Positions 1 to 64,000 of a stretch of DNA of 64,000 nucleotides are shown here, piece by piece. Source of the DNA: Iphione sp. A-MEVVRFRX5 (taxonomy: Eukaryota); contig OZ320320.1 of NCBI GenBank assembly GCA_976226885.1, positions 35,836,001 to 35,900,000 of the forward strand. Direction: 5' to 3'. How positions within the stretch are numbered: position 1 is the first letter of the stretch; each line of letters begins with the position of its first letter. Under the pieces are notes generated by a model, which saw only the letters and a program-made list of their open reading frames with translations, had not been told where the DNA came from and searched no databases. The translations under genes and the position numbers were made by a program.

Positions 1-1761
1 GCATCATTTGAAGAAATAAGGTTTCTCATTATTTTGTATGAATGGCCTTGACGTACATGTATTTACTCATCAAATCTGGCAGTATATAAATATATGGCAC
101 TACGATTAATTTGCCTATGAATTAATACGTTAAAAATCGCCTGCTTCTCTAGATGTACTGCATTACATCGGTTTGAGAGAGAGCGAGACAGTCAGAGTGG
201 TAGACAGGTAGGGGGGATAGAATCGAAGATTAATTATGCATTCCCGTCCCCTTGGACTAGCTCCTAAACCCTACCCCCTTTCTGTACTTCTTACCCTAGT
301 TGAGAGTAGATGACCTGCCGACCACCTCACCATGACATATACAATTCTAAATCCTACAATGTCTCAACACTAAGATTTTCAGGCTGTATTTTTCGCTTCC
401 CAGTAAGGTAAGTCACTAGTGAGTATGAAATTAAAAAAGTCAGCGGAAAATAAGGAGTAACTTTGGGTGAATGGGGAATGTTAATTCAATTATATGAACA
501 AGGCATTCTCATTTTAAAAAAAAAATGTTTTCTCAAGTACACCTTGCATCCCTGCCAAATTAGCAATACTTAAGAATTGTCTATGTACACCTGTTAAAAA
601 ACAGGAGTGTTTAACCCATCCCTTCGCATATGTACGAGTTTCCTGTCTGGAAATTTGAAGAATGTGTTTTCACCCAGAGTCTTCTTGGGTGCCTATATTA
701 TATACATGTAATACTAGGCAGCCTTGAAGTCATCACCCAAGGAATGCACTGCCGTGTTCTACACTGGGTTGTAAAGTACTGATTTTTTTTACTTCTGTCT
801 AAAGGATAGTCATTGTTAAACCTTTCTAATTTGAAATGTTTCTGTAATGTTCAAGGCAACCAGACCTTTTAATTCATAAAAATGCACTTGTTTTGTTCAC
901 ATTTTGTCTACCGACACCAGCTGAAGAGTATCAGAAATTATAAAAAGGTCACAAAAAGAAGTTGTTTATGATATAGTATGGAAATGTGGGCCCACAACTA
1001 TTGTAATTAAGCATATCTGCGGGTTCTCATTTTCTTTCTGTCCAGTTCCTGCAGGTGTTCTGTTAAGTGTCGGTTTCAGTTCAGCACATTTTCTATTATC
1101 AGTGGCCGAGAAATAGTCTAGGAAACTAGAGCTATACCTCTCACTTGCTTATATGCCGAAATTTGGGTTCCTACTAGAACTTTTCTGTCTGAAGTGTGTC
1201 TCGAGACATCCTACACTAGCCTCCGGGGATACGGCTAGGTATACGTCAACTTGTAAACATGACCCTGTCAGAAGTGCGATTTGACAACTAGTTTACCGAT
1301 CGTGCGTCAAGCTAATACTGGGTGATGGTGATGCTTACCCGGATTTCTCAGGTTGTACTGTCCAGACATGACTACAGAAGCGTAGCATTCATTTACGTAT
1401 CACTGTCGATTACTGACAACTTCAGAAAAACCACTACCCCCTTTTATCGTCTGTTTGGGTCGGCACAGGCCTGACGTGGCACATGCTGCTGTGTGCTGCT
1501 CTCTGATTGGTTAACTCTGGCCAATGGCAGACAGAGTAACACTTGACATGCTTTGCATCCCACCACCAGGGGTTTCGGGTTAATGAAAATAGGTGTGTGC
1601 AGGGGGAGCCACACAACACTCCCTCAGCTGCCATCCATCTTCCAGCTCCCAGAGTCACATCAGCTTCCGTTGGTCCAGCACTAGCATGTCCATCTCAGTC
1701 ACCAGTCACCTGCCTTCCCACATATGCTCCTCTGTTACATTATGACGATCTAAGCTAGACT

Positions 1762-2315
1762 CTCCACTATGATCAGGGTCAAAATTTCGAAAGCCAGATT
1801 GTGGCAGTAGTAGGAGCTGGGAGTCATGAAGACCAGAACCACGCCCTACCATCTCCATGCAGACGGTGTCATCAAAAGGATAAACCCAGCCCTAACCACC
1901 ATGCTGGCTATGACATGCAGTCAGGTGCAGGAGGTTTGGGATCTGCAGTTTCCATATGTAATGGCTGCCTACCAGGCTACACCTCACGCAAGTATTGGTT
2001 ATACACCAAACTGGCTAATGATGCAGCATCAGACCACTCTACCAGTTTAGGCCATGTATGAGAGACTAGAAGGTGAAGACTAAACCCAGAATGCATATAC
2101 CCAGGATCTGCAGGTGACAGCCAAGGATACCTATCAAAGGATATGACCATGCATTTGAACAAAGTACCACATCAAGTGAACTGGTACAATTCAAAGGTTA
2201 GATCACAGGATTTCCAGTAGGGACAGCTGGTCTGGCCTTTTCAGCCCATGTGGAAACCTGGGAAGTGCTCAAAGCTAGAAAATTGGTGGAATGGGTCTTG
2301 AACAGTGGAGAAGAA
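1762..2315 (+). mobile_element. Gypsy-type LTR retrotransposon integrase relic (decayed)
   Basis: Reads LHYDQGQNFESQIV (LHSDQGRNFES motif), then TTPYHLHADGVIKRINPALTTMLAM..WDLQFPYVMAAYQATPHASIGYTPNWLMM, then FPVGQLVWPFQPMWKPGKCSKLENWWNG (GPY/F region). Frameshifts and stops are present. Confidence 0.85.
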
Positions 2316-2399
2316 ACTATCCAAAGTGGTATTCAAGATCAAGAAGGGCTGAATTAGCAAGATAGTGCATGGAGACTTGCTGAAACAAACCCATTTGGT

Positions 2400-3875
2400 A
2401 TCCACCCAAGTTTAGGCCTTTGGTTCCAAAGCTGAGTATCAGAAAAGTCTCAGGGATTGACGACATCCCAACCAGGGTTCTCAAACCACTGATCTTATTG
2501 AATCTGGATTTTCTATACTGGGTTTTCGGCAGACTCATCTCCATGGGTAAACTACCCAGCAGCGTAGAAAATAGCATGGGTCACACCACTGTACAAGTGT
2601 GGTGATCGTAACTCACTAGGCAACTATAGGCCTGTGTCTGTTCTTCCACTGCCTGCGAGAAACTCTTCGTCAAAGAAACCATGCACAACCTAGACAAAAG
2701 GAAATTCATCAGTGAGTAGCAGCATGGTTTCAGTCAAGGGCACAGTGCTGAAACCCCAATAGTATCACTAATAGGCAAAGCCAGTGAACTAATAAACACT
2801 GGGATGTACTGCTGCTTAGTTGCATTTGATATGAGGAAGGCATTTGACCTAGTGCCTTCCTCTGTGGTGTTGTGATGGCTCAAAGACTCAGGTGCAGGGT
2901 ACGGCATCTGCAAGCTTGTAGGCAGCTACTTTGACAAACAGTTTCAATTTGTGAGGTGCAAGGGGGTCAACATTGAAATGAGATGTATCAAAAACAGAGT
3001 ACCTCAAGGTTCCATTTTCAGGCCAAAAGCATTCGTAATTTTGATCGACAAACTCATTTGCTGTCTTCCAGAGTACTCGCACGTCATTTTGTATGTGGAA
3101 GATTTATCTATTATCATCAGTGCCAGGCATCTGCTTCACTTACGAGGCATGTGCCAACACACAGTTGACATGGTTGCAAAGTGGCGCAGAGGAGCAGGTT
3201 TAATCCTAAGTGAGGGTAAATGCTGTTACATGCCCCTCGACAAGGCAGCGGGCACTCCACTAGACATCAAAGTCAATGATACAGACCTGGACATGGTAAA
3301 TAGGGTACGCCTATTGGGGTACACCTTTGATGCTTGGTTGAGATTTAATGAGGCACTGAAGAAGGTAAAAAGCAAAATGTGGTCTGCGGCCTCAAAGATC
3401 TCCAGAACCAAGAGGACAAAGCTCTTTAAAGCACTAGTGATGCCTTGCGTACAGTATGGGGCAGTTTTATTCTTTGGGAGTTCCAATGCCATGATCTGCA
3501 ATCTGCAGATACACCTATGCAAGTGTGTAAGGATATGCTTGCAAAGCAATCCTCAGGTCTCCCATCATATGCATCAGTGGCTAGGCCAGGATTGCCAGGG
3601 TGGATGAGTTGATATCCTGCAAGGCATTAGCTGATACATACAGACTGGTGAAGCTGAGCCTTCTATCTACGGCAAATGTCACAAAAATGAGAGGAGGCCA
3701 CACCCTCCGAATAAAGGTCAACCATCCTAGGAGCAAGGTCTTTGCTCGTAGAATGAAGTATCAATTGGTGGTCATGTGGAATGACCTGCCAGACCATCTT
3801 AAGAGGATAGATAGAGTTAGTGTGAAGACATGGGTAGAGGTGCTTGGGTATGAGGGGAATGGCCTCAGATAACAT
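2400..3875 (+). mobile_element. Non-LTR retrotransposon (LINE, CR1/L2/Jockey-like) reverse transcriptase relic
   Basis: Motifs in RT order: KVSGIDDIP, QHGFSQGHS, VAFDMRKAFDLV, RVPQGSIF, LYVEDLSII (YADD equivalent), LLGYTFD. Several stops and frameshifts. Confidence 0.85.
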
Positions 3876-4321
3876 AGGGGACTACTAGTCGATTCCTATT
3901 CCAGTTGAGGATGTGAGGATCATTTACTGTTTAATTAAGTTCTCGCTTGATGATCAGTCTAGGGTGCCACTAAGTTCCTGGGAGAGTAGTCTCCTAAGGG
4001 GAGTGGTCATTTAGCAGCATGTACCGGGAGTGAAATGATGAGAGATCTACTTGCATAGTAGATCTGGCGTTCTGATTTGTGGCATGGCTAAAAGAAGTGA
4101 GAAGGAATTTGGCCCACATGACCGGAGATGACCACAATATGCTACCAGCAGTTGCACTTGCTAGTAAGTGAGACAGCAGAAAATACGTAGTATATTTGAT
4201 GGTTTTTCCCTTGACATGGGCCATATGGAGCTGGATTAAGGGAGAAAAGGTGGTTGTATGTGCCTGTGCATGATACAGAGGATAGATGAGAAACAGTAGT
4301 TGTAAAAGAGTATTGAATTAA

Positions 4322-7186
4322 CCCTACGGCACTGGCACCTAGCGAGGGAGTGGGACACTAAAGCCAGTATGCATCATGACGTTATGTAGCATTGGCGCCG
4401 GGCAGTCTGCGGCACAAGTAAAGGCAGAGCTGTACATTCCATCGATTACCACTGTTTTTGTATTGAAATTGATTAATAATAAGAATAAAAAGCATGGTTA
4501 TAATTAGAGAAGATATTTAGGTATTTTTAGCTGCTTTCTATTATGTTATATTTATTCATCTTTTATGTGAAAGATGATTTTTGGTTTCGGTGTATGTCAA
4601 TATGTCATGACGTTGTTGATTACGCTGAGTTGAAGAAGCTTGGATGCAGCTGTAAATACAGGGAACATTTATTTGAGTGGATAGATACAGAATATACAGA
4701 CACAGGGATGAAAGGTACATGTGAATTGATTTTATTTCAGTATTGCATGTAAATGTGATTTTCTTTTACAGGCTTATTCATACATCAGCAGTTGTTAGTC
4801 ACTGCTCCAATTCGAAACCTACTATGTCACGATGTGTATGATAAAACGTGAAACAAGTGGGGAGACACAGATTCACCCCACATTTTGGACATCCATATTT
4901 AGTCTGACCAATTTTATTACCAACACCTGCTACATTCCTCTTATAACATACCCTGCATCATGCTTTTCTTGTAAGAATTCCTGGCATGCATCTAGACTTC
5001 AATCTAGTAAGGTCTGACATTCTCGCCCTGTTTCTAGTATCGACAGTGGCAGTTAGCTGTTCCCCAATCAATTCTTCAATGAGCAATAGAGAAAAATCCA
5101 TGAAACCTTTTCTTGCATTGCCTGGGTGGAGGGATTTGTAGATTATGTAAGAGTTAACCTTCATCAACTCTATAATGAACCAAAAGATCTTCAGAGTCCA
5201 GCGGATCGTTTTTTTCTGATGTTGATAGTATTGTATGTACTGATCAAAGAGATCCACCCCACCCATGTATTTTGTGTACTGGACAATTGCAGATGGACAA
5301 TTAATTTTACTCTTTGAATATTACCCACTTTTTGGGTCTTTACCTCCACGTTGGATCTCTTCTGTCTGGGTACCATGACAAGATGTTAGTAAGTGGACAA
5401 CTCTGGTGTCCCTCCACACAATTAATTTTTGGCAATCCTTACTGAAAAATCTTACTGAGCCTCGTCATTTCTCAAGACATCCAGGTTTCCTGCACATGAC
5501 TTTTTTTGGCAAAAAAAATCGATTTTTCCTTACAGTACTACAACAATATATTCCTAAAGCATGCATTTTCTTGAATAAGGGTACAGTACAAAAAAAATTA
5601 TCCATAAATAACCTGATGCCTTTTCCAGTGATTTCTCCCATATGTACTAGCTTGTCAACAACATATTCTGCCAGGGGTCGGCTACATTGTCCCTCCTTCC
5701 CACAATAGGGTATAATCTGTGAAACGTAGCCTGGAAGTGGGAAAGAAACATAAATGACTATAATGTAAATTATTCACAGAGTTCATAAATTTATGTGACA
5801 ATTTCAATCATTTTTTTTTTTGGACTTTGTTTATTTTTTTCCAGATATTTACTGTCCCACATACCTGTCAGGGATTCAGCAAGCGTCCACATTTTTAAGC
5901 CCCATTTATGGGGCTTGTTAGGCATATACTGCCTACAATGAATTTTTCCTTTGAAAGGCACCAGTGACTCATCAATTGACATTTCACATCTTGGTTTATA
6001 AATTTTTTTGGCAACAGAATTGAACAGATCCAGCATATGAAGGATTTTCCAGAGGGGGTTGTACAGGGCACGTATACCATTGGCCGCTCCGACTTTTTCA
6101 TAGAATGCCAAATGTCTGGAATATGACAATGGATAATACAATGAAATCAATAAATAAATAGGAAAAATCAGAAAATTCACTATATATCATTTCTGACAAT
6201 TTCTTAGAGGAGGGAAGAGGTACTGTGTATGGAGAGACAGTCACCTGAGAATTGCGAAAAATCGGTACCTTGCCATTGTCATGTTGAAGATGGGAGTCAG
6301 CAGAAGTCGATGTTGTCTCCAATAATTTCTCAAGGAAGGCATCCTCACTATACCCATTAACATGCCAATGCCTAAAAATTGCTTGAGATCAGAAATCATG
6401 ATATCTGCCCATTTTTTCATGTGGCTCCTGGGTCCTGTAGTTCCATCAATGCCAGCCCTCTCATTTGTTCTCCTGGTTATCAACTTCAAGAGATTGAGTG
6501 ACATGAACACCGAAAAAATATCCATAGGTGTTGATGTCTCAGTAAGATCAGATTCTTTGGAAACACCACAGTCAGCCTCATTGAAGACAATTTCAGGGCT
6601 GGGATCTTCAATACCAGTCTCTAGGGTACACCAACCATCATATTCCTTACGTTCTTCACTTATTCTCAACAATTCCCCTAAAGGAACGTTGTCATCTTCG
6701 TACTCACATTCTGTCCCATTTGGTTCCTCTGATGGTTCATCTTCTGATGATTCTTCACTGATTTGCCCATCTATAAGTCTGTTGATTTCCTCTGGCAAAT
6801 CTTCTGGCCTGAAGCCATCATCTGAATCAAAATCTTCATCAATTTCCATGAGTTACGTCTTTGCTGTATGACACAATGTATGTCGGCTGCTTTCACAGTG
6901 ACAAATGCAAGTACGAAACAGATAATTGTAAATTTAACACATTTATGACATTTCCTGAGGATTAAATGTCAGAAAATACAACAGAATTCACTAAAATATT
7001 TTTTCCTCCAATAAGATCCCATAATTAACCCTTTGTCTCTATTTAAAATTAGTTTTAAATAGATTATACTAAACGAAGTATGTATGTATCCTCAGGGATA
7101 CAAGCCGGCACTGTACGGATGTATCCCTGAGGATATACACCGGCATATGAGGTGTATCCTCAGGGATACAAGCCGGCGCCATAGTG
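4322..7186 (-). mobile_element. Full-length piggyBac DNA transposon (2865 bp), inactivated
   Basis: TTAA at 4318-4321 and 7187-7190. Termini CCCTACGGCACTGGC and (reverse complement) CACTATGGCGCCGGC match at 11/15. An internal transposase gene is present. Confidence 0.93.
4799..6849 (-). pseudogene. piggyBac transposase, 3 exons (6849-6245, 6115-5865, 5730-4799), 595 codons, 3 in-frame stops
   Basis: GT-AG introns 6244-6116 (AG|GTGACT...TTCCAG|) and 5864-5731 (AG|GTATGT...TTCCAG|). Spliced length is 1788 nt = 596 codons with no frameshift. DDD motifs SIDESL, FMDNFF and MGGVDLFDQ, plus a C-terminal CRVC..CPKC..LC..CF..YH Cys-rich domain. Stops at 5465-5467, 5321-5323 and 4958-4960. Confidence 0.92.
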
Positions 7187-7192
7187 TTAAGT

Positions 7193-7393
7193 GTCTACAT
7201 GGAATGTGTATAGTGCTGAGGCAAAGATAAGAGGTGAAGTGCTTTATACTGTGAGTGCAAGTGGAACAAGTGTTGAATGCTTGGAGTCTACATGGAGAGT
7301 GTATAGTGCTGAAACAAAGATAAGAAGCAAAATCAAGAGGTGAAGTGCTTTATACTGTGTGTGTAAGTGGAACAGGTGTTGCATAACTGGAGT
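7193..7393. repeat. Imperfect tandem duplication (about 93-108 bp x2)
   Basis: GTCTACATGG..GTGTATAGTGCTGA..CAAAGATAAGA..GGTGAAGTGCTTTATACTGTG..AAGTGGAACA occurs at 7193 and again at 7286. Confidence 0.8.
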
Positions 7394-7739
7394 CAACATG
7401 ACTGGAGCTTCCTTGAGTCAGGTGGTACATGCAACATTATGTGCAGCTACAACATGGGCCTAGCCTGTCACTAGTGTACACCCATGTACAGTAGAGTGGT
7501 GCCGTGAGAGTAACCATTGCTGTAAAACTTTGAGCCAGTATCAGTAAATTGTCTGCGATTGTATTATTCATCTGCTACACCACTGTTATCTAAGGATCGT
7601 ATGCCTAGTGACTTAACACTGATGATTATTACTCAGGAAGTCAGTATGCATCTGTAGCTTAAACATGTGTTTATTGTCAGAAATCCATCACCTGTACATA
7701 TTACTATAATATTTTCTATTGCCACATATGCTACATCTA

Positions 7740-7830
7740 CCAATTTCCTATTGTTCTCTTTATGATTGTCCATGGATAACTTTGTACACTGTATGGAGAA
7801 AGGGTCAATAAAGAAATTGAAATTGAAATC
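7740..7830 (+). repeat. Probable LINE 3' tail
   Basis: Ends in AATAAAGAAATTGAAATTGAAATC, a polyadenylation signal followed by a short tandem tail as seen at CR1/L2 3' ends. No coding motif recognised. Confidence 0.35.
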
Positions 7831-10800
7831 AGAAGAGGAGACCGGAGAGGGGCGAGTATTGAGGGTGATGTATTAGGAAAGTGTACGTTGGTTACAGGGT
7901 GCGGTATGGATCCAGAAGAGGAGTGCTGGCTTTGGGGTCTGACGAGTCAAGAAGAAAGCGCTGGAATGCTGTGGGGTTATACAACCACAAGCAAAAAGAG
8001 GTCCAGTGCGGTGCTGAATGTCAGGAATAAGCAGTGAACTGCCATGAACAACACAGTCCTGCACACAGAGAGGGACCAGTGTTGCCACATTGTGAGGAAG
8101 TGGCCAACTTTGATTAGCTATGAAGCCTCACGATCAGAGAAAGACTGATGTCACTGTGCTGTGAAGAAGCAGTGAACTTCTATGAGCAGGGAGACCCTGC
8201 GTGGAGAGAAGGACTCTGTATCAGCACAGCATGAAGACACAGTAACTTTGCTTAGCAGCGAGGCCCCGCACATGGAGAGTAACATGTCGCCATAATTTGG
8301 AATCTGGATGAACTATAAAGCGGAAAGAACTGCCACACCATCTAGTGGACCTGGCCGGATTTACACAGAATAAAGTTGAGCTGCACCTCAGATAAGCTGC
8401 ACAGACCTCTCCACTGCCAGGCGCCAGCGTCAGGGATTGTGTCTCACACCAAGAAGGGAGAGTGAAACGACCAAGCGACACTGAACCCTTCTGCTGCAGA
8501 GCACCACTGTTGTGGATTGTATCCTGTACGGTACTGCAAGAAGGTACAAGCTGATAACGACGACCACACCCGTTTTTCCAGTGTGGGGCGTGGCTGCACG
8601 ATACAGTCAGAGATGGCCAGCATAGGATTTACCTGTCAGTACGAGGATGGGAAGTTCCCTATCCAGTAACAACTTTAGCAGAACATAGATTAGGTGCGTG
8701 GGACTGTTGGCTTTGGGTGCCGGTGTCCCACCATGATATATTAAGGACAGGCTTTCATCAATGGGGGCACTTGGTGCACCACTTGTGTTTGGTGCATCAT
8801 ATTCTCTCCCTGGGGTGGCAAGTCGAAATAGAGTATCTCCTCTTTGAGGGGTCGATGCACATGTATGGGACCCCTCAACCTCTACTCCCTGAGTTGGAGT
8901 AAGAGGGGCCTTACAAGCAGATGCTTGAGGCCAAGAAGGGGAGAAACAAACTGTTGGAACTCCAAAGTGAAGGTTGGGCACCTCCTCTTCCTTCAGGTCA
9001 CCGGAAGCCGTGCAGCCTGAAGGACATGGGATGACTGGAAAACTCCAGTCCTTACCCGCCAGGAGGGGAACGACTAGGACCCTTCCGACGCTCAAGATTT
9101 GGTGGGGAGCATTGATGGTGGACTCCTCTTGCTCACCCTGGAGTGAGGGAGCCGCCGCCTCGTCATCTTCATTGGATGCTACCCTGAAACTCCAAAGGGG
9201 GAAGTTAAAGAACCACGGTCACGTCAAGGCTGTTCCGCCACTTCTATTGGTTTGCCCACAGCCAGGAGTGATGGTGATTTCTGATGAGGACGAAGTAGCA
9301 AAACCACCCCCAGTCAAGGCTCAACACCACCACTCCTGGTCAGCTGAAGAGTCTGACTGGGATCCCATGGAGTTTTGTGAGTCTCTCCAGCATCTGAAAG
9401 GGTTAACTGAATTGAAGGATGAGCGGGAGGATCACCTCCCCAAACCCATCCCAGACACCCAGCCCCTGGGGGAGCTGGAACTGCCTCTGGGTAGGACCGG
9501 TGGAGGAGCATGTCACATGGCAAAAGGGAGAGGGTGGCCCCCACTTTCTTGTATCATATTTGGCTGCTTGAGTAGTTATGTCAGACATGCCTGTCCCTCG
9601 AGGCTGGGAGCTGCTTGACGCACAAAGTTAGGCCAAGACAAAATCGATGGACAAGAGACCAGGATTTATATCTGGTACGTGTCACAGGTGCACCATGTGG
9701 GTGCTAGTACATAACAGACTTTGGAAAGCTGGTACCTGGACTGGGCAGCCCATGTCAAGAGGCGGCAACCAGTACTGAAGGATATTAATGATACACTTTT
9801 TGGTGGAATGAGTCATATATATATAGAGGGAGTCATGGTTATGTGACACAGCACAGATATAACCAATTAGATTCCATTATGAAGTGTTTTAGATACAGTG
9901 TATCAGTAAGCTAGTACGTTTAGAGCTATCAGTCAATCAGAACTGGTCATATGATATAAAGTAGCTCAGCAGTGGTGTACCTGCTAGCCAGGAACCAATC
10001 ACAGTCACTTTGTAGAACTCTAATACAATGTTGCAACACATGATCAGGTAATTTTTAGTGCCACTGAAATGCACCAGTGACCCCTTACTTTGCACCAAGT
10101 GAACTCTTAGCCTTACTTCATAGTGCACTTGCACTCTCATTAGTGCCTAAGTAGTCACATCTCTACATTTATTCAAGCACCTTTTGGGAACATGTAGTGG
10201 TCTATTTTCTAGAGTTTTGAAGGTCCCCTTGGTCCTTCCCTGTATTCTAGTTGTTCTTACCTGCTTTAGAAACTGTACTGGTTTTCTCATACTTTTTTTA
10301 CTAGATACTGACTGTTAGTCAGGGGGAATAGCATTCTCCCCAGAAGTTGACCCCTGCAATTGGATTGTAACCAGGAAGGTAATCTAAGGAGGGAGGAATG
10401 TTGAATGAGAGTGGGTTGAGTGCAGCGATTTAGTACAGAGAAGTGTGTGCAGATGAGTGAGGCATTTAGGGATGGTTGTGTGGGTACATGTGTGCAAATA
10501 AGTGTGTTGTTTGGGGAACTTTGGCAGTTGCTGCTAGGAGCTTGTTGAATAAACTTGTCTTAATCTGGAGTCATGAGTCTCTATAGTGGACATCCACACA
10601 ACAATACTATGACTATTTCTAGTGAAACCGTTAAAAGACCAACTTGAATTATTGATATGCACACTTTAGACACATAATGAATCCATAATAATAAACATTT
10701 GCCTTTAAAGGAAAGGGTATTTTCGAAATAAACTCACATACCAGAAACAGATTTTCTCTTCACATGGCATGCCACCCAGCATTATCCCTGTATATTTTGA

Positions 10801-13769
10801 CTAATTTTATTACAGATTTTATATTCAGGGTGATTGCTTTGATTTGATTTCCCAGACTGTATTCATTCATGGCCACTATAGAAGAAATCAACATAACTTT
10901 CAAAAAATATTTGAAAATGCTTTTTTAACTATTTCCTTAATGAAATACTTTAATACATTCTGATTGGAAAAGAAAAAGTGTACAGTGATAATTCCAAGTG
11001 GTCACACTGTCCATGCTTTATTGTTACATGATTCTGCAGTAGTTGATGTTCCATGTATAGGCTCTTTGACTATGTGAAGAACAGGGTACCAGAAGATAGG
11101 AAATGGCGAGTGTAAACATGTAACACAGTTTTGAATAAGATGATGAAGATGTTGGCAAGCTCACTGATCTTTAAAGGGATAGTTAGGGTGCTATGACATT
11201 GTATAAAAAAAACGCAGAATAAAGACAACCCTGAAGAGATAGTGGTATTGTTATGATGACATATTATATACAGTGTATAGATAGAAGAATTGTAAGTAAG
11301 CCTAATGTGAAGTAACATGTACCAGATGAAAAAGTTGTTTGTGCCCTTTCATCATTCGCAGTTCTTCCGATCAGTGTAACAAAAGCTAAAGCAGCATAGT
11401 TTCTACTTTGTTCACATGATGTATCGGGTGTAAAGCATAGGTCTTATCAGTGATACTCTAACATGACCCTGGATGCCAGACATTAGTGATGTCATGGTAC
11501 TAAAAGACTTTACGACTCATTGTGTTCATGACAAGTAAAGAATGACAGCATCCCGTCTGGCTTGGTATATAAGCTTAACGGTCCGACGCTGTAGTCAGAC
11601 TCACTTTACGTTGCTATTGACGATGCTGACTTGCTGTAATGTCTTGACGCTGAGAAGAATAAAAGGCAGAATCGAACCGGACTTGTGGTGTTGGCTTTGT
11701 GCTACAAACAAAATGATGGACATGTGTGGATTAGAATTTTTAACAAAGCGATATGACATAATTCTTAGCTAAACTAATAACAAATCATAGTTAAATATGC
11801 ATAGAATAAAGACAGGACCATATTTTCAGTGGTGATACGGACATTGTTGTGTATTTGCTGGCTTGTGATTGCTTCAGGCAAGCGAATATGTACACAACCA
11901 TTTTTTCCACGCCCATGCAGTACATACGACCTTGTACTACTCGCAACTTGGCTGAATTTTCTTTTTTGTACCACACAGTAAGGTTGTAATTGGTACATGT
12001 ACCAAACAGTTCAAGATAATACATTCCAATAGGTAAAAATGGCTAAACATTTGTTCATAGAAATATGGACAGAATACAGCATTTTCGTAAAACCAAGATG
12101 AAAATTACCTAGTTAATATTAATATCTTTTTGAGGTGTGTGGTATCCATTTTGACTTATATTCTGATTTATTCGAAGACTTTTATTTCAGGGTGTTATGC
12201 TCACAAAATCTGGCAGTCAACAAAGGTTTCGTCCAAGGCACATAGGCTCAGTAGGTTATTTATTGAGTCAGACATGTGCAGTCAACTTAAACTTTGATGA
12301 ACATAGCATCTGGCAGTTGAAGTAACTAGGAATTTCACCCTGAAACCTATCCAAATAGGTATGTTCCTGTCAAATGTATGCATGAAAATGTGTGGAATAG
12401 AGAGTATACCACACTTAAATGGCAGGCACATTGATAGGCATTCATTCCACTGTGTTGGTATGACAAAACTCATGCCTATCAATGCCCCACCACTTCATGG
12501 CGGTATTTTCTTAGTATCACAACTGAAGATGTGGTCCTATCTTAGTCTTTCGTAGTGTAGCTTTCGAGAAATGGCTTGTTTCTTTAAGTCTCTCAGCAGT
12601 GTCACATGCAAGATATTTGTCCAGCGTACATTGATTGGCTGTCCCTATGGGGACAAACCACACCCACCACAAAAGCTCAAGTATATTGTAGCAGTTCGGC
12701 TTCAACCTGGAATATTGTGCTTTCAATACTTAAGAATTGTACCTTGTATCAGTTAGGATGATATCTGTAAACCCAGGTCTCCAGCCAGAACTATTCTGAC
12801 TCAAGACATGAAAAGGTAAGAATTGTTGTAATCTGCAGATATTCAGATTCAAGTCAGAACTAGGCAATTAAGAGGTGTTAAAAGTATTGTTCGCCCCGAA
12901 CGAAGTGACATGACTCTCGTGGTATAGTTTTGACTGAAGTTTATTCCAAGAAGGAACAGACAAGAATGGCAACAAACCCCTCCAGCTCAGTCCCTTATAT
13001 AGACAGTGTTAACCTGGCTGGAGGGGCACAAACTCCGGCCAACTCCAGTCAACTCCGGTAACTCTGCAAACCCCGCCAGAACTTATGACTCCGCCGAACT
13101 CTGGCCGGAGTTACACTAAACTTGGGCACAGGCCCAACAGTATTCATATTTAGATGATTTGTTGCATCATCCAGGCTAATTTTAGAGCCAGACATTGTAT
13201 GTAAGAGCCTGTCTTCCTGAATCAAAGGTTAGTCCCTCACTGCACTTAAGAAGGACAACACAAACACGGATTCCATGTGGACATTCTTTTTTTCCCAAGC
13301 CAGCACTTTTCCAAGACCAGAGACACGTTACAATATGTCATTGTGTTGGGTGCTAGTAATCAGTCCTCTATGTGAACATGTACCAAACACTGTTGGCACA
13401 TGATAGAATACAGTGCAATGTAATGTAGGTTTTAAGCATGTGAATAAATTTGTATAATAGGTTTAAGATTAATTATATACACAATTTCTAATTTAAAATA
13501 AGAATTGCAAGCCAATAGTGAAGATATATTTTTAAAGAAGATTTTCAAAAATATGATGCGTTTGTATATACAAGAGGCAACATGGCTGACTTATTTCAAT
13601 TTGATTCTTCAACAGAGACATTTAAGTTAATGAGACAATTCTTAGCCAAACTTATAACAGGATTATTTAAATTTAACATAAACACATACTTAACACACAT
13701 AGTGAATCTGTTTTAATATATATTTACCTTCAAACAAAAGGGTTTTTTGAAATAGGTCATCCATTTACA

Positions 13770-14120
13770 AACCGAATTTTCTGAAATCCTACCAAATTTT
13801 GATGGGACGAATTGTTTTTCTCTGTTAAGATCCTCCTATAACCGAACGTTTCTATTTGAATTTGGCGCATTTTTGCCCATTTTGAGATGAATTTGACCGA
13901 GTTTTACCGATTTTTGGATGATTTGCTTGAACTTTGCTGGTTTTTGGACGAATCTGGCCGAGTATTGCACATTTTTGGACGAATTTGTCTAAATTTTACT
14001 GACATGGGGCTTGAGACTATGACTAGTAAGTTAAAAAGTGGCTTTAGGCCACTATTAAATTTCAAATTTTCTCAAATATGAATGATTTCGGCGGAAACAG
14101 CAATCATTCAGATTTGGAGC
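13770..14120. repeat. Dispersed repeat; homolog in reverse orientation at 30310-30777
   Basis: The reverse complement of 13770-13850 (GTTCGGTTATAGGAGGATCTTAACAGAGAAAAACAATT) matches 30650-30740 (GTTCAGTTATACGAGTATTTTAACAGAGAAAAACTATT). TAGGCCACTATT..GGCGGAAAC.GC.ATC.TTCAG occurs at both 14045 and 30307. Confidence 0.7.
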
Positions 14121-15646
14121 ATCGACTTTATATGGTAACATGCGTACACATTTTTTCTCCAGCCTATAGTTAATTTTATGAGCATTGACATGTACATGTA
14201 TATGATACATTCAACCATTTTTTGTACCAGATGTTTTCTCCAAGATGGTCTTTATTTTAGTAAAAATCATAGTTCAATTTGATATTTTAAATTATTTTTG
14301 CTATTGCTGTGTCCATGAGGTATCAGGAGTCTATACTAATCTTTTTTAGCATTATACAGTAATTTCTTCCTGTAGTTTTTAATAGTCTCAGAGAATACCA
14401 CTGGTACAAACAATGGTGGAATGTATCATATGTATTTGTCTATGTCCATGGATATGTATACGAAGATGACAAATTAGTCAGGGACGGATTATCCATGGCC
14501 ACTGATGCATAGTTCATAGAAAGCAATGCTGGAGAACCATCTGTTTAACATGTTCTTAATTAAAATAGATGCCGCAGGAGGTAATCCACATCTCTATACA
14601 TGTAGATGTTTTTTCACCCAGAAGTCTTATGGCCACATGTGATAAGGGCCTTAAGCCAGTAGTACACAACCACGTACATGTATGCATATTTCTGAATGAA
14701 GAAAGTGTGTATGGGATGAAGGCAAATACTTAGTTGGCCTTGTAGCCTCGTTTGAGATCAAATTGAGAATTGACCTTGTACTTGCCCTTATCCCATCATA
14801 CTAAACCAATTTTCTCATAGTATTGTACCTTTAGAGAACTATGTTGGGTGTGCGACAAAACATATTTTAGAGAAAATGTATCCTAACACTTTTCTAAGAA
14901 ATTGCTTTAAATTAAATGGTTAATTTTTAATTAAATGATGATGCTACCCTATTGGATCGGGTGTGAGCAAATGAAAAACGAAGAAATAGAAGAGAGGACA
15001 AGAAAGAAATAGGAGCAAAATAAGAAAAGGCAAAAAATATGGAAGTAATCTCAGTAGGGAGGGTGTTAGAAGGTGAGGGTTAAGTTATCAGGTACACAGA
15101 CTAGTAACAGCAAATGGGTGCATAGCATGTGTCTGTGGGCAGAATGTTGCCTTAAGAAACATTGTACAATGACAGTTCTAAAAGAGTGGAAAAACATTAT
15201 ATTCTTGATCAAGCCACTTCTCGAAAGCTGTGATAGGTATGAGTAACACTTATGCCTAAGTGTAGATAATGTATTAACGATTCTTTTTGCAAACTTTGAA
15301 TAGCTTCTGTTGAGAATCGATACAATTGTGGCTTCTAAAAAAGGTCGTGCACCTGCCAACTTGTCGGTGGGATGCTGAGACTTCCTTCTCAGTAACACTT
15401 GTACACCATTAGAAGATCCATGTCTATTCATGAGACGATGAGTCAGCTGGTATCAGCCTTAGGGTTTGGACTTCTACTCAGAATCTTGACCCAAAAAGTC
15501 AAATCCTGCTTGAGTTCAAAAGATTTGCTGCAAATATCTATTTTCAATTTGAACACAACAGGTGACAGTTTCTTCAAGATGCTTCAATGCGAAACAATGT
15601 TTAGCACAGAGTGCCGAGGGAATTTTTTGACTAAACATGCAATGTA

Positions 15647-15817
15647 CAGTGAAGTCTTAATTTACGATCAGTGGTCTGGTCCAGCCCCAAATGGTTGTAA
15701 TGGAAAGAATGGTCGGAAGTCAGTAATTGCTAATTATAGAAAACAATACTTTAGTTCCCACCTTACCTGGTCGGAATAGCAAGAATGGTCGGAAATCAAT
15801 GTGGTCAGACTCCACTG
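15647..15817. mobile_element. Tc1/mariner-type MITE (CAGTG termini, TA TSD)
   Basis: TA|CAGTGAAGTCT ... AGACTCCACTG|TA. Internal sequence is shared with the copies at 25469-25657, 29098-29667 and 34974-35152. Confidence 0.8.
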
Positions 15818-16015
15818 TATCTGAAGTCTCTGAACTCTCAGTTAAACTGTAATATACTGCAGTGCAAGGTCCCCTTGCGGATATGTCTGGGATGCGGATG
15901 CTTCCCAAATGTGGACGATTTGAAAAAGAACTGAAATTTTCCTATACATAACCATTATACTAACACGTCTACAATGTGGATGGCAAATTTGGTCGTGTCC
16001 CCCTATAGACACTGT

Positions 16016-16360
16016 TGTCGTGCAAATTTTATGTGGCAGAGAGGCTTGTTTCTAATGGTTATACTTGAATAAACCTGCATGGATGAGGTGTTGTCGCATG
16101 AATTTGGGGCTGCAGAGAGGCCTCAGAAGTCATTTTCAAAGGTAGACATGAATAAACCCATGTGAAGGAACTTTTGCACCTGAATTTGGAGCTGCCAAGA
16201 GGCCTCAGAAATCATTTTCAAAGGTAGACACAAATAAACATTTTGGACTTTTACTGGTGAAATTCAGTACTTATTGGACTTTTACTGTAAATTTTGGACT
16301 TTTGCTAGTGAAATTCAGTACTTTTAGGACTTTTACTGGTCAAACTCAGTTCTTATAGGA
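16016..16360. repeat. Minisatellites: about 82 bp x3, then about 32 bp x3-4
   Basis: GAGGCCTCAGAA.TCATTTTCAAAGGTAGACA..AATAAAC repeated, followed by repeated GGACTTTTACTGGTGAAATTCAGTACT units. Confidence 0.75.
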
Positions 16361-16374
16361 CATACACTTTACAA

Positions 16375-16378
<4 letters not shown>

Positions 16379-16414
<36 letters not shown>
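16379..16414. repeat. (AG)n microsatellite
   Basis: Pure AG run of about 18 units. Confidence 0.97.
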
Positions 16415-16417
<3 letters not shown>

Positions 16418-18419
16418 TTACATTTCCAAGTTTGACCCCCATTCTATATTCTACTAACAGATCTACAAAGCAGCTACGTTTGGAATGCAGGCAATTTGAG
16501 GCAGAACCGAGGGTGTCTGGAATTGGGCCATTTGACTGTAATTTTGGCTGATATTGTTACAGTCAGCCCACTACTGTAAAGAACCCAAGATGTCCACAAC
16601 ATAATCCAAGTAAATGAAAAATGCTTCATTGCAGGAAGTTTTCATGGCCATTATCTTAGGGTTCAGTCCAGCTTGCAAAGAGCAATAAAGGGTTCGTAAT
16701 GAAGAGAGACTACAAGCAGGCCATATTAGGAATATATCTGTTCATTATTTTCATGGATACAAAAGGCCCTGATATCGTAGGGCCTCTCGGCACATCTATT
16801 ACAGGATTAGGCAGCTTTATGCACAAATCCTTGCTGTTATATATGTCCCATTCAAACGCTATTGAAGCAAGCTGAAGGGGGAAAACAAAGTAAAATATGG
16901 CTTCGCACCTCTATCTTCCTGGTAAAGAAATACCACCCCCTTTCGGTTCCCTTGGTCACATGAAAGCCATTTCCGATGGTGTATGGAGAGGCACCAGGAA
17001 ATAAGAACAAAGTTTAGAAAGGTCAAATATACAGTGCACTGGACCTTTGGGTGAGTTTATTTTGCAATAGAATTATTGCATGCTATAAGCTTGAGTAAAT
17101 TGACCTTCAATGTCTACAAATATTTTGATTTTAGATCGCACACATACAAATGTTGATCACTGCCAAAGATGATTGTAATGTCCGCCAATACCCACATAAC
17201 CAACGAGGTTGTCAGTTGGTGAGAGGCGACTGTGTCGCCATATCCAAAATATTCTTTTCTTTCGACAAAGTCTTACTAAAGAGTCTAAGTCATTGTGTCT
17301 CTTGAAACAGTAGCTTTTTCATTTACACATACACTGTGTATACAATGCATGCCATGGTTATGTCAATAAAGAGTTATTGTCCTGTATACGTAATTCGGGC
17401 ATAACGTAACGTCACAATCTTCTGGAATGGAACGTATCTATTCCATACAAGTGTTAGACTGACATCACATATCTACTAAAATAACTGGTACCAATTCAAT
17501 CAATCTGCCAGAGGAACCATTTTCTACTCAACGTGCACACGTCAAAATCAGCGCGTGGCTCCTAATCCTATCTTTCAAGTTTTTTTCAGCAGAATTATCT
17601 TTGTAAAAACTAATGGGTTCCTGATGTCCTGATTATTTTAGCATAATAAGATAATTCCTTCCTGTAGTTTTCAATAGTCTCGGCGATTACAGCTGGTACA
17701 TTTTTTGGCGGAATGAGTCTGGTACACAAAAATTAGACCCAAATGTAGGGCTAGCACCTGCATTAAAGTTTGTAAAATCTAGCACCCTGTTCTCCTACAC
17801 CAACATCTGTATTTAAATATCTGCCTCCACCTCATGAAGATATTCCAACAAAGGTTGCTTCTTTTACCTTCATTCTTTCCATCCTGCAATTAATGACCAT
17901 GCATATTTAACTAGGCATGCTTACTTATGCTCCACGTGGTATCAGTAACCCTTCAGCTCTTTCCTCTGCCATCAGCTATATCCACGGCCATCCACCGTAT
18001 GTAAACTCCCATCTGATCCGTACCCATTACTCTCCACTTTCTTTCCAGGGCGCTCTATTTACTCACCAATACCAGAGCAATCAAGGATCAATCACCTCTT
18101 CAACCCCTCACATCCGTCCTCCTGATTTATTTATCATCCCTAGCATCCTGACCTCTTTTCTCCTTCTTTCATTCGCCCATCTGCAGCGTTTCTCTTTTAA
18201 CGGCAGCTCCTGCACCTGTATATATATATGTATATATATATATCTGTTCTAGGCCCAAACTACATGATACCTGACACCCCCAACCGCCTATGTTCATAAC
18301 ACCTACCTGGTTCCTACCTGCTTCTCCCCCCTCCCCCCTCTTCAAAAAACAGCTGCCGCATGTCGGAATTAGTCTGTAGTCACAACAGCCCGCCAGCTGG
18401 CAACACTTCCATGTCACTG

Positions 18420-18592
18420 GTCATGTGACTTTATACGTCGGTGGTTTGGTCGCACAGGAGCGGTCAAAAGGTTGTCATCTTTGCTTGTCCGTCGCCGTCG
18501 AGCTGCGTAGGAAACACGAATGACGTCAGAAGTGCCCCGCCCGCCTGCCCACCCTCCCTCATGGGACCGGAGGGACAACCGATTGGCGATTT
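18420..18592. promoter_or_regulatory. GC-rich promoter-like island
   Basis: GTCATGTGAC E-box (18420-18429), perfect CRE TGACGTCA (18521-18528), GC box CCCCGCCC, and inverted CCAAT (GATTGG) in a CpG-rich patch. The gene it serves was not identified. Confidence 0.45.
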
Positions 18593-19859
18593 GTTTTTGC
18601 AGGAGTTATAAAGTTTTCTTGCGAAAAAACCCACACCCTATAGAGTCACCTTTTCGACGATATTTATATCTGCAAAGTGAAAGATGTATATTCAAACAAT
18701 CAGGTTTGTTGAGGAATGTAACAGAATACGGTAGCAATTGAAAGTTTTCTCATCCTCCACACACTGAAAAAATGAACTTGTCCTGGCATTGTCTGTGGTT
18801 TGTCTGTATGACAATTTTTAGGGTTGTCATTGAGTTTTTGACAATCTAAATGATGAATGACAATGGTATAGTCAAACTGACAATATTGTCTTGTCATAAA
18901 CATGTCACACACTTGTCAAATCGTCCTTTAAGGTCTCACTTCAACAGTTATTTTAAAAGCAATGTGACAGAATCTAAAAGCACATTATTTCAGGGAAATC
19001 AATAAATATACAACCATGAAATATATAAGTATTATTTGTAGAATTACTTAACTTTCTATTAAGGTATTCATGAGATCAGTGAAAGAAAGAAAAACATGTC
19101 ATTCAAAATTCAATTACAGCATACCTTGAAAAACAGTTATGCAGTTAGGAGCAACTTGTCTGAGGTGAGTGAACATATTAACTCATTACATACCTTTAAA
19201 ATGGTCCTAGAAAGAAGTGCTTTATACCAAAATGAAGCTAAGAACCTCCTTTACACTGCTGTTGCATTGGTTTTGCTCTTACATGATGTTTAGGGCCCTA
19301 GATTTATGAAAACGTGCGATCACGATACATCGCGATGTACAGAATAGCTACTCATATCAATTTTGGTGGATAAACAAGCACCTTCAGCACCTGTACTGGT
19401 TGGATACAGGGGGTGTGTAGCTTGGGGAGGGGGGGGGTGGTGTCAGAGGGGATGGGGAAGGGGGTCAAAGTACAGACCTATCTGGCCTTTTACACCCACA
19501 GTGTAGGGATACTCCTAATTGAAAAAGGTAGTTCACATGAACACATGCTTTTGAGTGAATTTTCTTTTCCTTTGTCTTTTCATCAAGAAAACATATGCCT
19601 CTGTATATGATTTGAAGAGATATCAGCATAAACAAATGAAAGTATGGAAATTAGGTGACTGAGAAAATATCTCATAGCAATGAGAAGTCCTCCCCATGGC
19701 CGTACTACTTTCAGGCAACGTTTTATATAGGTAGTGTAACTAATGTATGTAACCATATCAGGTACAGGTCAAAGGTCATAGTGGCCTTATATGGACTGAG
19801 TATTTCTGGCTTGCCTTGTACTAGGCCTACAAAAATCTTTGGGCATATTTAATATGATG

Positions 19860-20760
19860 TCTGAATTGAATGAAAACTTTTCCCCTTGTTTGGCGGTGGG
19901 AGAAGGCCCTCATTAGCTAAGGCTCGATAGAGCGCTTTCCAACTGTCTGATTGGCCTTGTCTATCATATAATACATATCGAACATCCACTCATTGATGGG
20001 TATATACTGAATGGGGGCTCTTGAGTTTCTAATGATGCGGCTAGGGCTATATTCTATGTTATTATTGCTACTTTCTTGACTCAGGGATGTATTCTAGTGA
20101 TTCTTGTTTGGCCACTGATCTTGGTGCTTGGTCCATGGGTTGATCTTCCTCATCATCTGCTATCTCTCAATTTTCCCTCTCACTTTTGTCTGAGGTTAGC
20201 TTAGGGTCTTCTGTTTGGTTGCTTATAGAAGGGATTACTACACATTCTTCTGGCTGGGTTGTCAGGGTGTTTGGTATAGGTTCAGGGGACTTCACTTCAT
20301 TTGTCTGTCATGTAGTGGGTTGACCAGATTCACTATCTTCACTTGAGGTACTTGATAGGCTTGAACTACTGGAAGACTCAGTTACTTGTTGGGTCTTCGC
20401 CGTTGTGGCATTTGCTAAATGTTGGAACAGCTACTGTTTTGCTACATGTAGGAGTAGGTGGGTGTGTCGGGATGCCTTGCGGACAGTTGGGTCATCTTGT
20501 GGTGGTTCAATTTCAATCAACCTTCTCTTGGTTGCCCTGGACTCGGTGGTAATAGCAGTGGCCCTTGATGTTGATGGTGTTGGTCCACTCTGGGGTCTTG
20601 TTGGGTGTCCCTGATTGCACCCACCAGTCCCTCCAACTGGACCTGTCAGCTTGAAGAAGGATGGTGGTCTTGTATAATATTTGTACGAGATAATTTTCAG
20701 GGGTCAGGGTGGGGCCCTCCCTCTTAGGTTTGTCTTTGTGCTTCTTGGTTGGTAACATTG
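19860..20760 (-). pseudogene. Decayed cargo ORF: S/T/P/E-rich region plus conserved C-terminal block, unknown family
   Basis: Long frame with scattered stops (GHPTRPQSGPTPSTSRAT...SSSSSSLSSTSSEDSES...), then after a frameshift SPSRIIRNSRAPIQYIPINEWMFDMYYMIDKANQTVG, which aligns with the ORF at 32147-32440. Confidence 0.55.
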
Positions 20761-21178
20761 GTACTAAGGTTCAGGGTAAAATTGGTAAAATTGCTTGGTG
20801 TACCCTTCGTTGGTGTTTAAGCAAAACATCAGAGCAACAATAGTATTTCTTACATATATTACAACGATACCAAGTTGTTGATGATACCAAGTTGTTGCCT
20901 GCCAATCCCTTTTTATGAGTTGGTATCCTGCTATGGTAAGTCTTTATGTTTATTCTTTATCATAGTTAGAGTTATAGTTAGTTATTATGTGTTACTTGTT
21001 TGTTGTTACTTGTTTAATATCATTATGATTTATTACTATTTCCACTATCATTACAACCATTACTCATCTGTGTGGGATCTGTTTTGGCACTTGCTTCATG
21101 GGATAGTGACATGGCCTGTAACACATCTTTGTGGGCTGTTGTCAGACTATATGTCTTTGTTTGGTTTGAGTCTCTTCA

Positions 21179-21631
21179 CTATATCCTGGAGCAGGTGTGT
21201 GTCCTCTGATAGTTGAGCTTCAGCCATCGTGGTGCTTTGACCAACGTGCTGCAGAGGTAATGGCTTACCGGTTGAATTTTGTATGCGCCGACACTCTTAT
21301 ACCAACTGCAGTGCCCCCTGGTATGATACTTGCTAACTGAGCCAGCTCGCCACCTATCCCCAGCATCATTGTTGTCCTGGTCATGTTTGACACTGGGCTG
21401 ATCTGTTGACCATTGGACAACCGTTGGCATGGTGGGAACCATGTTGGTGGCCAACTCCATTGCTTGCCTGGTCACCACATTTGATTTGGGCTTCTGCTTG
21501 TGGTTGGCTTGTTTCTTGGACTCCATATTGTCCAGCCTTGCTTCGAGAGATTTCTTGCATTGTGTAAACTCAGTTAGAATTGCCTTTATATTGGCCTCTT
21601 CTCTATCTTTCTCTGACATTGTGTAGCTCAA
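21179..21631 (-). CDS. Cargo ORF in the CACTG element with a predicted coiled-coil-like N-terminus; function unknown
   Basis: MSEKDREEANIKAILTEFTQCKKSLEARLDNMESKKQ. It is preceded by a TATA-like CATATAG (21690-21684) and an Inr TTCAGTT (A at 21660) at about -28 spacing. Confidence 0.4.
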   Translation of the reverse strand: MSYTMSEKDREEANIKAILTEFTQCKKSLEARLDNMESKKQANHKQKPKSNVVTRQAMELATNMVPTMPTVVQWSTDQPSVKHDQDNNDAGDRWRAGSVSKYHTRGHCSWYKSVGAYKIQPVSHYLCSTLVKAPRWLKLNYQRTHTCSRI

Positions 21632-24600
21632 GTGAATAGGTCAATGGCTGCAGTTCAACTGAAAACACGCAGGCCTGAGAGGACTATATGTATTGTGGCC
21701 CCCTGGTGTCAAAAGAGATAACTAGCTACTGCCATTGACGGTACCCACCAGATTGGTGACATCAACTAACCATAGAAGCTATCACTACATACATTAGCAG
21801 GACACATAGGCTGTAGCCAAATTGGTGGGTGCAGATGACTTCTAGAAATACTGATTCCCCAAAGTACCCTGCACTCTTGTAGCACAAATACTTAGTGTCT
21901 GGGCACTCAACTTTTTTTATTCTGAGATGTCATCTGGTATTGGTAAGTCTTTCTTTATGTTTGACTTTATTATAAATGTTATTTTTACTTTTGTTACTGG
22001 TACTAGTTTGATATCAATTTATTCTATTATTATTTCCATGGTCATTGTAATCATCAGTTGTCTTTTGGGACCAACTTCATAGGTGATGCTGACATGGCCT
22101 GCATCACCATGTGTGCAATCCTCTATAGACCAGTATCAACTGCTGGATGGTTGTCAGACTATTTGCATTTGTTACTGATCTAGCAGGTTGTTCTTGATGT
22201 GGTAGTTTGGTCTTGGGTAATAAAGGTGCAAATGTGACTGTTGTTGATACCAACAGATTTAGGACTGAAAAAGGGCAAAGAATTTACCTCTTCTGGATTT
22301 CTTTCTCATATTTACACATTTTGACAATTTCTTTTGTATCTCAATGTCTTCCAAACCATGTTTTCAAGTGCTTCATCCAAATGATGTCAATAAAAGTGTG
22401 AAACATCACTCAGTAATAGTTTTTGACTAAGTCAGTGATGAGCCATTCTCCCATTAGGGTCTATCTGGTTACTAACTAGGGTTACTGATAGCTCTATAAC
22501 AGTTATTCAATAAAAACATTTCAGTGACAATGCTAAACTTGTCCATTATATGTGATCACTTTGACATAACACCTTGTCCTTAGAGACAACTCTGTGACAA
22601 GTCCTTTTTTATTGTGACAAGGGTAAAGTAATTACTTAGACAAGTTCATGACAACCTATTAGTCATAAACTTTCAATGACAATGCTAAACTTGTACATTG
22701 TATGACCGTCAATATAACAATGCAAAACTTGTCACTAGAGACAACCTTATGACTAGTTTAGTTTATCATTATGACAATACTACAGTAGTCATATCATCAA
22801 GTCTTTGACAACCCCGCTTGTCACAAACTTTGAGTGACAATGCTAAACTTGTACATTGTATGACCGTCAAGAGGACAAGGCAAAACTTGTTACCAGAGAC
22901 AAGGCCAGGACAAGTTTATTTTTTCAGTGCAGCAATGAATGGTTTCATAACCCGTCAGTTTGAAATCCGCCAGTTTTCGAAATGCTTTCGTTGGTAATTT
23001 AGTCTCCCCATGGGTACATTTGCAGCATCAAATGCTGTTTCCATGGCTTCGTATTAATTTGACTTTAAAGTCGCCATTTATAAGCCAAAATATTTACTAA
23101 GCTACATGGGTGTTGAAATAATTACCGATGTGTCATTCATGTTATAAAACAAAAGCCTATCGTTGAACATTTCTCACAAATCGAAGGCACATTCAAGGCA
23201 TGCAGTCTGGATTTCTGGAGTAGTATGTAGAAAAACGACCGGCTTTTCATCTGTAAACAAAACATGAACGACGGTGAGAACATATGCACACGTAACCGGG
23301 CTATCCTTTCTCATGGCCGCATTACTTCAGATAAATATCTTTCGGAAACGGCCCACATTTCGGTCAAAGAGAATTAAGAAATGATTAAACTTCCTTTAAG
23401 CCACAGATGTATACCTACGGTCTATTCAAGGTTGTGACATTCATATTCACCACCATCTGTCCATTTCTTTCGTATTCCAAACCACGCGTGTTTATACAAT
23501 TTTCAACCATTCTGCTTATTTCCTTCCAGCCCATCAGAAACCATCAGTTCATCGAACTGAATGAGTTCTGAAAGGATATGCTAATGCCGAAATGAGATAG
23601 TTAACGATATTATGCGAAATTTATCGGTACAATAATGATTCTTACACGAAAGTCTATGCAGATTGGATAAAACTCTGTTCGAGGGTGTGATTTAAGAAAG
23701 AATTCCAGGACACTAGGGACAGAACAGGAGGGGGCATCACGTGCAGGTTTGGAGGAGCTCCTCCTCGAGTTCAAAAATGAATAAGGAAGTTAAATTCAGT
23801 TAGATTGAACAATTTTATTCCGATAAAGGAAAATGTAACGGACGCAGCTGTTACTGCCATTTACGGTTGGAAGCCTTGTAACTACCTGATCTGTACAATA
23901 ATAAATTCACATATTAATAAGAATATATTTTTATGGAAATTCGACAAAATGGGAGACAAAATCACAGATGGCTTTGCGTTCAGCCTCTCCCAAATCTGCA
24001 TAGCTATGCTTTGTATGAGTAATACTGTACATAGCGTTTTGCTCTAAGAATGCATGCTTTCAGGAGTGCTCCATCATCTGGATGTTCACACAGAAATGAG
24101 GTTCCAGATACATGAGATTTACGTATCTAGGTTTTTTTTAAAGGTTTTCCTGTTCTTTGATCCACATCCGTCGTTTTTACATATAAGATGGAATGCTCTT
24201 TGGTCTAACTCCAGATGGAGCATGGAATAACTCAATAGTCATATCAGATGCAATGATGACCTGTATCAAATGCTGGAGCAACACTCAACCAGCACAATGT
24301 CTAGATGTTTCCATGACGGTGGGTTGCTATTAACCGATTTTGAAAGCCATGAGTTCGTAACGGGGATGAAGTCACACCTTATCCAACTTAGTGCCTTACC
24401 AATGTGGGATCTGAACTACCCATTTCTTCCAGCCACCGACCTCCTATCATCAAATGCATCATATTCATATAGTTTCTAAGGTTTTCCATAGATCCTATTT
24501 CGCGTTGATATAACTAGATAGTTGTGCAAAAGTGGCCTGGGTAACATCGTTTCATTTAGTCCAGTCAACATTAGGATGGTCTACATCAATAATGGTAGGA

Positions 24601-25468
24601 GTTGGTGAATTCATCCAGGTACACGTCAGTCATGGTTTGAGTCATCTTGTGTCCACCGCAAAACTTCAGTGGTAGAAGACAACGGCATAAGACCCACTAT
24701 GTCCTGACACGATACAGTCTGTTTGCATCGTTGAGACAAATAGAAAGTGATCAAGGGTATTTTTAGCACTAGTCTAGATGGACTGGTTCAAAATGAGCCA
24801 AAATGGTGATATCAGGAAGTAGGAAGCAACCCAAACCAATATAACAAAAGGAGTGTTGTGCCCTGTCCGGCATGAGATGCTCCAGCAAGGCTGATCTGGT
24901 ATTCCATGATCCAATACTCTGGTATGTGCTCCAGCACTCCGATGTCCAGCTTCTGGATAGAGTTTCATGGATCAACTTTTCATTTTGCTGGATTGTGAAA
25001 ACATTGCAAATTATTGTGTCTTCATTATGACAGCGATTAGGACACTGATTCTATGCAAGTCAGAGCTTTTGTTGAATAAACAGATGCCCATATACCTTAA
25101 TGTTGTGTACTTGAAGGGAATAAGATATTTCCATGTCAAAATTCTTCATTCATGTAACAGACATACCCTTGACATACTCCCCTCCGGGCCAACGTTACAT
25201 TCTCAAAGTATATGCCTAACTCTAGTTTTATCTCTGTCTCTTACTTTGCTACGAATCTGTATATAAAAATGATAATAATATGCATGAGTATAATATAAAA
25301 TACAATTATGTAATTATAAAAGAGATAATATGTACTTTTTTCCGGATTTCTTCTAATACAGAATATTATCATTTGTCAATGGCAGAAGCATCTATGAAGG
25401 TAAAGGTCTTCTCTCTATTCCCGTTTTCTGCTAGTTACAAAGTTGAAAATGTGAAAAAGGGACATATA

Positions 25469-25657
25469 GTTGAAGCCCTATTTGCGACCACCCCAATTGC
25501 ATGCTATAAGAATAACCATTCTTGTTAATACGACCACTTAACCTGGGAATCAAAGTTTTGATATCCTATATGAGCAATTACCCATTTGCGACCAAATTTA
25601 CCAATACAACCATTTTTGCTGGGACCTAAGGCGTGGTCGCAAATAGAGATTTTACTG
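25469..25657. mobile_element. Tc1/mariner-type MITE, same family as 15647 (reverse orientation)
   Basis: GTTGAAGCCCTATTTGCGACCA ... TGGTCGCAAATAGAGATTTTACTG|TA inverted ends. Confidence 0.7.
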
Positions 25658-28600
25658 TATTTAAGACGATAGGTCGCTCAAGTTAGTTTCTGTGCGTAAA
25701 TAATACATGCCATTGTACACAGAAAACAAAAGAAACTCGGTAGACGGAATGTGTGGCAATAAAGAGGAAATCTTCGGGCATGAACTGTTAAGTTAATGAC
25801 GAAATATGCGAATTATTAATTGACGGACGAAATCGTTAGGAACAGGTCTAATCCCTATATTGAGACATGGCTATTACGTCTAATGTTTTCATTAGATATC
25901 TTTAATGTACAGAAAGGCCCAATATTTTGTCTGGCGTTGTCATGATGTTGGTGTATGATTGAAAACCACACCTCAAGACCTCTTCAAACTAATTTCTACT
26001 CTTCCAGGACAGGCGTTGAGTATGGTAACTACAAACCAAATTTGAAAGCCTCATAATATGCAGATACTTTACATAGGATAAGTAGTGGATCATAACTGAG
26101 GTTCTACCAAAGCACCGCTCATCAGACCTTATCACTTCAAAGCATGCAGGAACAACTGTGCCATGTATACGAGGGAGTCCCGGGCACAGCCTACTTGCAA
26201 ATAGCGAGACTTCATGCATGGTCAAACGTTGATTAGACATCTCGAGCCCATTGATTTATTAATGTGTCTTTTTGTCTATCTTCTTTCTTCTAAGCATAAA
26301 TAGACTCGGAAACGAGAGGAAGCTCAGGTAATTGTGTATGAAAGGCAGTGACTTCCATGCTCATCGACAGTCTTATAAAAATTATTATACTGAAAGTCGG
26401 GGTCTCAGTGGCTCCTTGTCACCGCTTTTCCACTATAGGTGGCAAAGAGCTTTGATGACACAAACGGAGGACATGCTCACTGATTACAAGAAGATTGGTT
26501 ACCAGTTATCATTGATTACACGTTATGCGACTTCCAAACAATTACATGTCAGACGCTGCTCCTAATTTGGTCACTGCAACTCCAATCGGGTGATTATCGT
26601 AATTTACAGCAAGGCAATAGACAATGTTACCTCCCATTCGAATACGAGAGCAGGGCTTGCAAGAAATAATAAGACAAAATATGACCATTATGAGTGTCCT
26701 CTGGGTACATTATATATGTACAATCATCACTCATATCAAGTGTTTTTAGGAACAATTATGATGAGAACATCCATAGTACTAAGTGCTAACCGATCTTTCC
26801 GTTGCAACGAAATGTAAACACTGTTTCCAAAATTCTGTCCGGTCCTAACGTACTCCTCTACACGATGAAATGCTTTATGGTGTAAAATCAAGTCATGAAA
26901 CTCTGAATAATCGTTTACTAGGACACTCTTTACTCTAGCTACACTCTTCACTGCGTATTCTTTCTTCTTTAACAGCTAATATGTTACAATGATCCTCCTA
27001 CAGGTTGACAATCAAACTTCTGAATGGAAACTTCATTCATGCTCACTGGTAATTTAAAAAAATTACCTATCTTTTTTTTAAAATGTAACCATCTGAGGAA
27101 ACATTCATAAAAGGTCTCTTGTTAGAACCTATGTCTTTAGATGAAGGGCATTTGTTAAGAGAAACCCTTATATATGAAAGGGGAAAAGAAGGTAGCCTTT
27201 ATTGGTATTATGGCATAGGTTTCATATAGAAACCCTCACAAAGAATATTATTTTCCACAGTTCCCTGCGCAGATCCTAGGTGTATTCGTTCATATATGTG
27301 CTATTTATTCTGTTACGGATCGATGGCTACTCCTAATTAGTCAAACTTTTTCATCCAGAGTCTTTTCTTCAAAGCATATTTCACAGGTGAGAACAGATGT
27401 TATTATAGAGGCATGTGGAATATTAAGTTTCGTTTCAAAACATCCAAATACCTAACCATTTAGGCCGGGTGAAATCTAAGTGTATCATATCTAAGGCTTG
27501 CAAGTGGAAGTAAGGGTGATAAAGTATAGTATTTATAATGTCTTTTGTCCTATGGCCATTTTGAAATCTGGGATTAAAACATGTCCACAGACCTTGGATT
27601 TGCACAGAACTCAGGTGCGGACCAAGGCCTGACCTGGCTCTGAGGATTTATACCTGTTTTCCTACAGGAGACCTCAAGGAGACTTCCTGAACAAGGTTAG
27701 TGACACTCCCTGAGAGGACCAGGGTGTGTTTGTATGAGAACTTTATCTGGCAAAAATAGTGTCTCACAAACTAGGGTGAATATGCCAGGGCTACATTTAG
27801 CCAGAAGGGGAGCCTTGTGTGATCCTTACAAATTCAAAAAACGTCCTCCCCTCAATAACACTTATTAAAGAGGGAGAAGACAGACTAGGAACCTGGAACA
27901 AGTGACAACACATCCACACACTCCAAGCAACAAGCACAGAATGACTAGACTGTGCACAGCTCATCCTTTGAATGATGTCACTGACCACCTGATTAATTTG
28001 GTTGTGTGTTGTCTGAGCATGGTGGCCGTATGTGTAGTTGACTGTGACCATCTCATTTCAACTGACTAGACCTAAAGTCAACCCCTCTCTTGATCGGGAG
28101 CTAAACACAGCAAAGAAAAAAGAAACGTGTGTACACATGCCTATGGGGCTAGGAAAAATGGCTTGCCGGAAGTGTTTAGTGTGGAAAGCTAATAGAGAAC
28201 CACAAAAATCCTGAGATAATCTCCTAAGTGAAGCATTCCTTCACAGCTTATAAAAACATTCTTTGAGTCGACACCTTAAGCATCAGTGGGGTTACTATTG
28301 CCCTAGCAGGGGCCACTTTCATCCCAGGTTAACCTACTTATTGATTCAGTTTTATTATCAATGTTGATGTAGATAAGGATGTAAACAAACAGGGAATGTG
28401 ATAGATAACACTTATGTCTTAAGTTGTTACCCAGATTTCAGTAAACAACGTTATAGCCCCAGGTTGACCCAGTTCTTTTATTATAACCAAATCAGTCATA
28501 GATAAGTTGACCTAGCTTTTTAAAATGTAGTGAAAAACAGATGTAAAGAAACAGGTCAATCAACAGCAACGAGAGCAACGATTATGGCCCCAGGTAGCTG

Positions 28601-29097
28601 ATTAAATAAGAGATATAGCCCCAGGACTTATAACCCCAATACTTATAGCCCAAGTTTCAGTTTAGTATTGCCGACCAGATATAAACTGATACAATCATAG
28701 ACCAATGTCAGTCTGGTGGGTTGGTTATCACTGGATAATAACTGATACAATTATAGCCCCAGCACTTATAGCCCAATTTTCAAGTTCAATTTGGATGCTG
28801 GTAATCAGCAGATAATTTTGCTCTACGATTTCTATTTGTTTTTCCACGAAAATTCTTGTCCGCTGTCTGCAAAATTCATGGTCACTGTCCAAAAAATTAC
28901 TGTCCCCTGTCCACAAAACTATTGTCCCATGTCAATAAAATAACTATCCACAAAACTGTGGGGGCAGAACTGTTGCCCCCCTGTCTGCAAAGTATTTTTA
29001 TCTAATATTCAGAAAGTTGCTACCAGATAGTTTTTGTGCCAGGATGTTGTACTCAAATGATGAGTATGATATTTTCTAATTATTCTAAGTACAAATA

Positions 29098-29667
29098 CAG
29101 TGGAGTCTCTATTTCTGATCGGTGGTAGTGTCCAACCCTAAATGGTCGGAGTAGAAAATTTGGTCGGAAATCAATTAGATATGTGGCACAGTAAAAATGT
29201 ATAGATCAATACTCAATAATATATGTTGAATAAAGACTGACATTGGTTTCCAACAACAAAGTGGCTTTAATGAGTATAAAAATTGGCAAAACTGGGCAAA
29301 TTTGTCCGAAAATAAGCAAAAAACTGGGCAAATCCGTCTGAAAATTGGCAAAACTCAGCCAAATTCGTCTCTAAATTGGCAAAACTGAGGCAAATTTGTC
29401 TGAAAATCGGTGAAACTCAGCCAAATTCTTCCGAAAATCGGCAAATCTCAGGCAAATTATTCCAAATATTGGTGAAATGGTCAGAAATCAATAGTAAAAT
29501 ATACCAGAATTGATCCTTTATGGATTGGTTGGAAGCTGAAATTGGTCAGAAATCGGTTTGGTCAGAAATTGATCACCTCCTGCATTGATTTATTATAGAC
29601 AGAAGTTTGGTTCCCAGCTCAAATGGTCATATTTGCCATTTGATCGCAAATTGCAGAGACTTCACTG
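29098..29667. mobile_element. Tc1/mariner-type MITE with internal AAAATTGGCAAAAC-type minisatellite
   Basis: TA|CAGTGGAGTCTCT ... AGAGACTTCACTG|TA. About 8 imperfect copies of a roughly 22-33 nt unit at 29280-29470. Confidence 0.75.
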
Positions 29668-31029
29668 TATTTCATATCTATAGAATGTTGAGGGTCTGGG
29701 CCTTTAAAATCTTTAATCTGTTGATTTCTACCATAAAGGATGTATGTCTGATCAAATTGTACAATTAAAAAGAGAAGAAATACCAAATGATAGACAGAGG
29801 AAAGTTGAAATCGAAACACTGGAAATCCGAATTTTCTGAAACCCAACCGATATTTCTGGGAACCAACCTTTTTAGTGTATTTAACAAATGCATTAAAATT
29901 ATATTCAAAAACTGAATGCTTAGCCTTGGCGAGCTGATGGCGAGCCCCGTTGCTCTCCCCCAAGTTCATTATAATCAAAGGATTATGCTGCTATTTGAAG
30001 AGCTCGCACCTTGACGAGCTGACGGTGAGCCCAGTTGCTCTCTCCCATGTTCGCTACTGTTTGAAGGGCTTGAACCTCGGCGAGCCCCTCCGTCACTCTC
30101 CTCTCCTCCAAGCTCGCTGCCATTTGATTTTATTTAATTTTTATAGGTTGCATGGTCAAAAGTAAGTTTCTGGGGGATTTCTCTCCATTATTTCAGGTTT
30201 AGAATACACCACATTCATGATATGATTTATTTAATTTTTATAGGTATGCATAGTGTTGAGGTAGGGCCTGGGACCCCCCCTAACTGAGTGAAATTGACAG
30301 TGGCCTTAGGCCACTATTCGTAATCCGAATTATCCCAAAACTGAACCATTTTGGCGGAAACGGCGATCGTTCAGTTTTGGAATTCTCTCTGTATATCAAA
30401 TCAATGCTTTAAGATGATTTATTTTTCGGTTAATTCGGATTTTGAATTGTGGCCCATGGTCACTTTTCAACATTCTTGCCACATTCTTAAGACAAAAATT
30501 GGCAAAATTAAGGCAAATTTGTCTGAAAATCAGCAAAACCCAAATTTTAGGCAAATTTGTCTGAAAATTGGCAAAAAACAGCAAAATTTGTCTGCAAAGT
30601 GACAAAAATCAGACAGAATTGACCAAAAATATTTGGGCTTTGGAATGAAATGTTCAGTTATACGAGTATTTTAACAGAGAAAAACTATTGGTGCCAGTCA
30701 AAACTGTTCGGATTTTGAGAAATTTGTTTTTTGGGAAATTTGGTTTTTGAGTGTTCGGTTTTTGAGTAACCTCTGTACATTGAAATTACAATTTAGATTT
30801 TATCTTCATATTAAAACTACATATGCATGAACTAACATTACATGATTTTTACTTTACAGGTGTGGTTGATTTCCAGCATGCCTGGAAATTTGGCAAAGAA
30901 GATCATACAGTCCCAGTTCCAGACATCCTCGGTTCTGCCTCAAACTGTCTGCATTTCAGACGTGGCCACTTTGTAGATCTGTTAGTAGGATATAGAATTT
31001 GGGTCAAACCTGGAAATGTAATCCCTTTC

Positions 31030-31509
31030 TTTCTCTCTCTACAAAGTGTATCATAATGGATGTCTTAAATGTACTGAATTTGACCAATAAAAGTCCAAAT
31101 GTAGTTATGTCTTCTGATAATGGGTCAGAGAATTTTACTTCTAACCTAGTATGACCCCTTCTTACATTTTGTACAAACTTGTCACGTTCATTCTGACAGA
31201 CATGAAACATGTATAAACAATATCTATTTTCATACTCATCTTTCAATATGTAATTACTAAAATTTTGTGTTATCACAAAACATTGTGATAAAAGCAGATA
31301 AATAATTGCCAGTCTCATAATCAGAAATCAGTGGTTCTGCAAGCATGGATTTGCCATATACATAGAAAGCACTGAAATTACAATTGTAAGGTTGGTGATG
31401 GAAGGGATTCTTTGTGTAGCTTCCTATAAATCCTTCAGGTGCCATGGAACATATGACGGGTTGATTAGGCACTTCTCATTCAATATCTTCTAAACAAGTA
31501 TTCTAAACA
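31030..31509 (-). pseudogene. Polinton/Maverick major capsid protein (double jelly-roll, PY), C-terminal half
   Basis: EVPNQPVICSMAPEGFIGSYTKNPFHHQPYNCNFSAFYVYGKSMLAEPLISDYETGNYLSAF and KDEYENRYCLYMF...RRGHTRLEVKFSDPL match the Polinton MCP pattern F.GSY.KNPF.F.HY..N..A.YV.G..P..P....DF..GNY as I recall it. Confidence 0.75.
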
Positions 31510-32146
31510 AACACCAACCGCACTGAACAGAACGGGATAACAACAGGGTTGAACCAAGCAACCAATTCGCAGCAGAATGTGAGTGCAGCACCTACAGCTC
31601 CCGACCCAACCCAGAGGAACCACTAACACCACATACATCCATCTGTACAAGCAGAACGCAACTGAGCCACGAAGAAGCAACCGACCCCACCTCCATCAGA
31701 TGAGGACCGTGGCAAGGGTCCTGCTGCGAAGCACTGTACTAAGCCAAGACCACTGCTTTCTGACACCGACAGCAGCTCAGATGATGAGGGACTGCACAAT
31801 CTAGACATCTCCACCGACACAGACAGCACAGATGAGAACAGTGATCCCGCTTCAAACATAACAACAGTGTCCAACTGCCAAGTAAGCCTATTGACTCTAT
31901 GCCTTTGAACTTTGATAAAGTTAGGCCATGCGATCATACCACAACACCACGCACTGTCCCGTCACAAGTAAACGCACTGGGCAAGCTGCCAAACATCACC
32001 ACCAAACCCAAGTCAGTGAGTCCCCACAGCAAATCAACATGCATCAACTCCAAACCTTCTACATCTGGCATTAGCTGTGGGTCCAAAAAGACTGGTAGCA
32101 ACATTCGCCGCCCCCCTGCCACTGCTCCCAGAGCCCACAACCATAT

Positions 32147-32440
32147 GTGCCTAAATATATCCCAATGAAGAAGCCAAAGATGGGAGATGTCCGCCAAGCC
32201 CTACACACCTGTAACAAGGAGAATGATGATTCACCCAGGAGGGTGGTTCAATACAACCCGATACCGCTGACAAGACAAGACTGGGGGCACGAACAAAGGG
32301 CTCCACCCACGTGGGTCCCAGCATTGGAAGTGTTGTATGATCACTGGATGATTGTACAAAAACTCAACCAGGACATGGCAGATGTAATGGAAGCTGAGAT
32401 GCGCCGCCAGGGCATTCGCATGCCCAAATGCACACAGTAA
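32147..32440 (+). CDS. C-terminal part of an unknown ORF carried by the 1.4-kb insertion
   Basis: SPRRVVQ...RAPPTWVPALEVLYDHWMIVQKLNQDMA. It is preceded by S/T/D/P-rich decayed frames from 31510 and is homologous to 19938-20021. Confidence 0.5.
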   Translation: MPKYIPMKKPKMGDVRQALHTCNKENDDSPRRVVQYNPIPLTRQDWGHEQRAPPTWVPALEVLYDHWMIVQKLNQDMADVMEAEMRRQGIRMPKCTQ

Positions 32441-32810
32441 ACTACAAGACGTTGTGATTTGCCACCTGTGATATTTATTGATAAATGATTTTTCTCAGGA
32501 CTGTTGTGCAACTTTACATAATCTATATATTTAGTCAGAGACTTTTTCAGATCAATTTCACATCTATCAAATTTTCCAGAGATGGACAGTTTTTTAATAA
32601 TAATTTTCAGTAATTGATATTAAAAACTTAGCATCTATGCATATTAAATTTACACTCAAGGGCCTTTCAGACATTATTACGGTTACATTACCAGTTAGAA
32701 AAAGTTACATGTTATACCCAGAGTACACTGGGCCAGAGTTTAACATATACAGTATTGAGAGCACCATAACAGCTCATTTTCCCTACCTTAGAGTACCAGA
32801 CTTTGCTTTG

Positions 32811-32856
32811 AATTACCCCTGAAGAAGAACCTTTTCTGTTCGAAACGTTGGGAATT
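32811..32856 (+). ncRNA. Minimal type I hammerhead ribozyme (Penelope-type, no loop III)
   Basis: AAUU(A)CCC-CUGAAGA-A-GAAC-cuuuucu-GUUC-GAAAC-GUU-GGGAAUU. Conserved core, 4-bp stem II, palindromic ACGU in place of stem III, and stem I CCC/GGG plus AAUU/AAUU. Confidence 0.8.
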
Positions 32857-32912
32857 AAAAAACACTGAAACACATTTGACTGTGTTGTGTTGGTATGTTC
32901 ATCTTTTATTAC

Positions 32913-33240
32913 AACAAGTATTCTAAACACTGTATTGTCCTTTGGCAACAGCCAAAAGACTTGACACCTGAACATGGATAAAAGTATTTTGCTGGTCCAT
33001 ATTAAAGCATCTCTGCATGAGCTATGACAATCTCCGGTGCAACTTTGGACATGCATATTTTCAAAATGGCTTCCCTGATTTTGATTCTGAAGTCAGGTGA
33101 TGTCCTCAGACTCATTAGTTTGAATTGATCAGAATTTCACACTCCAAGACACCATTAAAGTTGAGTTGACCCACAGGTCACTAATTCACCTATTCCACAG
33201 ATGTATCTTTCACAGGTGTATAGAACAAGGACATGTTATC
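32913..33240 (-). pseudogene. Polinton/Maverick MCP, N-terminal portion (internally deleted)
   Basis: MSLFYTPVKDTSVE ... NFNGV ... NSDQFKLMSLRTSPDFRIKIREAILKICMSKVAPEIVIAHAEML*YGPAKYFYP..VKSF, matching MCP motifs F.LMS, I.EA.L, P.V..AH...L..AKYP. Confidence 0.7.
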
Positions 33241-33850
33241 AGTATGGCTGGCCATCTTTTCTAGAATTGTCCATTGTTGCATTTTGACTGAAGACTTCTT
33301 TTGGTGGTAACATTCTCCAGTGATATCTTGGAGCAGGCTTATGGTTTTTGTGTAGAAGATAATCATGGTTTCCTGGAAATATTTGTTGTGCAGTTGTATG
33401 AACCATCTGTCTATCAGCTGGCATGTCAAACAGTACCATTTAGTATGAGTTATATCTGACTGTTTTTGTCTCTGGACCAAAGAAATTTTGCATGATATGA
33501 AAGATAGGTTTTGGTGGCGACTACCCCTTGTATATAGATGAGCAATTCTCTGATCTTTTCCCACCTCAGTCATTAAATCATCTAAGCAGATTCTGTGTCT
33601 CAGGGTCAACAAAACCTTCATCTTCTAGGATAACTGATAGGCCATTATCAAACTCTACTCCACTCATACATGGGTTGCCATTGGGCATAACACCACACCA
33701 TTCATCATCAACATACATATAGTTGAATCCAATTTGATAGGATCTGAATCAAGTTATTGATCTAGGTAGTCTTCCCAATTTACCTACACCCAGCAATCAC
33801 CATAGCAAAAGGATGAGAAAATATCACCTCAGTATGCATCACATCTGGTG
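33240..33850 (-). pseudogene. Polinton/Maverick A32/FtsK-like DNA packaging ATPase
   Basis: HPFAMVIAGCR*IGKTT (Walker A, 33765-33794), VWCYAQWQPMY, CLDDLMTEVG (Walker B), LYTRGSRHQNLS, VLFDMPADRQ. Frameshifted. Confidence 0.85.
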
Positions 33851-34505
33851 TCACATCTGATGCTGGTGCTAGTGTCAGTGTTGTTGTTACATTGGGTGCC
33901 AGTACTGGTGCTGCTGTCAGTGCTGGTGTTACACCAAGTGCTAGTGCTGGTGCCAGTGCCAGTGTTGGTGTTACACCAGGTGCCAATACCACACTGGGTG
34001 CCAGTGCTAGTGCTGGTGCTGGTGATCATATTACACTGGGTGCTGGTGCCACTGTAGGTGTTACATTGGATGCCAATACTGGTGCTGGTGCCAGTGCTGG
34101 TCCTGCTATAATATCTGGTGTTGTTGCTGGTGTTACACTCGATGCCAGTGCTGTGCTGATGCTGGTGCAGGCCCGTAGCCAGGGGGTTATTGGGGGTATC
34201 GTCTGATACCCCCAGAAGACCCATTAGTTCCACCCAGAAAGAAATAGGGTCCCCACAGACTATGACTACCTCTCTAACCAGACCACCTCCCCAATATGAC
34301 CACTTAACAGAAGAGTTCAACCTCTCTAACCAAGAGTTCCACCCCTCTGACCTGGAGTTCCACTTCTTTAATTTAAGATACCCCCCAACAAAAGCTCCTG
34401 GCTACTGGCCTGTGGTGCCAGTACTGGTGTTACATCAGGTGCCAGTGCCAGTGGTGGTGTTACACCAGGTGCTGGTGCTGCTGCCAGTGTTGGTGCTGCT
34501 ATAAA
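33848..34505 (-). repeat. GCACCA-derived coding minisatellite (Pro/Ala/Thr-rich), split by a MITE
   Basis: Repeats of TGGTGC/TGGTGTTACA at 33848-34160 and 34413-34505. On the minus strand it reads APALAPGVTP-like and continues into the ATPase frame. Confidence 0.75.
34168..34412. mobile_element. 245-bp MITE, superfamily uncertain
   Basis: TIRs CAGGCC(C/A)GTAGCCAGG(G/A)G. Flanked by TGGTG on both sides (possible 5-bp TSD, ambiguous inside a low-complexity repeat). Confidence 0.75.
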
Positions 34506-34973
34506 ATCTGGATTAAGTGATTTCATTTATTGTAATCTGAGTGCTACCTAGTAAAAGGGTGATTTATGGCAAAACCTCCTGGAAAAGTCTGCATTACACA
34601 GATCACAATATAGTTTTTCCCATCTTAAAGGGTTGGTGTCTGAAGGGCAAATGAGGAGGGATTGGACTATTGATATATTTTGTAATGTCCATAAGCAAAT
34701 GTATCACACCCATCAGCTAGAATGTATCACTTGTCATGATGCAAAGACTTGTTAAACTATATGCAGCTGATGGCTAAAGCTACAGATCTGCTTTATGCTA
34801 TGGCTTTGGGTCTTTGTAGTGGGATGTTTTGGACAAGTTAAGATTCCCATCATAGGGGATGTTATTTTTAGAACACATATATTAGACCTGTACACTCATC
34901 CTTCATTGTTTCTGTCTAAAAATGGTGAGCAGTTGCACTGATCATAAAGCAGCAACTAGACAATTACTATATA

Positions 34974-35152
34974 CAGTGCAGTCTCTATTTACGACCACCA
35001 CTTGGTACCAAGCTCAACTGGTCGTAATGGTGAATTTGGCCGTAAATAGATTATTGTTAACCATAGAAAATAATAATTTTGTACCAGGTCGTACTGGTCG
35101 TAATAGCAAGAATGGTCGGAAATCGATATGGTCGCAAATTAAGACTCTGCTG
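34974..35152. mobile_element. Tc1/mariner-type MITE, same family as 15647
   Basis: TA|CAGTGCAGTCTCTATTTACGACCA ... TGGTCGCAAATTAAGACTCTGCTG|TA. Confidence 0.8.
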
Positions 35153-35184
35153 TAGTATTGTTTGCTAGTAAGTCTATAAAGAAA

Positions 35185-35620
35185 AGTTTTAGCACCACTT
35201 CTAATAATCATATCAAGACAAATTTTATAACTACAGAATGCTGAGGGTCTCCTCTTTTGTTTGACAAAGGCCACCACTCTAAATCTCTATTAAAAGTGTA
35301 TAAAATAGTGAGCAGATTTGCCAATTTCAAAGCAGTAAGCCGTGAGGGGCAACCAGAAATATTCGTGCTTTGATTGTAGGTGTCGAAAGACATTTAGATA
35401 ATCACTTCTAATTATCATATCAAGACAAACTTTATATCTGCAGAATGCTGAGTCTTATCTTTCATTTGACAATATGAGTCTTTATCTGTAGTAGGAGTCC
35501 GTCGAATTGGCGAGCAGATTCACTGATCGGAAAGCAGCTTGATAGCAGTGGGATTGATAGTAAACGACAAGTTAGGTTAGCTGCAGTAAAGTGGTCACAA
35601 AAACCACTTCTATTTTGTAT
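35185..35620. repeat. Degenerate tandem repeat, about 210-bp period
   Basis: CACTTCTAAT.ATCATATCAAGACAAA.TTTATA.CT.CAGAATGCTGAG at about 35195 and 35404, with a third partial copy near 35604. Confidence 0.7.
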
Positions 35621-37599
35621 CCACACATATTTTATACGTACAGAAAGCAATGAGTGTGGTTATTTGGCTGAAGTAGGTTGCAGGTCTGTATGTATGTTGA
35701 TGATGACATAGTAACTGTTACCAACATGATTGGTCCCCCACACGAAATAAGAGGGATGAAATATGGAGACTACGATATTTTAAGACATATGGATTTATAT
35801 CAAATCCATTTATCAGGTGGAAGATAGCAATGAATGCGTGTCCTCTTGTTGCTAATTACTCTGTATGAAATACTGAAAATTGGTTTTAAAAGTGACGAAT
35901 CCAGAGGATTGCAAATCTTTATATATATGAATCATGCATATATGAAATAATGAATTGCATACGTCTTGAATAATTCACAATCGATTAGAATATATTTATC
36001 ATGAGTGGGGGCAATGTCTTAAAAATGTCTATTTTTCTGCTAAAATTAAAAAATGATGTGGTCGGTAGGTTGGTTGTTATTTTATTCAGCGCCAATGGAT
36101 CTTGAAAATGACAAATGTGTATGGTAATACCACTTCTACTGATTTTTCATTGTATCTTTAACCAGGACCTAGATATTCCAGTACTTTTAGCTGTTCTTCT
36201 AATACCCTCCAGGGATAGTATACTACTGTCTAGTATTGAGTATTGAGAGGCCAGAATACCAAGGGTTGCCCCCTAGTCTTATTTCAATTAGTTTCTGGAG
36301 AATTTTTGTGTATAGGGGACACAATCCTATATACGTACAGCCTGAACGGTTGGTTTCCTTATGTGCATTGCTGTCCGTGTGCATTTGTCTGCATTTGGGT
36401 GCATTTGTGTGTGTTTTTTTTACCAGTGATATCTAATGAAGGATGCCAAATGTGTCCATGTGTTTGTGTGTGTTTTGTGTCTTGGACAGTTAAGGGTCCC
36501 TGACCGATGATATAACACACATGGACAGCAAACAGACAGTAGTATACTAGAGATAGTCTTTGAATCAGGTGGAATAACAGAAAAACCATGTCAAAAAACA
36601 TGAAACAACATCCTTTACCTAGTGAAGGTTTTTACCACTATTCCCATCAAATCTGTCCTTAACTAGTAAAATCCCTCCTTTAACTAGTGAAATTTACTAG
36701 TTTTTTTCACTACAGAGAGACCTTATTAAACAGAGGGCCTGCAGATAGAGGATTTTTGTACGGATGATGAATTATCCGGTTGTTGAAATGGCAACCCATG
36801 CATCTCCTGGTGGGGAAAAATGGCATTGCATAGAGACTGAGGCAAATTCCATGAAGAAAGTGCCGTAAAATGGCAAATTTCAGGGGGAAAGTGCCAAAAA
36901 ACAGCTATTTCATGGAGATTAAGGCAAGTTCCATGGAGAAAGTGCTGAAAAACGTCAAATTTGAAGGAGAAGGTGCTGAAAAACATCAAATTTCAGGGAG
37001 AAAATGCAGGTAAACCCTTGTTAGTCACTCTTTGTTCTCTTACTTTAGGAGGTCATGGTCCACATCTCGCTCTTATGCGATCATTCCTTTATTCTCTGCA
37101 CTATGTTGTCTCTTTAGGAGGTTGTGGCCCACATATTGCTGTGATGTTATCGTTTCTCATGTTTGTATTGATGCTTCCTTTGTTCTCCCTTATGAATGGT
37201 TAAGTGTGTCGATTTTGTATATAAATTAATTTTAAATTGTAATTGTATCTTGTATCTGTTTCAATCACTTTTTTCGTAAGGTAATGATACTAATACAATG
37301 TAACTGGGTATTGCAGAAAGCCTGAACAATAATGACTAAATGCTTTTCCTCGCCTTTTTAATTTATCTATATCCGTTGCTAGTTTGAACTTGATGTACTG
37401 ATTGAGGTGTCATCCCATTGTGATATCGTAGAACTATATATGATAACATAATGCTATAAATCCTGGCTGTCCTTGCCAAGAAAAGAAAGAATTAAAAATT
37501 ATAACCAAGCATTTGAAGCCATAAGCCTCACAATAATAATGGAGAAACAGTTTGAATAAGAAACTAAGTTAGGAGTAAAGTAAGCGTTTAAGGACAACT

Positions 37600-37725
37600 T
37601 AAAGAATAGCAGCAGTCAAGTAAATGCCAACGGGTCATTACTACGTGAAAGCACACCCTTAATAGCGAAATACCTCAAGGCCCTGTATTAGATCTCTTCC
37701 TTTTCCCGATTCTTATTGACACTCC
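37600..37725 (+). mobile_element. Short LINE RT fragment
   Basis: QVNANG...IPQGPVLDLFLFPILID, equivalent to GVPQGSVLGPLLFLIYIND, with one frameshift. Confidence 0.5.
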
Positions 37726-40099
37726 ATTATTATACATGTACTTCACCGCACCTTAAATATCACTCTACAAATATGATGTAGTTGATTAAGGAGCTAGGAG
37801 AGTGTGGCTGAAGAAGTTGGTTTTACAATCATTCCTAAATGACACAGAGTGGAAAGAACCAAACGTAAGTTCATTAAGTACAGTCGGGTATCCTTATAAT
37901 AGTCGGTATCACCGAATAATTGTCGTTATATCAAAAAAGAGTCATTATATACTTTGGCAGAAGTAAATCTGGTTTGCCCTAAATTTAATTCTAAGGAATA
38001 CGCAAAAGGTTGTTATAACGACGCCTGTGCAAGAAACACAGGCGATAGGGCTAGCAACGTGCTTAACATGATATGGTAAGATTATTACCTGGAAACTGAA
38101 TACACCCATCTGGAAATGGTGGTCAATGAGCGAGTGAACTTTAACCACTGGATGCATGTTTGGCCTTTTTTAGTATAACGTAGTCCTTAATATAACTGTG
38201 ATAGGAGTAAGAGAATACATATTTAGTGTGCCAATACAAACAGTCATCTTGCTCAGCATGGGAAGCTATGCTGACCTTACCCATAAGTAGTGCAGTAGCA
38301 GGCTACAGTCAGTAGAAACATATTTCGGAAAAAATATGTAATCCTCTTCCTTCTATAGGGTACTAATGAAAGAATTGATAGAAATATGACACAGAATAAT
38401 ATTATGTTCCAAGCACAGACATGATTATGTGTCTTGTGTAATCCTGTTATTTTGCCCCACCTACATTACCTTTGTATGCGCTTGTCGGCAGCGTATATAG
38501 TCATATGTTTAAACATATCTATTCGTTTGTACATAACTACTCTTTCTTAAACTTGTCTAGAGAATGAATTAAGCTCCATACTCTGGACTGATGCGCCGTG
38601 GGTTCCCAGTGACTGAATTAATTGACTGCACTAATTATTGTAATTAGCTATATATTTCATATTAATTTGTCCCTTTCATTACATACTTTTCATTCCAAGC
38701 ATTATTATACTTAAAGTTTTGTAAAACTGTTTTATGCATTACTCTCTCTCTATACACATGTGTTTAACAATAAAAACTGATGTCAAGGAAAATGTGCGCA
38801 CTTACTGGTAGTGCCTGATTATGGCCCAAGTTGCCTCCTGCAGTGCAACGGTCTAGATTGCTGTGGTCTGATACGCGTATGCACCTAAAAGTCCGTACAC
38901 ATGGCCTTTGTCTAAGGAGTTTCTGTAAAAGAAAAAAGGCCGAATGGAAGTTTGAAGGCAACCTTTCTGTGTCATACTCTCTGGGACTCTGTCCTTTGTC
39001 ACTGTCCACGTCTGTATCAATCCCGTTAACCTATGGTCCCTCTGAGATTTGCCGTTTGTCACTCAAATCCTAATACTCACGGGCCTGCACCAGTACACTG
39101 CGTACTTGGCCGGCCAGATTTCTTGGTAACGTGTTAAGGTTACTGGAGCTATCCAGTATACCTACAAACACGTATATGGAACCACACGGGTTACAGTCGG
39201 AGTCGTCAAGCTTGATTGTATTAGGACATAAGAACGTTTTACAATTCCCTTGATGGTTGTGCACTCCTTTGCACACACAAATTATGACCTCGATTTGTTT
39301 CTTCGATGTCTCCTGGGCTCGAAACTGTTGGAAGGCGCACTGCGGCCCAAAACGTATGTAAACCTTCCATTTGATGTGTTACAAGCTGGTCGGCTTGGCG
39401 ATTTAGAAGTTGCCTGATATTTGCCGGCCTCCTGTCTTAAGTAGCGGCCAACCGGAGTGCTGGCCGGTCCCACAGTCTTACTTCTAGCATTTTTTTTGCT
39501 CAGAATTACAGTCGTTGTTTACTGGTTGAAAAGCTTTCGAGTTTATAACGGCTACATGCCGTCAAAAAGTCTAAGGGGATTATAAGGGAAACTGTTACGA
39601 AAAGGAAACGAAAAGAATACCAGAAGAGAGACACAATGACAGAAGCAGTCATAACTGCCAGATATCCCTGGAAAAGACTTGGATCACTTGAGCAGCCACT
39701 TGTGGCGAGGTCTACCACCAGGCGTCGGTACAGGGTAAGACACGGGGTAGGTTGCCTGTCGAAGGGCCCAGTCTGAAATTAACTGCGCTAAATGCACACG
39801 TAGAATTAGTTCAAAAACATATCACTGCTGTCGTAGGGACGTTATTCTGCCAAATCAATCTGAAGGTTTTACCTGTGTCCTCTGCTACATACTCATCACT
39901 CTCTAACCTTGCGTTTTTATACTTAACTACACGTTCCTGACCCTACCTGGTTGGACAAGGCTAAAATAGTGCCAATGTACTGTTGGGTGCTTCTCAGTGA
40001 TTATTTTCTAAGTTGAGGCGTCAAGGCAGAAGTTGATCTACAGCTAACTTCCCCTTTTTCAGCTGTCAGGTAGACTGGGTATACCTCAAGAAGGAGGCA

Positions 40100-40530
40100 G
40101 CTAATTGTCGATTACCCCCCAACTGATTATTAACAAGTGTTGTGGGTTAAGGTAGGAACTGATCAACAGCAATCTAGCCTGTGGTGACTACCAGGTGGGA
40201 GAAGTGGTCACAGCCTGGAGTTAGCCTCTAGCTGCCTTCTCCCATTTGATTAGAAACTGGGTTTATGGGCTAAGATGGAGACATACCCACACCCATTTAT
40301 CCTGTTGTGACTGCCATGCGGTTGGAGTGGCCACAACTTGGAATCAGCCCCTTGCTGGCTTTCTCCTTGTTAACTACTGGCTATGTTTATGAATCAAGGC
40401 CAGAACTGACCTACAGCTAACTGCCGTCTGGTGACTGCCAGGAGGTGGCAGGCAAAAACAGGAGTAAATCCATTGTCGATTGTCTCCTACTAATTACTAG
40501 CTAGGTTTATGGTTTAAGGTAGGACACTGC
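40100..40530. repeat. Degenerate satellite, about 115-125 bp period
   Basis: Recurrent G(G/T)TTATGG(G/T)TTAAGGTAGGA-like motif near 40145, 40261, 40385 and 40505. Confidence 0.45.
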
Positions 40531-41922
40531 CCTTTATCCATCTGCACTGTAGTGGATGCACAGGCCACAGCATTGAGAAGCCTACACCTGGCAAGCCTAC
40601 AAGCCTACTTCTGGCTGCCTCTGTTGACTTCAGGGCTAGTGGACGACCTACATGGAGAACAATAGCCCTGTTCTAGGAACACAGGTAAAACCACTAAGGG
40701 CATCTCTTCCTGACCTATCTAGCAGCCCAATTAAGCTTCATATTACAACTGCCTTGTATTTTTGGATAGTCAAAACTGACAGATATATAGAGAACCAAGC
40801 TGCCCAGGGTTAAGGCTCCGGACTTTGAAGAAAGATTGAGGAGGAGGCGGGTCTTCGGAGCATGGCATAGTTGTAGGTGTGTGTAACTGTTATATGTGAC
40901 ACGTGACGTTACGGGGGGGCCGCATACCATAGAGGCACGACTCACACCTACGGTGACAGTGCATCTTTAGAGGGCACTCAACACAGAGAAAGTAAGCAAA
41001 ACGTGCCAGGACGTGTGTGAAGCCTTTGTAGAGAGCGAGTCGGGACGAGGAAAGCAAGGACATCGTCCGAGTGTATGGTGTATGGCAGGACAAATGTGTG
41101 CAAGGGAGTGCATTACGCTCGAGTCAAGAGGAAGGGACACTGGATCACAAATATGACCCCCACCGTCATTATTTAGATGTGGCTGGCTCTTCTGTGGATC
41201 AGGCGCTACCTGCCTGCTAAGGAGCTGTAGAACTGGAACTATCAACATGACCCTTGTCAGTGAAATGTACGGCGAAAGTCAGTGACCCGAACTACTACAT
41301 GTAACAAGTAGACTGGAGAGCGTGGGCTGCACATAGCGTGCCCCGCCTATCCTACCCACCCTCTCCACAGGTCTCCATGTAAAATGTCCCCTCCTGACAT
41401 ATTCATGTACATAAATGCATTTATCATTTGTTTGAGTTGTATCCCCAACACATTGATCTGCCTTTGGTAAACTCTTCGAAATGTACAGGTCTTGGTGTTC
41501 ATTTGATAACTATCCGCATACATGTATATATATTCATATACGGTGCATGCACAGTGTATGTTGTTTGCTAGTGGTGTAATGCCCACGTTTATGTGGGTTT
41601 CAAGCTACGTGTCCTGGATATTTGTACTTGGTGTTTATGTGGTTCAAATATGTTGTTGGTATGTAGATGATATCTATACCTTCGTAAAACTTAAGTCCTA
41701 AGTATAATATAATAAGCTGGCAGATCACGAGCCTACATTCCTCAAGAGATCTGGTATAGAAGATCTTAACTCGGACAGCTAGTATTTGGTAACCAGGCCA
41801 GACATTATTCATTAATTCAAACAGGTAGTGCTTGTGAACTTAAGACAGGCAACACATGGTATCTCTAAAGTTAATCCGGACGAGTCAAATTGAACAACCA
41901 GCAGAGTTAATTTCACTTATAA

Positions 41923-41928
41923 TTTATT
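41923..41928 (-). terminator. Candidate polyadenylation signal (AATAAA) for the neurotrophin mRNA
   Basis: First minus-strand AATAAA I found downstream of the stop codon; it implies a 3' UTR of about 1.3 kb. Confidence 0.4.
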
Positions 41929-43235
41929 ACAACTGTAATCTACAATACCCAAATAACAGGTCAGAGCATAAATATTGGTAATAAATAGAAAAAAATGCAG
42001 CCGTCCTCGACGAGTGATGAGACAAACATCGATAACAAGCTTACACTCACTTAGAGGTGAGAGGCAGTAGGACAGACAAAGCACCAATAAGCAGTTCACT
42101 GCTCTGAATGAAAGTCAGTCTTACATATTGACTGGCTGGAACCCTCGGAATTAAAACTACATGAAGGGTAACTCGAGAAATGCTCGCCAGTTTATACAAA
42201 TTACTACTGCTTCGCTTCATTGTCTAAGAAAGGAATGTGTACAGGTTGGCAACCCTGAACTTCTTTGGTACATTGGTTTTAGTACATAACCAGATATTCC
42301 AGAAACTTTGGCACAATTTGAGGCACAATGAAGAGACTGGGCGGCCACGACGGCCGCGGTAGAAGGACAGTGCGGCCCGAATGGCCACACGGCACGTTGC
42401 TGGCACACCATTGAAGTAAGGCAGGGACACCCGCAGGACGACCTACGCTCGGCCTCCCTTGCGGCTGTCGTGGTGTTTCTAGTAAGGTATCCGGCTGCGC
42501 AATCTTTTAAGACACTCAAATACATCCACACACACACCGACGCATCGACACATATCGTAACATGAACAGAATGCATATCGAAATTCTTCGCCAATAACTT
42601 AATACTAAATATTTATGCAGAAATGAAGGTAGCACCAAACTAGTGATATGGAAAACAAAGTACATGTACATGTTAATGAACGTAAAGATTTCAATGATTG
42701 TTCTTACGCAGACAGCAACCTGGAGAAAACTAACAAAGTTATCCTCACAAAAATATTCTCACTTATAAATACGCAGTAGCAATCCCTTGTATACATAAAT
42801 ACTTGATAAATAGTGTTACATAGTTATTTACAGGCTTAATTGTTGTCAAGCTGGCTTTGCGGATTCGCAGACCCTTGTCAATTGTCAACTTGCGTCGTAT
42901 CATGTCAAACTGAGAAGTCCTCCATATATATGTACTCATGACGTACCCGAGCTGTGTGAGGGTGTGGGTGGACAACCTGCATCCTACCACTCGTCTATAG
43001 CAGTGCCTGACCGCCAACAGATAGAAATAGAGGATGGGAGTTGAACACAAACAGGTGATTATAATAGAGTGGATATCACCCCTTCCTCTCCCCCCCCCCC
43101 CACAATAAAAAAAATTGCTAAAAGTCGTAGAGGTCTCTATATCACAGGCCCAGCAGGTCATGGATCCTTCAGGTCAAGCTACCGGCAGTCACGGAGTCAA
43201 CATAACCAGAGGATATGGTCACGTGTCCATCAAGC

Positions 43236-44159
43236 TCACAGCTCTAGCAGGTCGGCCAGTTCAGCCTGAGCGTTACGCGTTCGACGATAGAGGCCGCAGT
43301 TGCACGAACCGCGGATGTTGATGATGTTCCAGCCGACTTCGCCATCGCGGGTGCGAACATGCGCATAGGCCCACGTGTGTTTGGTCTTGCATCCCGACTC
43401 GAAGCGTCGCTCGTCGATGCCGACGCATCCGATACCCTCCTCGCGACAGAACGTCTCGTAGAAGTACTGGTTGATGGGCACGCCGCCAGTCATGAACTCC
43501 TGGAGCACCTCGACCCGTTGGCCCCAGACGGTCATAGCGGTTTGCAGCTGCAGCCAGCGACTCACCGACTCACAGGCGGCCACCTCGACCTTGTGGTGCT
43601 CCTCTTGTAGGGCTCGCCGCCCGCGACTCCGCCCCGACAAGCCGCCCGCCGACCTGTTAGCGGCCCCGCCCGCGCCCTCGGAGGTAAGCGTCAGTAGATC
43701 GCCCCCGAAGGACGAGGAGTCGTCGACCGACTTTATGACATTGTTTCCGTCGGCGTGCCGGAAGTGGCGGTCGCCGTGTGTTCGGTCTGTTGGCCGCTCA
43801 GGGTCGCTGCGAGCGTTCGGCTGGTCGGAACGGGGCGCGTCAGCGTCGAATCGGACCGACCAGGGTGGTTGGCGTGGAGCAGTGCGGCCAAAACTGACGC
43901 GTGGAGACAGCAGGACCGGGTTCAGTCCGGCGTCCGCGAACAGCCGCGGACCCGCGTCTTCCGGTAGGGCGTTTTCGTGCCGCCGCCTGTGATGGCGGTG
44001 TCGTCGATGGTGCTGATGGTGGTGGTGCCGATGCCGGTGGTGCCGGTCAGCCGATCGGTTGGAGGCAACGTTGGCCAGAGTGTTGAGTATCCTTCCACCG
44101 TTGGTCACGGTTACCATCGGGATAAACGTGAAAAGGAACAAGACCAGGGCGAGCTTCAT
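43236..44159 (-). CDS. NT: Neurotrophin precursor (NGF/BDNF/NT-3 family), 307 aa, single coding exon
   Basis: Hydrophobic signal peptide; pro-domain motif LLSPRVSF (cf. NGF RSPRVLF); furin site RGRR (179-182). Mature domain ACESVSRW, WGQRVEVL, QYFYETFC, GCVGID, GCKTKHTW, GWNIINIRGSCNC with six cystine-knot Cys. Splice acceptor TTTCAG at 44165, 5 nt before the ATG. Confidence 0.96.
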   Translation of the reverse strand: MKLALVLFLFTFIPMVTVTNGGRILNTLANVASNRSADRHHRHRHHHHQHHRRHRHHRRRHENALPEDAGPRLFADAGLNPVLLSPRVSFGRTAPRQPPWSVRFDADAPRSDQPNARSDPERPTDRTHGDRHFRHADGNNVIKSVDDSSSFGGDLLTLTSEGAGGAANRSAGGLSGRSRGRRALQEEHHKVEVAACESVSRWLQLQTAMTVWGQRVEVLQEFMTGGVPINQYFYETFCREEGIGCVGIDERRFESGCKTKHTWAYAHVRTRDGEVGWNIINIRGSCNCGLYRRTRNAQAELADLLEL

Positions 44160-47100
44160 TATATCTGAAACAGAAAGAGAGGCTGGTTAGAGCGGCACGG
44201 GTTGATTTGAAAAAAGATTTGAGAAGGGAGAGATGAAGGCCACGTGATAAATGGACTGGACTGCATCAGTACTGAACAAGACAGAAGTAGCAGGGAGGTA
44301 TGGAGGTGGGCCAGATTGAAGGCCTTTCAAGTTTACGTGTAAAGGCAGCAATTAAGTAAGACAGGTGATAAGAGACGGGGATAAGAGAGGGAGAGGCGGG
44401 AAACAGGAGGAGAGGCATCAGCAGGCAGGGCAGACTAGGGCAGATGGGACAATTGGAGAATAAAACAGAGAGACAGGTAATTACTGGGAAAAGACAGCTT
44501 GAAGTTTAGATAAGTGTTTGTGGGGAGAGGTAACCTGCCGGCACATGATAACTCAACAAACTTGATCTGTGTGCAATCAGAAAAAGAATGAACACCCCAC
44601 ACGTGTTTGCACGAATCTGACAATAGCAACAGATCGCACCTGTTACGCACAACTTACACTATTTACCATATATCATCGCATATGTTCATCTGCATACTTG
44701 TATCAAATTATGTTCATGAAAACTTGATTGTATAATGAATTAATTACACCTAACGATCGAAAGGTCCAAACCAAACCGTTCGTTCCCAACCACAAGTGAG
44801 GTGGGGTGACCCATACGAACCTAGCAAAGGTAGGAGACGGGTGAAACGTTGGGAGGTGTATAGTTTCTGGTGGATAACAGATTATCAAGACCGGTAAGAA
44901 TATGTAGGACCTCACGTAGACGGTCATGTCAGTAGGTGCGAGGGCTCATGTCGACACCGTTGTAGGTTGATTCGGGAGCTCCGCCGGTGAGATGGTACTC
45001 TCTAGGGAGGAGCGGGGTGGGGGATGCATGTGATCACCAGTCATGTAAAACTCCCGACGACTCATCATCGCCCAATATAGCGTCATCTAGCCGCATAGGG
45101 CTATATTTAGTAATATAGGGGTCAGAGGTCACCACTGTCAATCACGGCCTTCTGGCTACATGCCGTCGTAGTATGTGTGTGGGCGTGGCAGAGATCCCTC
45201 ATCGCACCCCCTCCCCCATCTACCTCTTGACTGTTTGGATGTATGGGTGGGCGCCAAGGAGCAGGGGGTGGTGGAGAGGCTACCACCTGGCGTTAGCAGG
45301 CTCAGTCCTGCTCCAGGGAGGGAGGTGGTTAGGTAGTTATAGAGCACGATGACTTGGATCCTTCTTTTTAACAATACTCGTGTAGCGGTTGAGCACACCT
45401 CCGAGACCAAGTTTAATGCATATAGCCTAATACTGACCAACCAGTAATCTCATACTGAGTGCCACCTAATGTCGTAGAGAGGAGAGAAATTATGAAATTA
45501 GCACAGTGACCCTGGGGACAGTCTTCATAATCCGTTCCGCAATAACAAACGCCGTAAAAGTGTTCTATGCAAGTAGTGGTTTTAAGTAACTTTGGAGTTG
45601 GTGGGTATCTTTGCGTGGACGGAAAGGAAGTGCATTGTAATTGGGCTGATGGAAGAGGTGGGTGTTAACGAAAGTTGAGAAAAAGGTGAGGGGGAGTGAA
45701 AAGGAACTCATGTACAGGATACTTATTTTTGCTTACATCCTAATTGTACGTGCTTATCACAAAAATAGATCAAGGAATTGGTCATAAACATGGCTGTAGA
45801 TACTCATCACACATCTAGTTCTGTGAACCTGTTACACATACACCTTTCGGTACATGTTGAACATGATACATGTAGTTGTAGGTACCTCTTACACAAGAAG
45901 CTATGAATATGTATACGGATCACACACGCACACACACACACACAGCTGTGGGGATTTACCACACACGTAGTTGTCAGAATTCATCATGCACATAGTTGTG
46001 GGTACTCAACACACATACAATTAACGATACTTGTTAAAGACATACTTGTGGGTATTTGTAAGGCACATAGTTGCGGGAACTAGTGTGTTCTTGTGCCACA
46101 CAAACTAGATGGTACCATGGTATCTGTTATATAATTAGTTCTCTCCATTTACTATATAAAATTATATCATGCGTATACCTACTGTTGCTCCGAAGTCTAA
46201 CCTGATATACACATACTTATGGTATTTACCACACTCATTTATAGAGCACTTACCGTATTTCTTACACGTGGTAGTGACTAAGAACACGTACGTTGGGTTT
46301 TACTACACACGTGCATGGAAACTACACAGGGGGTCAGAACTACCTGCTAAAGAGTATCAACAATAAAGGATGCATGTGCGTATCAATTATGTAGACAAAC
46401 CCGAGTGAACTACATTTGTGCTTGACACGTTTCCAGCGACTGATAGTCATATTCAGGGCATTCTTGCGCACATACATGTACGTGGAGTACCTATCTCCTG
46501 CGTACTCCGGGGCACCCATGTGGTCACGCTCATGTTCACGTCCAGACGGTACGGCCGTGTCACCAAGTCCCAAAGCTCATATAATGAATGCTTTATTACA
46601 TATACACGTACAGATTGTTCATTTCCTTTTTATGCGAACAACATACCGGGTCTAATGGGAAACAATGTAGCAAACGATGTGAAAAAAGGCACTTTCCTAA
46701 AGTGACACGCATAGTGTGCCAATACCCCTTAGATCTTCTGCCGAGAAACGGTAATTGTTAACTGAAATTGACAAATTGCAAGCAGCAAATAGTAGAGGCG
46801 TAGTTTGACCTTATGCGACCTAGCTAAGAGGTCTATTGGGTTTGAGCACGAAGTGGACGCTGGGAGGGCGGGCAAGAGCCAATGAGTGTCATAAGTGGTA
46901 GCCCTGCTGCCAGGTGCCCCTACTTATCTACCTACATCACACTTGACTTTATAAAGTGTAGCATTTGGCACGGCGTGGACAATGTGTGTTGATAGCTAGA
47001 GCTAGCACTAACCCGGCCTTAAAGACCCAGAATTATGTGTAGTGTTTGCTTAGCGACTGTAGCCGTGTAACTCGGTGACTTTACCGCAACTGTAAATTAA

Positions 47101-47233
47101 GATCCATTTAACCAGCATGGCGTCGCCTAAGACAGTCTGCCCATCTGAACTCTGCGGTTATTCTTCAGGGGAAGGACATAGTGAAGATGTGGTTGGTGCC
47201 TTGGCCAACTGGTCCAAGTGTGTTCATTCGCAC

Positions 47234-47380
47234 CTGGTCACGGAGAGTGATCACACACGGCACACCCTGGTCGGTGAATAAACTCAGATAGACAGCACCA
47301 TTTCTTCCATAGTTTGTTCATACATCATCATTGAATACTCCTCCTGCGTATATATATAAATGTATATACATGCATATTGG
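47234..47380 (-). promoter_or_regulatory. Candidate neurotrophin 5' exon and TATA promoter
   Basis: Donor CAG|GTGCGA after 47234, TATA tract at 47349-47360, CCAAT at 47376-47380. Confidence 0.4.
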
Positions 47381-48293
47381 ACGGGGTCCGAACTTAACTT
47401 TGTAAAACGTTGACCGCCTACATAAAACACACTGGAATTATTTTGATCCATATCGCTATTTTGTTACCCTCATGGTTTGTTTGAATAGAAATATATGTCG
47501 ACCACGTAGGTCAAAACGAGTACATTCGGTGCGAAGGAGTTGACCAACATGAATAAGAGTGAATGTAAATTTCGACCTGTGTATTTGTGAGTATACAAAG
47601 GCATTGTAAGCTTACCTACAAGTAGCTATTTGTGTCCCTGAATTTGCTATATCTTTCCGTATCTTACTGATGATGCTAGTCATGTACATTTAAATGTACG
47701 TTTCATTATGAAGTTTGTCTCATCTCTCCACTATTTAACCATGGGGAAGAAGTGTCTCATCTCACCATTGAATTCGAACAACTGATGCATTCCTAATTCG
47801 AGTGTCTGCTTGGAGTGGACTCAGGATGGGATCGAGTAATACTACATTGATCTTAGGTTTATTGCAAAAAGTTAAACATGTTTCATCACCGACCAAAATT
47901 ATCTTTTTGTTCTAATCCTCTAAGATCTAGTTGTATCAGTCACATGCACTCGTTTCATTTGTAAATGCTGTTGAGTGAAACGAAATGTTCTGAGTTGGGT
48001 GATCCATTTTCACCCTACATTTGTATTTCATTTGCCCACCTACCCTGCTAAGCAGGCCTAACAACCAAGTAAAATTTATAACTGACATATTTCTCACTGC
48101 ATGATTAATAACAACCTTACATTTTCCCCAAAGGCTTTACGACTTAGGCTGGAAAACGGTGCATTTTGATTAGTAGAAAAACCATTCTAACCTTACACTT
48201 CCGATCAAACGCCATATTTCAGTGGTGTGTATGACACGTCAGGAAAAGGGCAGTTGCAACCCCAACCTAAACGTATCCCCAAAATCAGATTAA

Positions 48294-48754
48294 GGCGCGC
48301 TTTCCATATGCATGCAGATTTCTTCTGGAGCACCGAACAATCTTATTACAATGAATAGGAGTGTTTCCTTGTGTATGGGATCAATGCTCTGGGTTCCATG
48401 TTCAGAGCCATGCGGAGCCCAAAACGGCTCTGGGCCATAAATTTACATGTTTTCTTGACTCCAGAGACCCATGATTTCATACGTATTCCAGTAAAATTTG
48501 TTCTTTTTTCCACTATTGCCATCCAATTTACCATTTTTCACACTTTTCCCAGTGAAATTATCTGTTTTTTGTTACAAGTCGCTTCACATTGCATGGCCAG
48601 TTTTTACCTGCCTCTCCCCGGCCTCACCCCTGCCTTTTCCCAGCCTCTCCCTATACACATGCGAAGCACCTGTCTATGCCAGTCCGGAAAATGAGCTGAA
48701 TTTTCAGACAATCATGGAGTAAGGAAAAAGATCCATACGCATGGAAAGCAAGCC
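48294..48754. mobile_element. PIF/Harbinger-type MITE
   Basis: TAA|GGCGCGCTTTCCAT ... ATGGAAAGCAAGCC|TAA; 3-bp TAA TSD. Confidence 0.75.
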
Positions 48755-48761
48755 TAAGTAA

Positions 48762-49305
48762 GGCCTGGTTTCATACCTGCGTTGATGTCCATGTGCATTG
48801 CCTTGTGTTTCTTACTAGCACAGTCATTTCAATGAAGGGTGTCCTTTCATTGTGGGTGTCCATTGTGTGCTTGGTGTTCATTTTTGGGCAGTGCTCGATA
48901 ATTTCCTAGATACAGGCACACCCGCACATCAATTCACTGCTATTTTCTCACATTTCTTCGATTTTGAGTGCCATTTATGCACATTTACACACAACTTCAT
49001 CTTTTACTGGATATTTTCAGTCATTATCACCATTTTTGGCCATCTCTCATGAAATTAGATCTTTTTTGCTGATTTTCCATGAAATTTGGCATTTTTCGGC
49101 TGAGTTTCCATAAAATTAGGCATTTTTCTTAAAGTAAGCTGTTCTTGGTGTTTTTCAAACTTTTTCCATCATGGACATATTGCCCCACATTGTCACTCAA
49201 AGGACACCCCTGTCAGGGAGCCTGTGGGGAAAAAATCTCTAAGGGTCTGCACTGACAATGCACCGGGACACTCCCGCAAGGGTCTGCAGGTATGGAAACT
49301 GGGCC
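48762..49305. mobile_element. PIF/Harbinger-type MITE
   Basis: TAA|GGCCTGGTTTCATACCTGC ... GCAGGTATGGAAACTGGGCC|TAA. A related copy lies at 52675-53204. Confidence 0.8.
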
Positions 49306-49980
49306 TAACAGGAGGGAATAGCAGGTGATATTCTGGTATCCTCATCACCAGATGGTAGTACTACTTCCGGACCATATAAGAGACCCGTGTATTAACATTT
49401 AAGAGTATTTTTAAATTAAATATAAATGAAAATCCTAGTTCGATATGATAAGTAAAAACAACATGCAATAATGTCATTATAGGGTCCTGCCATGATGTTC
49501 TTATTTCGTAAATGACCCTAGTACAGGATGACTCTCGGAATGAGATAGAAGTGTCATTCCGTCACGGTACGAGTGTTTCAGTTTTGATTATCGTGATTTG
49601 GTAGTGTCGAGTGTGAATGTGTCATGTGTCATAACGCAAAAATGTGCTGTGTCATGTTTATTCTATTGAGGCTTTAGATCGTCTGATCGCATCTTACTAA
49701 ATGTTTCCACCCTTAATTAAAAGAGGCTTCCTCTTAGTGCCGCTCAAACTGATTATCTCGACTGTCAGTCAGAGCCGTGTCGGGCATCGCCACATGAAGG
49801 CAAGAGAAGACAATGTTCACGTATATCATTAAGATAAGCCAGTCCGTGCTCGGTTGTGGCTGCCCACATTATTCAGACTAACCGAACCACAAATGTTTGT
49901 GGTTGTCGCTCCCCCTGTCCCCCAATATTCCATCAACTATCCACTGTCTGTAGGCAATCCGTCTTTTGTGTCCATTGTTA

Positions 49981-50332
49981 GACCAAAAAAATAGGTGTGT
50001 TTCTGGTAACCCACCCTTACCTAGTAAAACCTCACCCCACCTAAAAATTTTTGGGCCCCAAAGAGTTTCCAAGGCAGAATATCCTTAGAGATGTGTTTTC
50101 ACGACACATTTTTGGTAAATTCAGTTGAAAAATAACAAAATCCTTGGAAATTCATTAAAACAAACTGTAAAATTCATACAAATTAGTTCAAATTCTTAAT
50201 ATTATCTTATTTATTATTGAAAACCAGAGGACAAAACTGGAAAAAAAATCTAAAAAAAACAAAGATACCTCCCTCCCTACCAAGGTTTTTGGCTGGTCGT
50301 TACCAGAAACACACCTATTTTTTCTTTTGGCC
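49981..50332. mobile_element. PIF/Harbinger-type MITE
   Basis: TTA|GACCAAAAAAATAGGTGTGTTTCTGGTAAC ... GTTACCAGAAACACACCTATTTTTTCTTTTGGCC|TTA. Confidence 0.8.
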
Positions 50333-50797
50333 TTATCTTACTACAATGTTATAAAGGACGACATTACTGATCCAAGAGCTGAGCCTGAGGGCTTGGTCCT
50401 TCACTGAGTACGTTATAAAGGGAGCGTCAAGTAGGAATTGTAAGAGCGAGAGCCGTTATGGACAAAACATTATTCCATGCAAGATTGTAGTTGTGTTTAA
50501 AAGTAGGCGATGGACATAAACTTTTTGTCTGACGCCTTCCTTCTGTGCAACTTTCTTGGTAAACTGATCAAGCCCCTTCCTCTTCTCCATCAGGTACACG
50601 TACATGTAGGCTCTCCACATTGTACCACCATTGGGACACCTGCCCCCTTACTTTACACTCTCCATCTCTCCACCTATATCACCACCATCTGGCCACCTCA
50701 AGTTTCCTTCTATTTTATCTCTCATGCCTAAACCAACAACTGGTGAACTTAATTCTTCTGGCCCTCAATTCATACTGAAAACGCTGTAGAAACGTAT

Positions 50798-51018
50798 CCG
50801 GAAGTGAGCCTCTTCCGGTCCTGTTGTTGCACGTGAGGAACGCAATGTTTTTGTCGACGAGTGCAATCCCCTCCCAACCTAGTATGTACAAAGGCGCCGG
50901 GAAATCCCCGGCGGCTGAAGCCTCGGCGCTCTGTCTGCGAGGGGGCAGCACTGTTTTTGTTGGGCGAGTGCCCCTGGGCAGTGAGGACGGAAGGGGACTG
51001 AGTAATCGGTAGGTAAGT
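50798..51018 (+). promoter_or_regulatory. Plus-strand TATA-less promoter/first-exon candidate
   Basis: ETS site CCGGAAGT (50798-50805) plus an inverted CTTCCGG, CACGTG (50830-50835), CpG-rich sequence, and a strong donor TAG|GTAAGT at 51013. Confidence 0.4.
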
Positions 51019-51822
51019 AAGTTGGAGGATGAGGTGACAGTGAAGGGGCTAGCGGCAGCGGTGGTTAGTAGATTTAGGAGTGGTACTCATGCGGTACTAC
51101 AAGTAGCCTTTGCGGTTGTAAAAGAGATGAGGTAGCGGTTGTAGGAAGCATAAGGGTCTGGTAAACGATTAGTGGTAGTGGTTTGAAAAGGCATGATGAT
51201 ATTAATTGTAGGAAGTACAGGTGTAGGAAGTACAGGATTCAGTTGTAAAAGAGATTATGAATAGCGGCTGTGGGAAGTATGTACAAGTACAGTTAAAAAG
51301 GATTTGACGGTAGTAATGGTTACAAGAGATGATGAATATTGCTTGTGACAAGTACATAGGTCTCGTATGGCATTTGGTGGTAATGGTTGTAGGAGAGGTA
51401 GAAGTAAATTATAATATGAGGGTGTGGCCATTCATGTTGCTAGGTGTTGGTGGGTAGAGCAATGGTGGTGCTACAGTAGCAACTGTAGTAAGGGCAAATG
51501 GAAGATGAGCAGGCACCTCTGCTTGAGGTACATGTGATGGTATGGCACTGGTTGTAGTAGAGGTACAGGTCGTGGTATGTTAGGAATGTGGGAGGTGTAC
51601 GTAGGAGGTGTGGAGGAAGGGGGGGGAGGGTCGCATTAATCAAGGGGCACATGTGGTTGGTAATGGCTTTAGCGGAGGTGGTGTGGTAGTTACTGTATCA
51701 GGGGTAGAGGTGCAAGTGTCCGGGTGAGTGTTGTTCTTGGCGCTGTAGAGTCGCCGTAGGCAGGCGAAGGGGTTAATGGTTAAATGAGGCACATTAAGGA
51801 TATGTTACAGATCAAAGGTCAC

Positions 51823-52160
51823 CGGTATACTTGATCCCTGACACATACACAAACATAACGTAGTAGTCGGCAGTTGCCCCTCCCGCCTTCTTCTCTGAGG
51901 CTGCCTCCGGCCACAATAGCGGCAGCGAGTGGATCTATTGGATACAGGCAAACACTACCAACACACCGATACACAACAGTGTTGCCACAATAGGCGTCGG
52001 TTGGCGCGCCCCCGGGCGGGCGGCCACCCCCGACACCACCAATCGACACCCTGAGAAAGGTGCGACTGATCCCCTGCATGCCGCTATGATCAAGGGCCTC
52101 ACTTCCTGGGGAGGGGGTTCGAGTGGAAGAATGAACGATGGTGTCAGCGCGGAAGGTGGG
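51823..52160 (-). other. Candidate neurotrophin 5' exon in a CpG island
   Basis: Donor CCG|GTGACC after 51823. The ATG at 51856 is in phase with the coding exon (MFVYVSGIKYT-DI-M). Confidence 0.35.
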
Positions 52161-52674
52161 GGGACTGCTTCTGGATGGTATAGATAGGTGTTGAATTGCT
52201 GGTAAGAGAGGGTGTATATACGGACAGATGGGACACTACTAAATAGATGGCAAGTAGACAGGTGGAGATAGGTGGTGCATGCGGCTAGGCTGGTTTCAAC
52301 CAGACAGAAGGGAAAGATTTTGAGGCAGATTGGTGAGGGGAAATGAAGATGGATGGGAGATCTATGGGGACAAGAGAGATAGATAGGTAGAATCTGGCAG
52401 GTAGTGCTACATAGGAACTGGATGGCATTGGCTAGGTGGGAGGAGGGCAGTTAGACAGATGCTAATGATCACAGATAACCTGCTCAGGAAGGGCAGGTGA
52501 AGAAATGTGTGGGGCAGGCAGGTTGATAATAATGTGTATAAATTGATATATAAGCGTAGATTGTAAATGCTGGCTGAATGCACATGTGTAATGGGAGGCA
52601 TCAAGTCTGCTTACTGGTGGTGGATATGAAGATAGATTTAGATTAGTGACAGGCAGGCGGAAGCAATCTGACTT

Positions 52675-53204
52675 GGGTGCAGTTTCCTCACCTGCATTGG
52701 TGTCTGTGTGCATTTCTGTGCATTTTTGTCAATCATGTTGATTACAGTCTAGGGTGTTCCTTACCTGCATGTATCCATGTGTGCACTGGTGTGGGTTGGG
52801 TGTCTAGTATTCATTATCAGTGTGTGCTCGACAATTTTCCACAAACACACATGCACAGCAACACACTATTTCTTCATATTTCTTCACTTTTGAGTGTCAA
52901 TTACACACACTTATGCACAAATGCATCGTTTACTGGACTTTATTTGGTGGCTGTTGGCGTTTTATATGGTTTATATTGTCAATTCTTTCCCTTTTCATCA
53001 TTGTTTTACTCGTTTTTACCGTTTTTCAAAGCTTTTAGCATAATTTTTGTCATTTTTCATTACTTCTCCGGTCATTTCATGTAGTCTCACACAACCTCAA
53101 TGAGGACACCCCTATGAACGAGGGTGCATGAAAAAAATACATATAAATGCAACAGCACACCTTCCACATCTCCCCACACCCTCCAGTGGGTATGGAAACC
53201 GGCC
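52675..53204. mobile_element. Degenerate copy of the 48762 Harbinger MITE family
   Basis: Right TIR GGTATGGAAACCGGCC. Shares GTGCTCGA.AATTT.C, CATTTCTTC..TTTTGAGTG.CA and AGGACACCCCT with the 48762 copy. Confidence 0.7.
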
Positions 53205-55908
53205 TAGAAGGTCGTTAGAATCAAGCTGGTAACAAATGGATGGGAATATATAGAAGTATTTGTAGGTGGAATGTTCATAGTTTATGGAGATATGTGGAGG
53301 TAGGTGGAAAGGATTCATAAAAAGTAGGTGGATGTACCTGGGCTAATTCACAAAAGCAGTGCTATCCCTACATGCGGTAGTACCTGGTACACACCATATC
53401 CATTTCATGCAAACAAAGGACTGTCAAAGGTGATTTTAAGTACATGTAATACACATTTTTAAATGGACCTCATCTAGTCATCTATACATCTTTTGATTAT
53501 CTGAAGGTAAATATCAACCTGTGGACTAACATCTTGCTTGAAGTCTTAAAGTAAGGAAAATACTGTAGAGGTGAAGAATGGATGATAAAATAGGAGTAAA
53601 TACATATTCTAAAGGGAACTTCAAGGCTTGCTATAGACAAACTAAAGATAATTTTGACATAAGCAGTTCATCTAAAGGCAGTCCCACCTATTTCTTTATC
53701 ATTATCCTTGAATATAAAACAATACATACTCCTAAGTATGTAAAATTTTCAATCAAATGTCACATAGTTCCACCTTGCCTTTACCTTCACAGGAAGAAAA
53801 CAATCCATGTGTAATGTGCACACATGGTAGGACTGAATAGGCTAATAGGCAATCAGAGGTATTTAGAGTTGGTTGTCAAGATCTATAGCGCGAGAGCCAA
53901 TTGGAAGTAGATGGGAGTAAGTGGAGATAATGTGTCAACAGGTGAGTTCAGGTATGTAGAAGATAGAGAGGTTGGTGACAGGTGGGTGGAAGTGGTTTAG
54001 AATAGGTGAAAAACAGGTTACTGGCAGACAGAAAGTGATATGCAGGGAGATGGATGTGATGTTAATTGATGAGTGGATGTATGAAGAAGTATGAGGTTAT
54101 AGGTTGGTAACAGGCGGGTAAAGGTAGAAGGAGGGGTGGGGGACATGGAACAATTGTGTCGGTGACCAAGTCGTAGCGGGTTTCACGAAAGAAAGAATCT
54201 CATAAAGTTTGGCAAGCTACAACGCAAATGATCTAATCTTAGCCAGAATGACTGGGGTGGGAAAGGTCGAGGCAAGCCTTGAACTTAATTGTCCAAGTTT
54301 AAAAACTCTACTACCCTGTGCTCTGCAGAGGTAGGAATCGGGGACGCAGGGGATTGTAGCTGTGGTTAGCCACCATGAGAAGTCCGACATCCCCAACCTG
54401 GCTTTCTTGCATAACGATGATGTAAATGGTACATGAAGAGATGCGTACGCACGCCTGAGCTGACTGCATGGGTTCCTAACGGCAGGGCGGGGTCTGTTAG
54501 CAAGCGCATCGACTGCATGTACTACTAACAGACACACAGACACATGGTGCCGAGGTCAGTCACGACTCCAGCCCCACCACCCCGGCGCCCAGGCCACCCC
54601 AGGACCCCTTCTCCTCTATATGCTTTGTAACCGAGAGAAAACAAGAAGGTACGCTCCTCCAGGTACCCACTCCCTTGTTTGCAGACCGACCTGGCGGCGG
54701 TCCCCCACTGCAGCCAGGGACAACATCCGGGTGCTGGGGACATCCCAGGGAGAGTCTGGACCATGTGGCTTTTCGCATCTGCATGTCTACCTCAGTACTT
54801 CGACTTTCTGTAATTTTGTTTTCTCCTTGCTTGCCTATGCATTAGTTTAATCTCTCTCCAAGTCTGTCAGTTTGATAAGAATCGTTTCTTTCTTTCTCTG
54901 CGTTGTGCTTCGTCTATAAGAACCCTCTTTTCATGTTTCCACCTCTTACAAACCTCTTGCCTTTCTGCCAATACAGCCGTTTCTGTCCCGCGATTCTCCT
55001 GAGGCTCTTCCATGTCCACATGTTCATAAGTTCACAGTTGGGTACATCAGACAATTTTAAACGTTGAATTTAGGTGCAAGCACAAGTACCGCTCTACATT
55101 GACCATCGGCTCATTAACCATCTCTATGCACACACGTGTTAAATAGTCTGAAGTGTGGGCAAATGCAGCCTAAGTAAGTATACAAAATACATTTACATGT
55201 ATATTGATCCAGATTTTCCCTCCGTCCTTGCATTTCCTTTATCTAGATACAACCACCGTCTTTACCTTCCTCCATTTGACTATTCTCTATATATTGCACA
55301 TGTACCCCTATCTCTTCCCCCTAATAAATTGTCGTCCTTTTCTGTATCGTGTTCCTAAGAATCTTTTTCTTTTCTCTCCCATATCTCTTTTTAATAACCC
55401 TTTAAAATATTGTCCGTGCATTGTACGTACTTTCTTTTCATTTCTCCTCTATGACATTCTGTTTGTTATATCTCTTTTTCATTCACTTCTCTCCTATTCT
55501 TTATCTCACCTTTTTCTTTCCCAGTCCAAAAATCACACATTCCTTGTATTCCTCTGTCTCCTTATCTGCCAATTTATCTCCTATCTATGACCTAGGGCCT
55601 TACCCAGTATGTTTTGCTCTCTTTCCCGTCACCTCTCTTTTTGTACGTAAGTAAGTGCACACTGTGTCATTGTAGGGAAGCGTTGGCGTCAGTTATAAAT
55701 CAATAGGTGCCCGTTCTCCTTTACTATACCCACCAGAAGGTGATGACATTACATTTTTTGTGGTGTCATCTCCACCGCACTTGCACAATTTTGCGCAAGA
55801 CTGTTGCTCGATGAAAGCTTCGGCTACAAGTCACCCATCACACCTGATAGGAAGGTAACTGTGCCATGTGATCCAAAACGTGAAATGACAGATGTCTTTG
55901 ATGCCTAC

Positions 55909-56450
55909 CTGGCGTTGTGTACTCTCAGGGGAGGTCAGCCGGGGGATCTGCCTCAGATTGAGCGGTTCTTGGTTTCCCAGAAGAAGTTGGTGGTGACCTG
56001 CCGGTGGGGGTGTCCACTGCTGGTGGCCGGATGACGTGTTCACTGTTGGTAGCCGTCGGTGGGTGTCCAGCCTCTCCCGCTGATCACTGGCACGAGTCTG
56101 ATCACTGAGCCTCTCCGCTCTCCTTATATATACGTCCATATATGGTTAATATGCAAATAGGGTTCCCACGTGATTGAGATTACTTCAAAGGTGAGGCCGA
56201 GCGTGATGATGCGTATCCTGCGGAGGGTTGGGGGTGCGCTATTGGTGCCATGCCCGGAGGAGCCTGCCTGGAGGAGGAGCACCTGGAGGGGCAATCCTTG
56301 GGCGACGGAGCGGCGTGGTGGACTGCTCCGCCTCTGTCAGGAGAGTGCAGACACGGATCGCAACTTTCTTGTCTCTCTCATGGCAGGCTGGCGGTAGCGG
56401 CGTGGGAGGTGGGTGGAGTAGGTGGTTATTTTTGACGCATGACGTCCACA
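55909..56450 (-). promoter_or_regulatory. Candidate neurotrophin promoter (TATA, CArG, octamer, E-box, CRE-like) plus non-coding 5' exon
   Basis: TATATATAA 56132-56124, CCATATATGG 56136-56145, ATGCAAAT 56151-56158, CACGTG 56167-56172, TGACGCATGACGTC 56433-56446, Inr-like TCAGT/TCAGAC near 56100, donor CAG|GTAGGC after 55909. Confidence 0.6.
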
Positions 56451-57545
56451 GGTGGAAGAGCTTGGCGGCCGCCAGCACCTGCCAACCGACCGTACGACGA
56501 TATGTGGGGCGCGCGCACTACGGTGTAACGGGCCGCCCGCCGCCCGCCGCCCGCCACTATTTGTTGTGCCTGGGCCTGTCACCATGGTTGGGGGAGGAGG
56601 GGCATAGAAACTGAGACTGATATAAATCCAGAGTGCATAGCAAAAGAAACAGAAAAAGAAAGAGATGAACGCTTAATTTAAAAAAATCAGTGGAATGCAG
56701 TTGGGCACTTGCTACACACCTAAATAAGATCACTACATGTATATTGGGAGTGAAAAAGAGAGCGACAGAAGGGAAGAGAGAAAAGGAGAGAAAATAGAGA
56801 GAGGAAACATTACCAAGAAGTTGAGGAAACATTACCAAGAAGCTGAGGAAGAGACCAGGAGGGGAAGACCAGTTGTAATATAATCCATGCAAAAAAACTG
56901 TCGTGTTTTCGAAATGGGCTCGTGGACCGCGCTGATAGCGGACGAGGTTAAAAGGCACCTTCAGTTAGCATGGATAAAAACAGTAATGATCAAACTAACA
57001 AATGTTGGCTTTGGATGCAACAGGAAGCAATTTACGACAGCAAAGGTGAGAGAGGCACCCACAGAGTGAGGGGAGAAGTGAACAAATCAGGCAGTATTCT
57101 TGACACTTCAGCGTGGTTCCTGCCAGATCTAACAGCGATAGGTTTTTGCAGGCTCACGAGAGTGTGTACACATTTTACCATTCGACTGTTTGTCACATCC
57201 TGTCCCTCCGTTCTATCCCTGTAATCCGGTAAGTTCCCGTCACTGCACAGCCTGGACATCAATTTGTAGACTACCCAGTCTACCCAACCATGGCCTTGAG
57301 TATACCTGGCCCGAAATCTGGCTCAATGGAAAGAGTGGGAACAGTCAGGAGCACCTTCACAGACACCTCTGAAGGGAAACTGTGCTTCAGAAAGAAGGAA
57401 TCCGAGAGTTGGCTATCAGGGTACACTATATCCATGATAGAAGATAGTAGAGAATCTAAACAGAGACCCTGAGCAAGAACCAAAGCACAAAGCCAACAAA
57501 TCTAAAAAGAATATGCCATGAAAAAATATAGAGGTAATGAAGATT

Positions 57546-57872
57546 CATGATGTCACTAGTTTCCTCCTCAATAGGCTACCGAGTTTGGTGTCCCTTTGCC
57601 AGCACAGTACCCTCTGTTTGTGTGTTGCCTATGGCAACCAAGGGCCATAGGTCTCCCTATGACAGTTTCTCCCTTGAATGAATGGGGCGGGCAAATAAGT
57701 TGATCACGGGTTCACTCGGTTTCGACTTGGTAGTCTCTTCAGGCCTTTTGTTTTCTTTTAAACCGTTGATGTTTTTGGGTCGGTGAATTTGAAGGATCTT
57801 TTGTTTTAACATATCATGTAATTTAGTTTTAATCCAGTAGCCCCTGAATTTTGGGCATGTGGACTTTTGTAC
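57546..57872 (-). mobile_element. 327-nt retrozyme-like insertion with 18-bp TSD
   Basis: ATAGA(G/A)GTAATGAAGATT at 57528-57545 and 57873-57890. No ORF and no poly(A); contains a complete hammerhead. Confidence 0.85.
57570..57749 (-). ncRNA. Type I hammerhead ribozyme with 129-nt loop III; predicted cleavage after GUA (57577)
   Basis: AAAAGGC-CUGAAGA-GACU-acca-AGUC-GAAA-CCGAGU-[129 nt]-ACUCGG-UA-GCCUAUU. All core nucleotides are present; stem II 4 bp, stem III 7 bp, stem I 4 bp plus 2 after one mismatch. Confidence 0.88.
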
Positions 57873-60800
57873 ATAGAAGTAATGAAGATTGCAAGAAGGG
57901 ACAAGAACACCTTGGTGGATAAGCTTGCTAAAAAAAAAGCTGACAAAGCAGCAGACAAGAATGTGGACCCTCTACAATATCACCCAACAGCTGTCAGGAA
58001 GGAAGCCAACACAAACCAATAAGTATGGGTGAGCAAATGATACTCAATAAGCCAACAGACCAGTTAGACCAGTGGAAGGAGTTTTTAGCAGCCTTCTCAG
58101 TGGTGCATCAGTTGCAATTCCACTAGGCCTTGAAGAATGGGAAGATTTGACCATTAACCTGGACCCAATCAGCAAAGAAATAATAATAAAGGCCATCAAG
58201 AAGATGAACAGTGTGAAAACAACAGGACCAGACAACATTCACCCAGGAGTCTTGAAAGTAGACCCAAACACCAGGATGGCCTAGTCATCACACAGAGAAG
58301 AACTCTACAGGCTGAACGTAAGCTCATCAACATGACCTAGGGTGAAGCCAACAGAACAGCCTAGGACAGCGTGAGATGGAGATATGCAATGCAGCCCTTT
58401 GTTCCAATTAGAACAAAAAGGACTAAGTAAATCTGTTTGGTCCTATCCTCATCTCTGCTCAGTGTGCCTGTTCTCCAAATCTACTTTTTCTACAACCCAC
58501 TTGGTTCTTGGTCTCCTTGTGGTTTAGTCTATTTGCTGCTTATTAGAGCTGGTCCGAAGCCTACCTGATCCTCAGTGAACATATTTCGCAGCCAGTAGTC
58601 TTATCCTTTTGCCTGTCCCTGAGCATTCCACCTGTTCATCAATTCTCCCATTTGACAACCCCAGTGGTGGATTTCCAATCTTGTTTCTTCGCCTTCTTCG
58701 TTTTTGGTCTAGCTGGGCCTCAGCTTCCCTGGTCATCAGCCCACTTTTTTACCACCTGGTCAAGTAAGCTACTTGGACCTTAGCCTAACTCATAGATCAT
58801 CTGATCTCATCCTTGACCTGTTTGTAGTCCCTCAGCCAACCCAGCCTCTTAACTTTCTTTGATAATAATTTACCTGGACCTCAGCCTAGCCGGTCCTTCA
58901 AATGAACCAGTGCTAAACCTAACCTGAATATATCAGGACATAGGAATGTGCTGGTACCATTCATGTGTAAGACAAATGGTACACAGAAAAACGTCCATGA
59001 TGACAATCCACTGTTGATGGTTTTTCCTGGATAAGGATATATAAGTGAGATGCATAATAGGCTTATTTCAAATGCAAGCAGTCATCAAGCTGGCCCCAAG
59101 GGATCACTGTGTCTATCGTATTTAATACATGTACATGGAAAAGCATCATGCAGCTTGGTCCGAAAAATACATTGCTGCTACATATATGGCACTATGAATA
59201 TGTGCACATGGAAAGCCCGTCTTCAGTCTTCAGCCACTCATCTGTCCCTCGGTCTACCTTGGCCATCGACTCATATCATCCCTACCCTACCTACACGTCC
59301 ACCTAACTTGCCCTACAACCAATCTAATGGGCTTTCTTATAGCTAGAACTCGGTGTACCTAGTCCTTTCTTTTCTGGACCTAAACCTACAACTTTCTTTA
59401 ACTTAACTCATCTTCAGAATACCAGTTTCCTCTAATTCTAGGGTTTCTAGTCTACCAGCCCTGCACCTCTCTCGTCCTCTAGGTGTCCCTCAGCCCCCAA
59501 AGTCCTCAATCTCTCCTTACTATTGTCACAGCACGCGCCATGCCTATGCCTAGCCACGTATAAGCTTCTGTGGTCCTCATCCTCACTGCATGGGCCTCAA
59601 GCAGTCTCCCCGTTCCTTAAACTCCCTGGTCCTCAATCCCCCTCTTTCATTCGGTGTGCATGTATACCATGATACAGGTGTACATACAAATCACGAAACA
59701 TGCTACCTGCGGGGGTGGCTGTTATAAATCTCTTCTATCATTAGCCCATTATATTTGGCAGCAGTAAATCTATCAGCCTCATTTTTTACACCAAAGTGTC
59801 GCGGTGATTTATCCCATCGACGAGGTATAAAGGGTCTACAGCTTGGTGGCGGGTAGAAGCAGCCGGAAAATGCTCACGCCCTCCTCACTGCTAACACTCT
59901 TATCACAGGAATTTCAAATAACAGGACCAATGGCCTGTTTCGAAAGAAGGTACAGATGTTACAATGCTATCTCTGGTTATCTGCCAAATTCCAATGCAGT
60001 GTAGACAACACATATTTTCCCAGCCCTGACCTTAAGCCGAATAGCAGTATTACATACAAATTAACCGTCTCTACCACTCCCTGGCCTTCGGCCACCTGGT
60101 TACATTACTGATACATCTACATGTACATGCACTATGCTCACAAACTAAACCAGCAAGCAGTTCTGAGCTCTGGCAACCTATACGCACTAAATAAGCAAAA
60201 TAGCAAATCTACGTTTTACTACGTGTATATACATGTATATACTACTGAGCTCTCACGTACGGCCTAATGTTAAGACAGGTTCATGTAGTACATTTGCAAC
60301 ACGTAGTGTCTATTTCGACGGTAAGCTACCTAGCCCTAGGTTACAACGTCAGCTCTGACTTGAACAGGTCGTGCGCATTCCGTTCTCTATGTAGCCCCAG
60401 TCATGACAAGGGGGGCTATGTCCTATAACATCAAATGCACAAAAGATGTTAAGTATTCGCTACCAAAATTCACGAAGAAGAGATGCACCCCCCACCAAGT
60501 CCTTTTGATATTATCAGGGACCACCCCGGACACACGAGGGGGTGACTGCGTGCGCGAGCATACATCACAGTCCCCTTCTTTGAGAGGGGGGTGGGGTGAT
60601 AATTGGTGTCGTGGTAACAGGCCACGTGTTATAATGAGAGGGTGTCGGCCATTGCGAAGGTTGGGAAGGAGGAGGAGAAAGAGGGGTGATAAAGGGAATT
60701 CAGGCAGTTATCATACTTCACCTAACTTCACCTTAACATGATAACTGCACCATGTCGACGTCACGTGGACCAAGACACACTAATGTAACTCAGTCAAAAG

Positions 60801-61936
60801 CTGCATCGCCCTGTGTACCTTATATAGAGACCAGCATACACTAACGTCTCATCAATATGTATATCATGTGTGTGTGTGTGTGTCGCGCGCGGACCAACAG
60901 GCGGATTAACACAATAGACTTCCTCCAGTGAGAATAAATGTATACTTGGTTCTTTCCAGAAGTAGTTGTACACAAGTAAACTTCCTAGGTTTAAGTATAT
61001 ATTTAATGATATTTAAATCTAATTTGTTGTTTCAATTGTGGTCTTAATTATGGTCCTAATTATGGCCTTGTTTCAGCAGAAAGGAGGTCTTGAGCGATAG
61101 TCGTCTGTACGCTCAATATCTATATCATACCTTACGTTCATCACGCGGCTTAGCTTACTTTAACAGCAATACGACATCCTATATGTATCATATATACCAA
61201 CAAAGCTATCCAACATCAAGACCTGTATCATAGTTTGCACTCATAACATAAATAAACATAATCGACTTCACCGGTATCAATGCCGACAGTATACCCTATG
61301 TCTCACATCCTTGTCAAAACAAATATTTAGCTGATTAGCTGACAGTACTTATATCTCCAAAGGAAAGTTAAAATTTTCAAGAATACCGTTCGCAACATAA
61401 CGTGGCTCACCCCATACATCATTTATCTTTAACTACAATCTAACACTGAGTGGGTACACTGTCACATTGACAATACCAATACAGATTCAATGCACACTGA
61501 TTATGCAGATTACACGTTTAATTAAACCCTCTTAGCCACAACCTTTGTCTAGGCCCTGTGAGTCAAACCATGAATTGTCGTTCGATTAGGCCGAGGTTCA
61601 TGCGTTATATGAGTATTTTAAGAGGTAAGAAGGTGAAACCAACCATAAGACATAAATGAGAACGCCCTTGGGGTGTGCTGCAGGGCAGTTAATCAGGTTT
61701 TCACCCTGCAATTGTCATCTAGTCTCTCTATCTGAACAGTCGTCTGTAACTAGGATCCATCGATCATACTGTGAGGATTGACAGAAGTTCAGACAAAGAA
61801 TCAGCAGTAAACAACTGAACATTGTAACTAACACCTGAAGCTGTAATGGCTGTAACCCTGCAATGCTTGGGCTGGTAGGTTGATCATATAGCCGCCTCTT
61901 GCTAAGCCCAATGGCCCAACAATTTCGTTCACTTAC

Positions 61937-62160
61937 CTTTGTTCGTTCTGTCACTAGTTCGCCCGTTGCTCCCGCTACACCTCCTCCCATCAATCTTCAT
62001 ATATTCGCGTATGCTCCGATAGTCAGACATTATGCGTGTATGTACTTATCTATGGATGTGAAGCGGACGCAAGAGGAGGGGGCGGACCTAGAGGAAGTCT
62101 GGCAAATGTAAGACGGGGAGCAGGAACTTGTCTTTGCTCTTTGATAACAGCTGACTCAGG
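61937..62160 (-). other. Candidate distal neurotrophin 5' exon and promoter
   Basis: Perfect donor AAG|GTAAGT after 61937, GC box GGGGGCGG near 62078, AP-1 TGACTCA near 62152. The ATG at 62000 is in phase with the coding exon (MKIDGRRCSGSNGRTSDRTNK-DI-M). Confidence 0.5.
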
Positions 62161-63099
62161 CGAAAAGGTGACATAGTAGTCAGCAGAGGGTGTCACGGGT
62201 TACGGGAAGTGGTTTTTGAGGTGTTCACAACGAAAATATTTGATTCGGTGGAAGTAAGAACAGGAACTAAACTATGTACAGGCTGCGGATCTAATAGGGC
62301 CAACAGAACCGTGCAACGTAACATTAATATAAATCAATATTCATATAATCATTCATACAATTTCTCTCGAATCATGGCCCATTGACCACGATCATATAAG
62401 TCTTCTGCATCAGCATATTGACCTAAACTTTTCTGCGCTGTTTCTGGTAACCCTGTTACCAATTCTCTCACATTTCATTGGATAACTTTGTTGTATTCTC
62501 TTATTGTTCATACATAAAGCCAGGAATTATTTTTTTGAAAAAAAAGCACTCTTTTGTCTGGAACCTGATATGAATTCGAACCTTTGTCCAGAAAATTACT
62601 AAGAGAGACATATCGTTTAAAAAAAAGATTAATTAATTCATGAAGCAAATTCACCCGGCATGTGACAAAACATTCTCTTTGCACCATTTACAGCAATCCT
62701 CATTTATCCTGCAGTTCTCCCATACTGGGTGTAGCAATCCTGATACTAAATTCTTTGGCCTAATTTCCATGTACCTATGTCTTGTTCGCACTATATTCGT
62801 CTGTGTAATTTGTTGACTATTTTTAACAACTGCAGTGTTTCCATGTACCTGTATGTGTTAGCTCTAACACAGGCAAACACACAGAGATTTGGACATGTCC
62901 CGATCTGTCCATAGTCCATTTCAGTGTTTAGCATAGGACTAAAAGAAACAGGGTGATTGGGCCTTCTACCTACTCCTGAGGCTGTTGACAATCATCTCAT
63001 TAGTCTTGTCATAATTTCTACAACAGTAGTTTATTGCAGTCAGCTGTTTTCTTGCTCTGCTCTCTCTGTATACTGGCTATGGTTACCATCCCATCAGGT

Positions 63100-63600
63100 C
63101 TCACATACTGTCCTCACAGTGGTTCTGGGAAACATCAACCCAGCTCCTTCATTTTGTCCTTGAACTATTCACAGCGACCATCTCAGCAGTTCACTCACTC
63201 TATCTTCATAGTGGTCATGGCAATTCTTCACCCATTTCTGCCACTCTGTCCACAAAATGGTAAGAACCATGATCTCTCCACTACTATCAAACTGTCTTTA
63301 CACTGGCTTTACACTGGTTATGGCAATATTCTCCGTCCAGAATTCACAACCTTCATCCCTCCAGATCTTCTGCACTGTTACCACACTAGTTACGGGAATC
63401 ACCTCCTCAGTTAGAACTATCACACAGTCTCTTTATGGCAATCTCTTCTCAAATTCTCCCACCGACTCCGACCTCTTGATAGGAAACACCTCCAATCTTC
63501 TCATACTTTATCATGCGACTGTTTATGGCAATCCTCCACCAATTCTCCTACACTTTAGTCACACTGTTTATGGCAATCATCTTCACAGTTGTTCTATGCG
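63100..63600. repeat. Degenerate CACACTGTTTATGGCAATC-type tandem repeat
   Basis: The TATGGCAAT motif recurs about 6-7 times at irregular 45-100 bp spacing. Confidence 0.55.
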
Positions 63601-64000
63601 CCATACATCACTTGTGGCAACGTTTCGTCGGTCATCTTATACCCTATCCCTGCACTGTAGTTTATAGTGAAAATCTACCTATTTATCAACCATTTTTTTC
63701 GAGAATCTTGATTTAGATTGTAACTCCAGTTTGGTAATGCACGTCCTCGATTACAACCTCTAGGTCTCGAAATGATATCAATCAAGATTAGAAATAAATG
63801 TGCTTTAACTAAACAAGGTAGGAGCCATTTCATATTTTTGTTTCAGCTAAGAGACTTGGGTACTATTTTCAAACGTACGATATATAGATATATCCATACA
63901 AATGTCGCGAGCTTGCGGATACTGGAAACAATCGGGGTGAGGATGCAGGCCACATCCTGACATCCCTAGCCGGGTTCTGTACACTTGCTGGAGGCGGAAC

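Follow-up and report, generated by a model that had tools for sequence, protein, structure and literature searches.

A decayed, 5′-truncated Penelope-like element nested in a Polinton of Iphione sp. and the probable spliced regulatory gene of its lineage

Endonuclease-bearing (EN+) Penelope-like elements (PLEs) are described as compact single-gene elements. Among these, the Neptune/Nematis type is the closest described system to the elements reported here, the shared features being the RT, CX4CxxC linker, GIY-YIG endonuclease, pseudo-LTRs (pLTRs), tandem copies, 5′ truncation, variable target-site duplications (TSDs) and retained introns (PMC8557442 and PMC4209133, in the parts available). Both also have a minimal hammerhead in which A9 is followed by an extra base and stem III is palindromic (PMC4209133, same parts). 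The available text of these two papers gives Neptune/Nematis elements one ORF (or an upstream ORF1), and a fish Neptune with an upstream ORF1 is described in the accessible portion of PMC12602865, whereas the present elements harbor a predicted alternatively spliced gene and a promoter-like spacer downstream of the endonuclease. No downstream spliced zinc-finger gene of an EN+ PLE was found in the literature searched, with Repbase, subscription journals (including Arkhipova 2006) and supplements outside its scope.

Accessory ORF types common to Athena/Terminon PLEs and bdelloid LTR elements, as presented in the available sections of PMC5408684 and PMC6431247, suggest exchange between these classes. 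According to the same sections, Athena/Terminon PLEs are without endonuclease and telomeric, in contrast to the GIY-YIG domain and dispersed copies found here, and the accessory ORFs are of the GDSL, DEDDy, coiled-coil or TM type, in contrast to a spliced zinc-finger gene whose repeated transfers can be traced. Assignment to the Terminon/Athena PLEs was rejected, as GIY-YIG is present and the copies are dispersed over many contigs. The foamy virus tas/bet unit offers a likeness of another kind, being an accessory unit near the 3′ end with unspliced and spliced products that share the N-terminus (PMC13220597, in part). The foamy virus intron within the accessory ORF is 301 nt as compared with 211–217 nt here, and an internal promoter and transactivation have been shown for the virus, whereas both are postulated here, the promoter from its motifs only (available text of PMC13220597). 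Foamy viruses are gag-pol-env elements with LTRs and the carrier here is a PLE without gag or env; the likeness is thus one of analogy and not of membership.

The window analyzed is a stretch of 64,000 nucleotides from Iphione sp. A-MEVVRFRX5 (contig OZ320320.1, positions 35,836,001–35,900,000), and all coordinates refer to it. With a probability of about 0.7, the insertion at its center is a dead, 5′-truncated PLE copy from a lineage that carries a second gene with a frame-shifting intron, a likely internal promoter and, in the product of this gene, a likely nuclear regulator of its own. The features are as follows:

30807–31492, minus strand: downstream part of the Polinton gene broken by the insert, itself decayed and putatively coding for the major capsid protein, from matches to Polinton relatives
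31493–31509, plus strand: left TSD copy (14–17 bp), exact repeat, with a terminal NAC ambiguity arising from the family ends
31510–32440, plus strand: decayed exon 2 (ORF B) of the PLE second gene, with 2 stops and 2 frame changes; 62–79% amino acid identity to the ORF B of a relative (L024)
32312–32437, plus strand: conserved helical domain at the C-terminus of ORF B, with one strand and two helices predicted
32574–32586, plus strand: conserved TTCCAGAGATGGA motif, a DNA palindrome or GNRA-loop RNA hairpin, present in 14/14 pLTRs
32770–32793, plus strand: core-promoter-like module CAGCTCATT..TACCTTAGAG, of putative function, recurring before the second gene of full-length elements
32815–32852, plus strand: minimal hammerhead, putatively active, with a predicted cut after GTT 32847–32849 and a palindromic AACGTT for dimer pairing
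32853–32915, plus strand: PLE 3′ tail ending TTATTAC-AAC, common to all family copies examined; presumptive RT initiation region
32913–32929, plus strand: right TSD copy, exact repeat
32930–33268, minus strand: upstream parts of that Polinton gene, likewise decayed, from matches to Polinton relatives

Comparison with its relatives identified the insert as a decayed 5′-truncated copy of an autonomous PLE. A first-pass annotation of this DNA had reported a decayed S/T/D/P-rich ORF with a conserved C-terminal block and the absence of RT, GIY-YIG and poly(A) from the insert, all of which held on reanalysis. The 5′ end of the insert lies ∼30 nt past the splice acceptor of relatives. A DNA search with the insert returned 47 matches from the best 40 of 250 candidates; no intact member of its own subfamily was present among the matches listed, the nearest long ones being 76–79% identical. 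The 5′-truncated relatives measured 219–2770 nt with TSDs of 11–15 bp, several others being devoid of a detectable TSD, and across copies of about 100 to 4900 nt the TSDs of the family varied from 8 to 17 bp.

Protein searches gave at least 150 matches each for ORF A, the unspliced frame of the second gene (587 candidates), and ORF B (691 candidates). From these match lists, 60 diverse loci were hand-picked, which with L021 made 61. A usable ORF A was present in 59 of them; GIY-YIG and/or the hammerhead was found at 39 loci, an antisense SGNH-like ORF (Gypsy-type context) at 18 and neither at 2. Full-length elements are ∼4.9–5.3 kb long and consist of a pLTR, ORF1 and RT-GIY-YIG, a spacer, the second gene and a pLTR with the hammerhead. 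In the near full-length element L021, pLTRs of 335 bp (98.5% identical) flank the RT, the CX4CxxC linker, GIY-YIG, a C2H2 ORF A and an S/T/P-rich ORF B that matches the ORF of the insert. L234 has identical ends of 207 bp, an 8-bp TSD and an RT-EN frame of 771 amino acids in which Pfam identified RVT_1 (E 3e-10) and GIY-YIG (E 9e-5), while L089 and L102 contain tandem copies. The linker before GIY-YIG, CYRQSCNEC in L083 and CYRPNCKEC in L021, agrees with the Neptune/Nematis form CX2–5CxxC given in the available text of PMC8557442, the likeness to that clade being one of linker motif. The single-ORF layout is not kept, as an upstream ORF1 overlaps pol and the spliced gene lies downstream of the endonuclease.

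The identities of ORF A and RT were strongly correlated (Mantel r = 0.93, p = 0.0005; 31 loci, RT 56–97% identical). The second gene between GIY-YIG and the 3′ pLTR is, on this comparison of loci, a fixed part of the PLE lineage and not cargo. Since the gene is fixed in full-length relatives and co-diverges with RT, the insert is best regarded as a truncated PLE copy and not as transduced cargo. The earlier assignment of the 3′ end to a PLE pLTR with a minimal hammerhead, inserted by PLE machinery, is supported by these relatives, which carry the same pLTR and link it to RT-GIY-YIG ORFs.

The second gene is predicted to be spliced, with the unspliced RNA coding for a protein with two C2H2 fingers and the spliced RNA for finger 1 joined to a motif-rich tail. 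ORF B was in the +1 frame relative to ORF A at 48 of the 57 loci with both matches, and the conservation of ORF A stops at “YR.” The donor Gly codon (“GK” before finger 2) was GGT in 56/56 sequences, as against 22/56 for a control Gly column, and the acceptor Arg codon (“YR”) was AGA/AGG in 57/57. In 31 representatives of <80% identity, the corresponding counts were GGT in 29/29 against a background of 17/66 (26%) and AGA/AGG in 31/31 against 104/338 (31%), counts that come from related sequences and are not independent trials. The fixed codons amount to a G|GTAAR donor and a pyrimidine-rich TAYAG| acceptor. GT at the donor was found at 58/59 loci (the exception lying in a deleted stretch) and AG at the acceptor likewise at 58/59. 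The predicted intron of 211–217 nt is protein-coding in the unspliced frame; its 3n+1 length follows from how the sites were defined and hence carries no evidential weight. Frame B opens a median of 7 codons before the acceptor and is at least 250 codons long at 38/59 loci, while the third frame runs for a median of 26 codons.

Selection on the two frames was compared by dN/dS pooled over 16 hand-picked pairs of relatives. The ratio was 0.10 for exon 1, 0.21 for the intron read in frame A and 0.13 for the last 110 codons of ORF B. For the same DNA past the acceptor, it was 1.15 in frame A as against 0.35 in frame B, so the selected frame switches at the acceptor. These ratios indicate that both predicted products are under purifying selection. 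A natural fused frame was observed in L234 (G000:C11:92601500-92608500), a full-length element of 4.9 kb that is 99.3% identical to L089 and from which the predicted 217 nt, no more and no less, are absent, giving a frame of 419 amino acids. It was located by exon-1 protein searches as 1 of 20 candidates fetched; no further intron-less copy was found in the rest of the 20 fetched candidates or the 59 surveyed loci, nor by DNA search in two families among full-span matches. Splicing at the predicted sites is thus argued from codon constraint and one retrocopy, and gene conversion by cDNA could be an alternative source of the intron loss in L234. Taken as a whole, the structural reading (PLE architecture with a spliced second gene) is regarded as highly probable.

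The unspliced frame contains two C2H2 fingers and a conserved block, and its core was modeled as two finger-like units (pLDDT 84.5, pTM 0.58); a Foldseek search with this core matched C2H2-DNA complexes weakly (best E 0.13). The fingers are separated by a long linker (∼15 amino acids), and finger 2 is of an atypical CxC type. Helix positions 3 and 6 are nearly fixed, being S/R in finger 1 and N/R in finger 2, as would be expected for sequence-specific binding. The spliced product consists of finger 1 and a disordered tail of ∼320 amino acids in which short motifs follow a set order and the C-terminus is helical. ORF B is of low complexity, with basic KRRR/KRP motifs, an acidic DL(V/I)SSDS, YVPEY and Y.PTP, among which we assume NLS-like and SIM-like motifs. 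Pfam gave no match for the ORF pieces of the window and no shared family for 19 ORF B proteins, and a fold search with the ORF B C-terminus was without a match (best Z 3.7). An HMM search of 1.84 billion proteins returned 35 ORF B homologue matches. The same C-terminal block was seen in 19 of the 20 that were inspected, the remaining one (P0013) being a repeat artefact, and the 10 whose records were consulted are unnamed proteins from Logan or ENA that keep the order of the ORF B motifs. A word-index search with the ORF B alignment identified 6 unnamed Logan proteins; such searches with ORF A, as a single sequence and as an alignment, gave no matches, which is weak evidence.

To characterize the spacer, the 330 nt before finger 1 were analyzed in 28 representatives. 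The word TGACGTCA was present in 24/28 spacers (shuffle mean 0.15) and a second word in 16/28 (shuffle mean 0.8); we take the former to be CRE-like and the latter kB-like, and both were absent from 14 pLTRs. The module GCTCA/GCCCA..TAC(C/T)T(C/T)AG occurs ∼45 nt before the hammerhead and again 125–160 nt before finger 1; it was spotted by eye, and its strict GCTCAT form is found in some copies only. Based on these motifs, the second gene is likely to be transcribed from its own internal promoter; no copies starting at the internal start site were found.

The hammerhead core CTGAAGA-A-stem II-GAAACGTT was located at 32819–32849, and genome-wide the core pattern gave 627 exact matches as compared with 0 for the reversed control. 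Rfam returned no match to the hammerhead or any other family for positions 31000–33500. Among 50 distinct family hammerhead motifs, collected with a pattern that required C's on the 5′ side, stem II pair 1 was paired in 49 and pair 2 in all 50 with covariation (G-C in 25, A-T in 25), while pairs 1, 2 and 3 of stem I were paired in 50, 50 and 45. Stem I pair 4 was unpaired in 47/50, which leaves a conserved stem I of 3 bp. The earlier report of a minimal hammerhead near the 3′ end of the insert is therefore borne out both by its core and by the conserved pairing. The window hammerhead possesses the extra base after A9, the G10.1-C11.1 pair and the palindromic 15.2–16.2 that the available text of PMC4209133 gives for metazoan minimal hammerheads.

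The TTCCAGAGATGGA motif upstream of the hammerhead gave 279 matches as against 12 for its control, and the palindrome was found at 29/33 PLE loci and 2/18 Gypsy loci. One cassette-free PLE, in L022, was without the palindrome (n = 1). Its treatment as a settled zinc-finger target was rejected, as it may be a hairpin with what we take to be a GNRA loop.

The cassette of ORF A and ORF B was also found outside PLEs. The SGNH-marked loci are large env-bearing Gypsy elements with gag-pol 90–95% identical between groups, and L125 represents the cassette in another Gypsy family. On an unrooted ORF A tree of 56 rows (L093, L107 and L139 being excluded as damaged), the 18 Gypsy-borne rows fell in 3 places requiring 3 changes, with a long-branch warning. 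A single Gypsy clade was rejected with a p-AU of 6.6e-51 (group set before the tree; long-branch warning). Gypsy-borne pairs retain the splice sites, the CRE-like/kB-like spacer motifs and purifying selection. The tree makes it probable that Gypsy elements took up the cassette on at least three occasions; PLE to Gypsy is the likelier direction, although the tree is unrooted. The first-pass annotation had expected the ORF to be shared with another transposon class, and this was found to be so, the partner being Gypsy and the PLE the likelier donor. The second gene is a concrete candidate for a transposon-made regulator moving between retroelement classes.

The origin of the insert and of its gene can be viewed in other ways. 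The first-pass annotation saw in the insert either a non-autonomous unit of PLE type or a single 5′ transduction event that moved an unrelated cargo gene of a DNA transposon (CACTG), in keeping with the lack of RT or EN in the insert itself, the presence of the cassette in a second TE class and the ability of PLEs to mobilise pLTR-flanked host genes in trans (PMC3846280, in part). We consider this very improbable. In dozens of copies with RT and EN the ORF has one and the same position, its divergence parallels that of RT, and truncation lengths are variable; no CACT[A/G]-type element or transposase was found beside the cassette at the 61 loci examined, a TIR scan being negative at one unassigned locus. 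Transduction from a CACTG element was rejected on these grounds, and so was a retrozyme or other non-autonomous unit, as the insert corresponds to the 3′ portion of elements that have RT. No more credible is a joining of ORF A and ORF B by programmed +1 ribosomal frameshift, or their separate translation, without splicing. An overlap of the two frames and a sharp change of the selected frame would suit it, but it accounts neither for the G|GTAAR donor, fixed at 210 nt upstream, nor for the copy devoid of exactly the GT-AG segment, and frameshift joining was rejected for these reasons. Birth of the cassette in Gypsy followed by passage to PLEs, or two-way movement, is unlikely but deserves more weight, in view of the unrooted tree and the two different Gypsy families with the cassette. 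Against it, the cassette follows the deep PLE RT tree, and near-identical Gypsy backbones hold cassettes from three distant branches, of which one is sister to a specific PLE subfamily (support 98/93).

For the job of the second gene, the proposed mechanism is one of self-regulation. The internal promoter would be switched on by host bZIP and NF-kB-type factors; the two-finger protein would then bind the element's DNA and promote its transcription, the spliced form would recruit or block host chromatin factors, and splicing would set the balance of the two proteins, as in foamy-virus Tas/Bet. The alternative with the same structure is that the proteins counter host silencing, steer integration or help to package RNA. 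ORF B as a disordered string of short motifs, with an order kept even in the 35 unnamed homologues, is in favor of this, and selection on the cassette in Gypsy elements mostly without the pLTR palindrome fits an action on host factors. The nearly fixed finger helix positions 3 and 6, as expected for sequence-specific binding, and the CRE-like/kB-like spacer kept in Gypsy copies speak against it, and as a whole it is a substantial possibility, though not the favored one. With regard to function alone, a self-regulatory role stands at roughly even odds with an anti-silencing or packaging role. The fullest form of the self-regulatory reading would be a “complex” Penelope, i.e., a telomerase-related element in which, as in foamy viruses, an internal promoter responds to signals and splicing switches between an activator that binds DNA and an antagonist that binds host factors. 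Its module would be portable, with repeated captures by Gypsy elements and relatives in other unnamed datasets; this reading is given somewhat less than even odds. A large active lineage of EN+ PLEs in which an alternatively spliced second gene is fixed would alter the single-gene picture of these elements. The lineage may be described as an EN+ PLE variant with a retrovirus-like accessory unit, the window insertion itself being ordinary.

The window copy would have arisen inside an old Polinton by target-primed reverse transcription that began at the 3′ tail and halted after 1.4 kb. The flanks of the insert match a Polinton family of which a related copy (L254) codes for pPolB, an A32 ATPase and an rve-chromo integrase, and the insertion into this Polinton is ordinary nesting. 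The interrupted gene is presumed to code for the major capsid protein from its motifs, size and position, and a homologous Polinton ORF of 435 amino acids gave no Pfam or PDB match. The repeat claimed earlier as a perfect 17-bp TSD is exact (31493–31509 = 32913–32929), but its length is to be read as 14–17 bp, because family copies end in TTATTAC-NAC and the AAC with which the right repeat opens coincides with this usual ending. The 17-mer was found in 0/10 fetched uninterrupted Polinton relatives. The claim that the gene halves rejoin on removal of the insert holds in part: at ∼30 related Polinton places both flanks adjoin without an insert, but the join is not clean. In 9/10 fetched relatives only 8 nt are present at the position of the 17-mer, so the Polinton copy of the window differs there by 9 further bases, and both of its flanks contain additional stops and frame changes.

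Short copies of the family bear on how it replicates. The hammerhead pattern was found in 14/17 short matches from the DNA search with the insert (best 40 of 250 candidates). All 14 of these solo copies of ∼100 nt are without the upstream pLTR module and have their first base at the A of ACCCCTGAAGA, apart from one that starts a base later. A G immediately precedes the start in 11/14 (binomial 4e-6 at 20% G) and was not seen before ACCCCTGAAGA in the full pLTRs examined. Many solo copies have TSDs of 9–16 bp, and in some the extra G lies inside the TSD. An extra 5′ G is produced when RT copies the cap, and the present one fits such copying of RNA that had not been cut at the hammerhead. The start and the extra G together point to a transcription start at the first base of the hammerhead, A32815, and to hammerhead-uncut RNA being copied from ∼100 nt inside. 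No published report of a cap-derived G in PLE copies was found in the literature searched, Repbase, subscription journals and supplements being outside its scope.

An antisense template has been proposed to explain the retention of introns by PLEs (PMC3846280, available portion). The absence of exactly one intron from L234 implies that a sense, splice-competent RNA can be copied; intron retention in PLEs is therefore usual but not absolute. The intron loss in L234 and the G-marked copies of ∼100 nt thus both bear on open questions of PLE replication. A similar internal start of RT is known for Poseidon PAc of Anolis, in which RT initiates within the RNA at a point past the hammerhead, and insertion in vitro does not depend on hammerhead cleavage (PMC11167929, in the text available). 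As compared with the in vitro evidence for Poseidon PAc in that text, the support here is genomic, namely ∼100-nt solo insertions that extend from the tail to the first base of the hammerhead and carry an extra 5′ G.

Solo insertions of ~100 nt, spanning the stretch from the first base of the hammerhead to the 3′ tail, were found on many contigs of the same genome, G000 (L176-L193 and L204-L233). An additional 5′ G and a TSD were present in most of them, and the G-form pattern of these insertions gave 40 genome matches versus 1 for the control. These insertions are consistent with copying of the cap together with internal initiation by the RT.

The 5′ part of the Penelope-like element (PLE) was found to carry an ORF of ~190 aa, ORF1, with KRSRT at its end (L083, L087, L090, L104, L110, L120, and L234). 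In all six subfamilies shown (6/6), ORF1 and the beginning of the RT-EN frame overlap and are read in different frames. Since this overlap is kept in L234, the full-length intron-less copy, the passage from ORF1 to RT-EN could possibly involve a frameshift or an unspliced intron. A second PLE, at L022:4179-7996, has an RT-EN frame of 681 aa and is without the cassette, i.e., the second gene downstream of GIY-YIG; its hammerhead differs, and the TCCAGAGATGGA motif is absent from it.

Several unnamed protein homologues of ORF B, exon 2 of the cassette (P0002, P0009, P0010, P0022, P0027, and P0030), start with residues like VTG, FTG, LTD, and FIE. As this pattern corresponds to the predicted acceptor TTA(C/T)AG read here in the frame of ORF B, there is a hint that the splice of the second gene may be conserved in these homologues.

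The cassette is also Gypsy-borne. Env-bearing Gypsy elements of >26 kb (L092, L097, L111-L114, L117, L121, L122, L127, L129-L135, and L141) contain several additional ORFs, among them an SGNH-like ORF (weak Lipase_GDSL_2 match, E 8e-4) lying antisense and immediately upstream of the cassette. At L125:891-2723 and L028:7034-8489, a C2H2 zinc-finger ORF was observed that is distinct from that of the cassette and whose tail is long and acidic; in L125, it is placed after a Gypsy pol and before a truncated cassette copy. In L095 and L136, cassette-lineage PLE copies sit at similar places within an env-like ORF that belongs to another Gypsy family, possibly owing to target preference or shared ancestry.

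The target site, at 31488-31509 in the window, contains two copies of a 9-base word with a spacing of 13 nt, as against a single copy in related Polinton elements. Two further features were located in the window:

33845-34499, degenerate 6-nt-based repeat array, broken by a 245-bp element
34168-34412, the 245-bp element inside this array, with 21-bp inverted ends

The 245-bp element is possibly a MITE.

What the first reader, a model, noticed from the sequence alone, without database searches (positions are those of the whole stretch)
57528..57890. 327-nt retrozyme/viroid-like RNA element with a complete hammerhead assembled across a 129-nt loop, inserted with an 18-bp TSD
Seen in sequence: an 18-bp direct repeat (1 mismatch) brackets 327 nt that interrupt an RTE LINE, and deleting them restores the frame IEVMKIARRDKNTLVDKLA. 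The minus strand holds every hammerhead core nucleotide (CUGAAGA, GACU/AGUC stem II, GAAA). Stem III is completed 129 nt away (CCGAGU/ACUCGG), followed by the GUA cleavage triplet and a GCCU that pairs with the AGGC preceding the core. Established knowledge: type I hammerheads mark non-autonomous metazoan retrozymes that form small circular RNAs, but the typical ones have a short or absent loop III. Inference: this unit has two large arms (129-nt loop III, and 154 nt closing stem I if the ends are joined), which is the architecture of a viroid/satellite-like circular RNA. The genomic copy looks like a circularly permuted monomer with no poly(A), retrotransposed by a LINE-type enzyme. It may be an undescribed retrozyme family.
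Basis: partly seen in the sequence, partly recalled or inferred. Interest (0 to 1): 0.88.

Follow-up and report, generated by a model that had tools for sequence, protein, structure and literature searches.

The report
Truncated Penelope element with split hammerhead
The 327-base insert is the dead, front-truncated tail of a Penelope-type jumping gene, not a viroid-like RNA circle. Its self-cutting hammerhead motif is real and has an unusual stretched shape, shared by many related elements here and in other animals, that I did not find described in the papers I could read.

Summary
An 18-bp direct repeat (1 mismatch) brackets 327 nt. More than 30 paralogous copies of the host repeat are uninterrupted and carry the 18 bp once, so this is a true insertion with a target-site duplication. 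The minus strand carries a complete type I hammerhead whose stem III closes across 129 nt.

The interpretation mostly fails. The enzyme half recurs at least 181 times in this genome. Each copy I read through (41 of 45 distinct) has the matching substrate strand 125-161 nt downstream and a 31-39-nt tail that ends the element. Paired copies lie 4.8-5.1 kb apart and flank two ORFs. [quoted passage not shown] The insert is therefore a 5'-truncated PLE 3' end, about the size of a pseudo-LTR (pLTR). Its first 127 nt are unique in the genome, and no short tandem arrays were seen.

The interesting part is the ribozyme class. Seven PLE loci from other assemblies, including the nemertean Lineus longissimus, keep the same split layout with 156-282-nt inserts. 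All three helices differ in sequence, the core is invariant and H17 is never G. Published PLE hammerheads are minimal, with very short stem III. This scan had already noted the same split hammerhead elsewhere in this genome.

The parts
57528..57545 (.). Target-site duplication, left copy (18 bp; the boundary with the insert is ambiguous by about 2 nt)
   Evidence: Paralogous empty sites carry this 18 bp once.
57873..57890 (.). Target-site duplication, right copy (1 mismatch to the left copy)
57546..57872 (-). The whole insert: a 5'-truncated 3' end of a Penelope-like element (about pLTR-sized)
   Evidence: it aligns from the hammerhead core to the 3' end with the 3' ends of the PLE family; the pLTRs of full elements are 284-306 nt.
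57747..57872 (-). PLE 3'UTR, possibly with a decayed remnant of the last ~20 codons of ORF2. Unique in the genome.
   Evidence: no other copy; only a weak SPH..GL.LN..M resemblance to the ORF2 C-terminus, not significant.
57714..57746 (-). Hammerhead enzyme half: helix I 5' strand AGGC, core CUGAAGA, helix II GACU-ACCA-AGUC, GAA, and helix III 5' strand ACCGAGU
57585..57713 (-). 129-nt structured domain closing helix III. Family-conserved blocks: GUGAUC, GAGACC, the hairpin GGUUGCC-AUA-GGCAAC, GCUGGC and GACAC.
   Evidence: conserved blocks in 33 copies; folds.
57573..57584 (-). Hammerhead substrate strand: helix III 3' strand ACUCGGU, H17 = A (57577), helix I 3' strand GCCU. Predicted cleavage between 57577 and 57576.
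57546..57576 (-). PLE 'tail': 31-33 nt from the cleavage site to the 3' end of the insertion. It aligns with the family tail that ends in ..CACGUCUUGAA.
   Evidence: A 30-40-nt tail is a known PLE signature (PMC8557442, PMC11167929).
57319..58273 (+). Older interspersed repeat that was interrupted (the extent is what matched paralogues within the query). The RTE identity is unverified.
   Evidence: 253 candidate copies, about 76% identity; no RT or Pfam support.

Best explanation
The 327 nt are a dead, 5'-truncated copy (about the size of a pseudo-LTR) of a Neptune/Nematis-type Penelope-like retroelement (PLE). It inserted antisense into an older repeat, most likely by the PLE's own reverse transcriptase and GIY-YIG endonuclease, and left an 18-bp target-site duplication.

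The hammerhead is the element's own ribozyme. It is a type I hammerhead with open helix I and a canonical 4-bp helix II. Its helix III is closed by a 125-160-nt structured domain rather than the tiny palindromic loop of published PLE hammerheads. The 31-39 nt between the cleavage site and the element's end are the PLE tail.

Inferred mechanism for live family members:
1. In the pLTR-body-pLTR arrangement, transcription reads through the upstream pLTR.
2. The hammerhead cuts after GGU-H, so the RNA begins with the tail followed by the 5'UTR.
3. Reverse transcription starts internally at the end of the tail of the downstream repeat, as shown for the Poseidon element PAc.
4. The stable long helix III should let the ribozyme act as a monomer.
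5. The inserted domain, which sits just upstream of the priming site, is a plausible docking site for the reverse transcriptase.

Steps 2-5 are inference. The window copy itself has no function that I can see.
For: Family membership and copy number:
- at least 40 scored matches to the enzyme half.
- 181 core hits against 0 in the control. Mismatches cluster in loop 2, and paired copies lie 4.8-5.1 kb apart.
- 41 of 45 distinct copies have the substrate strand CUCGGU(A/C)GCC 125-161 nt downstream, followed by a tail ending in ..CACGUC.. where similarity stops.

The parent element is a PLE:
- between paired copies lie ORF1 (about 390 aa) and ORF2 (about 905 aa). ORF2 has a DKG motif, a polymerase-type D-D motif, a CX4CxxC linker and a Pfam GIY-YIG domain (27.8 and 29.2 bits against a cut-off of 22.6).
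- homologues carry the RVT_1 and GIY-YIG Pfam families.
- 7308 candidate ORF2 matches in the genome.
- the upstream pLTRs are 284-306 nt and 98.7-100% identical to the 3' ends.

The hammerhead fold:
- RNAalifold on 33 copies returns exactly the three hammerhead helices and nothing else.
- seven PLE loci from four other assemblies have the same split layout (loop III 156-282 nt). Each helix I position 1-4 has 3 base-pair types and helix II positions 2-3 have 4. The core, G10.1-C11.1 and A15.1-U16.1 are invariant. H17 is A, C or U. In shuffle controls, 0-27 of 2000 shuffles per foreign locus reach the observed pairing.
- full elements contain no other hammerhead.

The insertion itself:
- paralogous empty sites.
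Against: - The window copy has no ORF, so its PLE origin rests on homology of 200 of its 327 nt. The first 127 nt match nothing, and the resemblance to an ORF2 C-terminus is not significant.
- Within this genome's family the three helices are invariant, so they show no covariation. Those copies were also picked by the core pattern.
- In the other assemblies, helices I and III were found by searching for complementarity. Their support is therefore the shuffle controls, not the pairing itself. 4 of the 11 foreign loci gave no site; in one of them the contig ends too early.
- Helix I is only 3-4 bp in most copies, and the fourth pair is often A.A.
- About half of the copies in this genome do not show the junction in their minimum-free-energy fold.
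- No cleavage, RNA-end or expression data exist here.
- For the Poseidon PLE, hammerhead mutants did not impair insertion in vitro (PMC11167929), so the role of the ribozyme in PLEs is unsettled.
Confidence: 0.9

Rival explanations
1. One reading: a unit of an undescribed non-autonomous retrozyme or viroid-like family. It would be transcribed, self-cleaved, circularised into a ~327-nt RNA and retrotransposed as a circularly permuted monomer by a LINE enzyme.
For: - A type I hammerhead and a size within the 170-400-nt retrozyme range.
- A target-site duplication larger than 4 bp and no poly(A).
- A 2026 preprint argues that animal retrozymes derive from PLE pLTRs (10.64898/2026.07.22.740005), and this insert is about pLTR-sized.
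Against: - The 5' 127 nt are unique in the genome.
- No copy shares its 5' boundary.
- No spacing shorter than 4.8 kb occurs among the 100 listed core copies.
- The 3' end coincides with the PLE tail end.
- Full-length autonomous parents of the family exist.
- Loop III, not the helix I side, holds the conserved domain.
Confidence: 0.03
2. A short non-autonomous retroposon that consists only of a pLTR (3'UTR, hammerhead and tail), mobilised in trans by PLE enzymes, rather than an abortive copy of a full-length RNA.
For: - In three full elements the pLTR starts within 1-6 nt of the ORF2 stop, which suggests a defined ~300-nt module.
- Many solitary copies lack ORF2 upstream.
- The preprint 10.64898/2026.07.22.740005 links retrozymes to pLTRs.
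Against: - The window copy starts about 26-46 nt further upstream of the core than the three pLTRs I measured.
- It has no sibling copies.
- 5' truncation is the ordinary outcome of target-primed reverse transcription.
Confidence: 0.06
3. A chance hammerhead-like motif in unrelated sequence.
For: - The hammerhead core is short.
- Loose CUGANGA..GAAAC patterns occur by chance: 2 were found in the window against 0.8 expected.
Against: - 181 genome copies against 0 in the control.
- The substrate strand is invariant about 140 nt away, in an alignment with 63% mean column identity.
- All three helices differ between assemblies while still pairing.
Confidence: 0.01

Closest known systems
Minimal type I hammerheads in the pLTRs of metazoan Penelope-like elements (Cervera & de la Pena 2014, PMC4209133; review PMC6765202)
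   Same: - Same host element class (reverse transcriptase plus GIY-YIG PLE in partial tandems).
- Same place (the pLTR, just upstream of the tail).
- Same type I topology, a short helix I, and the same invariant core with G10.1-C11.1.
   Different: - Published metazoan PLE hammerheads have helix III of 0-2 bp with a tiny palindromic loop, a long helix II (6-8 bp) with a bulged base, and are thought to work as dimers.
- Here helix III is 5-8 bp and closes a 125-282-nt structured domain.
- Helix II is a canonical 3-4 bp without a bulge, and the fold is complete within one molecule.
Hammerheads of fungal and protist endonuclease-lacking PLEs (PMC4209133)
   Same: PLE-borne type I hammerheads with a 'large helix III' that are active as monomers.
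   Different: - The paper shows them as compact ribozymes, and it mentions no insert of a hundred or more nucleotides.
- Their hosts are telomere-associated PLEs that lack an endonuclease, not animal PLEs that have one.
Non-LTR retrozymes of animals (Cervera & de la Pena 2020, PMC7229834; preprint 10.64898/2026.07.22.740005)
   Same: A type I hammerhead, 170-400-nt units, target-site duplications larger than 4 bp, and a proposed descent from PLE pLTRs.
   Different: - Retrozymes are tandem, high-copy units with a short helix III. The long arm of their RNA closes helix I, and they are seen as circular RNAs.
- The window copy is single and non-tandem, and its long arm closes helix III.
Discontinuous hammerhead in mammalian Clec2 3'UTRs (Martick et al. 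2008). [quoted passage not shown]
   Same: The substrate and enzyme parts of one hammerhead are separated by a hundred or more nucleotides within one transcript.
   Different: It sits in a host mRNA rather than a transposon, has a different lineage and layout, and has no associated reverse transcriptase or tail.
Poseidon PLE of Anolis, PAc (PMC11167929)
   Same: - The order hammerhead cut site, then tail, then internal start of reverse transcription.
- The genomic tail signature.
- The ribozyme lies beside the RNA region that the protein needs.
   Different: - The PAc hammerhead is compact and overlaps the ORF start. It needs the protein in order to cleave.
- PAc has a single ORF, whereas the family here has two ORFs and a split hammerhead in the 3'UTR.

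Membership tests
Hammerhead ribozyme, type I | Conserved core C3-U4-G5-A6-N7-G8-A9 and G12-A13-A14 | tested here: met
   CUGAAGA and GAA at 57742-57736 and 57723-57721. The core is invariant in 33 copies from this genome and in 7 foreign loci.
Hammerhead ribozyme, type I | A15.1-U16.1 pair, G10.1-C11.1 pair, and a cleavage-site nucleotide H17 that is not G | tested here: met
   both pairs occur in all 8 lineages. H17 is A, C or U across lineages, and A or C in the copies from this genome.
Hammerhead ribozyme, type I | Three helices around the core with helix I open, supported by covariation | tested here: met
   the alifold consensus is the three helices; 3-4 pair types at most helix positions across lineages. 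Caveats: helices I and III of the foreign loci were found by complementarity, so they rest on the shuffle controls. There is no covariation within this genome's family.
Hammerhead ribozyme, type I | Match to the curated Rfam hammerhead models | tested here: not met
   no hammerhead hit at gathering score or at E <= 10. This is expected, because the models do not allow a 129-nt loop III, so it does not argue against the fold.
Hammerhead ribozyme, type I | Mg2+-dependent self-cleavage at H17 | not testable with these tools
   This needs in vitro transcription.
Penelope-like element (endonuclease-bearing, Neptune/Nematis type) | [quoted passage not shown] | tested here: met
   Met for full-length family members, not for the window copy itself. 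GIY-YIG at 27.8 and 29.2 bits. DKG, a polymerase-type D-D motif and CX4CxxC; homologues carry RVT_1 and GIY-YIG. I ran no phylogeny, so the clade is assigned from the linker motif alone.
Penelope-like element (endonuclease-bearing, Neptune/Nematis type) | Partial tandem arrangement that gives pseudo-LTRs carrying a hammerhead | tested here: met
   pairs lie 4.8-5.1 kb apart. The pLTRs are 284-306 nt, 98.7-100% identical, and each carries the hammerhead.
Penelope-like element (endonuclease-bearing, Neptune/Nematis type) | A 30-40-nt tail at the insertion end, no poly(A), and a target-site duplication of variable length | tested here: met
   a tail of 31-39 nt after the cut site; an 18-bp duplication and no poly(A).
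Non-LTR retrozyme | Head-to-tail tandem repeats of a 170-400-nt unit, in many copies | tested here: not met
   the 5' 127 nt are single-copy; no spacing under 4.8 kb among the 100 listed core copies.
Non-LTR retrozyme | Expression as small circular RNA | not testable with these tools
   No RNA data were available.
Viroid-like or satellite circular RNA | An RNA replicon without a DNA stage, with a rod-like or branched genome-wide fold | tested here: not met
   It is chromosomal DNA with a target-site duplication and empty paralogous sites, and it is homologous to a retrotransposon 3' end.

The most novel reading that the evidence does not exclude
A whole clade of animal Penelope-like elements, found in this genome, in the nemertean Lineus longissimus and in at least three other assemblies, uses a hammerhead class that I did not find described. 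It is a monomeric type I ribozyme whose stem III is closed by a conserved, 125-282-nt multi-hairpin domain. That domain may double as the platform on which the element's reverse transcriptase assembles next to its internal priming site, which would couple RNA processing to priming.
Probability: 0.45. Interest if true: 0.65.

Novelty: new variant of a known kind. Interest (0 to 1): 0.5.

Why it matters
The locus itself is a dead transposon fragment of no consequence.

The ribozyme class it carries matters more.
- PLE hammerheads are described in the literature as minimal motifs that cleave poorly and need dimerisation or protein help, and their role is unsettled.
- A PLE clade that keeps a self-contained hammerhead with a long, conserved insert in stem III gives a cleaner system to test two questions: whether PLE RNAs are really processed by their ribozymes, and whether the ribozyme region is also the reverse-transcriptase recognition site.
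- Descriptor-based and Rfam-based hammerhead searches miss this layout, so hammerhead counts in invertebrate genomes are underestimates.

Tried and rejected
- **Rfam** at gathering score and at E <= 10: no hammerhead hit.
- **Reading as a compact hammerhead** with the substrate strand near the core: the sequence upstream of the core is not conserved, and no substrate strand lies within 12 nt after GAAA.
- **Second, minimal hammerhead** in full elements: none found.
- **Other split hammerheads in the window:** none. The CUGAAGA..GAAAC string at 32819-32846 has A10.1-C11.1 in place of the G10.1-C11.1 pair, so I treat it as chance.
- **Covariation inside the 129-nt domain:** column-pair counts and RNAalifold on sub-blocks gave only noise and a possible GUGAUC/GACAC extension of helix III without covariation.
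- **Cross-family MAFFT alignment (A2):** it misaligned the 3' strands, so I did not use the count of structure pairs. I tabulated the pairs by script instead.
- **Loop 2 (ACCA) pairing with UGG in the tail or the inner hairpin:** seen only in one subfamily and not in the other assemblies, so I dropped it.
- **Tail GCCU competing for helix I:** no covariation, so I dropped it.
- **ORF2 remnant in the 5' 127 nt:** not significant.
- **RTE identity of the host repeat:** no Pfam hit and no reverse-transcriptase motif.
- **Literature not held:** Lunse et al. 2017 and the supplements of PMC4209133 and PMC8557442. 'Undescribed' therefore means not found in what I could read.
Full report
**The observation.** The 18-bp direct repeat lies at 57528-57545 and 57873-57890 with one mismatch, and it brackets 327 nt.
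- Helix I is AGGC/GCCU.
- The core is CUGAAGA.
- Helix II is GACU-ACCA-AGUC, followed by GAA.
- Helix III is ACCGAGU/ACUCGGU, closing across 129 nt.
- H17 is A at 57577.

The unconstrained fold of the 327 nt contains all three helices (z = -2.3). Rfam reports no hammerhead at any threshold. That is expected, because its models do not allow a 129-nt loop III.

**The insertion is real.** I searched the genome with the insert plus its flanks. More than 30 paralogous copies of the host repeat matched the left flank (query 220-444) and the right flank (query 772-1172) on target intervals that overlap by 18 bp. These are empty sites that carry the duplicated 18 bp once. The host repeat has at least 253 candidate copies at about 76% identity. 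I could not confirm that it is an RTE LINE, because there was no Pfam hit and no reverse-transcriptase motif in 55-61.5 kb.

**What the insert is.**
- The genome search returned the insert itself plus at least 40 partial matches, all centred on the hammerhead enzyme half.
- A 27-nt core pattern with at most one mismatch has 181 hits and none in the reversed control. The mismatches cluster in loop 2.
- I read the copies in the ribozyme sense. In 41 of 45 distinct copies the core is followed 125-161 nt later by the substrate strand CUCGGU(A/C)GCC. Then comes a 31-39-nt tail ending in ..CACGUC.., after which similarity stops. Sequence upstream of the core is not conserved.
- Copies come in same-strand pairs 4.8-5.1 kb apart. 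Between them lie ORF1 (about 390 aa, no Pfam hit) and ORF2 (about 905 aa).
[quoted passage not shown] This is the architecture of Neptune/Nematis-type Penelope-like elements (PMC8557442).
- ORF2 has 7308 candidate matches in the genome, many of them intact.
- In three full elements the upstream pseudo-LTR is 284-306 nt, 98.7-100% identical to the 3' end, and begins within 1-6 nt of the ORF2 stop.

The window insert aligns with this family from the core to its 3' end. Its nearest relative is about 70% identical over 188 aligned positions. Its last bases line up with the family tail. Its first 127 nt occur nowhere else in the genome. It is therefore a solitary, 5'-truncated PLE 3' end. It is also more diverged than most copies, differing at 7 of 82 family-conserved positions against a median of 2, with none of the differences in the core or helices.

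**Is the split hammerhead real?**
- RNAalifold on 33 copies (63% mean column identity) returns exactly the three hammerhead helices and nothing else. All of them are invariant, so there is no covariation within the family. Those copies were also chosen by the core pattern.
- The independent signals within this genome are the invariant substrate strand about 140 nt away, and a cleavage triplet that is only ever GUA or GUC.
- For a fairer test I took ORF2 homologues (44-46% identity) and fetched their DNA from other assemblies.
- Seven of eleven loci carry CUGAUGA (CUGACGA in Lineus), helix II and GAAA 280-560 nt after the ORF stop. The matching helix III and helix I strands lie 156-282 nt further on. 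These loci include Lineus longissimus and three unnamed assemblies or metagenomes.
- Across the eight lineages, each helix I position 1-4 shows 3 base-pair types and helix II positions 2-3 show 4. G10.1-C11.1, A15.1-U16.1 and the core never change. H17 is A, C or U.
- Because I found helices I and III by complementarity, their weight lies in the shuffle controls. At the foreign loci, 0-27 of 2000 shuffles per locus reach the observed pairing. Helix II was not selected in this way.
- Four of the seven foreign domains, and about half of the copies in this genome, show the whole junction in their unconstrained minimum-free-energy fold.
- Full elements contain no other hammerhead.

**Comparison with what is known.**
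- PLE hammerheads are well known (PMC4209133), as are the 30-40-nt PLE tail (PMC8557442) and internal initiation of reverse transcription downstream of the ribozyme (PMC11167929).
- The papers I could read describe metazoan PLE hammerheads as minimal type I motifs. They have an 'extremely short', palindromic stem III loop, a long bulged helix II, low activity and a need to dimerise (PMC4209133, PMC6765202, PMC7229834).
- The form here has a canonical helix II and a 5-8-bp helix III that closes a 125-282-nt domain. I found no description of that.
- Lunse et al. 2017 and the relevant supplements were not available to me.
This copy, however, fails the defining retrozyme features: it is single-copy and not tandem.

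**Mechanism.**
- Shown: the anatomy, the conservation and the insertion.
- Inferred from PLE biology: the upstream pLTR ribozyme trims read-through transcripts so that the RNA starts with the tail, and reverse transcription starts at the tail end of the downstream repeat.
- My own inference: the long helix III makes the ribozyme self-sufficient, and the inserted domain may be the reverse-transcriptase binding platform. The domain has conserved blocks GUGAUC, GAGACC, a GGUUGCC hairpin, GCUGGC and GACAC. A UAAGG..GCUGG-like motif lies about 30-35 nt before the cut site in 3 of the 7 foreign loci, and a similar AAGGGG..GCUGGCU block lies before the cut site in this genome's family.

**Earlier notes of this scan.** I consulted them after my own analysis. 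They already record the same split hammerhead in Penelope elements at several other places in this genome. They agree with this report, but they are not independent evidence.

Noticed in passing
L031:393-676 and 5208-5491; also L032 and L033: In three full PLEs the upstream pLTR starts within 1-6 nt of the ORF2 stop codon and is 98.7-100% identical to the 3' end. A fixed 5' boundary suggests a defined step, such as template jumping or more-than-unit copying, rather than random truncation. The elements look young.
   Followed up: partly
L031:1256-2431 (ORF1) and 2491-5202 (ORF2): This PLE family has two ORFs. ORF1 (about 390 aa) has no Pfam match. Canonical PLEs are described as having a single ORF.
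   Followed up: no
window 57640-57665 (minus strand); L032 cores at 495 and 5352: The 5' strand of the inner hairpin (YUGGUUGCC) mimics the substrate strand (CUCGGUAGCC). In some copies it offers a second possible cut site 79-83 nt after A15.1, with a 6-bp helix III and a 3-bp helix I.
   Followed up: partly
alignment A1, columns 134-150 (window about 57636-57652): The inner hairpin is nearly a perfect palindrome in several copies (for example GUUGUCAUGACAAC). It could therefore pair between two molecules, which recalls the palindromic loop 3 of known dimeric hammerheads.
   Followed up: no
whole genome (G000): There are 7308 candidate matches to the PLE ORF2. The top 50 are 53-84% identical and many have no stop codon, so this genome holds a large, diverse and partly intact PLE population.
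   Followed up: no
L069, L070 and L074, and the copies from this genome: about 30-35 nt before the cut site: A UAAGG..GCUGG / GGUUGG motif recurs before the substrate strand in 3 of the 7 foreign loci, and a similar AAGGGG..GCUGGCU block lies in the same place in this genome's family. It may be a conserved element of the inserted domain.
   Followed up: partly
window 32819-32846 (+): A CUGAAGA..GAAAC string with A10.1-C11.1 in place of the G10.1-C11.1 pair. It did not pass my scan for split hammerheads, so I treat it as a chance match.
   Followed up: yes
window 57319-58273: The interrupted host repeat has at least 253 candidate copies at about 76% identity and contains a QLDQWKEF-like peptide. 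I could not confirm that it is an RTE LINE.
   Followed up: partly
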